A stretch of 61,132 bases of DNA, the filler included, from Sphacelaria rigidula (lineage: Eukaryota), in the NCBI GenBank assembly GCA_964200075.2. It is 7 parts of 7 records of this genome, joined end to end, with 100 filler letters (N's around TTAATTAATTAA, not from the genome) between each part and the next. Parts side by side here need not be neighbours in the genome. Positions count along the whole stretch, not along the records: positions 52,486 to 61,132 come from CAXNAA020010496.1; 6 more parts are not named here. The stretch is one strand, 5' to 3'. Below are positions 1 through 61,132 of the stretch, in pieces. The position numbers and the translations under genes are program-made. How positions within the stretch are numbered: position 1 is the first letter of the stretch; the number at the start of each line of letters is the position of its first letter. The notes beneath the pieces are model-generated. The model was not told where the DNA came from. It ran no database searches and worked only from the letters and a program-made list of their open reading frames with translations.

Positions 1-8
1 TGAGCAAG

Positions 9-1463
9 ATGTGCAGCGACAAGGGCTGTTCCACGCATCCGTCGTATGGCGTGGCGGGAAGCAAGAAGGCGGAGTTTTGCTCCAAGCATGCCCGGGCGGG
101 AATGGTGAATGTGAAGTTCAACTCGTGCGGCTCCGACGGCTGTCCCACGCTAGCGTCGTACGGTGTGGCGGGAAACAAGAAGGCGGAGCTCTGTTCCAAG
201 CATGCCAGGGCGGGAATGGTAAATGTGGTAAGCAAGACGTGCAGCGACAAGGGCTGTTCCACGCATCCGTCGTATGGTGTGGCGGGAAGCAGGAGGGCGG
301 AGGTTTGCTCCAAGCATGCGAGGGCGGGAATTGTGAATATGGTGCACAAGACGTGCATTTACGACGGCTGTCCCACGCTAGCGTCGCACGGTGTGGCGGG
401 AAGCAGGAACGCGGAGTTCTGTTCCAAGCATGCCAGGGCGGAAATGTTGAATGTGGTGAAATACATGTGCGGCTACGATGACTGTCCCACGCTAGCGTCG
501 TATGGTGTGGCGGGATGCAAGGAGACGGAGTCTTGCTCCAAGCATGCCAAGGCGGGAATGGTGACGGTGAAGAACAAGACGTGCGGCTATGAGGGCTGCT
601 CCACGACACCATCTTGTGATGTGTCGGGAAGCACAAAGGCGGAGTCCTGCTCTAAGCACCCCAGGGCGGGAATGGTGAATGCGGAAAAGGGAAAGTGCGG
701 CTACGAGGGCTGCTTCACTATCCCGTCGTATGGTGTGACGGGGGGCACGAAGGCGGAGTTTTGCTCCCAGCATGCCAGGACGGGAATGATGGATGTGGTG
801 AGTCACAGGTGTCGCGAGAAGGGGTGCTTCGAATCACCTCTCGACACGAGAGACAACTTTGATGAGGAAAAGCTTTCCCAACAGCATGCTAGTGCACATG
901 ACACAGCTACCGTTTTCGACACCACGAAGTTCAGCACTGGTAAGGGTACCCCCGGTCGTAGCCGGACGGAGGGTGATGGAGAAAGGTTTGCTGATGTACG
1001 AGGAGTGAAGCGCCAGCGCACGGCACTCTCGGGTTTTGGTGCAAACGACGGCTTAGGTGCTCGCCTTAGTTTGTGCGGCTGTTCCAGGCAGGGGAAGAGG
1101 ACACCGTCACTCTCGGCACGTCCACTTGTACTTCCGGGACACCCACCTTCGGGGACTGATGGTGAGGTGTCCTCGCGGGTAGGAGCAAAAGCAGGAATGA
1201 AGGTAGAGTTGGCAGTCCCTTCTCCTACACACGGTGGCGGTGGGATCAGGAGGTCTTGCGAGCAGGCTTCCCCTCTAAGTGGTCGGAACAGCGAACGTGG
1301 AAGTAGGGGACTCATCAGCAGTGGTGGTGGTGGCACGGAGCGGCTCTGTGGTTCGCCGGTAGTGGTACCTAGATACCTGGGCACATTTGATGATGCGGCT
1401 TTTGAAGAGGTACAGGAGACTTCGAATGTGAAATTGAAGCTAGAAGTATCTAGTTCTTCTTAG
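9..1463 (+). CDS. EsV-1-7-type cysteine-rich repeat protein (5' probably truncated by the contig edge)
   Basis: Seven complete 38-aa repeats C-x4-C-x4-SYGVAG-x3-AEFCSKHARAGMVNV plus one degenerate repeat, matching the C-C-C-H EsV-1-7 repeat of phaeoviruses and brown algae. The frame is open back to base 3. A low-complexity C-terminus carries a basic VKRQR patch. Confidence 0.88.
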   Translation: MCSDKGCSTHPSYGVAGSKKAEFCSKHARAGMVNVKFNSCGSDGCPTLASYGVAGNKKAELCSKHARAGMVNVVSKTCSDKGCSTHPSYGVAGSRRAEVCSKHARAGIVNMVHKTCIYDGCPTLASHGVAGSRNAEFCSKHARAEMLNVVKYMCGYDDCPTLASYGVAGCKETESCSKHAKAGMVTVKNKTCGYEGCSTTPSCDVSGSTKAESCSKHPRAGMVNAEKGKCGYEGCFTIPSYGVTGGTKAEFCSQHARTGMMDVVSHRCREKGCFESPLDTRDNFDEEKLSQQHASAHDTATVFDTTKFSTGKGTPGRSRTEGDGERFADVRGVKRQRTALSGFGANDGLGARLSLCGCSRQGKRTPSLSARPLVLPGHPPSGTDGEVSSRVGAKAGMKVELAVPSPTHGGGGIRRSCEQASPLSGRNSERGSRGLISSGGGGTERLCGSPVVVPRYLGTFDDAAFEEVQETSNVKLKLEVSSSS

Positions 1464-1949
1464 ACGTCCAATACGTGGTAGATGACACCATTCCTCGCAC
1501 CGCTCTCGTTGCTCAGGGGGTAGTCGGTCTGTCAGTGTGTGCTCACGTATGGTGTCAGCAGTTTGAAACGATCATTGGTCGGCACGGTTTCTTCTCATCA
1601 ACAATACAAAGCAGTTCTTGATTTTGAAGTCCTGATATAACAGGGCTCTCGCCGGGTTGAGAGTCTAGCGTTTGATTGAGAATCAGAACACAAGGAATAG
1701 GACTTGCTAATCAATCCATCGGCTGGTACTTGTTCGAGAATACTTTACGTAGTAAGGCTAGGATAGGCTCGAATGAGAGCGCTTCGCTGTGAGATGAATG
1801 CAATGTTTACTTTGATTGCATTGGCCCCGTCAACATGCGTTAATATGAAACTACACAGGTTCACACATGGTTGATTCATGCCCGAAATGGTTTTAGTTTG
1901 GCATGGTCGTCTAGGTCTCACATGCTTCCTCTCATAGCTTGCCACTCAA

Positions 1950-3454
1950 GGCTCTGATATCCCCGGGTGGATTCGCGTCGTAGAGCTGTACGCACACATT
2001 ACGTGTGTTCCTGAGTTCCTGTCTCAAGGGAGTCATGTGGGCATTCGCTCCCGAGTCGCGGAGAATCGATACCTCTGTGTCATCGTTGGTCGATGTGCAC
2101 ATGGATACTACTCGCTTATATTCGACTACCACGTTGTTCATGGTTATGAATGCCCTCGGTCTGTCCTTCCTCCCATTATTTCCGCCATTTTGTGGAGGAG
2201 GTGGGAACGTTCGTGCGAGGCTCATTCCCGGCGGTCGTGTAACCGGAGGTTTGCCATCAATGTATGAGCGACACTCCCGACACCTATGACTTCGCTTGAA
2301 ACACTAGTCGCATTGATTGCTATCGAGCCCCGGGTCGGTTTTGTTGCGGTCGGTTCTCGATTGAAACGCTACTGCCTCATCGCGGCGTTTCATGTCAGGC
2401 GGTTGGTATGCTGATGATGCTACGGTTGCCTGTTTCAGCTAATCGTCCATCATACCTGGCGTGGTTGTTAGGTGGACAAATACTTGTGGAAGCGCGTCTT
2501 GATCCCGAGTAAAAGGGCTGCTTTCTGAGTATTCTCGGCTCCGGCTTTTCTGAGCGCTTCGACTTTCCCCCAGATGGTGTCCAGCTTCACCATGAAAGCT
2601 CCTGGTTCTTCTGCAGAATTGCATTGGAGATCCCGCAGTCTTCGTTCCAATGCAAACCGTTGCACCGGCCGCTCGTCCTGTGCACGTCCTCCTTAGATCC
2701 GTTCCATCTCCAGCCAGGCTTCCCAGTCGCCGGGGTTACCGCCGCGCTCGCATCGTGCGACGATGGCTGCGGCTGATCCTTTCGTAGCCAGTGCCACGAA
2801 ACACCGCAAGGATTGTATATTGCGTTGGTGCGTTGTCAGACTGGCAACTTGCGTAGATCTTCCTCTATACTTCTCGAGGCTCACGAAGCTGTGCACTTGT
2901 GAGGTGCTTGATGTGGCCGGGGCGCGCTTCCTCGCAGTGCACCGTTTAATAGCGGAGTAAGACAATCGTCACGAGAGACTAGTTGGGTTGAGCAGGCGAC
3001 GGACCCGAGGGGGGCGCTGCATCGCCGTGCTTTTCGTTGTTTATTCAGATGTTAACCGCTTGTGTACGGCTTCACCTGAACCTTCTCTCTCTGAATCTCA
3101 GGTCTAAGCCCAATATAGAGCTTAAAATATAGAGCCGCGGGGCCGTTCTGGCTCGACTGAACACTGGCTACAGAGCTGACTCCCGGGCTGTTCCTGTTGG
3201 TACTTTGCACTGAACCGTACTGGCTCCTATCAGGCTGGTTGACTACATACCCGAAAACCTGCGTATGATTTCTATGTCCAATACATAATCTGCACATTCT
3301 CCATCTGGGCTGATAGTTGTGCTAGTATTGTTTGGGCATCGCAAATATGTAGGACACATCGGTCGTTATCCCTTTCGCGCAATTAGTGCTTCCACTCAAA
3401 ATCATGCCCATGTTGCTGAGTTGGTCCTAACGACTCGGGTCAGTCTCACTAACA
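1950..3454 (-). mobile_element. Ty1/Copia LTR retrotransposon remnant (gag, zinc knuckle, protease; truncated and decayed)
   Basis: Gag-like RFALERRLRDLQCNSAEEPGAFMVKLDTIW...LLLGIKTRF (2468-2665). CCHC knuckle C-D-*-C-FKRS-H-RCRE-C with an internal stop (2271-2312). Copia-type protease motif ILRDSGANAHMTP (about 2030-2070). No integrase or RT follows. The upstream boundary (TGTTAG at about 3454 on the minus strand) is tentative. Confidence 0.75.
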
Positions 3455-3620
3455 TCTTCTCGCATCAGCCCTGAAGCTCACGCAAAGCACGATCACGTAC
3501 TACAGTATAAATCGTGCTCATTCGACCTATATACTCGTCCCTATCTTCAAGCGGGTACGTGACTGAGACAGCATCCAATTAAAACACTACGAGAATCATG
3601 GACACTCCGTCAAATTGTCT

Positions 3621-3801
3621 ACAGGGTTCAGGGAAACTGTGCGGTGTTTCTGGCGGGGATTTGGCTGTAGGGTGTTGTTTCGCGCCACGCAGGACGCTTC
3701 ACAAGGTTTCATGAAAACTGTGCAGTGTTTCTCGCGGGAATTTGGCTGTAGGGTATTGTTTTGCGCCCCACAGTACGCTTCGCAAGGTTTTGTCACCCCG
3801 T
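3621..3801. repeat. About 80-bp tandem duplication (about 2.2 copies) ending in a CACCCCGTG terminus
   Basis: The unit aaactgtgc.gtgtttct.gcggg.atttggctgtagggt.ttgttt.gcgcc...acgcttc occurs twice. The terminal CCCGTG resembles the end of the MITE at 4411-4703. Confidence 0.7.
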
Positions 3802-4027
3802 GTATTGTTCATTGTTGTCAATATGCTGTATAGCATTATAACGCACATACAATTAATTGGTTGATTGGATAATTGATTGATTATCTCACATTAGCTGATT
3901 GCAACAATATAGCCCGTGGTCAGGAGCAGCAAAAAAAGAACAGAATAGTAAAAGAAAGAAGAAGGAAATAACCAGAAAAGGACAGAAGCAACGATCTCAG
4001 AGAGGAAAGAAGGAAGGAAGCAGCGAT

Positions 4028-4256
4028 AACAACAACAACAACAACAACAGCAACAGCAACAACTACAACAACAACAAATAACAACAGCAAGATCAACAAC
4101 ATAACAACAAAAACATAGACATGGACATACACAAACACAAACACAAACACATACACATACACAAACACAAACAACACGACAAGATGCAACACTCCAGCTC
4201 GTTCTCAAAACAAAAAGGAGAAAAATGAAAGAAAAGAAAAGAAAAGAAAAGAAAAG
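4028..4256. repeat. Compound microsatellites (AAC)n, AC-rich and (GAAAA)n in the LINE 3' UTR
   Basis: Directly visible simple repeats. Confidence 0.9.
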
Positions 4257-4410
4257 AACGCAAAGAAAGGAATACAATAGACAAGAAGGCACTGCCAGGC
4301 TCGTTTCCCGCGGGGGGGAGGGATGCACAGACGAAACAAAAACAGACAAGAAACCACCAGGAACAAGAGGTAAGCAAATCATAGATCGGAACCAAAACGA
4401 ATGCTCCACG

Positions 4411-4703
4411 CACGGGTGGCCACTGGGGTCTGTAACCTGGCCATTTTGGGACCTTATCCACCTTTGGTAAGGTCCGCGGATTGGGTAGACAACTGAGAAG
4501 CATTCGCACAGCATGGACAGGATCGAAACAAAACATGTCCCAGTCTATAGGCGAGTGACTCCCCTGTAGACTGGAACATGTTTTTTTTCGAACCTGTCCA
4601 TGCTGTGCGAATGCTCTTCAGTTGCCCACTTAATCCGCGGACCTTACCAAATGTGGATAAGGTCCCAAAAAGGCCAGGTTACAGATCCCAGTGGCCACCC
4701 GTG
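4411..4703. mobile_element. Palindromic MITE (293 bp), CACGGG...CCCGTG termini, 2-bp CG target duplication; possibly CMC (CACTA/Mirage/Chapaev) superfamily
   Basis: The two arms of about 145 bp are near-perfect reverse complements centred near 4557. CG flanks both ends (4409-4410 and 4704-4705). A second partial copy lies at 52486-52637. Confidence 0.85.
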
Positions 4704-7700
4704 CGTATCTGGCGTAGGCTATGATGAATTGGTGTTGGTACTGTCGATCCCAGGTGCTGTTGGTGCATCTTGGCCTGCAGCTTTCGTGTGCCGTATCGCT
4801 ACCTCTGCGTCATCCGTTTGGCACCAGTCCGCTACAAACCTTTCTGCTCCCTGTTCAACACAGCTGTGCCACTCTACTGCATTCAAGGCTCTGGTAGTCC
4901 ACCCCTGTCATTCGATATCGAATGCCTTCATATCTTCCGCTAGGCAGCGGATCTAGTCCTTGTGCCTGCCGTTAAACTCTTTTTTTTCGTCCCTTCACGA
5001 CTATGATAGCACCGAACATGACTTGTTCCGGTATCCGTCCGGGTGACATCCGCGTGACGAAACCGGCGAAACGGAGTCTCCTCCTCCTCTCCGTCGCCTC
5101 AATGCTTTCGCGCCCTGTCTTCGCGAGGGCCCCTCGGTATGACAGAACGTGGTCTGTCCGATTACGCTTGTGCCATCCAAGGCACCGCCTGAGCAATGCG
5201 TGGTGGGCCGTACGCAGTAGATTGGGGTGGCCGTTGAGAAGGGTCCATGTGACGCACCCGTACAGGAGCGCTTCGACAGCCTCGGCTTTGTTCATGCGGA
5301 TCTTGAGGTGGACGGCCGCGTTCGGTCGATTATACAGTTGGACTTTGTACTGGTGATAGTTCGCCCGTGCCCCTTGTACGCTCTTTTTGATTTCCACCGA
5401 GAGGTCACCGCTCTCCGAAGTTGACCCCCCAGGTATATAAAGCTGTATGTTTGTTCGTATACCTGGCCAGCCGCCTTGATGTCGAGATGCCCCGCCTGTG
5501 AGTGCAGTCGCATGGTTTTCGTCTTTGCTTCCAACACGGTCAACCCGAACTCTTCGCAGATCGTTACAGTCACGGTCATCGTTCTCTCGAGGCTCGATGA
5601 TGTCCGCGAGATGATGCAGACGTCATCGACGAACAGCATATTCCATAAGGATCGCACCTCCTCCGCCGCGATTGCTGTGGCCACGTCTGGCTCGACTCAT
5701 ACTACCGCACATTCGTGTGGGAAACTCCAAGGTTTGCGCTTTCGGACTTGCACCTGGTCCCTCGTGATGTCAGGGTCGTCGCGGAAGGTTGCTAGGGCCA
5801 CCGTGAGTACTGCCGTGAAGAACATGTTGAACAGCAGTGGTGCTAGCACGCATCCCTGTCGAAGGCCCTGGTCGATGTCGAACCATTCCGACTATTCCCC
5901 GTCGTTCGTGCGCACCGGAGCTTGCATACCATCGTGGAATTGGCGGATGGTCGAGAGCATGATGGGTGGGACGCCACAGCTTTCCAGAACTTTCCACAGT
6001 AATGGGCGGTCGGCAGAATCGTGTGCTTTCGTGAGGACGACGAAACACATGTAAAGCGGGATCTGTCGTCTCCGACCAAGTTCCTCGAGTCGTCGGACGG
6101 TGAACATCCTGTCGACGATTGAGCGTCCGGAGCGGAAGCCGCACTGCTCTTCAGGCAGCATTCCATTGCCCTCGCAGTGTGTGCTTAGGTGGCGGGCGAT
6201 TATCTTGAGGAGCACTTCGCCGGCGTGTGACACGCGTGAATTTCCTCTGTAGTTCCCGCATTCCGTGCGATCGCCCTTTTTGTGGAGCACGATGATGGTG
6301 GCATCCTTTCATTCGTGTGGTACGGCTGGTCCGCCCCGGATGTCAAGAATAATAGCGCAAAAGCTCTGTAGTCGGCTCATGTCGTCGCCGTCGAGGAGTA
6401 TCTTCAGCCGTTCAGCCGGCAGTTCATCCGGACCAGCGGTTTTTTCCGTTGGACGTAGATCGTATGGCATCCGCTCTCTCGTCTATCGTAGGCACCTCGT
6501 TTAGCGACGTGCTCAGAAGTCGCACCTGGAGTTGGTCGATGACTGCTGTACTGAGGCGGGGCGACTTGGTGTTGAGGAGAGTGTGAAACCACTGTACTCA
6601 CCGCGGGCGGATGAGCTTCGTCTCTGAGCAGTTGACCCTTGTTGTCGCGGATATATTTCTGCCGTGAGCTATATGGTTTCCTCCCTTCGACCTCGATTCC
6701 TTTCAGATGCCCGTAAAAACCGCGTTGGTCACCACTCGCGATGTGCGCTTCACGTCGGCTGACGTAGGTCTCGAACACTCTCTTCGCCGCATGTGCTCTA
6801 ACACGATGAAGTTCCTTGTTGGCTTTCTTCAAGACTTTCTTGAGGTTGGTGTCAGCGGGCGTTGACATCGATGCCCTCCGTGCCTTTTCCCTCGCCATCC
6901 ATGCAGTGTGGATTTTTGCCTTGGACTCGGCACTCGCGCACCAGCCGTGGGAGCCTCGTTGGTTTCCGTCGTGGGACGCAGTGTCTGCTGCGGCGGATAT
7001 CATCTTGGTGAGACCTGCAGCCATGTCTGCGGCAGTAGCATCTATAGACGAGGGATCGAGAGGGAAGGCCGTTTGTAACATCATTGCTCTCAACGTCGGG
7101 TCAGCCATCAGCCTTTCAAGGTCGGCCGTTCTGCGTAATGATGCTTGTTTCCGCATCTTGCGATTGTGCGTGGAGCGATCACGGAGCCGAACCTTTGAAG
7201 ATACAAGGTCATGGTCAGACTCTCGTTTTCCGGGTGGTGGGCGGCAGACGTAAATGTTGCGTACGAGTCTGTCTTGTGTGGATGTAGTCAAGGCGATAGC
7301 GTCCCTTCCCAGCATTGGAGCTTTGGAAAGTGGACGAGATGCCCCGCTTGGGTGTTCCGAAGAGCGTATTAAGCACAGTCAGGTGTTGCTCCTCTGCGAT
7401 GGCCAGATGCATCTCACCGTTATTGGTCAGTACGTCCCGCCCGTATTCGCCTAGTACCTTGCTATTATTCTCTCCACCCCCCCCCCATCGTTTTCCAGTG
7501 CGGGCGTTGGCATCCATCATGGCAAATTGATATTCCTTGCAAAGTACTTGTGAGACGGTATCAGATACGTCATCCCAAACCTTGGTCTTGTCGCGCAGCG
7601 GAGCGGTCTCCGACGGGGCATACGCAACCACAAATGATACTGCGTTGGGTTTGCCGTGTAGTTCAAGTTTCACCTTCACAAGTCGAGCACTGAGGTACTC

Positions 7701-8494
7701 GACTGTAGCACATTTTCCTCCCATCTCCATGATAGACACCTCGGTAGCGATCGCTACCCCATGTTGTCCCGCCCTTCCCTTAGCCTTGATTGTGTCACCA
7801 GAACAAAATACTGTGAATCCCGCCGCACTGAACACCGATTGATAATATCTCCTGGTTTCTTGCAACCCTACGATATCGCATCCCAGACTCTGACAAGGTT
7901 TCAGGACAATCTCACTGTGGCGAATGCCGCTCGCACCTTTGAAATCAAGCGTGCGAACATTGTAGGTGCCGACAGTAAGCTCACCGATCCTGGCCCTCGC
8001 CCTCGCAGTCTTTTCCCTCTTGTCGGCAGCCCTCCGATCTGCCGGTCTCCCACGCCTATTTTTCGTGCCGCGTGGTTTTTGTTTCTGCTGTGATTTTACA
8101 TGCAAGTATATATTTATGTTCCGAAATGGACACTTCTCCGTGCGTGCTTGTTATCTGACATGGTTTCGGGGGCAGCAGTCCCGACATGTCTCGACCGGTT
8201 CCACCACCGCATCGTTCATTGTGTTTACACACGTGTAGATACCTAGCAGCTCTACTCTCCTTGCTACGTATCCCACGCCTTCGGCGACGGTTACCTGGTG
8301 CCGCTGCCGCGGGCTATGTAGCCGCGGCAGAATTCGCCCCTGGGAAAAACTCCGTCGGGAAAAACCCGCCACATCAGGATTCAGTGCCGTCGTTATCGTC
8401 GAGTGTAAGCAGCAGATAGGGCAGCAAGACGGTTGCTACCCTATTACTTGCTGTTGTTACTACTACTGTTGACAATGACGCCTTTTCTACTCTT

Positions 8495-8497
<3 letters not shown>

Positions 8498-8541
<44 letters not shown>
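8498..8541. repeat. (GT)n microsatellite
   Basis: Direct observation. Confidence 0.95.
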
Positions 8542-8545
<4 letters not shown>

Positions 8546-8589
8546 GTTCGCAGTTCACACACCCGCCCCAGGCCGGGAATCGCGCGCGG

Positions 8590-8648
8590 GGGGGTGTACT
8601 CATGATCATGCATGCCATAGTCATCAGACCATTGACCTCGCATCCCAC
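8590..8648 (+). repeat. End of a high-copy repeat (GGGGGTGTACTCATGATCATG...), copy 1, at a contig end
   Basis: Near-identical copies at 17497-17555 (minus) and 43572-43638 (plus), each running into a gap. Confidence 0.85.
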
Positions 8649-8748
8649 NNNNNNNNNNNNNNNNNNNNNNNNNNNNNNNNNNNNNNNNNNNNTTAATTAA
8701 TTAANNNNNNNNNNNNNNNNNNNNNNNNNNNNNNNNNNNNNNNNNNNN
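8649..8748. other. Artificial contig linker (N44-TTAATTAATTAA-N44)
   Basis: 100-bp spacer with stops in all six frames; the same spacer occurs six times. Confidence 0.98.
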
Positions 8749-10053
8749 TGTTGGTTTTTTTTTTCTGTCGCCCCCCCCCCGCAACGGGCTCGCGCGCGGT
8801 GCCCCCCGGGGGTGGGGCGCCCGGGGGGGGGGGGGGGGGGGGGGGGTTAGCGCCACTGCGTCGCCTTGCATTGCCATACAACGCTGGCGGGGGCACGGGG
8901 TTGCCACTACAGTCCGCTGCACCGCCAGTTATTCAGCTCCAACTGATACGTGCAACTAGTTGATATACGTGACCAACCGTTAGATGACCATTCGATCCGG
9001 CTCACAAGTCTCCGATACATGGTTACGCTGTCGCATGTTCGGGACAGGCGTCGGCACAGCTTATCCAGGCAATGCTCAGTAGCATAGCTTTCATAGTTCC
9101 GTTTGATGTTCATGCAGAGTAACCATTGTTTGACATTCTCAAGTACCAGGATTTTCGTCTGGAACAGTATGGACCCATCTGAGAAACGGTTCAATACGAT
9201 CAAGATCTTCGTTGCTGTAGGACATTGAGAAGACGAGCACAAGAGAAGTGACGAGCACATCGCGAGCCCCACGCTTTCAATCTTCACTTCTCCAACTTCT
9301 CAACCGGACTCCAACAGTCCATTGCTCCCCACAAGTCTTTGTTAGCCATAATCGCCCATGGAACACCAATGTTTTCTTCTTGCAGCACAGTTGCCACAGC
9401 TAGCTCAGCAGCTTAGCATCTGCCAACGTTAGCTTTCGGCAGCCACTCGTGGGTGTACAACAACACATCCTCAACATTCCGTACGTCGCACCTGTAGAGG
9501 TATGATATAGCTCCGGAACGCTTTTGTTTCAAATTTCGAAATCCTGGCTGTTGTGTGGGTGTGAAGTCAACGTTGTCTTGTAAACATCGGGGGAATGCAT
9601 GTGGTGTAAGCGCCGTATAAAAACGGTGATTATCGCAAAAACGCATGGTACTTGCGAAGACACCACATCCCAGGCTTGGGGGCAATAACCTCGTGGGTCA
9701 CGCGGGGGTGAACAACTGGACTACGCTGTTTGTTCGTTCGTCTGTGCCGGAGTGTATGCTTGGGTTTGGACTCGGGTGAAGATGAGAAGCGATCGCGAGG
9801 GGCAGACTCCTGCCTGCACTCCCGTCGGAGTATGTCGATACTCCGGTGACGAGATCAGGCGATGATCCCAGTGAAACCAAGTGAATCGCCAAAGAACTTG
9901 AGATATTAACAACCAAACATGGCGCATTGTATGGATGGGAAGAAGAAAGCACACAACACTGACACACACAAACAAACAAACAAACAAACAAACATACACA
10001 CACACAAGCATGTGCGCTTATTGTGCATAGCCGACATGTTGCACGTTCTCTCA

Positions 10054-13000
10054 CCTCCGCCACAGTCCCATGCGCGCGCTTCTCCCAGAAGTACATGAAC
10101 ACGCCTTTCCAGGGGCCTGCTACAACGGCGATGGTCTTACCACCGTAGTGCGTGGCACTGACGGTGCACGCCCTGAGGTCGACCCCGAACAAACTGTCGC
10201 CGATCATTCCTTCCAGTTCTTCGGGAATCTGGTTGCCATGCGTTCTTCCGGCGTTGCCCTTATCCACCCGTGGTTCTTTAACACGTCCGCGCCGAAATGT
10301 TAGACCCTGATCAGAATCTTGGGATGCACCGGGTGTCCAGGTACGCTGACGAGGTGGACAAACGAAATCACGCTCGCTCTCAGAGCGCCAGAGACCCAAG
10401 AGGTCGAGTATAGTTGGGGAGATGTCTGCGTGCATACCCGTCCGATCGAAGCGGGCACCGGGTTGGACAGCGCTCTCCGAACCGCGAGGACTTGTGATGA
10501 AAAATGGTACGTGGATACCCTCCTACGCCAGCAACCGACGACGGTGACAGCGGGGCATTGGTAAGGGCAAAAAACGGGTGATGTCCATCCTATTCCGATC
10601 GCGCATGTGAAGAGATCATGCCATGTTCTCAACGCTCGTTAACCGACTCTGTCAATCCGGGAGACATAATGATGGCACGAGCCTACAGCAAGCATGCAAC
10701 ACTGTAGTATGAGGTGCATGCTGCAACACGAAAGATGCTTACTGTCGTAGCACTGCTTCATCACAAAGAGCGTTGGCCCTACTCGTGGGGGAGGCTTACT
10801 CATTTGTTGCTTGCCTTAGTCGTTTGACCATTGACCACGCATCCCTTTCGAGACGGAGCTGTGGGGGGGCGATCTTTCCTCCCCTTACTATTCGTGACAA
10901 AGCAGCCTCACGTACGATACTGCTGCAGCGTGTGATGGCTTCTTTCGCCAGCACGAGGTGTGATCCAGCAACGCACTAAAGATAACCCTCGGAAGCTACG
11001 TAGCTTTCTCAAACAACCTCGTGTCTTGGTACTGCCAGACCTACTCCTTCATCTGCGGTGGTTGGCCATTTGCGCTTACTATTGTACGCCTTCAGCTGCC
11101 CGTCATTACTCGGTTCCACACCTGGTACACGTTGTTCCCATGCTTGTTGAAGTCATGCTCCTCGAACGCCTGCGGTAGCAGCATGCAGGTACCACGGACA
11201 ACTACCAGAATTAAAAAGAGGCATGCAGCGAACCCGCACATTGCAAATCGCGACGGTCTCTCTACTACCGACGGTAACGACTTGTATGCCTGCGACCATG
11301 TCATGTAGAGCCATCGTTGGAGACCGCTTAGACGTCAGCGGAGTGTGTAATCAATCACTGAACGAAATTTGAACAGGCCAACTGCGTGAAAAATTGCCAT
11401 CCCCAATGTCCCTGTCGTTTCAAGTACCCCACCATGCGAAGGACATCCCCGCACCGATGCGGCATGCTGCCTCCACGGAACAGCAATGTATGTCACAATT
11501 TTTCCGCATAATTTCCATACCGGGATGTACCTGCACGCGATTAGAGCTTGTCCTTGACACACCTCGCCGTGATCCCCGACGACGATGACGTAAGTATTTT
11601 CTGACAGGCCGGACGCATCCAGTTCTCGGTACAAGTTCTTGAGGAAGGTATCCTGACGCGATTAAGGACAAAAGGAAAGGTCGGCCAGAAATATTGAGTT
11701 GGTAACTAGAGCTGTTCGTCTCCGGGAGAAGGATATCGCAAGGTTGTGACTCGAAACTTTGCTTGTTTACTGTGTTAAAAAAACACCAGGCCTAGCGCAG
11801 CTTACAGTTCGAAACGCGCCATCAGCAAAAGTAGAGCTTTTGGCGTGGGACTAGCAACACGCGGTGTAAATACACGCCCTACACTGAAACACGTGCTTCT
11901 ACTCTTCAGTTTCTGCCAACAGCGCCTGAAATGTAAGATGGTTGTTCTCTCGACACCCTCGCCACCGAAAGAATTGAAGGGATACGTTAATCTCACGAAA
12001 AGATTTGTGCGGCTTCACTGCTGCACGGTACTGTAGACGGCACGTCCACGCCGTCCAAGTGAGACTCACCTGGTACCGGAGGGCGTTCAGATACTTCATT
12101 CTGAGAAGCTCGCTGGCAGCACCCTCCTGTTCGTGGCAAGACGGCCGTGGGAGCATTAGAGTTACATTCGCTTGAGCATATCGCAGTACCACATGATGGG
12201 TGTTTGTGTACTTCACAGGAAGGATACGCTAGACGGTTTCCCAGCTTCCACCTGAGATCAGAGAGGGGTGAGCGATTTTTTTGGCTGCCACATAGACACC
12301 GGACGGAATGTCTGAGAGTATCTACGCTCATTCTACACTGAAGGTGGAAAGCACTAGCGGCCTGAAGAATCCCAAATATAATACATGCCCACCCATCGGG
12401 GACCACGACAAATATCGACGATAGTTACGAGTCGACATCCCGGGAATTGGATAGTACAAACGCAGGTGTGGGCCCCATGTACTCACGCCGACTGAAGGTC
12501 CCAGGTCCTGAGAAGCGAAGGTCTTCGGTACGTCGTGGTGGGGATGCGGGCCCACCTGGCCAAAGTAAACATGGAACGGCACGCACTTAACTTCGTGGTG
12601 CAGTGCTCATCCTTCAATTCATGGGCCCAGAGGTTCGCAGTCTCTCGGGCACATCTTTCACGAACAACGCCACACGTCATTGGCAACCGCGGAAAAAAAG
12701 GGTTTCAATACCGGGGACGACTGATGAACTGCGAACAAAGTTTTGGCCGTTCGACCGCCCACGCCCCTGCTTGGACGCCAGCTGGTCGGACTGCTTTTTG
12801 GAGGTTTGGAACACCTGCTTGTGGCGTAGACATGAAGCTTATCCAGAATCCGTGGGGGTTGGGGCCCGAACGCGCATATAAGTTGTTTCGTTGTCTTCGT
12901 GGCTGAGTCACAGCAAAGACACGTTGGCGTGATTGCATCAACGCCACACGCAGTCGCGTACGTGAGAATATATGAAGCAAAACCGTGACGCAATCAAGCG

Positions 13001-16000
13001 ACGTATGAAAGGGAAAACCGCAGCCGCCTCCCTCAAAGAAGCCAAGAGGCTGCGACAGGCCAACTAGCTACAACGTTCAGCTCTGAGCATCTGTTGCCAA
13101 CTTTCCACTTTCATCTGGAGCTCAAATAACTACCCTGAGCCATTAGCACGGGCGTTCAAACCTTCAAGTCGCCCGTGAGCGTAGCCTCAAGGCTAGGTCC
13201 AACGTTGCATCAGAATTCGGTAGCAAGGCCGCAAGGTTTGCTAATCCAGCATTTCTCTAAGAGCGATAACTTGTTTGGAGTATCGACGGGCCGAATATGA
13301 AGCATAGGATAGCGGCCTACCTAGTACGTGTCGCGCACCCGTCCTCCCGGAAAATTACCAGAGGTATCACGAATCCCATTCAACACGAACGATTGGCACA
13401 AGGCGTGGTGGCGTGAATTGGCACCAAGGTCTTACCGTGAGGATTGTGAGCAGCTTGCCTCGTTCGTCCTCGTCCACTCTCGCTGGGTCACGGTCTGTTC
13501 CCCCGCTTGCGTCCTCCCCCAGCAAAAACGAGATAGATCGGTTGAGTACAACGTGGTCATCGTAGCCTAGATAGTTGACCTTCTCAAAGGTGCCGTGCGG
13601 AAACGAAAACTGCGGAATAGATTGACACAAGGGGAACGCGAGCGAGGAAGAGAGCAAATTAGGAGGTTGTTTGCCCTTGCGAAGTATGTAGTCCTTAGGT
13701 GTCCTCCAATACCACAAGTTAACATTGTCTAAAGCGTTGCTGCGACAGACAGACAAAATAAAAGTGAACGCCATCCCTTGCTAGGGTAATATATTCGTTG
13801 ATACCTCTACTCGTAGATTATTTGTTTTTGCATAAGTTATACGTGAAAGCAGAGTGCGCGGAGAATAACGAGTGTTATATTATAGTGCAACCTTTATCAT
13901 CGTCGGATATCGTATCAACGCTCACTTCCTCGTGGATCTTTCTCGATCGGAACGCCTTCCGACCACCTTGAATGTCTTCTTTAGCGTATCCCACAGCGTT
14001 GTCAAATCCGAACACGCCAAGTCCACCCACCATGGATGCTGTCAGAAGTAACGACTCGTAGCCAAGGTTTGATCTGCACCACACATCACAAGTGAGGACG
14101 TACGAACGCAACGGACCGAAAGCGGTGAAACATGGTTACGATGGTGGAGACACGTGAAGATATAACACCGGGTGGGTGGGAAGTCTTGTGCGTCACGGTC
14201 AATCACTGGGTGTTACGCTATAACCCGTTAGGAATGCTTCGGTATCTTCGAGGCTATTTTCGCGTGAGAGCAGGACTCCGGAGAAGGTGTTCGAGGCACA
14301 GACCCGATCGTCTAACGAGAGACTGAGTACCAATGGGAACTCGAGAGTACTATAAAAAAAATCAAACCACCAAGACAGTACGTGATCCGATGATCATGTT
14401 TTCTTGTTAGCATGTGAACGCACCGACCATCCAAAATGCTGCTCGACAGCCTCTTACTACTTGTGCTGTGTAACTGCTGGCAAGGGTGGACGTGTGGAAG
14501 ACCACGAGGTGCATCGGAAAAGGATGACTTTCCCCGCCTCGAAATCGACCCCCACCTCAGCAAACCCGGAAGACACAGCTGGTGAAGCACATCGGGTTGA
14601 TCGAACTCCACCCATGATGTCTCCAAAGATGGCGTCATCCCGCACAGAATCTGAACAAGCATTGGCCTCGAATTGGTCGTAGCAGAGTCATCGTGAGCAA
14701 CCTCTCTCTGAGGGATGTTCATCCCAATCGCGAAGCCTTCAAAGCAGTCTGACGATAGTTTTTTCACCGTCCGTTAGAGGAATGAGTATCGTCCAGATCC
14801 CGATACTTGTACTTGTCTGGTCTTATATTCACGGGCTTGTACATTGTCAACGATCCCACGGTTTCCGAAAGTTAGATCTCCTTCGTGCGAGCTGTCTCTC
14901 CTGCTGGATAACTGTCGGCATACCGGGCGGGCATACTCACCATGAACCCTCTTCTATTCCGTACACCTCTACAAATACCATCACCGGCTAGCCATGCTCA
15001 GGTGTGTAAACTGAAAACCTATAGAGGCACAGTTGTCTTTTCTCGCCTTGTGTGTACCTCACGACATGGGACCCCCGCCCTGTTGGGAAGCCACTCGCAC
15101 CTGAAACATAGCCTTGTTGGTGTTGGGCATGGACGAGTAGAACTTCGTAGATGACATCCCTCTGCCAAATCCCAAGGCAGACGAAACACGGAATATTACA
15201 ACGGGAACGACACACAATGCTCAACCTTCGCTATGGTCGGTGGTCGGTGTGGGACAACACAAGAGCTATCGCTAATGTCAAGCTCAAGCGAAGGTCTGCA
15301 GCGCAATAAACGCAAAATTACTATCCGAACGCCGGCAATGGCACGCACACATTCCGTCGAACACCACGCAGGCTTCATGTACGAAGCTGTTACGATCATC
15401 AGCAGGCATCAACGTAACCACGCGTATGAGCTGGATCGAACGTCTTTGCGGAGCCTTCGCACGAAAGTTAGTCCAGGTGAAACTGCTTCCATTGTAGAAT
15501 ATGCCGCGATCATAACCACGCGGTCTTCGCGCACATGGCTTCACGGGTACCTCGGTGCTGTAGACGGTAACGCAGTACACCGGACCTCTCTCAACTGGCA
15601 CCATCGGAAACAGGGTCTACGGCGGCGTGTCCAGGACACCGATGGCACCGGTATCGATGCCAAGTGATCTGCGGGAGTGTGGGCTCACCGTCGAGAAAGC
15701 TCCTCCGCCCATGGCGACACTCCGAAGTCATTTGTGGGTGTGACGTAGATGCCACTCGTCGACTCCAGTACAACAATCAGGACGTTAGCCCCGCTTCCGC
15801 GAGCGCTGGGAGCGGCATATTGGCCTTGAGGGCCATGAGCCACCCCGCTGCCTTGCTCATTCTTTGTGCCAGTTTTGGACGAGGAGTGTACGGCATCGCC
15901 ATCGACGCCAGCGCCAAGGAAACCACGCACTCTGCAGGAAACTTCCTGCAAAGCTGCAGAAACAATCACACACAAAACAGAGGGATGCAGGCCAGCAACG

Positions 16001-17300
16001 CTACTTCGCCTTTCAAGAAGTCTGCAGGGTAGGACACTGTCGACGTGTAGGATAAGCAAGATTTTACCGAACTGAGGTCAAACCTTCGGTAGCATGCGCA
16101 TCAATCCTCTGTGCCACGATATGTCTTCTCTGGATTTCAGTCACATCTACAAATGCGCAATTTCCAAGACACGTGCTCGTGTACTCTATCATTAACTACG
16201 CTTGATGCTCCCTGGTGGCCGATTACTCAAACACCACATCGTAAAGTGGAAGAGGGCCATTATGCCCGGGTCCCCTTGAGCATAAGTCAACGGCAAACGA
16301 GACCAGGATTTGATTCTCTGCCGTGTCCATCGGCGGCAACTAATTGATACCGTATTCCGAATACGATAACCACTGTTGAGGACACTTGTTCGGCAAAACT
16401 CCGCCCGTGGGGCCGGCGTGGTACCTGTTGACGCCCAACGTTCCCCTCCACCTGACCGCGGGGTGTTTCGCAAGTCGAGAGCGACCCCGACAAAGCAGTT
16501 CCTCTTCAGTATCTACACGTAGAAACGATGAACACGCGGCAGCAAGATTCATTTGACGGTAAGTGCGTTCACGCAAACATGTATGGCTTGACACGCATCC
16601 GCCGCGTTGCCTCAGAGTTGATATTCCAAGTGACGCCCTTGCCACCACAGCCCGGTGAATTACCCGCCTGTCTAGCCACGAGCTTCGACCCAGCACCAAC
16701 CAGAGCGCACGCCAAGTAAAACCCACCCGTTATGGTATTCGGCATGCCCGCAGCTAAAACCACATTTTCAACCACGGGTTTTGTGCACCCCCACGCGCAA
16801 GCAACATCACCTTGAAGTGGTAGTCCCCGGGATCTCCGAATATGAAGAGTAGCTCTGCCAACAGCACCCCGAGAAGGCATAGCAACAGCTCACGACGAAG
16901 GCTTGCCACGGGATCGAGCCTATTTGGGGAATACGCCGCAACGACATGTGGGTGACGCACAGCATATTACATCATGCACACAGAGTGGTACCACCCCTTC
17001 GGCCGCTGACGACACGACTTTTATCAACTTTTCCTGAGTGCCAAGATGCGCACATTTACGTTGAGCGGAGGATACCCACGTGGTAGATGGTAACGGCGTT
17101 TCTCGACGACCTCTCCTGCGAGCGTTTGACTTTCTGACCCGGTATGCGAGAAAGAGCCCTGCCGCGATGACGCTGATGATGACGAGGGCCGCCTGGGCAC
17201 CGCGACGGTCCTCAATCTGGAGGGCGATGAACAGTATGGGTTTGAAACTCTTGGCAACCACACGAAGAGCATCGCCATCTAGCAGGGATCTGAGAACCAG
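10054..17300 (-). CDS. Multi-exon membrane-anchored LtaS/phosphoglycerol-transferase-like protein (alkaline phosphatase/sulfatase superfamily); 5' end missing, final exon unresolved
   Basis: Phase-compatible exons give hydrophobic segments (about 16811-17300), then NVLIVVLESTSG (about 15689-15931), FYSSMPNTNKAMFQ (15101-15161), ILCGMTP...CLPGLL (about 14556-14650), NYLGYDDHVVL (13459-13579), VGPHPHH (about 12486-12554), KYLNALRYQ (about 12070-12126), DTFLKNLY...NTYVIVVGDHGE (11563-11652), AFEEHDFNKHGNNVYQ (about 11122-11169), EGIHVPFFI...HADISPTILDLLG...GDSLF (about 10054-10523). Confidence 0.85.
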
Positions 17301-17396
17301 TTGAATATACGGGGGGGGGGGGGGGGGGGTTATGTAAACGTTACAGCTGGTTGGACTCACGGCCGCACGTGAGGTGTCGCCCGAGCTCCGTTAGTG

Positions 17397-17496
17397 NNNN
17401 NNNNNNNNNNNNNNNNNNNNNNNNNNNNNNNNNNNNNNNNTTAATTAATTAANNNNNNNNNNNNNNNNNNNNNNNNNNNNNNNNNNNNNNNNNNNN
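17397..17496. other. Artificial contig linker
   Basis: N-TTAATTAATTAA-N, 100 bp. Confidence 0.98.
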
Positions 17497-17555
17497 TAGG
17501 GATGCGAGGTCAATGGTCTGATGACTATGGCATGCATGATCATGAGTACACCCCC
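17497..17555 (-). repeat. End of the high-copy GGGGGTGTACTCATG repeat, copy 2
   Basis: Reverse complement of 8590-8648. Confidence 0.85.
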
Positions 17556-20112
17556 ACCTCCCCTCGACACACAAAGACACCCGCCGGGTGAAAATCGTGT
17601 TCCCACCACCCCTTTTTTTTTCTACGCATGGCTTTACTCGGCCGTATATCTGAAACGTCAGACAGTATCGGATACAGGGTTTCTTTTCTTGACTCAACAC
17701 CTGCGTAAAACTCCATCGCGCCGAGAAAAACAGCAACGAGTTTCCGGAAGGGTCGAGTCAATTAGATGTGTGCAACACTGACAACCGTTACGCTGAGGAA
17801 ATAAGAACGAGTATCCGAACGTGTGTCCGTGTATCACTCACCTCCCAGGTAGCGCGCCTCCACGACAAGCTTCAAACTCCCCGCGCTCGACGGTTCGTCG
17901 GCAAGCGATTCATCTTCGGATCGCGGGTTTGAAGGGATCGGTTCTGTCTCCGTCTTTGCGGCGGCGGGGGAACGGAGATCACTCCTGCGCCACAAGCCAA
18001 ACTCGTTCGAAATGCCCACAGACACGTCGAACCAACATCCTGATACGCACTGCTTTTGTAGGGGGGGGGGGGGGGGGGGGGAAGGGGGGCGAAGGAGAAA
18101 AAACGCGTAAGAAGACTACACGGAGTAAGGGTCTTGAAAAATGATGACACATTTATGTAAGACGTACACGTAGCAAAAGAGATGAAGCGATGCACAAGCG
18201 TTGAGGACCGAACTTCCGGAGAGGAACACTGAGGAGACACAATGATATCGGTGAGCAACCGTCGCCAACCAAAAGCGCGAAAATCCGCACGGTATTTGGG
18301 GGCGACAGTCAGGGAAGATACGCAATCACCATCGCACCCTGGTCGGGTCTAACGGTACGATTGACAACATTAGCGCGGGAGAAACGTGAGTTTGATTCCC
18401 CTCTGATTGAGTTTGTTTGTTCTTCCGCCCAGTAAAAAGTATCCGATTTTCGTCGTCAAAAGGATGAGAGCTTGAGTACAGTAGCAAAAAGGGTCTGCCT
18501 GGCTGAGTTTGCTAGACGAGAGTCGAGATGATGCGGGAGTGTTACAGCCATGATCCAATCCGCCATACCGCAATGTCAGGCGTTACCGGGCAAGACAAGT
18601 CGATCCCTTGAGACCACAGACTCCTCATGAGGAAAGGGGGGCGATAGAAATGAGGCCCGAAGGAGATGAAAATAATGGGAAACCACTAGGACGCGATACA
18701 TTCAGTAGACGACTCGCGAAGCCCGGAGCTCGAAATGCATGGTTGAAAACTTACTCAGGTGCAGTGTGAATAATCATGTTCGGATATTTGCAGGGCCCAC
18801 AGTCCGAAGGGCTCGCGCAGAGTGATCCAGCACGTGTTTCGGCTGAAGGGAGTGTTTTCGTGAGATTTGAGAGTCTTGCCTTTGATTGAGAGCGAGTTTT
18901 ATTATTCGCTTTAACTTGACCAATTCTTCATTGTGTATGTGTGTGTGTGCTTTTCTTTGTCTGTGTAATACTGTCGGTGTGTCTACAGCTACAAGCCGAT
19001 ATCCTACTCTGGAATATCAGAGGCTTCAGTGGCAAGCTACTGTAGTACAGAAAAGCGTATCGGGCCTCGTAGAAGGTCCGGGGGGGCATTTCGGAACTGA
19101 TATTATTCCTTCAATTATTTGATCGCTTCTGATTTTCAACCGCATTCTAGGTTCTCAATCTCACAAAACGTTTACGGTTCGGACGAATGAATCGTCGCCT
19201 GTTCGGGTGATCCACGATTTCTCAGACCTGATTGATCGAAAGAAAGAAAAAGTCGAGCGATGGTCAAACAGGTCTCCACGCAACTTTTGGGCTATTCCAC
19301 GTGCCTGGGCTGCGCGTACCTGGGTTGCAATGCTGAAAACAAAACATGAGGATTGATTCGTACCGTGCGAGTCAATCACACAAAACTCAAGTTATTTCCG
19401 AACGAATCAGTAACTCGGCCGACCCTTGAAAACATTGAAGAAAAGACGGCGCCGGCAGCCCCCGTCCAAGCCCTACCAGCGCACACATTGCCTATCAAAG
19501 GGCGACGTACGCATCGCCCTTGCTCGAGGGTTCTCGGTCTGCTATTGGCTAGGCTTTTTGATTCGCGGCACCAGATTGGCAAGCCCCCCCGTCTCGATAC
19601 GTTTCGCAATCAGCATGTACAGTATGTACATGTGCAGGCCAAAATACAAACGGTACACCCCCGCACTTTCACAGTACACGTGATAGACTTGTGCAGACAG
19701 TCCCGCCCCCTGTCAGCGTAACATTTTCATCCGGATAATGAAGTGTTCGTGCTCAACCCCTCGCAGCCAGATTTGGCACCCACCCTGATACCCGTGCGGC
19801 CACGATATGTGCTCGGATTACGTTTGTCTATAGTACGCACGATGATAACGCTCGAGCGGTCGCGACGTGTCTTGGGACTACGTAGTTCATAGTTCATGTC
19901 TCTACTGCAATGTGCTGGCCATGCATATCCGAGACAAGTGACCAGCCAAAGCATGCTTCTCGTCGGCGGGCATGCTCGTTCACAAACAGTTCCGCCGCTT
20001 GATCACCTTCGCGAACACACGACAAGCCACCAGCGACAGAAACGAACTTTCCCGTGCGCTCAAGGCACTTTGGCAACCGCTACAAAAAGTGTAATACCTT
20101 CACGCTTGAGGA

Positions 20113-20345
20113 GCGTAGGGCGGCGGCACCCTGCACTGCACCAAGTTGACGGGGGCTTTCAGTGGGTTCACCCACCACACTGCCTCGAGCAAAGCTTCCC
20201 GACCGCTCAAGGTGCCTACCCCACATGACTGCCGCGAGGGGGTCTGTGACAGCGGAGGCTCCGGGCAATCGGTACACGAACCTCTTCGCGGGGTAAGTGG
20301 TGGGTAAGGTTTCCTCCTCCCTTCAAGAGAATGAATAAATTAATT
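20113..20345 (+). repeat. Dispersed SINE-like or retroposon 3' segment, copy 1 (may extend 5' to about 19727)
   Basis: Colinear with 25854-26075 (tgcactgc.ccaagttga, ccccacatgact.ccgcgagg, aatcgg.acacgaac, gcggggtaagtg, ggtttcctcct.cc.tcaag), followed by an A/T-rich tail. Confidence 0.7.
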
Positions 20346-20529
20346 AACCTTAAAGCGCCGACTACTGCGTGCTCTGCCATCGCTGGCTGATCAGCATAGA
20401 TAGGTGTGTACTAAATGAAATCCCGTCATTGTTGCCGGTCGATTTTTGCGCGCTTGCCAGTCCTTCCTGGGGGTAGTATGCGTGTTGCTTTGGGACATAT
20501 CCGCGCGATCGTCAAGGTCACGTTCAACA

Positions 20530-20790
20530 AAGAAATTTCTCGGAAACGTGTCTTTTTTCAAATAACGCTAACCCTACAAACCCTACCCCAACCCAAGGCA
20601 TACCGAGAACCCTCGGGCGAGGGGGGTGCCAAGCGTTCCCGGGGCAAAGTGTGGCGTTGGCAGACCTCAAAACGGCGTCACAGGTGCCGATTTTAACGAA
20701 AACGCTTTCCGCGCACGCGAGGGGCAGTAGGGGCTGTCTGCCCCGATAAAAATCCGATTATCGGTGTTTGCCCTCAAATCAAGTAATAAA
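20530..20790 (+). repeat. Dispersed element with degenerate (TAACCC)n and a CCGAG-N4-CTCGG hairpin core, copy A
   Basis: Colinear with the reverse complement of about 46000-46210. The core motif is shared with about 37843-37912, 47010-47077 and 48290-48350. Confidence 0.7.
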
Positions 20791-21444
20791 ATTCCGGGAA
20801 GGTTCGAATCGACAAAGTGGTAAAACACGACTGCACCTTCTTGAGATTTTCGATCGATCTTAACACGTTGGAAAAGTCATTGAGAGTACAAGAACTGATG
20901 GACGGCGCGTAATTGTTTATAAACAGCATCGATTTTTGCGCGCTTGACAATTCGAATATAGAATGATGAAGGGAAAAACCTTCATTACCCGGGGATTTTA
21001 TGCACACATCCCCCCCACAAATCATGAGCACACGGGTGGTATCTACCGTTTTGGCGTATTATACACGACGGCGATGCATCAATACCCAAAAATGCATCGA
21101 CGGAACGTTTGAACAATTAACTATTTTTCTCCGACCCACCGTCTCTTCCCACCCGGGGATGCACTCGCTCTATCTCCTCCCCTGAAGCGATGAGGGGGGG
21201 GGGCAGGGGGGGAGTTATTTACCAGTTTGATCAGATACACACGCATTTACACACGATCAGCATAACCCTGCACACGCTGCAGGCATCACCAGAAAAAAAT
21301 CACCCTACCCTACTGGTTTATTACCCCTTCCTTTCCCCATGTCCTTTCCCGGGGACAGAATCAACGCATCCCATGACCGAACAATTTCAGCGGGACTGGG
21401 TGTCATCCCACAATTGAGCCATTTGCGGCCGGAAAACAATGGAT

Positions 21445-22230
21445 CTGAGGCTGTGTATTATAAAAAAATCGACTCGAACATACGCAGTCGAATCCAATTG
21501 GTCTTAGTTAGCTCGTATCTGATACGTCCACCACATTTATGTTCTCAGATGGCTTCAAGTCAATTTTATAACAATTTGCGCGCGATGGCAGGGTCGCAAA
21601 CAGAAAAGCTCAGCTTTTTCGAACGAAACGAGCGGTGGAAACGAACGCAGGGGCGCATGACTGCTATGTTGTAGACAACCATGCCAGATACCACTCTTTC
21701 AAAACTATGCAAAACCCAGATGGTTCATTCGCAGCTACCAACTCAACCCTGCAGCATGGATCACGAACTGAGCACAGGGATACATACACTGCAGTGATAG
21801 GGAACCGACACCACCACCCTCTTGACATAATGTGTTTGTTTGTTGTTGGCGAAAACCTGGGCATCTAACTTTGTGGTGGGGTCCACCGACGGAGTTGCGT
21901 CTTGCGGTGGGCGAACGAATTGCGAACACACTCATGGCCAGCAGAGGCAGTGCAAAACTGGACGAGGTTCAAATCGTCTTCACAATCGTCCTGTATGCAG
22001 AGAGTACAGATATGTCCGTGTGTCACGTTGCTCTCTTCTTTTCCACATTGCGCCTGCATCCTGGACGAAACACACACACTATGCAGACGGTACAGGCAGT
22101 GCTGCCTGTACAGTCTGTACTGCTGTCTGCATTAAAGTCAAGTCAACAAGTACCCCTCCACGAACTTCGCTCAGCTTTTTCGTTCCAAAGCGTGCAAATT
22201 CACTCAGACCCGAACATTCTGAGCGACAAA
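21445..22230. repeat. Fragments of a dispersed DNA-transposon-derived repeat family shared with contig 6
   Basis: 21445-21620 aligns by eye to 46280-46460 (same strand). About 22010-22230 aligns to 45700-45930 (opposite strand). The start GGCTGTGTATTA resembles the GGCCGTGTCTTA TIR of the MITE at 44994-45346. Confidence 0.65.
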
Positions 22231-22825
22231 AGGGGGTGTTATCCGACGTCTTAGCTGTGTGCGGCCGGACAACAGTGAAGCTGAACTCGTGCGCAGTACC
22301 AGTACAAAGCTTACAACGTACTTCAAGAACTGTTACCTTTTGTTTCTCTCGGCGGGACTGCGGGCACCCCGGGGAAGGAGAAATTTCCGATCCCCTTAAG
22401 CTAGGTGTTCCCACAATTTCCGGTAGATTATGAGCTTCTCCGTGCCATCGCTCCCAACATACCTACTGAAATTACTGTACGTACCTTCAGCGTGCGCTTC
22501 TGTTCATTCATGTTGGGTATGTCCAACTTGTGACCATGGCCGAATTTGCAGCACGTTACTTCATGTGCGAACACCCACCGACCAAGCAATGAGCTACTCC
22601 GTACACACAACACAGCGCAACGCTGGGCGGTAGGTACACTGCAGCAATGTGGTGTCGAAACGGCGACGGACACGGGTAGCGACGCGGAGGAAAACATACC
22701 GCCATACCACAAATAATGAGATGCACAACTCTTCTACGTCCTGCTCCGTGCGGGGCCCGAACTTCGGGGTGCTGTCCCTGTCGGCAAATCCTGGCGAAAA
22801 AGCGAACTCAGCAGCGCTCTTTTGC

Positions 22826-23746
22826 CCCAGTACACTTATGGGTGTGAATGGGGGCCCTAGCGACCAAAACACCGTGGGCAGAAATAAATAAAAAAGACGC
22901 TGAGAGATAATGAAGACGTCATAGACTGGTCGAACCTGTCACGAACCTCTGCCGAACCTCTGCCGAATAGAACACACGCTCCATCCCAAGTTACCTAGGT
23001 TTAGTATGCGACAGCTGTGATTTTTTCATCACCTCGATCTCGAGACAGGAAGCAAACCGGCTCGTGGCACTTCACAGCCCCCCGCACACACACTAGACCT
23101 AGTCACTACCCGGGCAGATCTGACCATTTCGCCACAGCGGACCCGAAAAAAAAAAACGTTGAGGGTTACGCGGGCTTCGGAACGCAGTCCAATCCTCTGC
23201 CTTGCTTCCCCGAAATTTGCGTTGCGAGGCCGACACNNNNNNNNNNTCGCCACAGCGGACCCGAAAAAAAAAAACGTTGAGGGAAACGCGTTTTTATGTG
23301 CATTTTGGGCCTCTGCGGCACGCGTTCCGGAAATCCGCCCGGCGAGTGACTCTTTCTGGTGTGTGGGAAACGCACGCATCGAACCGCAGTCCAATCCTCT
23401 GCTTTGTTGCCGAGAAAAGTGCGTTGAAAGGCCGACACCAAAACATACAGCAACAAGGGGGGCACAACAACAACACGAGCACCAGTTTCCATCCTCCTGT
23501 TGTTGTGACCCCGTGTGCAGGTGTACAGCAACGTCAGCCACAGGTTTGTTGCAGAATGTACTACAGTAATAGTACACTTTATGTGAGCGAGGTCATTATT
23601 TGGAGATGAAGGATGCATTCGTGATTCGTATGATTGGCTCGATCACGAATCATTTTTTTCCTGCAGTGAGGGGTTGGCGTCCATTTCCCGATATATAGTG
23701 CCCAAAATCGGGCCCCATTCACACCCATAACAGCGTCTGTACTGGG
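22826..23746. mobile_element. Non-autonomous TIR element (CCCAGTAC...GTACTGGG)
   Basis: Left cccagtacacttatgggtgtgaatgggggcc and right ggccccattcacacccataa...gtactggg are imperfect inverted repeats. No clear TSD. It contains a 10-N gap flanked by a duplicated segment of about 37 bp. Confidence 0.6.
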
Positions 23747-25853
23747 TGATAACCACAGCACTGTTCATTGTGTGCTCCCAAGCGTATTCTACGGGGTGAA
23801 ACCCGAGACCGTGCAGCCAGTGCTTGCATAGCAGCGTAATGCTTGTTCAGACCAAGCGCTTTCAGGACCGCATCGGGGTTTGAACACCTCGCGACCGACG
23901 TGTTGGGAGGACAGCGACGAGAAGACCACGCAGTGTGCCCCGGAAAGGAGGAGAGCAAGGATTTCGAAACTAAAACACTTCAAGACACCAGTAAATCTTC
24001 TAGGAGTCGTTCTCGCAGCCGGTACCCGTCAGTACCGAGCATCAGTCCGTCGGTGTGGTCATGGCGTGGTGGGCACCCACACCTCCCTCAAATACACTGG
24101 CGTTAGAACGTTTCCACCACAACACGCCACGCGAGAATGACTCCTAGACGAGTTACTGCTATCTGAACTTTACAGGTTTGGAATCCTTGCTCTCCTCCTG
24201 TTCGGAGTACACTGTGTCGTCGTCGTGTCGCTCCAGTCACCTCGCCTGGCGTCGCTACCCCTGGCTCGATAAATGCGCGCCTCCGGTGTGCTCGGGGTGC
24301 GGTCCCTGCTCTCACGGCATCGGAGCGGTCTTCCCGACACGTCGGTCCCGGGGTGTTCGAACTCCTATGCGGTCCTAAAAGCATGCGGGTTGAACACGCA
24401 TTAAAGCACAACGCTGCTGCCTACTATAGGACAGTAGTATAGCAGGGTTAGATGTGAGGTGCGGTGGTCGGCGGCAGTTACGTAATCAACAGAATGCAAA
24501 CAGTGGTACTGCTTGCAGTACTTGCTTTCTGTGTGTGTTTCATCTGTGGATGGCTCCCTCCCTGAGCGGATGCGAGTTGAAACCAGTATTCGTCTCCTTT
24601 CAGCAATGGTACCAACTGGGTGACCTACAAGAAGGTATTGGACTAGCAGTCAATGTCCTGTAGCCTGTGGCCGAGGACGGATGTAGTATAGTGACACCAG
24701 GTAACATGTATTTCCTGGCGCATTGCTGTCTGGTGATTTCCCCTATGACATGGTCCGTGTGACGGCTGCAGCCAAGAGGCTGAGAATAACTGTTTTCAAG
24801 TTCATCCTCCCCAGATACGGGTATTGAGCGGAGTGCAGGTACTCACCGCAGATTCAAATATTAGAGCCCTGAATCGCGGGAAGGAACACTCCGTATCTCA
24901 GTAACCGCACATATCCATGCCAAAACTCTCGCCGCGTTGAAAACATAGGTATCATTTATATTACGCGTAGGTAGAGACGAACCCGAGCGCTGCATCCATG
25001 ACGCCAGAAAATTAAAACATTGCTTCATTCTTTTAGAGCTGGATACACCACATAGTGCATACCCATTATTGCTTTTGTTCACAGCAGTTCGCCACACCGG
25101 GAACATATCGCAGCCGACGCTACAATCAGCCTCAAGTTGCGCATAGTTGAGGTCAGCCGTGGCCTTCGTAAATGCTGAGTCTACTGAGCGTGAAGGCAAC
25201 AAACTGGGACAAAGGTGCTGGATCGCGTTGGTTTTGGCTGCCAATCTCGAGCCAGTAACTACCGAAAGCTTGTCGTTTCCACTGCAACTGACACTTGGAA
25301 ACATTTTTTTCATCTGTTGCTACCGACAGACGCTCAGAGCATTTCGTATCTGTCGTTACCGACAGATTGGACGCACAGCCGTCCAGCACGGGACACACCG
25401 AGGATTTCTGTACTGCTGATGGAGCACGACTCGCTGACGGCACCGTGGGCAGCGGACAGATGGGGCGTGTACCGTGCGGCATGCCAACTACTGCCGTAAA
25501 ACAGCACAGACGGAACACCTAGCAGAACAGCACAGTGTGAGATCGAACAGTCAATCACCGGCGACGTAGCAAAGCCATATATCCGCCGGACACGTCAATC
25601 ACCGGGTCGTGTCAGTGTTAAAACTGAAACTGTCAGAGAGAACGATTGAGGGTTTGACCATCACCAGATGCGGGGAGATTTCCCAGAAAAAAAAAAAAAA
25701 ATGCACAGTCTAAAACATGAGGAAGTGGATCGCGCAAAGAAACCTTTATATGTAGGGAGAGTCAACACAACGCGACCGCTGGGCTGGAGTACTGATCTGC
25801 TCCGCGATCCCAAAATGCAAGGCGCGACGCCGTACCGCTTCTAGGGCCGAAGC

Positions 25854-26075
25854 TCGTAAGGGCACGGCGGCGCATGCACTGCGCCAAGTTGATAGAGGGT
25901 TTTAGTGGAAGCATCCCCCACACTGCCTTGAGTCACCGCTCGAGGCGCCTTCCCCACATGACTCCCGCGAGGTGGTCTAGCCGAGCCTGCGGGTAATCGG
26001 CACACGAACTCGCTTGCGAGACTTGCTTGCGGGGTAAGTGTTGGATCGGGTTTCCTCCTTCCATCAAGGAAAAAA
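25854..26075 (+). repeat. Dispersed SINE-like or retroposon 3' segment, copy 2
   Basis: Homologous to 20113-20345; ends in an A-run. Confidence 0.7.
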
Positions 26076-26107
<32 letters not shown>

Positions 26108-26144
26108 TCACCGGAGGCCCTGGCCTCTCCTCCGGGAAAGGGGG

Positions 26145-26244
26145 NNNNNNNNNNNNNNNNNNNNNNNNNNNNNNNNNNNNNNNNNNNNTTAATTAATTAA
26201 NNNNNNNNNNNNNNNNNNNNNNNNNNNNNNNNNNNNNNNNNNNN
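26145..26244. other. Artificial contig linker
   Basis: N-TTAATTAATTAA-N, 100 bp. Confidence 0.98.
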
Positions 26245-26964
26245 GTCTAACTCCAAATATTGGCCGGCGCATCCGCCTGCAAACGTTCATGCAGCCTCTA
26301 GGCTGGCCCAGCTCGTAGCCATTTCGAGTTCTATCGAAGAGTAGTAAGCGAAGAAAACCCCAGAACACCCTCAAATAGTTAGACCACCTACTCCTCTACA
26401 CCTCCGCAGTCTCGAGGGATTAATCCAACTCTCCCCCAGTATATGCCTGACACTCTAGTATCGCGGATAGGATCAGCACTTCCGCACCCCGTCGATATTT
26501 CACCGAATTCTCTTTGATCCTCGTGCCCTCGCGTTTTCAACGGTGGACATCGGATACTATATACTCCCGACAAAAAATACCAGGCGTCGCACAGCTCATG
26601 AGCTACCTGCAATAACTAATCGAAGAGGACTCTCAGACCCTTAGTCCAGTAAAAATATATGACGACAACGTCTGAGAAGCCAAAGCGCTACCTTTGCACA
26701 ACTCCGCGTGCTCGGCGTACAGAGCTGTAGGGAGCAAATAAATGTGGAAAGTGAGAGCAAACGAGCTTCGCCCATGATCCGGATCAGTACACTGATAAGG
26801 AGTAATATTGAGGGATAGATTGTGAGCTGTCCAACATGTGAAAATGCCATACCTGCCGGAATTCGAACCCTGAACTCCACCCAGACCGGTTTCGGCATGT
26901 ACAAGTAAGATCACCGAGACGAACGTAACTGTGTACGCATGTTCCCGTCGACTCTATCTGGCAG

Positions 26965-29900
26965 ACTGGTGGAGCGTGCTGTGAGCGTTGCTCCCGTGAT
27001 GACAACACTTTCTCGCGCCAAGGAGATGCTCAAGTTTCGCGTGAGTTATTTGCCCGTGTCGGTTGTCCTGCTGTGCACGACATAGAATAGGAAGCGCTGC
27101 AAGGGGACACCCTTTCTTGCAGAAACAGGGCTAGAATTAATTGATACACACACAAAAGGGAGTACCTCGTATCCCCTTTTGAAATCAACGCCGCAAGGAG
27201 AAACGCATTTTTAGATAAACATATATAGTCGTGCGAGTGATTCTACGGTAGTAGGGGTGCTCTTTGGCACACGACGAAGGCCCAGATGTTTGTGATCGAA
27301 AGACTCCCAAAGTGCAGAGCCTCAGAAAGAAGATTGTGCACCCCTCTGCAGAACCGCTCATTATACGTACATACATGTGTTTTCACTTTTTCTTCCGATC
27401 ATTCAAGGATGATTGCCGACAGCAGTAGGAAGGTTTCACTTTTTAGCTCTAGCCTCGATTTTTGTTGGAGACTGGAGTTCGCAGGTCGAATTTCCGAACT
27501 TACATGTACCACGCGTGCTGTGGAGCGTACGAACCCAACACACATTTGCGCGCAAGTCCGGGCGGTGTGGGCTACCTTGTCATCGTCGTAGGGATGAAGT
27601 GCAAGCAAAATCATATTTGACTGCGTTGTATGCGCTAGTTTCCCGGCTATTTCGATGTCTTGCCCAAGATCTCCCGTTAATTTCGCATCGCTGATGTTAT
27701 AGAAATCAATTGGGTTGCAGGAGGAAGATCCGTGGACAAGCAACTAACAGGATAACATACAGCTTTGAGGAAACAGTAGGCAAACCAAAAGCTACATACT
27801 TTAATCAATTTTCCGAGAGACCACGCAGATACTGCTGCTGGACCGTAACGTGCCAAGCTGAGCTGTGCTGCGTTTTAGTGCGTGATACTCAAGGCGGTGT
27901 CGTGGACGACTGTCTCGTTCGTGTGAATTGCCATGCCATTGCAAGTCATACCTAGATGCCCGGTCGCCATTTGCAGCTTCCTCTGGCCGACTCTTGTTGC
28001 GCACCCACAGGGTTTCAACTACGATGGTGCCGGCCCTACGATGCATTTCTTTTCTGGAGTACCTACATGATGCATTTCAATTTTACTGCACGAGCAAAAC
28101 AGAGGACCATGTTGTCCGAACGTTTCACGTGTCAGGTGTCCCTGGAGCCGTTGAAGCCTTTCCGGTCATCGGTGGAAGTTGTGGTCAAGAGGAATACCGG
28201 CGGCGGGCGATGGCGCTACGAGGTCAAAGTGGAGGCCACCGAGGCTCCCCCAGATGACAATATTTCCCTACGGGCTGCCGTAGGGGAGCAGTCATCCGCC
28301 GTTTTCCGGCTATGCAATCGATACCTGGGATATGCTCCTTTCCAGGTGCAGTACGATCCCATGCAGCCGAAGATCGCTTGAAAGGTTAGGCGATCGTCTG
28401 TGACATAAATCATTAAAGCACTCAGGAATCCGTGTATGCGCAGCATGTACGCAGCAGAACGCACACAGCGTCGGAGTTCCTCACGAGGCGAAAAACACAG
28501 GATTTTACAAATTGGGGATGGATGTTTTATTGGGGATGAAAACCCGGAGGATTGAAGTCTTCGTATCCACACCAAATCCTCGAAGTATGCTTCCATTTCT
28601 TCACTTGCTGGTACAGTAGCTATTACAGTAGCCATTGACAACTACTACACGCCATACAAAGTTGGATTTCGATAACCGAAATGTCGGAGTCCTGGGTGAA
28701 AAACCGATTCTGGCGGCCGATCGGACACCGAAAATCCCCCAACATTGGTTTTTCAAGTAGAACCCTGATATCTCGGTTATCGAAATCCAATTTCATATGG
28801 CGTGTAGTACTTGTCAATAGCTACCAGCAAGTGAAGAAATGGAAGCATACTTCGAGGATTTGGTATGGATACGAAGGTTTGAATTCATCGGTTTCTCATC
28901 CACAATAAATCATCCATCCCCAATTTGTAAAATCCCGTATTGAAAGGAGAAAAGCAAGCGCGATGATACTCTGGGATTATAAGCTCACGTCGACGCAGTT
29001 CAGTGCGTCGCTCAACTCACTATACTCATTAACTGAGATCGGGTTATCGTTCATGTTCTCCCGCCTTGCCGAAAAGCACCCCTCAAATATACTGTTGTGT
29101 GGTCTTTCTAGCTGTACACACTGCTCACGGCTGTCTTGTCTGTTTCACCACCAACATATCGCTTTGTTCATTATTTCAAGGTTCATCCCCGACGCTAGCC
29201 CTCGTCTTTCCCTGACCTGAGCCATGAACCTGACCCCATCCCCAACCCTGGGACCCTGTACCTAGCTGATGACAATGCCCCGCTTTCACCCCAACCCCCT
29301 TGCCCGCACCAGGCCTATTTCACAGCGGATAGCGCTCTGAGTCTATCGGTCGAGCCCACTGATGGCGTGTTGACGCCCTTCGGTACCGACGGAACGGCCG
29401 TGACGGTAACCTACTCGCCAACCCGGTACGCGCCAAGTCAGAAGGGGCGCCTGATTGTGGAAACTGACGACATCCTGTAAGTACCATCCTGTAAGGGCTG
29501 TTACTATTCACACAGATTTTTCGGAGATCACCAAGATTTCAGGGGTTTACGCACATGGCCCTTGGTGTTCTCCGAAAATGAAGCGGCTAGATTTTTTCCC
29601 CAAGCCTCCGCGTTTGGCGAACGCCGAATATTTCGCACCGCAGCGCAACACTGTACTCCGCAGAGCTGCCCTTGGCGCACGCCGTGGCGCTCGCAAGCAC
29701 GCGAGAATCATCAGGAGCTTTGCCAGTGACACCCTGGGCTGTGTCGTAAAGTAAAAAGCACCGTGGGCTGGCGGTATCTACCTCCTTGGACGGTGCGTGC
29801 CCCGGCAGCGGTGTTAGAGCTGTTGGGGTCAAGCACGATGGTCGTCTTTCGCAGACACAGGCACTTTCGAAGTGAAGAGCAGAAACAATCCAGTAGCTAC

Positions 29901-30856
29901 CTACTTGCCTGCCGTGCTACTACGAGTGTACGCTACCGCACCGTCTGAAAAGTTCAAAGCTGGTGGTCAAGTTGGATGTATCTGCGCATACAACTCACAG
30001 GAAGCAAGCATGCTGCAATCTCTGCATGGGGCTTCTTTCTACAGTAGTCGGTATTTTTACTCATGTGTGCTGCTGCAGCATCGCGAAGAGCCGGTCGATC
30101 ACGCCCTAGCCTGCCCAACTGCGCCCCCGTGTCACAGAGAGGTGGTGAGAAATATGTTCACCACAGTTATGAACGCCATTCACGGGCAGGTAGCATAACC
30201 CTGCCCTTATTTCGTCGGCGAAGGCAGGCAAACAACGAGATCAGCAACATCCGTAATGAGTTATCCAACAGCAACCGTAGATCTAGATGATAATGAGCCT
30301 TGGGCGTTTGCCGAAATTTCAGACCTTCTCCCATTTTTTTTACTTGTCGATGAGGGCCCCAAGTACGAGAAAGCTGACAGAATTGCAGGGCGATGTGAGA
30401 ATATTTCACGATAATGGTCACCCATATTGGGTACAGCGTTGAATCAAGAGCGATACACTCCCTCGCGGTCTCTCTCTCCACTTTTCCCACCTTCCCCTTT
30501 CTTGGGAATCATGCGTCAACACGTCATTTTCGCAACTCGTCGATCATGCCATCGTTACTGTGTCTGTATATCATAGGTGGAGTTATGCGATTGTCGGTGA
30601 TTTCCCAGACTTTCGACCCTCAGTCGGCGTGACGTCCAAGGTGGACTCTGGGTCCCACGCGGGCTCTCGATCCAATCCTCATCTACAGCGCAGTCGTGCG
30701 GGCTCTCAGCACACAAACAACGCTCGGTTGACGGGCGGCACTGGCGCCGGTAGTGCCACCGGAAGCACGCCCTCGTGGAAAGGGATTGATGCCAGTGTTA
30801 GTGACGCAGGGGCACGCAAAAGAGTCGCCAAAAAATCAGTCTTCCGTGGGCGGTAG
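26965..30856 (+). CDS. CFAP47: 3' end of a cilia- and flagella-associated protein 47-like gene; exons 26965-27040, 28136-28345, 29313-29476, 30577-30856
   Basis: Four GT-AG, phase-compatible exons translate to ...KEMLKFR|VSLEPLKPFRSSVEVVVKRNTGGGRWRYEVKVEATEAPPDDNISLRA...FRLCN...APFQ|AYFTADS...VEPTDGVLTPFGTDGT...YSPTRY...GRLIVETDDI|LWSYAIVGDFPDFRP, which matches the CFAP47 C-terminal pattern as I recall it. Confidence 0.82.
28498..28937. mobile_element. Foldback/MITE (440 bp, inverted arms of about 200 bp) in an intron of the CFAP47-like gene
   Basis: caggattttacaaattggggatggat... pairs with ...atccatccccaatttgtaaaatcccg. Complementarity continues to about 28710/28745. TA lies on the right flank and CA on the left (a decayed Tc1/mariner-like TSD is possible). 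Confidence 0.85.
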
Positions 30857-33800
30857 GAGGGGCGACAGGTTTACGCGGCGGCGGCGGGTGGAAAGCGAAG
30901 CGTGGTGGATACGCCAATGTATAGTTACGTACGGTCGTTGTCTGGTGAAGGAATGATCTCGTCAAACTCAGAAGTGACTGGGACACGTCCTCTTTACACA
31001 GCCGTATATAGCCGGGTAGAGCGGGGTGGGTTATTGTGTTCACGAAAGCAAGAAAGCTTCGAAGGTTGTGAAGATACTGGTGATGACTCCAAGATGATCC
31101 CGTCGAGTGTCACCACAATACAGTTTTGAAGTTGTTGAGATGCTGGTGGTGACTTCTCGACGACTCCATCGAGTACCCCCCCGTGTGTTATCCCGCTTGT
31201 TCGGTTCAACTTCGGCGAATGAACGTACACATGCATGTGGTTCCATGCGCACAACGAGAAGCACGGGTACCACTCACTGCCATTCGGTCTGTTGAGTACG
31301 TTCATTTTCTGTACTTGAGTCGCCATGCATTACCATGGCCATGCCTCCAATGCTAGATGCTTGAGGCACGTCGGGTTTTCGAAACGCATGGCCAGCGTGA
31401 GCCCTTCGGCGTTCTCTTCACAGTACTCGACACACCATGTCAACGTAATGTGAACCCTTGTATCTGTGGCGCTCATCTTCCCCTCAATAAAATAGAACGC
31501 TGCCCGAGGGCCTCTACTTCCAACTTCCCGTCACCTTCCCCTCTAATCTACCAACTCTGTTTCAAAGGAACTTGAGCTTCTGGTACTAGCTCATAATGCC
31601 TCTTCCCCGCCCCCCCCGCCCCCCTGCCCCCGCAGCAACGACGTGTTCAAGCACAAACGTTCATCAAGCCACCAAGCGGTCGAAAAATATTCTACATGGA
31701 AGCATACCATAGCTGGCAACAACAAAATGTTCAACTACGCCCTCTTCCCTCCGCCGCCTTATCCGGTGGCCATTGATCGCCCCTGCCATATGGCTTGAGC
31801 GGGCACCCTGTGACCTCAGGACCAGTCAATCGGGCGCGCGTACAGCCTGATGTGCACCCAGGCACCCCACACACCGCCGTTCTACAGCACCTCATTATCC
31901 GATTCTCTTATAGTGTTGAAACAGTGCTCACGGGTCACTCAAATCACCCATACAATGGCAGGACTTCATCCTTTCACCATTGAATGAATGCACCCAATTT
32001 TGGGTTGCGCTGAATGGGATACACGAAGTCCTCCGACCAGGACAGGAATCAAGTACACATGATTTTTGGCGTGCACGAAAAAAGATATCATGATCCTGTT
32101 TGTAGCTGCGGTGTGGGCGCAGTGTCACCCTGCAGCTAGCCTACAAAGGAAGCAATCATCGTTGGAACGGGCCTTTTATAAGCGTCAGCGTAAACCATGT
32201 GTGTGTCCCGACCACATGTCATATTTTCGCTCACACAGAAACAACACCCGGATTTCTTCAGGTGCTCACATTCCCCCATGTTTTGCCCGCAGTCACCTAG
32301 TCAACAAACATTGTCGACCCCTGTCACATCCACCCCCCCCCCGCGCGCCGCACGCCCGACAACAAGTGATGAATATACTCTGGTGGAGTATTGCACAAGA
32401 AAAGAAATCTATATGTATATATTTGTCCATATTAAATGTTGTGGGGTGAAACGAAAATAACGAAAAACAACGGAGAACAACGAAAGACAACGACAAAACG
32501 AATCCCAGCTTCAAAATTAATCTCGTCGAAGGACATCAACTACGTCAACGAACGAACTTCGAACAAAACAAAGAAAACAAAAGCGCACGTAAGACGCGCG
32601 TGTTCCGAGTCACACTTTCATGCGTTTGCCCCCTCGAAAACAGCAAACACGCACAACGCGCGTTCACCCGTGCACTTACACGCAAACACGACGCATGTTC
32701 TAAATGAAACAGCAGCAACAACACGAAAAAATAACTTTGGATCTTCCCCCACGGCACGTCGACTGCCTTCACTTCCCAAAACCTCTTCAAAATGAAAGGC
32801 CATCATTTAGGACAAAACCGACAGCACCAGCGAACACATGACAAAACAAGTACTAGATTGTCCCATATACCAAAACTCCGGCACCTCACAGCACAATGTA
32901 CACCGACTCTTCTTCTCCATCTCTCCTTCCCTGTGACCCAATCTCCCTCCTCCTTGCCCCCCCCTCCCTCCCTACAGCTCTCCTTTCAACAATGCGCCCT
33001 CGCCATCTGATATTCGAATGGGGTCGTGGCTACCAACTGTACCGTGCAACACCACACGCCCATGGCCACTTCGTCATGTCAAAACCATCTCCAAAATTTG
33101 CAACGATACAGGATGTAGATATCGCAGCTACTCAAATCGGAATCCTCCCCATCCCTGACTTCACCACCCTATCCCCTCTCAGTCGCCCGCGACAATCTCA
33201 TAGGCGTGAGACTGGGTGAAGTGATGCATATCATTCCTCGGATACACTCACTCTCTTCCTTAGACGAGGATGTGATACGCAGCCCGTTATTTTTCTATTG
33301 TGATGTCAGGTAGATTTGGCATAAGCAAAAGAAAAAATCCCCGCATTTTGCTCGCCCGAAAAATCGGGGCTTGGGACTAGTATTCTACGTCGAATTCATA
33401 GGGGCGAGCACTCAAGAGAAGTACAACTAAAATTATCAATACGACGATATGCTGGGGAGGGGGGGCAGAAGAAAAGAAGGCGAGAAGAAGAAAAGAATAA
33501 TGAAAATCAAAGAAAAAGAATTGAGGAAAATATAAAGTGACCGTCAAATATTGCGCTCAGCAGCCGTATGTGGATATCTAGCTCGATCCTCCGGCTATTT
33601 TTTTACTCGATAGTGAAAATGGCACACCCGAGTGGGATGCAACACGAAATAGCATGTCCCACACGTGAAACACGAAACAACAACAATGACAAAAACCATT
33701 CACCACCAAGATAATGATTTAGTCCGCCGGGGCAGTGAGGAAACAAACACGCCATCACACGACAACACAACAGCTCCACAACGCCATCGTGTCCTGTACA

Positions 33801-34891
33801 CTTCGCCAACACAACACGATTGATTCCCCCGTACACGAAAGCATGAGGAACCCACGTACGGAACGCCGGAATCAGCCTGGAGATGCCGTAAGAAGACAAG
33901 AAAAGAAAAGAAAAAAAACAGGAATTGACTTCCCAAAAAAAAATCACTGCTCGTCTGATACTTGGTTTGAAAGTAAAAGCCTATGCCTTGAAAAAAACGC
34001 GGGGATATCGGTGAAAAAATTAGGCAAATGCACTTATATGCGATCTGCCCTTTTTTCTCCCTCTGGATAGACGCTGGCTAGCAGTAAAAACGGCCCTGAA
34101 CACAACACAGATTACAACAACTACACGGCCAACACATGCACGTATATATATGTTGAAAGTTGCAAATAAAAAGGTGAAAAAACAAGACAAAACGAAAACA
34201 ACGGAGAGCGGACAAGAAGAAAACACACACAGACGAAAACGAAAACGAAGACGAAAAATGAAAACGGTAGACACCAGTCTCTCCTCACTCTCCGAGAAAA
34301 AACTGTATAGTTAGTGTTCCTCCCCTTTTTTTTTGCCTTATCAAAATTTTGGAGAGAAAAAAAATTCATGTCTTCCAATTTCAGAACAAGAACAACACCG
34401 CACAGACAACCTAGCTCTCTTCTTCTTGCGACACCTGATTCCAGTGGCAGCATGAAACATCACATATGTCGCACAAATCCACCGCTATCCTTGCATATTC
34501 ATGAAGGCCCTTTCAAGCTGACCCAGCTGCGCTAGGATGGTCATGTGGCCTATACCAAGATCCATCCTTTCACCGAAAGCGTCTAGAGCTGATTGGCCGG
34601 TTCACGAAAGATATCCGATGCGGTCGCGTGGGAGGTGGGAAGAACGGGGGAGGGAAATCTTTCGTCAGAAGAAGAGAATGACTGCCGCTGGCGTGTCGCG
34701 TTTTTGCTTTGCAATCCGCTCATCAATAGTATTGCGCACAGTGAAAGGATGATGGACAGTGTTCACGGCAAAACTTGAAGACAAAGAACGAATACAAATG
34801 AGTTTATGGCTCGGGAGTACAGGCTGGGCAGCCCCAGAAGCTCACTTTCTTTCAGCTCGTTCTCACTGACGATGTATCGAGAGTTGTGCCC

Positions 34892-34991
34892 NNNNNNNNN
34901 NNNNNNNNNNNNNNNNNNNNNNNNNNNNNNNNNNNTTAATTAATTAANNNNNNNNNNNNNNNNNNNNNNNNNNNNNNNNNNNNNNNNNNNN
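34892..34991. other. Artificial contig linker
   Basis: N-TTAATTAATTAA-N, 100 bp. Confidence 0.98.
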
Positions 34992-35047
34992 CAAATGACT
35001 AAGGCAAACAACAAATGAGTACGCCCCCCCCCCCACATCATCTACCA

Positions 35048-35431
35048 TCAGTCGACATTTGAAATCGTGTCAAACTTCCTGCTCCGCTTGTACTTGAGCG
35101 TGAGCGCGGCTTCGATCCGGTCACCCAACGCCCTCTCCTGGCTGGAATCCAAGCACCCCCTCAAAACGGGAACGACTCGCTCCATAAACGCGGACGATGG
35201 CTGGATAAGTACGATATCCATCGCCACGAGATACCAAGGGGGAAGCCTTGGTTTGTTATCGTCCCAGAACGACAGCAAATCGTAATTTGAGTGCGCGCCC
35301 GAGGCCGCGACCAAAACGTCATCCTTTTCGGGCAAAAGGCCCGCCATGACGTCAGTGGTCACGAAGAAGGGGAAAACAGCAAGCTGGCGGACCTCCTCCC
35401 CGGTGTAGCCTGTACGCTGCTTAATATACAC
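35048..35431 (-). pseudogene. hAT-family transposase C-terminal dimerisation domain remnant
   Basis: LLSFWDDNKPRLPPWYLVAMDIVLIQPSSAFMERV...IEAALTLKY fits the hAT dimerisation pattern W-x6-P-x4-A-x3-L-x2-PSSA-x2-ER. No upstream DDE core is visible. Confidence 0.72.
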
Positions 35432-36215
35432 GAAGTGTATGAGCTAAAGCTGTAGGTTGTACGCTGCACAATGTACAATGGGCTCCATGGCACATCTATT
35501 GTACAAAATATTGATTACATTTTTCAGTGTAACATGTTGTCAAACAATAAAACACAAACGGAAACGTTTTTCGGATCAGACCCGCAACCATGGCAGTCTG
35601 GAGTATTGATTATTGAAGCCTGTCTAGTGACGAGTGACGAGTCACGCCATAGGCTTTAGGGAGCACTTTCAAGCAGCTGATACACCGGCTGTAGTCATAT
35701 CGCCACAATTGGTGCGCCAACCCGTGCTTCGGAGATTCATGGAAGCCCGCCTCAATTGACGAAGCGTTTGACGATGCGATGGAGTCGAAGATGCCCTATC
35801 CTAAATGACGGCGGCATGGCCGTTGTGGCTTCAGCTGGGATATCAAAGGAAACGGTGACGAACGGAACGACAATGCGGCGTCACACAATCCACAGCGAAC
35901 ACTACACGTATGCTGAAACGGCTACGAAATGAGCGGCACATTGAAGGTTAAATGCTTAATAAACATTCTTCCTTGGTACACTCGAGTGCATACGTTGTCG
36001 TCCCAATTTTCTGCTGTTGGGCGGTAATGAGCATAGCGAGTTCGACTGAAGACGCGCTTCAGCTGATACGTCAAACTGAACATCTTCGCTTAATGGCAGC
36101 TTGCATATATTATATTCCCTTGCCAAGAGCCGCGGCAAGGTTGCTAGTAAGACGCATTGCGGACAATACAACCAGTGGGGGTGAAACGCCGAATGCTAGT
36201 CAACAAGTATTGGCG

Positions 36216-39200
36216 CTATGATCGTATCCACTTGCCGAGCGTCTCTAGCTGCCCCTGGCACCACGCTTCCCCCCGCTCGCGTATCCCCGTCCACTCGTCG
36301 TCATCGCTGCACAGTGGTCGACCATGACATTGTCCGACAACACCCTCACGCTCCGAATTTTCGCTGTTTCCTTCGGAAGGAGGAGAACAATGACGAAGAA
36401 GAGACACGAAGCCAAGTATAGCCATCGCCACAGCGTCGTGTGCGTCGAGAAATAGCCCAGTTCCTAACGCTTGAGCCATGGTTGTGTCCGACCCATTTAC
36501 GTCATCACTATATCTCCGGTCGATCGTCATGTGATAACTGCTCGACTCAGATCTGCTGCTGCTGTAGCTATCGCGTAGCGACCGGGCGAGGTGGAGCAGA
36601 GTAATGTCGAACGCCTTGCTCACTGCGAACGCCATCTCCAAGCGGGGTAATGATGAAGATGTTGATTCAACCTGAAAACAACGTAGTCGCTGGAACTAAA
36701 AATCAAGTTTTTCGGATATGATACATTGATACAAGGTTCCCCCTCGGGAGGTTGATACGGGCCTCCCGGGGGTGACGCAAGTCGAAAGTATAAAATATAC
36801 TTCGTACGAGTATGCCTTTTCAGTGCGCTGCAAAAGAAAGCGTGGGGAAAAATGCCTTGCTGGCAGAGAAAACTTGGCAAAAGTGGTGAACATGTGAAAT
36901 GACACATGTACATAACACACATGGGTTGAATGAAGGGAGAAAAAGCGCGCGAGTCATCGCTTTGTCCGCTTCGGTCGAGCAAGCATATATTGCCCTCCGC
37001 GAAAAATAAACAGACATGGACAAACACGCCTGATGAGGGAGCCTCAAATTACATTCAACGATGTTTTCGTGAGATTGAGAGAGGAGGATACGGTTGGGAA
37101 GGAAAAGCGGTCACTTAGTGATTTAATCGTTTCAGTTCCGAAATATCCCTCCGCGAGGCCCTTAACGAAGCAGCGGGCTAACTCACAGTTATCAACCTGC
37201 GAAGCACCGACACAGAGATGATGATGCTGTGAAGTAAGTGTGGCGCCAAGAGCAATTTTGTTTCGGAACAAAATGTTACCGTTTTGCCCTCTAGTGCGCA
37301 CTGCTGCAGCTCACAGCACCAGATATAGCGACTTGGAACTGTTGACTGTGGTTTGCACAGCCTATGAGCGATGTTTCAGCGCCTCGCAGCGGCTGCAGCG
37401 CGCTTAGCGTAGCTCAACAGACTGTATGCCGATCGGTGCACTACGGATAGTCATGATCCAGAGAGGACCGCAGTACAGACCGGTGCCACTTTGCTATCGC
37501 GTCGGCGTCCAAGTTTATGCATCTATGATGCAGAAAGGACCGCAGTCGCTCAACATGTTCAAGTTTATGCATCTGCGCATGCATATATGCATTCGCCTGT
37601 AGTGCGACACTGGTAGGCCTAAAGAAATGTACATAAAACAATGGTTGGTACTCGATTTGACTTGGTTTCAGACAAAGAAGGTTTTGAGAAAAACCATGAC
37701 TTGGGGGCAGGTGAGCAGTGGTAAGCAATAGAACCAGGTCGTCCAGAACGTGTTTTGGTCCAAAATCGGCTCAAAGTTGTCGATTTGAGCTCTCGAAAGG
37801 CGTCGATTCGAGTTCTCGTAACGCACACTTTAGCTACGAAACTGCACCCCCCTTGTCCGAGAGTTCTCGGTATGCCTTGGTCAATGTTAGTGCTAGGGTT
37901 AGCGTTAGGGTTGGTGGCATCTCCATAGCACCAACCATTGTTCACCTACATTTCTTCAAGCCCCCTCGGTGAAGTACTTGTGCAGGGATGCATCCTTGTC
38001 ACAAGGACATTCTTGCGCCGGCACCTCACACAGTGCATCCTTTGAGGGAACTCTCTGTTACGGGTTGCATGACTATAGGGATTCGGTCACCCCCCTGCGC
38101 TTGTCGAGCACAGCTGACCGACAGTGAGGACGTTTGCCCACGCGTGTGCCTTGTTCAACTCGCCAACAGCTCATTGCACGGTCTCGGTTTTGCTGGTGAC
38201 TAAGGTAAGGCGAAGGCAATGTTCAATTGTTTTCAACTGCTTTGCTTTCATGTTCTTGTGACATTCGCTACACAACCGCTGTCTTCGTACTGCCGAATCA
38301 ACGAGGACGCAAAGAAATACCCCGCCTTGAACAGGCTTTTGTGGTTCGGTTTCTTGTTTGAAGTTTTCCATGATGAGGCTTTTGTGGTTCGGGATCAACA
38401 CCCCGCAAAAAAGAGCCAGTGTGGGCGACTTTCGATGGCCAGAACACGCGCCACAGGTTTCAGATGACACCCAAACCTGAAAGGTAATGTACCGCTGCAC
38501 CTTCTGCGTGCACTGCAAAAGAAAGCGCGTGATAAGATGCCTTGCCGCCTGAGGAAACTCGGCAAAAGTGGTGGAAAAAGTGAAATGATCACATCTGCAT
38601 ATAGCGTGGAACACAGTCGCTTGACTGCAAACCTCCCACACTTGAAAGGGTGGCGCTACGCAAACATTCGTGAAAGCATTGTTTTACAACGCACTACCCT
38701 GCAGCAGGTCGAGGGCACACTACGGAGTAAAGCTGCGAGTAAGACACGTGCAAAAGAAACACGCGTGTGAGCCTGGTGTTAAACGTGAAGCGAGGACCAT
38801 TCGTAAGGCATCTGTTTTCTTCCGGGAGCGGATACGAAACCATCAACATTACGAGGATTTCGAAGAGTCAATCATTTTAAACTGCACAACAGCCCGATAT
38901 TCATATCCCGAGAGCTTGCCGTACAGAGTCCCACATTGATATCGTCCGGAGCACCAGAAGGCATTCTAGACTGCTGGCGCGCCACTCTTGATGTTGCTCC
39001 TTCCATCCCCTTTTCCACAATCAAGATCAGGATGTCAAGTACTGATTGCCGTACATCTGAGTGGTGATGACACGGGAAACCAGCACACGAATGTGACAAA
39101 AATGGGACCAAGCAGGTCAGATAAAAAATCAATGTAAGAGCAGCATAACGCCTGACCGAATGAAAAAAAACGCACTCAAAATGTCCGTTCTTGATTGTGT

Positions 39201-40005
39201 ATGGTGAAAAAACCCGTAGCATCACATTCCCACGGGTCACACTCCAGACTCGAGATGAACTATCAAGTGCTCCATCCCCAAAGTACCCCGTCGCGCGTAC
39301 ATACCCGCTGCACTTGCTCACCTTTGAAGGTTAGGGCCCATTTTCAACCCCACAATTTGCCGGAGTACTACGGAAAATTGCTCATGCATGAAAGATACGT
39401 TCTGGGGGAATCCGTGCGTTTTTGTCGCGAAAACGTGTACCCAGTATGCCCCCCCAGAGAACGTATGCCATGTACTGTAGGGTATATGCGAACTCATCTC
39501 CAATAAATGAGAAGCCTTGCATGATCGTTCAAGATCCACCTGGGATATGAAAACCTATGTGGGATCTTCAGGTCCATTTGAGATTTTGACGTGTACTTGG
39601 GGGATGCATACCCCAGATGGACGTCCAGATTCATATCCATCTGGGATATCCACATCCAACATGGATATCTCAGTTGGACCTGATATCCCAGATGGAAGTG
39701 GCACGATAAAGAAGATCGTGAAAAAATACTGTTCGTATACTGCGCCAGTCCCCAACGGACATCCTCGAAACGTAGTGCACCACCCACTAATGAATCACAT
39801 GACGCGCCTTTAAAGCACGCACGCTTTTTGCACTGACAGCATGTCCGCAGCGCGTCCTCATTTCCTCAATTCTATTCCGCACATATAACTGTCGAACGCT
39901 CACCAAATGTGCCCTGGCATCGCAACGACACTTGTTCTAGCATCTCCACTGCAAACAACGTCACTATTCGTGGACTGCACTCTCCCCCCCAAAGTCCACC
40001 AAGCG
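36216..40005 (-). CDS. 3' exons of an uncharacterised multi-exon gene
   Basis: The terminal exon 36216-36671 (polypyrimidine-CAG acceptor) joins in phase 0 to 37053-37196. Further exon-like segments lie at about 37480-37596, 38925-39056 and 39903-40005. No domain recognised. Confidence 0.45.
37616..37962 (-). mobile_element. Inverted-repeat-bounded element carrying the TAACCC/hairpin core, copy B
   Basis: About 35-bp imperfect IRs (ggcctaaagaaatgta...aacaatggttggt and accaaccattgtt...tacatttcttcaagcc). The interior is colinear with 48170-48350. Confidence 0.7.
39485..39705. repeat. Degenerate minisatellite built from catctgggatatc / gatatcccagatg motifs
   Basis: The motif recurs several times in both orientations. 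Confidence 0.5.
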
Positions 40006-40213
40006 CCTGGAAATTGGGCAGAGATACACCAGAAAAAATGTCATAGCATCACAGGGACTTAAGTAAGCATCTTCGAGATCCCGCGGAAGGTAGTGATCAA
40101 GACTATTAGCTGTAGGTCAGTTGGACGTAACCATAACCGATTGATTATATACTGTCCTCCTCGTATGCATGCTTATCTGCCCAAGGAGTGACTGCCATGG
40201 ATGGATGACTATT

Positions 40214-40470
40214 GAGCAATGCTACGGTAGGGGTGCACTTTTTTCGCGAAACTATGTCCTATTCGGGGGCTCCTAACGGTTCTAGATGCACAAAAATATG
40301 GGTCAGGGCTTCCCCGTTTGCAAATTCATCCGGGATATCCCCGGCACATCGGAGTAGTAATCCTGGCGTACTTTTACATATTTTCATAGGTCCTGTTTAG
40401 CATGAGATAAAGGGCTCCTAACAATTCTAACCTCAAAAAAGATTTCTGTACCCCTACCGTAGCATCACTC
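40214..40470. mobile_element. MITE (257 bp) with GAG...CTC termini and a 4-bp TATT TSD (Sola-like)
   Basis: TIRs gagcaatgctacggtaggggtgca and tgtacccctaccgtagcatcactc, flanked by TATT on both sides. A second copy lies at 60895-61132. Confidence 0.85.
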
Positions 40471-43400
40471 TATTGTACCCCCAACTTTTACCTCAACCGC
40501 AACGAAGGGATACCTGAGTCCTCAAATCAGGAGGGTTCTCTGTTCGGAGAGTCAGCGTCAAGGAAGTTGCTGCTGCGAGTAAAAGTGAAAGTCTGCGATT
40601 CACCGGAATAGAAATGCGACTCAAAATTCGGGTGGCGACCATTGCGCCCTCGGTACGAGTGGGGATGGTTCTGCGCCGCAACAGCCTCGCCTCGGGGGTA
40701 TCATCGATACGCTACTGTTCTAGCATACCACTACCACTCGAAGAAATGGTCGTGGGGAAATCATGCCCTAGTACGTTGGTGGTACCGCCATGGGATACGC
40801 GTGAGCATCAGCCATTGCGTGGTTCGGCCATGGCACCCAAATGGCACCCTAATGGTGTGAGAGGGTCGGGTTAACCTGGGGCCTGTACGTTACTGTCACG
40901 AAACACGAAATGGCCAACTTTGCGGCGGATTGCGCAAACCCTTAGATGCCAAATGCCGTGTGTAAATCTCACCACGTATATCCTTAATCAACACAGCCTA
41001 CCGTTTCTTCAAGGCGAACAAAAACACTTCCAAAACGGCAGAATTAACGGCAAGAACAAGCTCGTCCGTGTTGGCATCCACTTACTCTATCCTGGACCTC
41101 CACAGAGTTTCTCGTACGGCTGCCCGCCAAAGCCACCGCTTCGAGAGCCCTGGTGGGAAGCGAAAGCGAACGGAATATGCGGTCGTTGAATTCAAAACCG
41201 GGAAATCTCGTTCGCCCACCATCGGAACGTCGAGTCTTGAGCAACACACCCACTCTACAGCTAGGCGGTCCTAATGAAAAGCGGGCAACCATTCAACGCG
41301 CGGCCACCGTAAAGGGGGCACAATAATGCTACAGCTGTGGCTACACCACCTATGTTATTGAAATACGATAGCCAGTGCAGGTTGACAATTATGTGATAAT
41401 GTTGGGATCAGTGCTTAACTATATTCCGGAGTGGCAGCAGGCGTGACCATGGTTTCTTGCAGAATCTCGGTAAAGGCGACCCAGGCAGTTTCAATGACAA
41501 GAAGGCAGAGCTCACCGCAAACAAGGGGCAACCCCGCTGGTCAAAGACCTCGCCAGAGGTATGCATCGAGCGCTTTTTGCCCGTTGAGGCGATGGAATGG
41601 GAACAGGTCTTTCGAAACCACCATTGGTCGCCCCTCTTGAACTCTGGGTGACGCGGAAGTCGCTGCAATGACCCTTACGGCGGCTCTCATCTGTTCGGCG
41701 CGGTGACCTACAGGTGGGGAATGTACAGCACTTGGGATTAGTCGAGGCGCCGTTTCTAATTTTCTACGGGGAATAAGAGTAATCAGTGTGCCTCATCGCT
41801 GGTGCTCAACTACGGCGATACGAGACACGTAAGCAGCTTTGACGCAGCCCTATATGCAATGCACCGACAAAGCACGTGTAGGGTCACCTGGAGACACCGA
41901 AAAATGACACCCCGCTTTGCTCAGCCACGCGCCCGAGACACGCGCCCTGCCACAGTCGTAGCTGTTTCGCAGCTCGCCCATAGTGCTCATCGTCAGAGGG
42001 TTTTGCAGCACTTTCCGTGTCGCATGTTGTTCGCTGACGGCAAGAAGAGATAATCGCTACTGCCTGTCGATCAGGCCAGCCGCGGGGAAAATGAATATCA
42101 TAAGAATAACCTTGGCACAGCTCGAAAGGCATGAAAAATGCATCCCACGGTAGCTTGGATGTAAATTCACCTTTTTCTAGTCCAACGCCGAATTTAGTTT
42201 AGTCTCACGCACCCAATGAAGTGCTGCGGGGGTGCGGAATTCAATTGCTTCGTGGGCGGCTAAAACTAGGCCATGCATGCAGTGGGTTCAGACTCGCCCC
42301 ACATGGTTGAGCTCCTCCTGCGCAACACGAAAATATCGGGATCGAATAGCTGCGGGTCCTACCGTTGAGCACAGCGCTAGAAATCAAACCGGAGGATCAT
42401 CCGATCAACAAAGCTTCATGAAACAAAGCAACTGGTGGCCGTACCAAGCCAAACTCAATGGTCTTCTTTTCGCTATCTGAGAGGCCGCCAATGGCTGGTC
42501 CAGCCCCTGGAACGATCTTTTCGGGGTGCTGCTGGCGCCTCGTCTTCCCCTCCATTGTTTCTGGAACAAGCGACATGTTGCAAAACCGTGGCATATTGTT
42601 GAAACAATGGCACTGACGGAGAAGGAAATGGACAACGATATTTCCGCCTACGGTGGCAACACGTTTTTGCTACCACCGATTTCGTGAGAGCTTCTCGGGC
42701 GATCACGTGTATAATACTTTCTCACCTCCCTTGATACCCTCTGAGAAAGATAACAGGGTTACGGGGAGAAAGCTAAAGGGGTGATCCGTGTGAATACCTG
42801 CGCGAGAGTTCGGGGTTCATATTGAGCCCCCATGCATCCGCGAACGAATGTGGAACGGGTAAAGTGATTCAGTAGATAAAAGCGCAAGAGATGGACGACA
42901 ACCCTGTGCTGCGCATTTGTGTACTGTATGATTCGTACTCTACACAAGCAACCTCCGGGAACTTTCGAGTACGGTGAACACAATATACGATGGCACAGGC
43001 ACGCCGAGGCAGAATACCCTTTGAATTGTGCTCTCCATTTGCCGTTGCTGTAGTTGAGGAATTGTGATCTCAAGAAAGACTTTACGCTTGCAAAAGAAAG
43101 ACTATCGCCTATCGCCTGTCGCCTGTCGCCACGCATAGATCGCACATGCTTGGTATTCGTACATCATTCGCGGCCAGCACCACATCGCCGTCTCAGTTCC
43201 AGTATGTCGCAGCGATGATCGTGCCAGCAGTGCGTCTAGTAATACATGCACGAAGATATCCACGAACACAAAATGATAGTTGACGCACACAAAATAGCGT
43301 GTAACCCGGTCCCTCGATCGTAGCGAAATGCTACTCCTCCTCGTCCATTGGCTACAAGCTCTTGTGCGGCGCTTGCGCTAAGTTCCATGTACAAATAAGC

Positions 43401-43571
43401 GTCCATCTACACCTACGCAAGCAATCCTCATCAAGTCGCGGGACTGTCAGCATGCAAACATTCGGAGCAGAAACCTAGAACTTTCAAGCTTGAACCTCAA
43501 GGGGTCATCACCCTGAACACCAGGATCCTGGGTTGGCCGTTAGGATACCAAGCGTTGTTTTTTGTTGGAGA

Positions 43572-43638
43572 GGGGGGTGTACTCATGATCATGCTTGCCA
43601 TAGTCATAAGACCATTGACCTCGCATCCCTACAAAGCC
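43572..43638 (+). repeat. End of the high-copy GGGGGTGTACTCATG repeat, copy 3
   Basis: Near-identical to 8590-8648; runs into a gap. Confidence 0.85.
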
Positions 43639-43738
43639 NNNNNNNNNNNNNNNNNNNNNNNNNNNNNNNNNNNNNNNNNNNNTTAATTAATTAANNNNNN
43701 NNNNNNNNNNNNNNNNNNNNNNNNNNNNNNNNNNNNNN
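43639..43738. other. Artificial contig linker
   Basis: N-TTAATTAATTAA-N, 100 bp. Confidence 0.98.
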
Positions 43739-44227
43739 TTTTTCTCCCTTTTGGGCAATCAGGCCGAAGAAATCGTGGATTTGGTGATTCGTCCTGACCG
43801 TGAAAGCGTTGGTCTGATCTTGTCCCATGAAAGGAAAGGAAACAATACGCCAAGAGCAATCAAGTTCTTGTGAGTCACGCGCACGAACCGTTACCTCAAG
43901 GTCCCGCACTGACCAAACTTGTACGGCCAAATAATTTTCACGAAAAAACTTTCCAACACAGGTACGGTATGTTGCACATCGATCCGGCTTTCATGTTCAA
44001 CCCCTTGGTCGCTAATACGGCGCGCAACAGGCGATGAGCGATGTTCGCCATCATCCTGGAATCCAACCTTGGCTCTAGACTTTCAACACAGCAAAAATCA
44101 AACTCATGGATTGCTCCGCACGATAGCAGTATCTTTGGCTGCGCAACGACCGACCCCCAAAACAAGGGACACGAGGATATTCCATCATCACAAATGCCCG
44201 TCCCCCAATTGTATAATATGATCCTAC

Positions 44228-44669
44228 CTTGGGGATGTTAGATCCTTCTAACGGTTGCGCACTGTACGCCTTTCGGAACTCCATCACCGCCTTTAGCTGC
44301 CGCTCGTCGTTGGAGCTGTTCATGCGAAGTAGACCGGGTGTAAGAAACGGAAATAACAGGCAGTACAGTGTCATTACGGAAAGGAAGAAAAAGAAGGACA
44401 CTCGCCGATACTCTGAACTCCCCTGTGCACATGGTCCATGAAAATATGTGCGATGACTCAAGACAGACTTCACTACCTGGACTCACAAAGGCCATGCTTG
44501 TTCATACCTCAAAGTTTCCAAAACACATGTACTATGTTTATGCCGTAGCCGGTTAAGCTCAAAGCGTACGACAACACCGGCATCCAGGTTGTAACTCGTT
44601 CATGATATACATACATTTACCCTGTATACACAAGCCCCCGAAGCCGGTTTTCAGAGCGCCCCGGATGAT
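44228..44669 (-). CDS. Two internal exons (44621-44669, 44228-44315) of an uncharacterised gene
   Basis: Canonical CAG acceptors and GTAA/GTAG donors, phase-compatible: HPGRSENRLRGLVYTG|SNDERQLKAVMEFRKAYSAQPLEGSNIPK. Other exon-like pieces (about 49570-50060) are not linked with confidence. Confidence 0.45.
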
Positions 44670-44993
44670 CTGCGGCGGACAAACACCTGCATGCAGTTGA
44701 AAAAACCAAGCTGAACCGGGTGGACACTACATCCACAAAAGAGCGTTGTTTCAGCGCGTGCCGGATACAGGCGACATCACAACTTCAATCCGTCGCCATG
44801 GATTGAGATATGAAATGAAACATGCTTCGTTTCTGCCAAAACCGCAGGGCTTGCCCTGACCCACACCTAGAGGAAGATTCTCCCGCACACGGGCAGTGGA
44901 GAGGGTGCACTAGATGATGTGTGTCCAACCCCTTGGTCGCTACGGTGGGTCGTCGGTTCAATCGGCGTTACCTTGACATGAAAAATCACGTCA

Positions 44994-45346
44994 GGCCGTG
45001 TCTTTTCAAATTGTTTCCGACTCGAAAACATACCGTGGAATCGGATTTTCAAGTACGTGATGCGTCCACGACAGTTATGTTGTCAACCATCTGAGAAAAT
45101 AAATGGCATGGACGAATCAGAAACGAGCGAATTCGATTTGACCGCACGTTTCGACACGAGAACGATTTGATAAGGCCGTGTCTTATCAAATTGTTTTCGT
45201 GTCGAAAACGTGCGGTCAAATCGAATTTGCTCTCACCTGATACGTTCACGGCATCCATGTTCTCAAGAGCGTGGGCGAATCAGAAACGAGGGAATTCGAT
45301 TCGACAGCACGTTTTCGACACGAAAACAATTTGATAAGACACGGCC
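44994..45346. mobile_element. Tandem dimer of a PIF/Harbinger-like MITE of about 175 bp, TCA target duplication
   Basis: The TIR GGCCGTGTCTT(A/T)TCAAATTGTTT starts at 44994 and 45174. Its reverse complement ends at about 45173 (truncated) and 45346. The outer flanks are tca and tca. Confidence 0.78.
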
Positions 45347-45999
45347 TCACTCACACGACCGACTCTCCCGGCTTGGCCCTTATGTAAGAGGTATCTCAAA
45401 CTCGAGGTTCCCGGTATATTTGACTGTAAATTACCGTGAAATATACCAGGGACTCCGAATTTAATGTACCTCCATGTATATCGATCGTTGTATCACGTTC
45501 CTTTTGCAGTGAAGGACATTTTTCGTGGTCAACCAATGGATCAAACCTGCGAATTCGAAGCGCTTGTGGACCCATACACTTTCCCACACTGCAGGAGAAG
45601 CGCACGTAGAACTGACACACTGCATGCCTCGAGGGGAATATATGTTTTTTGAATGGACTGAGGCCGTGTCTTTTATAACGAAAAATCGACTCGAACGAGT
45701 TCGTGCGGAAAAATTGATTTCGTTCGTTTTGATGTGTTCAAGTCCGAGGGAATTTGCACGCTTTCGATCGAAAAAGTCAAGCAAAAATTGTGAAGCGGTA
45801 CGTGTTCACGTGTATCCATTACAGACAGCACAGTAATGATGCCTATACTGTCTGCAAAGTGTGTGTTTCGTACAGCATGCTGGCGCGATGTGGAAAAGAA
45901 GCGGGCAACGTGATGTGCAGATGTAAACAAGATTAGAACCAAGCGCAGTTCTGTACAACAGTACCTCTACTATAAATGAGCCAGTAGAGTTCACCACTT

Positions 46000-46210
46000 G
46001 GTAGTTACTTGATTTCAGTCCGGGAAAATTCCCCAAAATCCGGATCTGTAATGGGGGTGGTATGCTCCTGGCGTTCGCAGAACGCGTTTTTACTTTGCCT
46101 ACGGTACACTTCACACCTCCTTGCCCGAGGGTTCTCGATATGCCTTCGTTCGTGTTAGGGTTGGGGTTAGGATTAGTGTTATTCGAAATAATGTTTTCCC
46201 GATAAATTTC
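46000..46210 (-). repeat. TAACCC/hairpin-core element, copy C, nested in the repeat shared with contig 3
   Basis: ccttgcccgagggttctcgatatgccttcgttcgtgttagggttggggttagg; colinear with 20530-20790. Confidence 0.7.
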
Positions 46211-46959
46211 CAACCCCAACTGAGTGGTAAACTGACCCATGAGCGTGCTTGCAATTCGGTCGCCAATCCCAACACAAACGAGGCCGTGTCTTACAGTATA
46301 TATTTTTCGACTCGAAAACATGCGGTCGAATCGAATTGGTCATAATTAGCTCGTATCTGATACACCCACGGCATTTATTTTCTCAGACGGATCCAAGTCC
46401 TTTTTAGAAGTATTTGCGCGCAATGGGCAGAGTGAAAAAGAGAAGAGCTTAGTTTTTTCGGTTGTACTGTCCGTACTATCGTCTGTATTGGATAGGAGTA
46501 AACTAGTACCGCTCCAAGAATGACAGACATGGGGGCAAGACACAGCCCGACTGATTCGAATTCGAGAGGGTCGAGCACGCTGAGGAAGAAAGCAGGTCGG
46601 ACTGCCGGTCCTCGGGAAGAGGCCGAATCCAGTTCTACAACACGATCGGCATCACTCCAAAAGAAACGCGGAGAGAAAAAACACAAGCTGAGATAACTAT
46701 CATCTTCGAGCGTCTCCCAGTGGGAAAGGGACGGGTAAGGATTTCCAGACAGTTTTGCTCACCACAGTAGTCACCATGTACCGTGCTATACTTGTACCGC
46801 ACCGCGCTGCACGGCGTGCAGGAGCATTGGACACAGCGAGACGATCGTATCAACGTACAATGTCTTGAGTACTCCACCAACACGGGTGTATATACGGTGT
46901 ACTGATAATCTCCCTCGCAGCATGTACTTGATCGTTTCCGTGTTCCCAGGACGCGGCTT

Positions 46960-47237
46960 TTGTCCCAAGTACGCCATTGTATCCTTGAGCGAGACATTTT
47001 CGAAATGGCACTGACCCTAACTCCAACCCCAATCACAACCCGAGGCATACCGAGAACCCTTGGACTGGGGGGTGCAGAGCGTTCTCCAGGCGCTGCGCCC
47101 CGATTTGAACAAGGACGCGTTCTGGGCGCACCAACAGGAGTCTCGGGACTGCAACCCCACTGAAGATCCATCTCTCGATACACATATTTACAAGAAGTAA
47201 AATCAACCATGGAAATTTGACTGCAGAACTGGGACAA
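46960..47237 (+). repeat. TAACCC/hairpin-core element, copy D
   Basis: accctaactccaacccc...ggcataccgagaacccttggactggggggtgca, with short IRs ttgtcccaagt and actgggacaa. Confidence 0.6.
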
Positions 47238-48089
47238 GCTCTGCTGGTTTCCAGTCTGTCGGAATTTCAATCGGAAATAACTCCCGACACGCGCATTCAA
47301 TCGATGGGACGCAAAACTATCAACTACAGATGAGTCTAACGGTAGTTCAGTGCGGTATCACTCGATCTTTGCCTCCACTACAACGGGCAAATATCAAGCT
47401 CAGGAAACACAACACTTCCGCTTTGTCAGCTCGTCGGTGAAACGGTATTTGAATCGTGCCTGGTCATTTCCTCTGTCGCAGACTGGGCCTCATCGCACAT
47501 CGCCATTGGTCGTGCTGCTGACGGCATCCCACCGGTTCGTTCGGGAGCTTCACACCGTGGTGGACGAACACAACACCGACTGGGCTCAGTAGTAGAGTAA
47601 CCCCGATCTTTCCGAGCCAGCACTCTTGTCTCAACGGTTGAAGACGTGTATCGAACAGCTGAACCTTTCTCTAACCCCGACAGAGACGTCCGTCGTGAGT
47701 TCAATATACTCGACACCAGTCGCACAGACGGTGCAACCAGTTGGCAAATAGACAACGGTGTGAACGCGGCGTTTCAAGCACCTGACGAAGTTGCGTGGGT
47801 GCTCCAGCTAGAGAAGTGACAAGACAACGTGTGGGCGTGCGGCTGCAGCAAGATGCGAAACACAGCATAAAAGAGCCGGTTCGTGACTGACTCGTAGCCA
47901 GTTGCATGACTGAACTTCATACAGTCAGACTGACTCCCCTGCGGAGTAATTTTTCTGGTTCATAGAAGTACCCGAGTTCCAGATCGCTCCGAATTGCCCC
48001 GGTTTATGCTACACGGGCTCAGTCAGAGTACGAAGGAATATAAATTTGGGCCAACAGTAACACTTTGACCGCCAAGACAACAGACGTTA

Positions 48090-48410
48090 CCAACTGGCCG
48101 GAAAAAATGGTTGAAACTGAAACATACTCGTTTTAGTGTTGGTCGGGGCGATGGATGAAACCACCAACAGATACAGGTGAGCAGTGGTGAGCAGTAGACC
48201 CAGCTTCTCCAGAACGTTTTTTGTCCCAAAATCGGCTGAAGGGCATCTATTTGAGCTCTGGAAACGCACACTGTGCCCAAGGAGCACTTTGCACCCCCCT
48301 CGATCGAGGATTCTCGGTATGTCTTCGTCGTGGTCAGGGTTAGGGATAACGTTCGAGGTATGTAGGAGGTACCTCATTATTCGCGTCAACCATTTTTTCC
48401 GACCAGTTGG
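48090..48410 (-). mobile_element. TIR element with TA flanks carrying the TAACCC/hairpin core, copy E
   Basis: 25-bp TIRs ccaactggccggaaaaaatggttga and tcaaccattttttccgaccagttgg, with TA on both sides. Confidence 0.78.
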
Positions 48411-51400
48411 TAAAGAGGCCTCCGCCAAGGTGTGTCATCTGTTAAATCGGCACCACTTTCACTTGGAACATTACCGCGTGGCTCAGACCGCCCACCTGAG
48501 GATTGGAAAGCGGAGCTTTCGTTTCACAGGAGGCCACCACCGTTTGCAACACGTCATCGCCCCAATATCATGGCAAGTGTGATTGTTCGTTTGGATCTAT
48601 TTGATGCAGCCCCTATACAAAAAAAGAAATAAGCCTACTAGGGCATAAGAAGTACGTTGTGCAGGACACCTTGCACAGGGCAGGATGACTCAGGAACGGG
48701 TGACGTACAGTTTTCGCGAGATCGGCTCCAAATTCAATGGTTGAATATAATACTCAGATCCGGTTTCACCTTAGGATTTTCAAGGGAGCAACGTTCGAAG
48801 AGCGCCTGGTGTACCCAGCATTGAGTGTTCTTGGGTCTCGCAACCATGACACTCTCTGCGAGAAAATCTGGACGTATCCAAACACTTGGTCCCCTGTTGT
48901 GTTAAGACCAGTCCTTATGGGAGCCGTTAGATTATTCTATTTCCGAACTTTTTCCAACAAGTGGTAAACAGGAACCACTTTAATCGAACAAAATCGTGGA
49001 GATTTTGAACACACGTAACCCCCAAACGTTGAAAGGGCCTCACATTTCGGCCAGGCACTCAAAATCGGGAGACGATTATCCGCGCTTGACGACCTGTTCA
49101 CAATTTAGTGCGAGAAGTAAAACATGGGACCTGTCAATGTTTTTTTACTGTACTACAGCACACATTCACGACTAGCTCATTCCTGCACCTGCACCTGCCA
49201 CTGCACTGTCGTGTGTGTAGGCCTTGCATACATTATCTGGTCTCTGCTGGAATTGCCGTAGTTCCCGCACTGCAGTCGGCTGCAGTCGGCACGCAGTGTT
49301 GTCTTGTCGAATTTGAAAACGCTCTTTAGTATGTGTTAATTGGATTTGTGTTCTTGGCAATGAACAAGGTCCTTGGCGCGCAGACCCAGCATTCCTGTCC
49401 TGTAGCTGACACGGTAGTGTGCTTGGAACCCTCCAAAGACGGTCTGATCTGCGCTGAGGATTGCGTGAACTGCTGCACTGTTACGTCCCGGTCGGTACAA
49501 AAAGCTAGACACAGCTGAAAGCGTCACCGTAATGGTGTGTTGCATGCCATGAGTCGTCTGTAAAACCAACATAGCAATTCGTGCCCACATCCATCATTTC
49601 CATGCCGTAGCTGTCGATGTACCGTCTGCAGTACGTCTGAACCCTACGAGCACGGTTTGATTTATGCTGGAGATTGCCCGAGGTGCTGTGCTGTCGCTGG
49701 TCCGGTCTGTACAGAATTGGGGTGGGAACAAAATGCTGTTGACACAAAGTTGAAGGAGTCACGTGGTGACTATGCAGCCGTTATCTTCTTTGGGTGAAGT
49801 GCAGACCCACCTCATGAAAAAGGACTGCGTCGCTGTTCCATTGGCGTATTGCCGATGACATTATTGCACTGCATAGAGTACGGGGTGCGTCTGATATCGT
49901 TGGGCGATAGGGTGTCGAAGTGCGTTTTTTTTATTAAATGCGATGGGTTCACGCCAGCAATCACCCTGCACTGGGTATATCTGGGGTGCAGCAGCGTCAC
50001 GCAAAACGTTGCACGCACCGCCCAATTCGACGACTTTCGAGCTGAAATTCACCAAGATCTTCTGCACCCAAGGAAATGATACATGCCGTGTGTAGAATGG
50101 TCGTCTTCGCCAGTGCATCTCCAAACAATTTCTGTCGCGGTACCAACTCTATCTTTACCGCAAGATGCGCCAACCCTGGCCAGGCGGTGGCCATCGCGGG
50201 AGTACTGTCTGTACGGCACCGATCAACACGAGCCATCCCGAACAAAAGCACGAAGGCCAACAATAGAGAGCTACAACAGTAGCAGCATCAATGCCGATAT
50301 AATCATTTTCTGGGATTATGCCATCAGCGAGCATGAAACAACGCACAGCAATAACGGTAACACCCCCTTATCTCATGCCCCGTATCCAAAGTCGTACAGG
50401 ATACATGAGGCGGAGGCTAACCAAGCGCAAAAATGGAGACTGCAACGCCAACCACCGCCACCGCAACCATACCGCAGGCACGACGACGCTCATGGTGAAG
50501 GTTGGGTACACCAACCCGTATACAGAAAGACAAAGTACTCCTTGTGGGGCCGTTGGTGTCCTGAATACCATCTTTCCGCAGCACAGTACAGTCCTGTACT
50601 GTGGCTGCGGGGATCAGAAGGCCCGTGGAACACGAGTGTGACGGAGTCCATACTAAAATTAAGTTTCCGTGATATGATGCGTTATACAAACTGAATTGAA
50701 GATTGTTTGGGGATGGATGGGTGGATGGTGGGATGGTTGATTTCTTTTTTTGAGCAAGTGAAAGACAATATAGAGGGACTGGTAATAATATAAATTAAAT
50801 TACTTGAAATTAGAATGTGCGTTGTATAATTTGACCCGTACCCATGGGCCCGCCACCGTTTTTGCTATCCACTGTTGGCTAGCCCAGCTCGTAATCCATG
50901 ACAAGTATATCAACCTCGAAGTTCCCGGCATATCCAACAGTATTTTACAGTAAAAAATACCAGGAACCTCGAATATGGAACACATCTTTCGATGGAACTA
51001 TTTGCTCTAAAACAGAAAAAAATATAGATCACCCCATATGAGGAGAAATAAAAATTTACCCACACTTTTTTTTTAACCGATCCTGCGTCGTTTTCTTCTT
51101 CAATTCGGGATTTTACCCTTTTTTTTTTCAACTCTGAGATCCGTTACGGATGTTTGTAAACAAAGTAGAACCTGCACGGCTATCGAAGTGCAAGCAGTAG
51201 TCAAATCCTCTGCATCTGCGTGCCATACCATGTACGCGCATCTGCATGTAGCCTTGAACCCCACAGGAAAGACGGTGTAGAACTTCGGACATTGCCAACA
51301 TCACCACTGGCAAATGCGAGTCTGCCCCCCGTTGCCGCGAATAAATTATTGACAATCAATCATCCGTTTGAAATAATGGGAGGCAGGCTCACATTTTGCA

Positions 51401-52385
51401 GCGCCTGTAGCGCGACACCGTTTTCACAGGCTGTACTCGCCAACACAGCCAGGTTGCTGTCTTTGTAAGTGCAATACAACGATCCAAGTACAGGTACAGA
51501 CAGTACCGTACAGTACTCGTGGTCACCACACCTCGAGGTGATATTGCGGATATATGCCAGGTTTGTCGTTTTTCACAGCACATCTGGAATCAGAAATAGG
51601 AAGCAAACAGTGATCCGCGACCACAAAATACAGAGTACACCATGGCTTGCAATTCAAGTGCATGCGTGCTTGTGGGTCCCGACGTGAATTATTTTGCACT
51701 CTCATCCCACGTGCTGCCAGCCTTGGCTTGTTTGCATCCTCCTCTCCTCACGGAGAGTCTGCTGCTGCGAACTACAGATGAATGGTTTTCGAATCACTCA
51801 CCACTTTGTATCGGATTTGAATGTCATCCGAGAGTTTTTCGGGGAGGGAGGGGAGGGGGGGGGGGTATCAAATCCCATACATGAAAAGAAAAAAAAGAAG
51901 CAGACAAGCATATGAAAATTCAGAATTCGTGTCAACCCTTCTGGGACCGGGCCTCCAGAACGACCAATGAGGATGGTCAGGAATGACGTGTCTGGCGTCT
52001 AAACGAAACACTGAAGTGTTGCTGAAAATCCGCGTGTGTAACTGCAGGGTTATGACGAAGACCGAAAGTTTCATCTAGTCTGTTTTCAGGTGCAAGGTGC
52101 GCATTAGGTGTACATCTCTGATGTAGCAAGCAGTATGTGTCGCGGTAGAGAGCTTCCAACAGGATGCGGCGACCGGCGGGCCGCCCGCCACTTGTGGGTT
52201 TGGATGATACGTTTGTCTCCATCACCTTGCCACACAGCCCTTTGTGGTCGGGGCGGGCCGCCATTGCCCCCTTTGTTGCATGTGGCAAATGAAGGGTATC
52301 AGCGTTGCGGCGCGCATACATACAACAGAATAGTACAGTACACTGTAGTACGCCTCTCCGACTGAAGCAGCAGCTGCCGCTGCAT

Positions 52386-52485
52386 NNNNNNNNNNNNNNN
52401 NNNNNNNNNNNNNNNNNNNNNNNNNNNNNTTAATTAATTAANNNNNNNNNNNNNNNNNNNNNNNNNNNNNNNNNNNNNNNNNNNN
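52386..52485. other. Artificial contig linker
   Basis: N-TTAATTAATTAA-N, 100 bp. Confidence 0.98.
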
Positions 52486-52637
52486 CGGGTGACTCCCCTG
52501 TAGACTGGAAGATGCTTTGTTCCGAACCTGTCCATGCTGTGCGAATGCTCTTCAGTTGTCTACCCAACCCGCGGACCTTGCCAAAGGTGGATAAGGTCCC
52601 AAAATGGCCAGGTTACAGACCCCAGTGGCCACCCGTG
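52486..52637. mobile_element. One arm of the palindromic CACGGG MITE (second copy; the contig breaks at the palindrome centre)
   Basis: Nearly identical to 4553-4703. Confidence 0.88.
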
Positions 52638-53679
52638 TTGTCATGAAATCAAAAGATGGGCCAAACCTGGTATTCAGGGGGACAGCCTCATCGTTTGGGG
52701 GGATAATCTCTCACGCCCTTTCCGATCATAGCGAGTGCTTTCGTATGTGCTATATCGTCCCGGGATCCTAGTTACACTGGGAACAGAAACCACTGAGAAA
52801 AAGTAAAAAAATATCCTCAGGTGGTAACGGCGCTTAGACACCCCTGATCGATCAAATCAATCCTGGGTAGTGTGAGACTCGTAAAAAGCTGACCCACTGA
52901 AAAAAAAACAATACGTTTGCTGACTGATGGGAGTGCGTAGGCTCTTCTCCCGTCGACCAGCAACCGCTGACCTACTGGACACCGGGGGCTCTTACATCTT
53001 AGATCAAGAGTTCAGTCATGATGCAGTGTCCAGGCAGGTACTCGGTGCCCACCCTTCGTGTACAATTCTAATTCTACGACATGATATTTTTTCTATAAAA
53101 GAGTGGGGCACCCTAAAGTCGGATCCGCATTCACGGAGACCAAAATAACAAAAAACATTAACCGGAACTAGGACTGACCACAGAGGGAAGAAAGAGGAAA
53201 AAAAGAAAAAGAAAAAAAGAAGAAAAAAAGCAATAGTACACAGCGAGGAAAAGGGCGCCGTAACTCCACATCCATTCGGGACAAGAAAACCAAGCTGTGA
53301 AGAAACAGAGGAGCCGCGTAGGCGCTATAGGACAAGAAAGGGCTACAGAAAACTAGCAAAAGTGGCTATGGAACCCACGGGAGACGAAAAAAACGGCTAA
53401 TACAACGAGATCCGTTCGCCAGAATATACATATAAAAATGAAAAGAGGGAAAAAGCACGAAGAAAGAAAGAGAAAAACAAACAAGAAACGCAAGAAACGA
53501 CTCGTACTTCCTTCCCAAACTATATACATATAAAAAGAAAAAAAAAGAAAACCGGAGACAACAAGATGTAGACTGCACCCTTCTCAAGGTACCGTGTTGA
53601 AGGGTTGATACTTTGTGCTTTGTCCCATCTAGTGTCCTTCTCTTTTTTTTTCTTTTTTTTTGTTTGATAACGCCGCTTC

Positions 53680-54125
53680 CTAGCTCGTGACTGCCGGTGT
53701 TGCCGTCTCGCTCAACTGCGCTAGCTGTTTCAGTTCTCTCCGTGACAACTCCTCCCAGTCCCCGTCGTCGTATCGTACTCTCCAGAAACGCTTGCCGTAG
53801 TCGAACACTTGTCCCTTCTGCTTGACCCCACTGAAATTTTTCGAGAACGTGAAACCTATGGGGAACAAGTTCAGGGCATCAATGCGTGACAGAGGGGCAT
53901 GGCGGATGCTCGGGCGAGATGGCGTACTTGGTGTCTTGGCCGGTTGGTAAAGGCACCACAGTGCGTGGAAGCCATCCAGTTGCAGAGGTGTGAAGCTTTC
54001 CAGGACTTCGCTCTCCGGAAGCCACTCTGACGTCGCCCCCTCCTGCGTCCCTCCTTGATACTCCCAACCTGCACTTCCTTTCCCCGATTTGCACTCGCGG
54101 TGGCTCACTATAGGGTAAGGAGGCG
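53680..54125 (-). pseudogene. Integrase C-terminal extension: chromo-like segment followed by a Tudor-like domain
   Basis: YPIVSHR...WEYQG...GATSEWLPESEVLESF, then FSKNFSGVKQKGQVFDYGKRFWRVRYDDGDWEELSRREL. Confidence 0.6.
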
Positions 54126-54154
54126 GGGTGTGGAATTAAGCGAAGACGCGATCC

Positions 54155-55324
54155 TCATGCACACTGGGCGAACTCGTCGGCGATGCAGTGTCTCAAGTGC
54201 AGCGGCCGTACATGGTACGGTTTGACATCAGACGGGGCTACTGTGCGAGTACGTAGTGTTCGTCCTTGCATCACTACCTCGAGACTGTGTCCGAACATCA
54301 GTACCTTTTTCACCGTCCAAGGTCCCGTATACCTGCCGTGCTGCAGCTTCCTGCCCCTGCCATCTCGATACGTGCAGCTTTCACTCTCCCTCACAATTAC
54401 CAGATCCCCTTCCGTGACCGACACGCCTGCTGATGGTCTCGAGATGGTTGCATTTTCCTTCTCCCGCGACGCTTCTTTTTCCCCCTGCCTTTTGTCCATC
54501 GCCATCCTTACCTAGTTCTGTCTGCGCTGTTCAACGAAGGCATCTAATCCCTTGCTCGGTTCTGCTTCTTGTGAGAGGGGCACGAGCGAGCCTAGCGATG
54601 TGCGCAGTTTGCGGCCGAACAGCAGCTCAAAAGAGGACATGTTAGAGGGGAGCGATGTGTCGGGCAATGTGCGCTTTATCCAGAGGGCGGGTGAGACAAA
54701 GTCATCCCACCTCTGGGGCCACAGCCTACATAGTTCCGATAGCATGTCCAACAGCCATCCCCCAAGTCGCTCGACCGCTCCCTGACCGCGTGGGTGGTCC
54801 GACGGCCCAAAGACGACATCCGCCTTAAACCACCTGCACAGATGCGTGACGACATCGGCCCTGAACTCTTTACCCCTGTCGCAGCGGATCATTTGTGGGA
54901 CACCAAAAGTTAGGCATAACTCTGCTAGGATGTGTGCGATCTCGTCCGCTTCCTTTGAATGCAGAGGAAACCCGAACGGGAATCGGGAGGCGCGGTCAAG
55001 TACCAGCAGAATGTACTTGTTGCGCGAGTGCGACATCACATCAATGGTTAGTAAGTCGATTTCCAACTCGGCCCATGGGTGTAGAGTGCGCCCCGGTCTC
55101 ATCGCCATTCAAGGGCTGGATGCCTTCTTGCATCGTCTACAGCTTCACGATAGCACATACTGTCTCGTGTCACGTGTCATCGTTGGCCAATGGAAGCGAT
55201 CGTGTATCAGAGCAAGGGTGGCGCCTACTCCGACATGTTCATGGAGTGCATGTACGAGTGCCAACAGGTCAGCTACCATCGTTTTCGGGACAACTAGCAG
55301 CTCCTTATCGCCGGCTGCTCGGTA
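54155..55324 (-). pseudogene. Gypsy integrase (zinc-binding and DDE core, with internal stops)
   Basis: VHALHEHVGV...RFHWPTM...SCRRC; LEIDLL, YILLVLDRASRF, IRCDRGKEF, GAVERL, SSFELLFGR, RYTGPWTV. Confidence 0.9.
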
Positions 55325-57247
55325 CTACAGTATAACTTGCTCGTCTACTTTGTAGTCTGATCGTCTCTCACTCACCGTCTCTGGTGTTTCGCTGCCTGCA
55401 AGATCTGACTGCACCTGTTTGAGAAATAAATCTTTTCGTTGGTGGTGCCGGAGATTGCTCACGTTGGTGAGTATCCGTAGTGCACGATCGATCGCCGTTG
55501 TTTCCGTCAAGTCCGAATCCGTTAACCCCGTAGGAATTTCTCCCCCGGCTAGGAGCACTTCATCCACTTCTACCCTTTCACCGGTTGTCGGCGGAATGAT
55601 CGGTGTCGGCACCTGTAGCGGTACTTCAATCGGCGTTGGCTCCACGAGCGGATTCGGGGCGACCACTTGAGGAGTGAAGGGCAGAGGTGTTGTATACACA
55701 GCATCGAGGGGTTGCAGGCGTACTGACGGTCTGCGAGTACGAGTCGAACGGCGCACAGGTTGGATATCGGTGATGACTGCGCATTTTGAGAAAGGGAGTA
55801 AACTCAGGGTGGCGATGTCCGGTGGATTGTTGGAATCCGACGATGAGTGCATACTTGTGTCTGAGCTCACTGACGTACCCGCTCCTTCTGGTTGTAGTTC
55901 CGACAGTCGTTGTCCCGCGAGTTGTGATCCCTGTGGGCCTACAAATTCTGTCGGCGAGCCCGACGTGAAATTATCCGAAAAGGAGTCATCAACGTCGGGC
56001 TGTGGCTCACTCGCGTGTGGGAGTCGGGACAATGCATCTGGCAGCACATGTTGGGACCCCTCCCGCCACTGGACGTCGATGTCAGACTCCATTAGCCGCA
56101 AGGCCCCCCTGTGTAACTTGGGGCAGAGATCGCGGCTACGGAGCAACCATATGAGTGCCGAACAGTCCGTGATCAACGTGAACCTTCTTCCAGCTAAGTA
56201 TGGTCTATAGTGTTGGACAGCCCACAAGACAGCCATGCTCTCACGTGGTGTGGGTGCTCTGCGCGAGTCGTTACGAGAGAATCGATGGCTGCTAAATGAT
56301 ACGATACGTGTTTCGCACCCCACCGGCTGCAGCAGCACCGCCCCAGCCCCCACCTCGCTCGCGTCTGTCTGCAGTATACATGAGTTGTGGGGATCGGGGA
56401 AGGCTAGTACCTTCGGCGAGGACAAGGCCGCTTTGAGGGCTTGGGACACCTCTTCCTGCTCGGTATTCCACGGTATGCACAGCATTCGTGCACGCTTGGA
56501 TGCGAAATCTTTGTTGCGGAGCAGGTTGGTTAGTGGGGCGGCTACTAGGCTGTATTTCTCAACAAGCTGGCGCAGGTACCCTGTGAGGCCGAGGAAAGTG
56601 CGTAATTCCTCGACGGTGGATGGTCTGGGCATTTCGGCGATGGCGGCGAGCTTGGATGGCGTGGGTTGAAGGCCATTGCTATCTACCAGCATGCCCAGAA
56701 ACTCTTGCGACGCCGATGCAAAAATGCACTTGCCGAAGTTCACCGAGAATCCTGCGACCAACCAGCGTTGTAAGACGATCACGAAGAGAGCTAGATGCTC
56801 GTCCCAGGATGTGGTCGCTACGAGAATATCGTCAAGCCAAGTGAACATCCCATCCAACTGTCCTACCGTACGTCTTACCCGACGGGTGAACGCGGCGGGT
56901 AGAACTGTTAGACCAAAGCCTGCTCGTGTAAACTCGTATAAGAGGCCATCTGCATCTCGGAAGACCGATATGAAGCGATCTTTCTCCGCGATCTCGATTT
57001 GGTGGAAACCGGAGGCCAGGTCGAGTTGGGTGAAGAAAAGCTTACCTTTGAGGCCGTCGAAAATGGATTGCATATCCCCGAGACCCCCACTGTCCGACAC
57101 TAAGAGTTTGTTCAGTTCACGCCAATCAATGCACAAGCGCAACGTGCCGTCATTTTTCTTCACGTATGGGCATTGGGCTGCCCACGGGGAGGTTGAGGGT
57201 CGAATGGTCCCGCGATCAAGAAGCTTGTGTATTTCTTCGCGGATCAT
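55325..57247 (-). pseudogene. Gypsy reverse transcriptase and RNase H plus a long linker
   Basis: IRPSTSPWA, VKKNDGTLRLCIDWRELN, LDLASGFHQI, WLDDIL, FLGLTGYLR, LQTDASEVGAGAVLLQ, FTLITDCSAL, DALSRL. Confidence 0.95.
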
Positions 57248-57840
57248 GTGCTATCATACGCGTGACCGTGCCAGTAGGCTTCACCGCTACTTGCTCCTTA
57301 CTTCTATTTACAAGTTTGCAATACACCGGCGACCCCGGCTGCCACCACGACACTCCCTTCGCGATCCTCACCTCTGCCCCCTTGTCCAGATCGAACTTTG
57401 CCTGTGGGAGTACAAGCAGAAGCTGCCTATCCTGTGGTTGAGGACTGATCGCGGCTGCCTCTACCGCGGCGCTGACGAAGCCGCTGAGCATGATCGTTTG
57501 TCCGATTAAGCGCAGCTTCCACTCTAGCGTGTTATCGTCTTCCCAAGCTACGTCATGGTAGCTGGGGTAGTTGTGGATGGACGGACAAGCGGGCGTAGCT
57601 AGGGAGGCGGTGGTTTCCATCGCGGTGTACAGAGCTACTAATATATCTTGAATGTGGTAGGAAAGATTTTCGCTCGTCAGGAACGGGATCCGCGGTGCTG
57701 CTGGCGAGGGCCGAACCCTTTTGCTGGGGCGAAATCTAGGATACTGTTATTGTACCGGAAATATTCTGCACCTAAATTGAAGCCGTACGGCAGGCCCTCC
57801 ACTACTCGTACTGTTACATTACGGACCCGTGAGTCGGGGG

Positions 57841-58029
57841 TCAAAAGCAAGGACACGGTAAAGAACCGATTATACGCATTGGGGGGACCTTACTCTGGGA
57901 TGAGTAAGCTGCACAGAGAACACCTGCCGCCTCCGGGTTTGGCGTATCGTCCAAGATGTTGGCCTCGCGTAAGCCGCGCCATAACGCTCCTGGCATATAG
58001 TTGCCACCTCCCGCTCCCGTGTCCAACAA
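57841..58029 (-). pseudogene. Gypsy aspartic protease fragment
   Basis: LLDTGAG motif upstream of the RT. Confidence 0.65.
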
Positions 58030-58446
58030 GACTTCTATCGGCCCCGGCCGACGGAGATGCCGTCGGTGTCAGATCTCGCCCGTCACCCAAAGTTGGCTTC
58101 CTCGACGTTGGGTTATTGTGGTGGCGCTGGGTCGGCGAAGGTTCCCCAGGTCAATTGCACCTGGGGCGTGTCTTCACGCGTCGGCTCGAGTGTCGCGGGC
58201 GGCGGCCTCGCTCACGGATGCGTTTAGCACATCCTCCCCGTCGTCGTCATCGTCGTCGTCGTCTTCGCCGATGAGACCCAGGTCGATTGCCGCCAAGTAT
58301 TGTGCCTCCGTGAGCGCGGCTAGCCGACGTTGGGGGGTGGCCATCTTGCGGCGGGCCGTTAGGCCGCTGTAGTGTGCGGCCGGAATGATACCGTGCGTCC
58401 AGGGACAAGGGTTGTTGCCCCGGTGACGGCACGAGCCGGTGAATGC

Positions 58447-60730
58447 CTAAGCGAAGCAAGTTTTACGATCACGTAAAATGGTAACCACTGCGTCGCGTCC
58501 CGCCGCAATCAGCTGTATGGATGGCTCGGGAGTCGAGGCCGGACCAACTGGCTGGGCGGATGTGGCGGGAGTCGGTGATGGCAAAGTGCTCCCAGACGGC
58601 GGTGCCGGGAGTTTGTGCTGCATATCTGCCGCGCGGGTTGCGGCGGCATGCCCCGGAGTCGTGGCGCGAGGACCGGGGTTGATGAGTGTCGAACCTTGCT
58701 GCATGAAGAGCACGCCGTATGAGCCCGGTGAGGCCGCCAGGTGGTTGTTGAACGCCGCGACGGAAGGTACTGCCGAGTGGTGGCCGACTAACACCTGGGG
58801 TCTAGAGGATGCAGCGGGGTCTGACAGGGCGGGCGGCACTTCGAGGAAGAGAGGTGACCCCGGGTTAGTTTGCTGGAGCATTACGGCGACCTCCGAGGGC
58901 GACTGTAGCAAGTTCCGTACTTCCTCAAGTGAAAATAATCTGTCAGGTCCCGCGCCGCGGTTGCTAGTACGCGGTTGGGGGCGGGCGTGACTGTCGTCGC
59001 TGTATGCCACGTTGCGGGCGCACACGATACGTATGAAGTCCTCGTAAAGACTCTTGGCTACGTCTCCCCTTCTTTGCATTGCTAACCCCATCGGATTGTG
59101 CCACTCGCTCCTCACAGGCTGCAGCCTGGCCCAGATTGCGTGTTTCTTTTCATGGAGGATCGACACTAGACCTAGTCTATTGAGTGGGTTAGGTAGCATG
59201 ACTCGGATAATACGATTGTAAAGCTCGCTTAGCTGCCGGGCGGTGATAAATCGCCAGAAGTACGTGGCTTCGGTATCGTATGGTCTGAGTTTGGTAAACT
59301 CGCGCGAAATGCCAGCAACACCCGTTGCGCCCCCACACTCCACGACTCGTTGGGACCTAAGGTGATGGAGTCTAGTGCAGCGTGTATAAACTGATTGGCC
59401 CCGTTCGTCATCACTTCTTCACGGACGAGGATCCGTAGCCAGCCGGTTATAGTAGCGGATTCATGTGGGACGGTGTCGCTTTCGCCCGTGATACGATACA
59501 CATCTACTCGATCCGCTACGGTTAGGGACGTAAACGTACCACTGGTTTCTGCCAGCAACTCGATTAGGAGGTCGCGCCGGCGGGCGGAGTACTGATCTGT
59601 CTGTGTTACCCACTCACCGTTAACGTTTTCATCCTCCGGCATTTTCAAAACTCCCTGGTCCATTGCACGCAGCGTCGACCATATCTGGTGTTGCAGCACA
59701 ACAGCGCTGTGGACAACCGATAGTTCCCCGGCACTTGGTCCTGCGTACACTGGGCATGGTCGACCGCGCGTGATACGCCTGCGTGCCAGTTCGCTCACCT
59801 TCGCCAGCTGGTTAGATTCCAGACCTTGAACCGCAGCTCCAGCTGCTGCTCCTGGTGCTTCACAACCCCAGCGCCTTAGCCAACCGGCATCCGCCTGCTG
59901 CTGGTACGCCCTGTGCTCCTCCCGGTGGTGGTGACGTTCCCGGGACCCCCACCTAATGGCATTGTGTTGACGCCTGCTGCGGGAGGGCGAGCGAGAGTTT
60001 CGGCGGTAGCGGCGGCGGCGAGAGCGAAAGCGGGAGCGAGAGCGGGAGCGGGGGCAGGAGCGGGGGCGGCGGGGGCGAGAGCGAGAACGGCGCTCTGCCC
60101 GTGAACGGGAGCGAGAGCGGTGGCGGCTCCGAGAGCGGGAAGTCGAGAGTCTGGTGTCTCCGTTGTCCTGCCTGTGGTGCGTCGATGGGGAGCGACGGTC
60201 GAGATCCTCGTGGCTTCTGTGGTGCACGGTGCAGGGGGGGAGCGCCCGGGGGTCGAGATCCCCGGCAGCGCCACCGCCACTGCCGCTCCCTTGGATGCGG
60301 GGAGCACGCCGCTGCGTAGGTGATAGGGGTGACGGGGCGCAGCAGCCCCTAGATTACCTGCTCGACCTGTTGATGGGCGGTGGGGGTCGCTGCCGACTCT
60401 TTCTACGATAGCCCCCCCCCAAAACGTGCATGGTTTTGGGAGGCAAAATTTTCACGTAAATCGAAATGGGAAAAGCCAAGCACAACGAGAAGCCGGGAAT
60501 TCCCATGCTTGGGTTCGGTCTAGCCAATGTCGCCAATATGAGGCGCTTCATGCAGCCTGAACCCGATCATCAGGAGCTGTATGGCTATTTTTTTCTGTGA
60601 CACTTTTCGCTGGTTTTTTGGGGGGGGGGCTACCGTAGAAAATGTCTGCCCTGCAGATTGTTTGCAGAGGCGGCGTTGGTGCTGCTACCTTGGTTATCGT
60701 AGTGGCTATTGGGAGCAGATATCTCTATCA
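58447..60730 (-). pseudogene. Gag-like ORF of the Gypsy element (frameshifted, MITE-interrupted, RS-rich)
   Basis: Long overlapping ORFs (59229-60227, 58447-59343) directly upstream of the protease; assigned by position only. Confidence 0.6.
60406..60635. mobile_element. Tc1/mariner-type MITE (230 bp, TA TSD) inserted in the gag-like ORF
   Basis: TIRs cgatagcccccccccaaaa and ttttggggggggggctaccg. TA at 60404-60405 and 60636-60637. Removing it restores an open frame. Confidence 0.8.
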
Positions 60731-60894
60731 ATCGTCGAAGAGCAGCACGTGATAACGGGCGGAGGTAGCGAAACACGAGTAAGTAGTGAGGAAAAATCAA
60801 AATAAGAATGGTAATGAGACACGCATGGGTGTCCGCACATGCGAGATGGCGATGAGGGAGGAAGTCCCCGGTCATCGACATGGTATGGTGTGAC

Positions 60895-61132
60895 GAGTGA
60901 TGCTACGATAGGGGTGCACAAATATTCCCTGAGGTTTGAATTGTTAGGAACCCTTTATCTCATGCAAAATGCGACCTATGAAAATATGTGAGAGTACGCC
61001 AGGATTACTACTCCAATGTGCTGGGAATATCCCGAATGATTTTGCAAACGGGGATGTCCTGACCCATATTTTTTTGCATCTTGAATCGTGAGGGGCCCCT
61101 GAACTAGACATAATTTCGCGAAAAAAGTGCAT
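60895..61132. mobile_element. Second copy of the Sola-like MITE (inverted, truncated by the window end)
   Basis: Reverse-complement match to 40214-40470. Confidence 0.85.

What the first reader, a model, noticed from the sequence alone, without database searches (positions are those of the whole stretch)
53680..54125. Gypsy integrase ending in a chromo-like plus Tudor-like tandem (possible dual chromatin reader)
Seen: after the integrase core and GPW motif comes a chromo-like stretch (Y-x-I-x2-HR...WEY-x-G...W-x2-E-x-E), a Pro/Ser linker, then K-x-F-x-G-x4-G-x-V-x2-Y-x4-WRVRYDDGDWEEL. Known: chromoviruses use a single integrase chromodomain to target chromatin, and V-x-Y-(D/E)-DGD-x-E-(D/E)-L is the hallmark of Tudor-like domains in PDS5, MSH6 and PTM-type proteins. 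Inference: a retrotransposon lineage with two Royal-family reader modules and potentially its own integration-targeting mechanism. This would be notable because Ectocarpus is reported to lack DNA methylation and Polycomb H3K27 methylation.
Basis: partly seen in the sequence, partly recalled or inferred. Interest (0 to 1): 0.72.

Follow-up and report, generated by a model that had tools for sequence, protein, structure and literature searches.

The report
Hidden chromodomain beside retrotransposon Tudor domain
A broken copy of a common algal jumping gene ends its integrase with two conserved modules, an already published Tudor domain and an apparently unreported domain predicted to fold like a chromodomain but lacking most of the methyl-lysine pocket, which together likely help steer where new copies insert.

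The parts
53707..53895 (-). PTM/DIR17-type Tudor domain with a short N-terminal helix; last domain of Pol (stop at 53680-53682)
   Evidence: Pfam PF21743 34.2 bits, above cut-off, about 53725-53853; in the AF2 model of sister copy L035: helix, four strands and helix at pLDDT 93-97
53896..53940 (-). Pro/Ser-rich linker
   Evidence: Spacing 15-22 aa in 116 of 118 proteins with both modules; highest dN/dS of the regions compared
53941..54130 (-). Chromodomain-fold module lacking the first and third cage aromatics (group II / chromoshadow-like); its first strand is out of frame in this copy
   Evidence: AF2 pLDDT 91.4 on sister copy L035; structural ranks 1-37 are chromo-family; cage counts; frameshift near 54109
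54203..54427 (-). Ordinary integrase C-terminal SH3-like domain with the GPW (GPY/F) motif
   Evidence: Model residues 1-75 match, among other SH3-like barrels, MLV, RSV and PFV integrase CTDs
54800..55066 (-). Integrase catalytic core
   Evidence: Pfam rve E 2.2e-10
56087..57163 (-). Reverse transcriptase and RNase H
   Evidence: Pfam RVT_1, RT_RNaseH, RT_RNaseH_2; order RT-RH-INT
57237..57850 (-). N-terminal pol region (protease side), frameshifted
   Evidence: tblastn with full-length relative P0002
57851..61132 (-). 5' internal region with gag-position ORFs; no Pfam gag hit; the contig ends before any 5' LTR
   Evidence: Shared with sister copies at 80-92%; Pfam scan
52640..53679 (-). 3' non-coding part; this copy is cut at 52639/52640 and lacks the last ~580-617 bases that sister copies carry up to their LTR end

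Best explanation
This is a decayed copy of a brown-algal-type Ty3/Gypsy element whose integrase ends in a conserved two-module tail, a predicted cage-less chromodomain followed by a PTM-type Tudor domain, which likely tethers the integration complex to chromatin and so would bias where new copies insert. Shown: the domain order, in-frame fusion in other copies, tight linker length and dN/dS below 1. Predicted: the chromo fold. Inferred: division of labour. The chromo-like module lacks cage sites 1 and 3, so it likely works like plant group II chromodomains or a chromoshadow domain, as a protein-interaction surface for a chromatin protein rather than as a methyl-lysine pocket. The Tudor is the better candidate for reading a methylated residue, with a full cage in some subfamilies and a reduced one (F-Q-Y) in this one, so its specificity likely varies between subfamilies. 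The window's own copy is broken and cannot make this protein.
Confidence: 0.55

Rival explanations
1. The tail binds nucleic acid or other integrase subunits (target DNA or nucleosomal DNA capture, intasome assembly) and gives no mark-specific targeting.
For: Both cages are mostly incomplete. The most conserved residues lie outside the cages: D-R, S-x-W-x2-E, L-D-x-F-H in the chromo module, and a W after DGD in 29 of 34 element Tudors against 0 of 12 host Tudor repeats. Structural matches include chromodomains of non-histone function such as cpSRP43, GEN1 and eEF3 (their functions are recalled). Flanks show no pattern.
Against: Host proteins with the same Tudor family include a bromodomain protein (P0136), and plant Tudors of PDS5C/MSH6 are reported to bind H3K4me1 (bioRxiv 10.1101/2022.05.28.493846). 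7 of 32 element Tudors keep a full cage.
Confidence: 0.25
2. A true dual methyl-lysine reader: both modules bind histone marks (for example H4K20me3, H3K79me2 or H3K4/K36 methylation), the chromo module through a rebuilt pocket.
For: Chromo fold with best matches to the H3K9me3-binding Oxpecker and SUV39H1 domains; several conserved aromatics (W21, Y23, W35, F53, W57 of the model); tightly kept linker length.
Against: 0 of 84 rows have two or more canonical cage aromatics, and only 2 of 84 when a one-residue shift is allowed. In the window's subfamily even site 2 is Thr. H3K9me and H3K27me3 are reported absent in Ectocarpus.
Confidence: 0.12
3. The 60-aa module is not a chromodomain by descent but a convergent three-strand, two-helix fold that serves as a structural spacer; only the Tudor matters.
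For: No sequence-level link to chromodomains; identities in structural matches are 4-19% among ranks 1-37.
Against: 37 consecutive chromo-family rows before the first unrelated fold; position directly after the GPY/F CTD, where the genome's Pfam-positive Gypsy chromodomains also sit; deep relatives read like L-E-R-I-V-D-R-R and Y-Q-V-R-W, close to the chromo pattern (pattern recalled).
Confidence: 0.08

Closest known systems
Gypsy-10_Ec32 (Ectocarpus sp. 7; Dinatale et al. 2025, PMC12477816)
   Same: Gypsy Pol with a C-terminal Tudor domain. Its internal part plus one LTR is 11,528-636 = 10,892 bp; the same span in sister copy G000:C4477 is about 10,890 bp (my arithmetic). Probably the same lineage.
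   Different: The paper's text sets this lineage apart from the three chromodomain lineages and names no chromodomain in it. Its sequence files and figures could not be seen, so identity was not tested by alignment.
Group II chromodomains (CHD_II) of plant chromoviruses and Dictyostelium Skipper-2
   Same: Chromodomain after the GPY/F motif lacking the first and third cage aromatics and resembling a chromoshadow domain (PMC5006619; here).
   Different: Followed here by a Tudor domain; invisible to Pfam Chromo; no tRNA-gene association seen (0 of 25 flanks); membership of the chromovirus clade not tested.
ECR-1 and other chromodomain Gypsy lineages of brown algae (PMC11541908)
   Same: Integrase-fused chromodomain in a brown alga.
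   Different: ECR-1 keeps all three cage aromatics. The Pfam-positive chromodomain Gypsy elements of this genome fall on a separate, distant branch of the integrase tree.
PTM/DIR17-like Tudor domains (PF21743); PDS5C/MSH6 Tudors
   Same: Same Pfam family above cut-off; host proteins with 3-6 such repeats are hit by the element profile.
   Different: Second cage aromatic kept in 11 of 12 host repeats but 9 of 34 element Tudors; elements have a W after DGD that the host repeats lack.
KnitGypsy-Dnmt3 (Klebsormidium; PMC5890265)
   Same: For the sister subfamily only: a C5-methyltransferase-like domain inside a Gypsy Pol.
   Different: Here it lies between RNase H and integrase, has altered motifs (A-C or no Cys in place of P-C), and occurs in brown algae; passages searched in that paper hold no 'brown alga' or 'stramenopile'. 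The window's subfamily lacks it.

Membership tests
Ty3/Gypsy (Metaviridae) LTR retrotransposon | Pol order RT - RNase H - integrase | tested here: met
Ty3/Gypsy (Metaviridae) LTR retrotransposon | Long terminal repeats ending in CA, with a primer-binding site after the 5' LTR | tested here: met
   In sister copies: shared end in 25 of 38 flanks, 5 of 25 followed by TGGTG; G000:C4477 has a 189-bp 5' remnant 99.5% identical to its 3' end. The window's copy itself lacks both ends; the LTR start was not located.
PTM/DIR17-like Tudor (PF21743) | Score above the curated cut-off | tested here: met
   34.2 vs 27.2 bits; 38 of 90 aligned rows match at E<=10
Methyl-lysine-binding Tudor | Three-aromatic cage | tested here: not met
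   F-Q-Y in the window's subfamily; complete in 7 of 32 rows that the pattern could read, of 90. Cage positions assigned from recalled Tudor structures.
Tudor fold | Structural match of the isolated domain | tested here: inconclusive
   Structure searches with the three-domain model were filled by residues 1-76; the Tudor was not folded alone
Chromodomain fold (chromo/chromoshadow) | Three-stranded sheet plus C-terminal helix matching solved chromodomains | tested here: met
Chromodomain (Pfam PF00385) | Sequence match to the Chromo profile | tested here: not met
Group I (methyl-lysine-reading) chromodomain | Three cage aromatics | tested here: not met
   0/75, 50/84, 1/84; register from the HP1 range plus recalled residue numbers
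Group II chromodomain | First and third cage aromatics missing, chromo fold kept | tested here: met
   resemblance in pattern, not shown common descent
Chromoshadow domain | Homodimer that binds a PxVxL-type motif | not testable with these tools
   Needs a binding experiment
Chromoviruses / Chronos clades | RT phylogeny within the clade | not tested
   No reference sequences were in hand; PMC12477816 places the Ectocarpus lineages outside both
Gypsy-10_Ec32 lineage | Sequence identity or RT grouping with the published consensus | not testable with these tools
   Supplementary FASTA files are not readable; only architecture and length agree

The most novel reading that the evidence does not exclude
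An old, widespread Gypsy lineage has built a modular chromatin toolkit on Pol: a cage-less chromodomain plus Tudor in all members, a third barrel domain after the Tudor in a deep branch, and a C5-DNA-methyltransferase-like domain in some branches, including brown algae reported to have almost no 5mC. The tail reads a brown-algal chromatin state (H3K79me2, H4K20me3 or a non-histone partner) through a new combination of surfaces, which would make these elements ready-made probes for how chromatin is recognised in a lineage without H3K9me, H3K27me3 or DNA methylation.
Probability: 0.25. Interest if true: 0.78.

Novelty: new variant of a known kind. Interest (0 to 1): 0.5.

Why it matters
How transposons are silenced and placed in brown algae is described as largely unknown, since 5mC is negligible and H3K9me/H3K27me3 are absent (PMC12477816). 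The published view is that the Tudor lineage is an alternative to the chromodomain lineages. If the fold prediction holds, that lineage has both domains in tandem: the Tudor was probably added behind a diverged chromodomain, and a group II-like chromodomain occurs outside plants and Dictyostelium. The subfamilies differ naturally in their Tudor cage (complete or not), which gives a direct test of mark reading against insertion pattern. The module is missed by Pfam, so other integrase tails may hide similar domains.

Tried and rejected
Sequence searches for a chromo link failed: Pfam, phmmer and hmmsearch against PDB, hhalign against 15 own-genome chromodomains (shallow alignments). PDB sequence searches with the Tudor alignment and a host Tudor protein gave nothing meaningful. 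Structure searches with the three-domain model were uninformative for the two tail modules. Homodimer prediction for the chromo module gave 'no answer', score 0.00, alignment not used, controls not folded. I first took 52639 as the element's 3' end; some searches showed it is a truncation of this copy. The LTR start and polypurine tract were not located. No RNA holder was listed; runs X1 and X2 are only guessed to be RNA, so expression is not shown. The first tree script failed at display and was redone with fewer rows; with no named references it cannot name a clade. The methyltransferase-like stretch has no Pfam hit and only weak PDB hits (DNMT2 at E 1.5). Two look-ups in earlier scan findings returned nothing. 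dN/dS was saturated for distant pairs.

Full report
What is there. The minus strand of window 53680-61132 is a decayed Ty3/Gypsy element: RT and RNase H (56087-57163), integrase core (54800-55066), then the tail. Its second half matches Pfam PTM_DIR17_Tudor above the curated cut-off (34.2 vs 27.2 bits). The copy is broken between core and tail by stops and frameshifts, and its 3' end is cut at 52639/52640, about 580-617 bases short of where sister copies end.

Against sister copy L035 (90% identical) the window has two extra bases near 54109.

Fusion and spread. The own genome gives 151 matches (598 candidates, 150 scored) in at least four subfamilies. Of 9 long ORFs scanned, 4 carry zinc finger, core and Tudor in one frame (L031, L032, L035, L036); the others cover other parts of Pol or stop early. 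Five database proteins of 1521-2024 aa run RT-RH-INT-Tudor unbroken, with Tudor scores under the cut-off (14-26 bits). A profile of the tail finds 676 proteins at E<=0.001 among 1.84 billion (best 150 listed). Of 176 proteins held, 118 have both modules, 46 the chromo-like module only (most end or lose frame soon after it), 10 a Tudor only (4 multi-Tudor host-like proteins, the rest mostly fragments) and 2 neither; spacing is 15-22 aa in 116 of 118. This count is partly circular and includes near-duplicates. Named relatives come from Nemacystus decipiens and Cladosiphon okamuranus (4 of 20 proteins looked up); the host of the window is not known to me. Sister copies have LTR ends and a primer-site-like TGGTG (5 of 25), and G000:C4477 has ends 99.5% identical over 189 bp, so at least one copy is young.

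Can it read methyl-lysine? Using the HP1 range (Y24 named in the title; the other two cage positions recalled), the three cage sites are aromatic in 0 of 75, 50 of 84 and 1 of 84 rows, and no row has two. This is the group II pattern, described as lacking the first and third aromatics, resembling chromoshadow domains and tethering without histone marks (PMC5006619, passages). The Tudor cage, with positions assigned from recalled structures, is complete in 7 of 32 readable rows of 90, among them L031 and L032; the window's subfamily has F-Q-Y. Host repeats of the same family keep the second aromatic in 11 of 12 cases against 9 of 34 in elements, while elements have a W after DGD in 29 of 34 against 0 of 12. 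Both modules look constrained: pooled pairwise dN/dS on 13 hand-picked stop-free copies was 0.39, 0.19 and 0.06 for the chromo module, 0.30 and 0.19 for the Tudor, and 0.68, 0.49 and 0.26 for the linker; pairs are not independent, no test was run, and distant pairs were saturated.

Mechanism. I favour (0.55) a targeting tether in which the chromo module is a protein-interaction surface and the Tudor the possible mark reader, variable between subfamilies. Rivals are nucleic-acid binding or assembly without mark specificity (0.25), a true dual reader (0.12) and a convergent non-chromo spacer (0.08). Targeting itself is inferred by analogy: 25 LTR-end flanks showed no tRNA gene and no clear sequence preference, and the assembly is too fragmented to test chromatin context.

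What is known. PMC12477816 (seen: passages, section 5 part 1, supplement file 1 part 1, figure-legend text, term search of 5 supplements) reports Gypsy-10_Ec32 as the first TE with a Tudor domain, with a Tribonema homolog, and sets it apart from three chromodomain lineages. Its internal-plus-LTR length (10,892 bp) matches that of G000:C4477 (about 10,890 bp by my arithmetic). Its figures and FASTA files could not be seen, so a chromodomain drawn only in a figure cannot be excluded. Other papers, passages only: PMC11541908, bioRxiv 10.64898/2025.12.07.692804, bioRxiv 10.1101/2021.11.30.470311, PMC5890265, PMC6338049, bioRxiv 10.1101/2022.05.28.493846, PMC5006619. Eight literature searches listed no paper whose title or abstract start describes a chromo-plus-Tudor integrase; the library lacks most subscription papers.

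Side findings. A sister subfamily (L031, L032, L033, L036, L041, L044; P0004, P0005, P0157) has a ~300-aa domain between RNase H and integrase with C5-methyltransferase motif order (motif names recalled). The ESM Atlas returns DNA_methylase for 30 of 30 hits, best 0.95, though Pfam and PDB searches are negative or weak. It gives 153 fragmentary matches in the own genome, where the candidate catalytic Cys is absent in the copies aligned. A deep branch has a third conserved domain after the Tudor (9 proteins aligned), and one member (P0173) has an N-terminal methyltransferase-like region with P-C and E-N-V motifs.

Verdict. Real, half published. The Tudor fusion is known; the cage-less chromodomain in front of it appears new and corrects the picture of this lineage, but it argues against a simple dual methyl-lysine reader. 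New variant of a known kind; interest 0.5.

Noticed in passing
L032:1248-1907 (+), L031:3384-4319 (-), P0005 residues 940-1245; also P0004, P0157 (Cladosiphon): C5-DNA-methyltransferase-like domain inside Pol between RNase H and integrase in a sister subfamily; ESM Atlas 30 of 30 hits DNA_methylase, best 0.95; altered motif IV (A-C, or no Cys in own-genome copies); 153 fragmentary matches in G000. Notable because Ectocarpus is reported to have negligible 5mC.
   Followed up: partly
P0094, P0101, P0107, P0117, P0118, P0119, P0123, P0139, P0145, P0173, P0175 (C-termini): A deep branch of the same lineage has a third conserved ~80-aa domain after the Tudor, with a beta-barrel-like pattern; only a faint PcrA/UvrD-tudor hit in one. 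Not folded.
   Followed up: partly
P0173 residues 1-290: N-terminal methyltransferase-like region with P-C and E-N-V motifs ahead of the protease in a 2450-aa Pol; no Pfam hit.
   Followed up: no
L052-L078 (G000): Separate Gypsy lineages with Pfam-positive chromodomains at the same position after the GPW motif; distant on the integrase tree.
   Followed up: partly
G000:C1886 (L035, L138, L169): Two copies head to tail about 10.7 kb apart; the first copy's LTR end is followed directly by a primer-site-like sequence, suggesting tandem elements that share one LTR.
   Followed up: partly
window 60394-60894: The 5' region of this copy is rearranged relative to sister copies (about 250 bases absent or inverted in them).
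   Followed up: no
window 7218-8150 (-): Weak endonuclease/exonuclease/phosphatase hit (E 0.0024, under cut-off), possibly a LINE remnant.
   Followed up: no
window 43639-43738 and 52386-52485: Scaffold gaps of N with a TTAATTAATTAA spacer; the element's contig runs 52486-61132.
   Followed up: no
window 52489-52637: A ~150-base repeat also found twice, in opposite orientations, at window 4411-4703.
   Followed up: no
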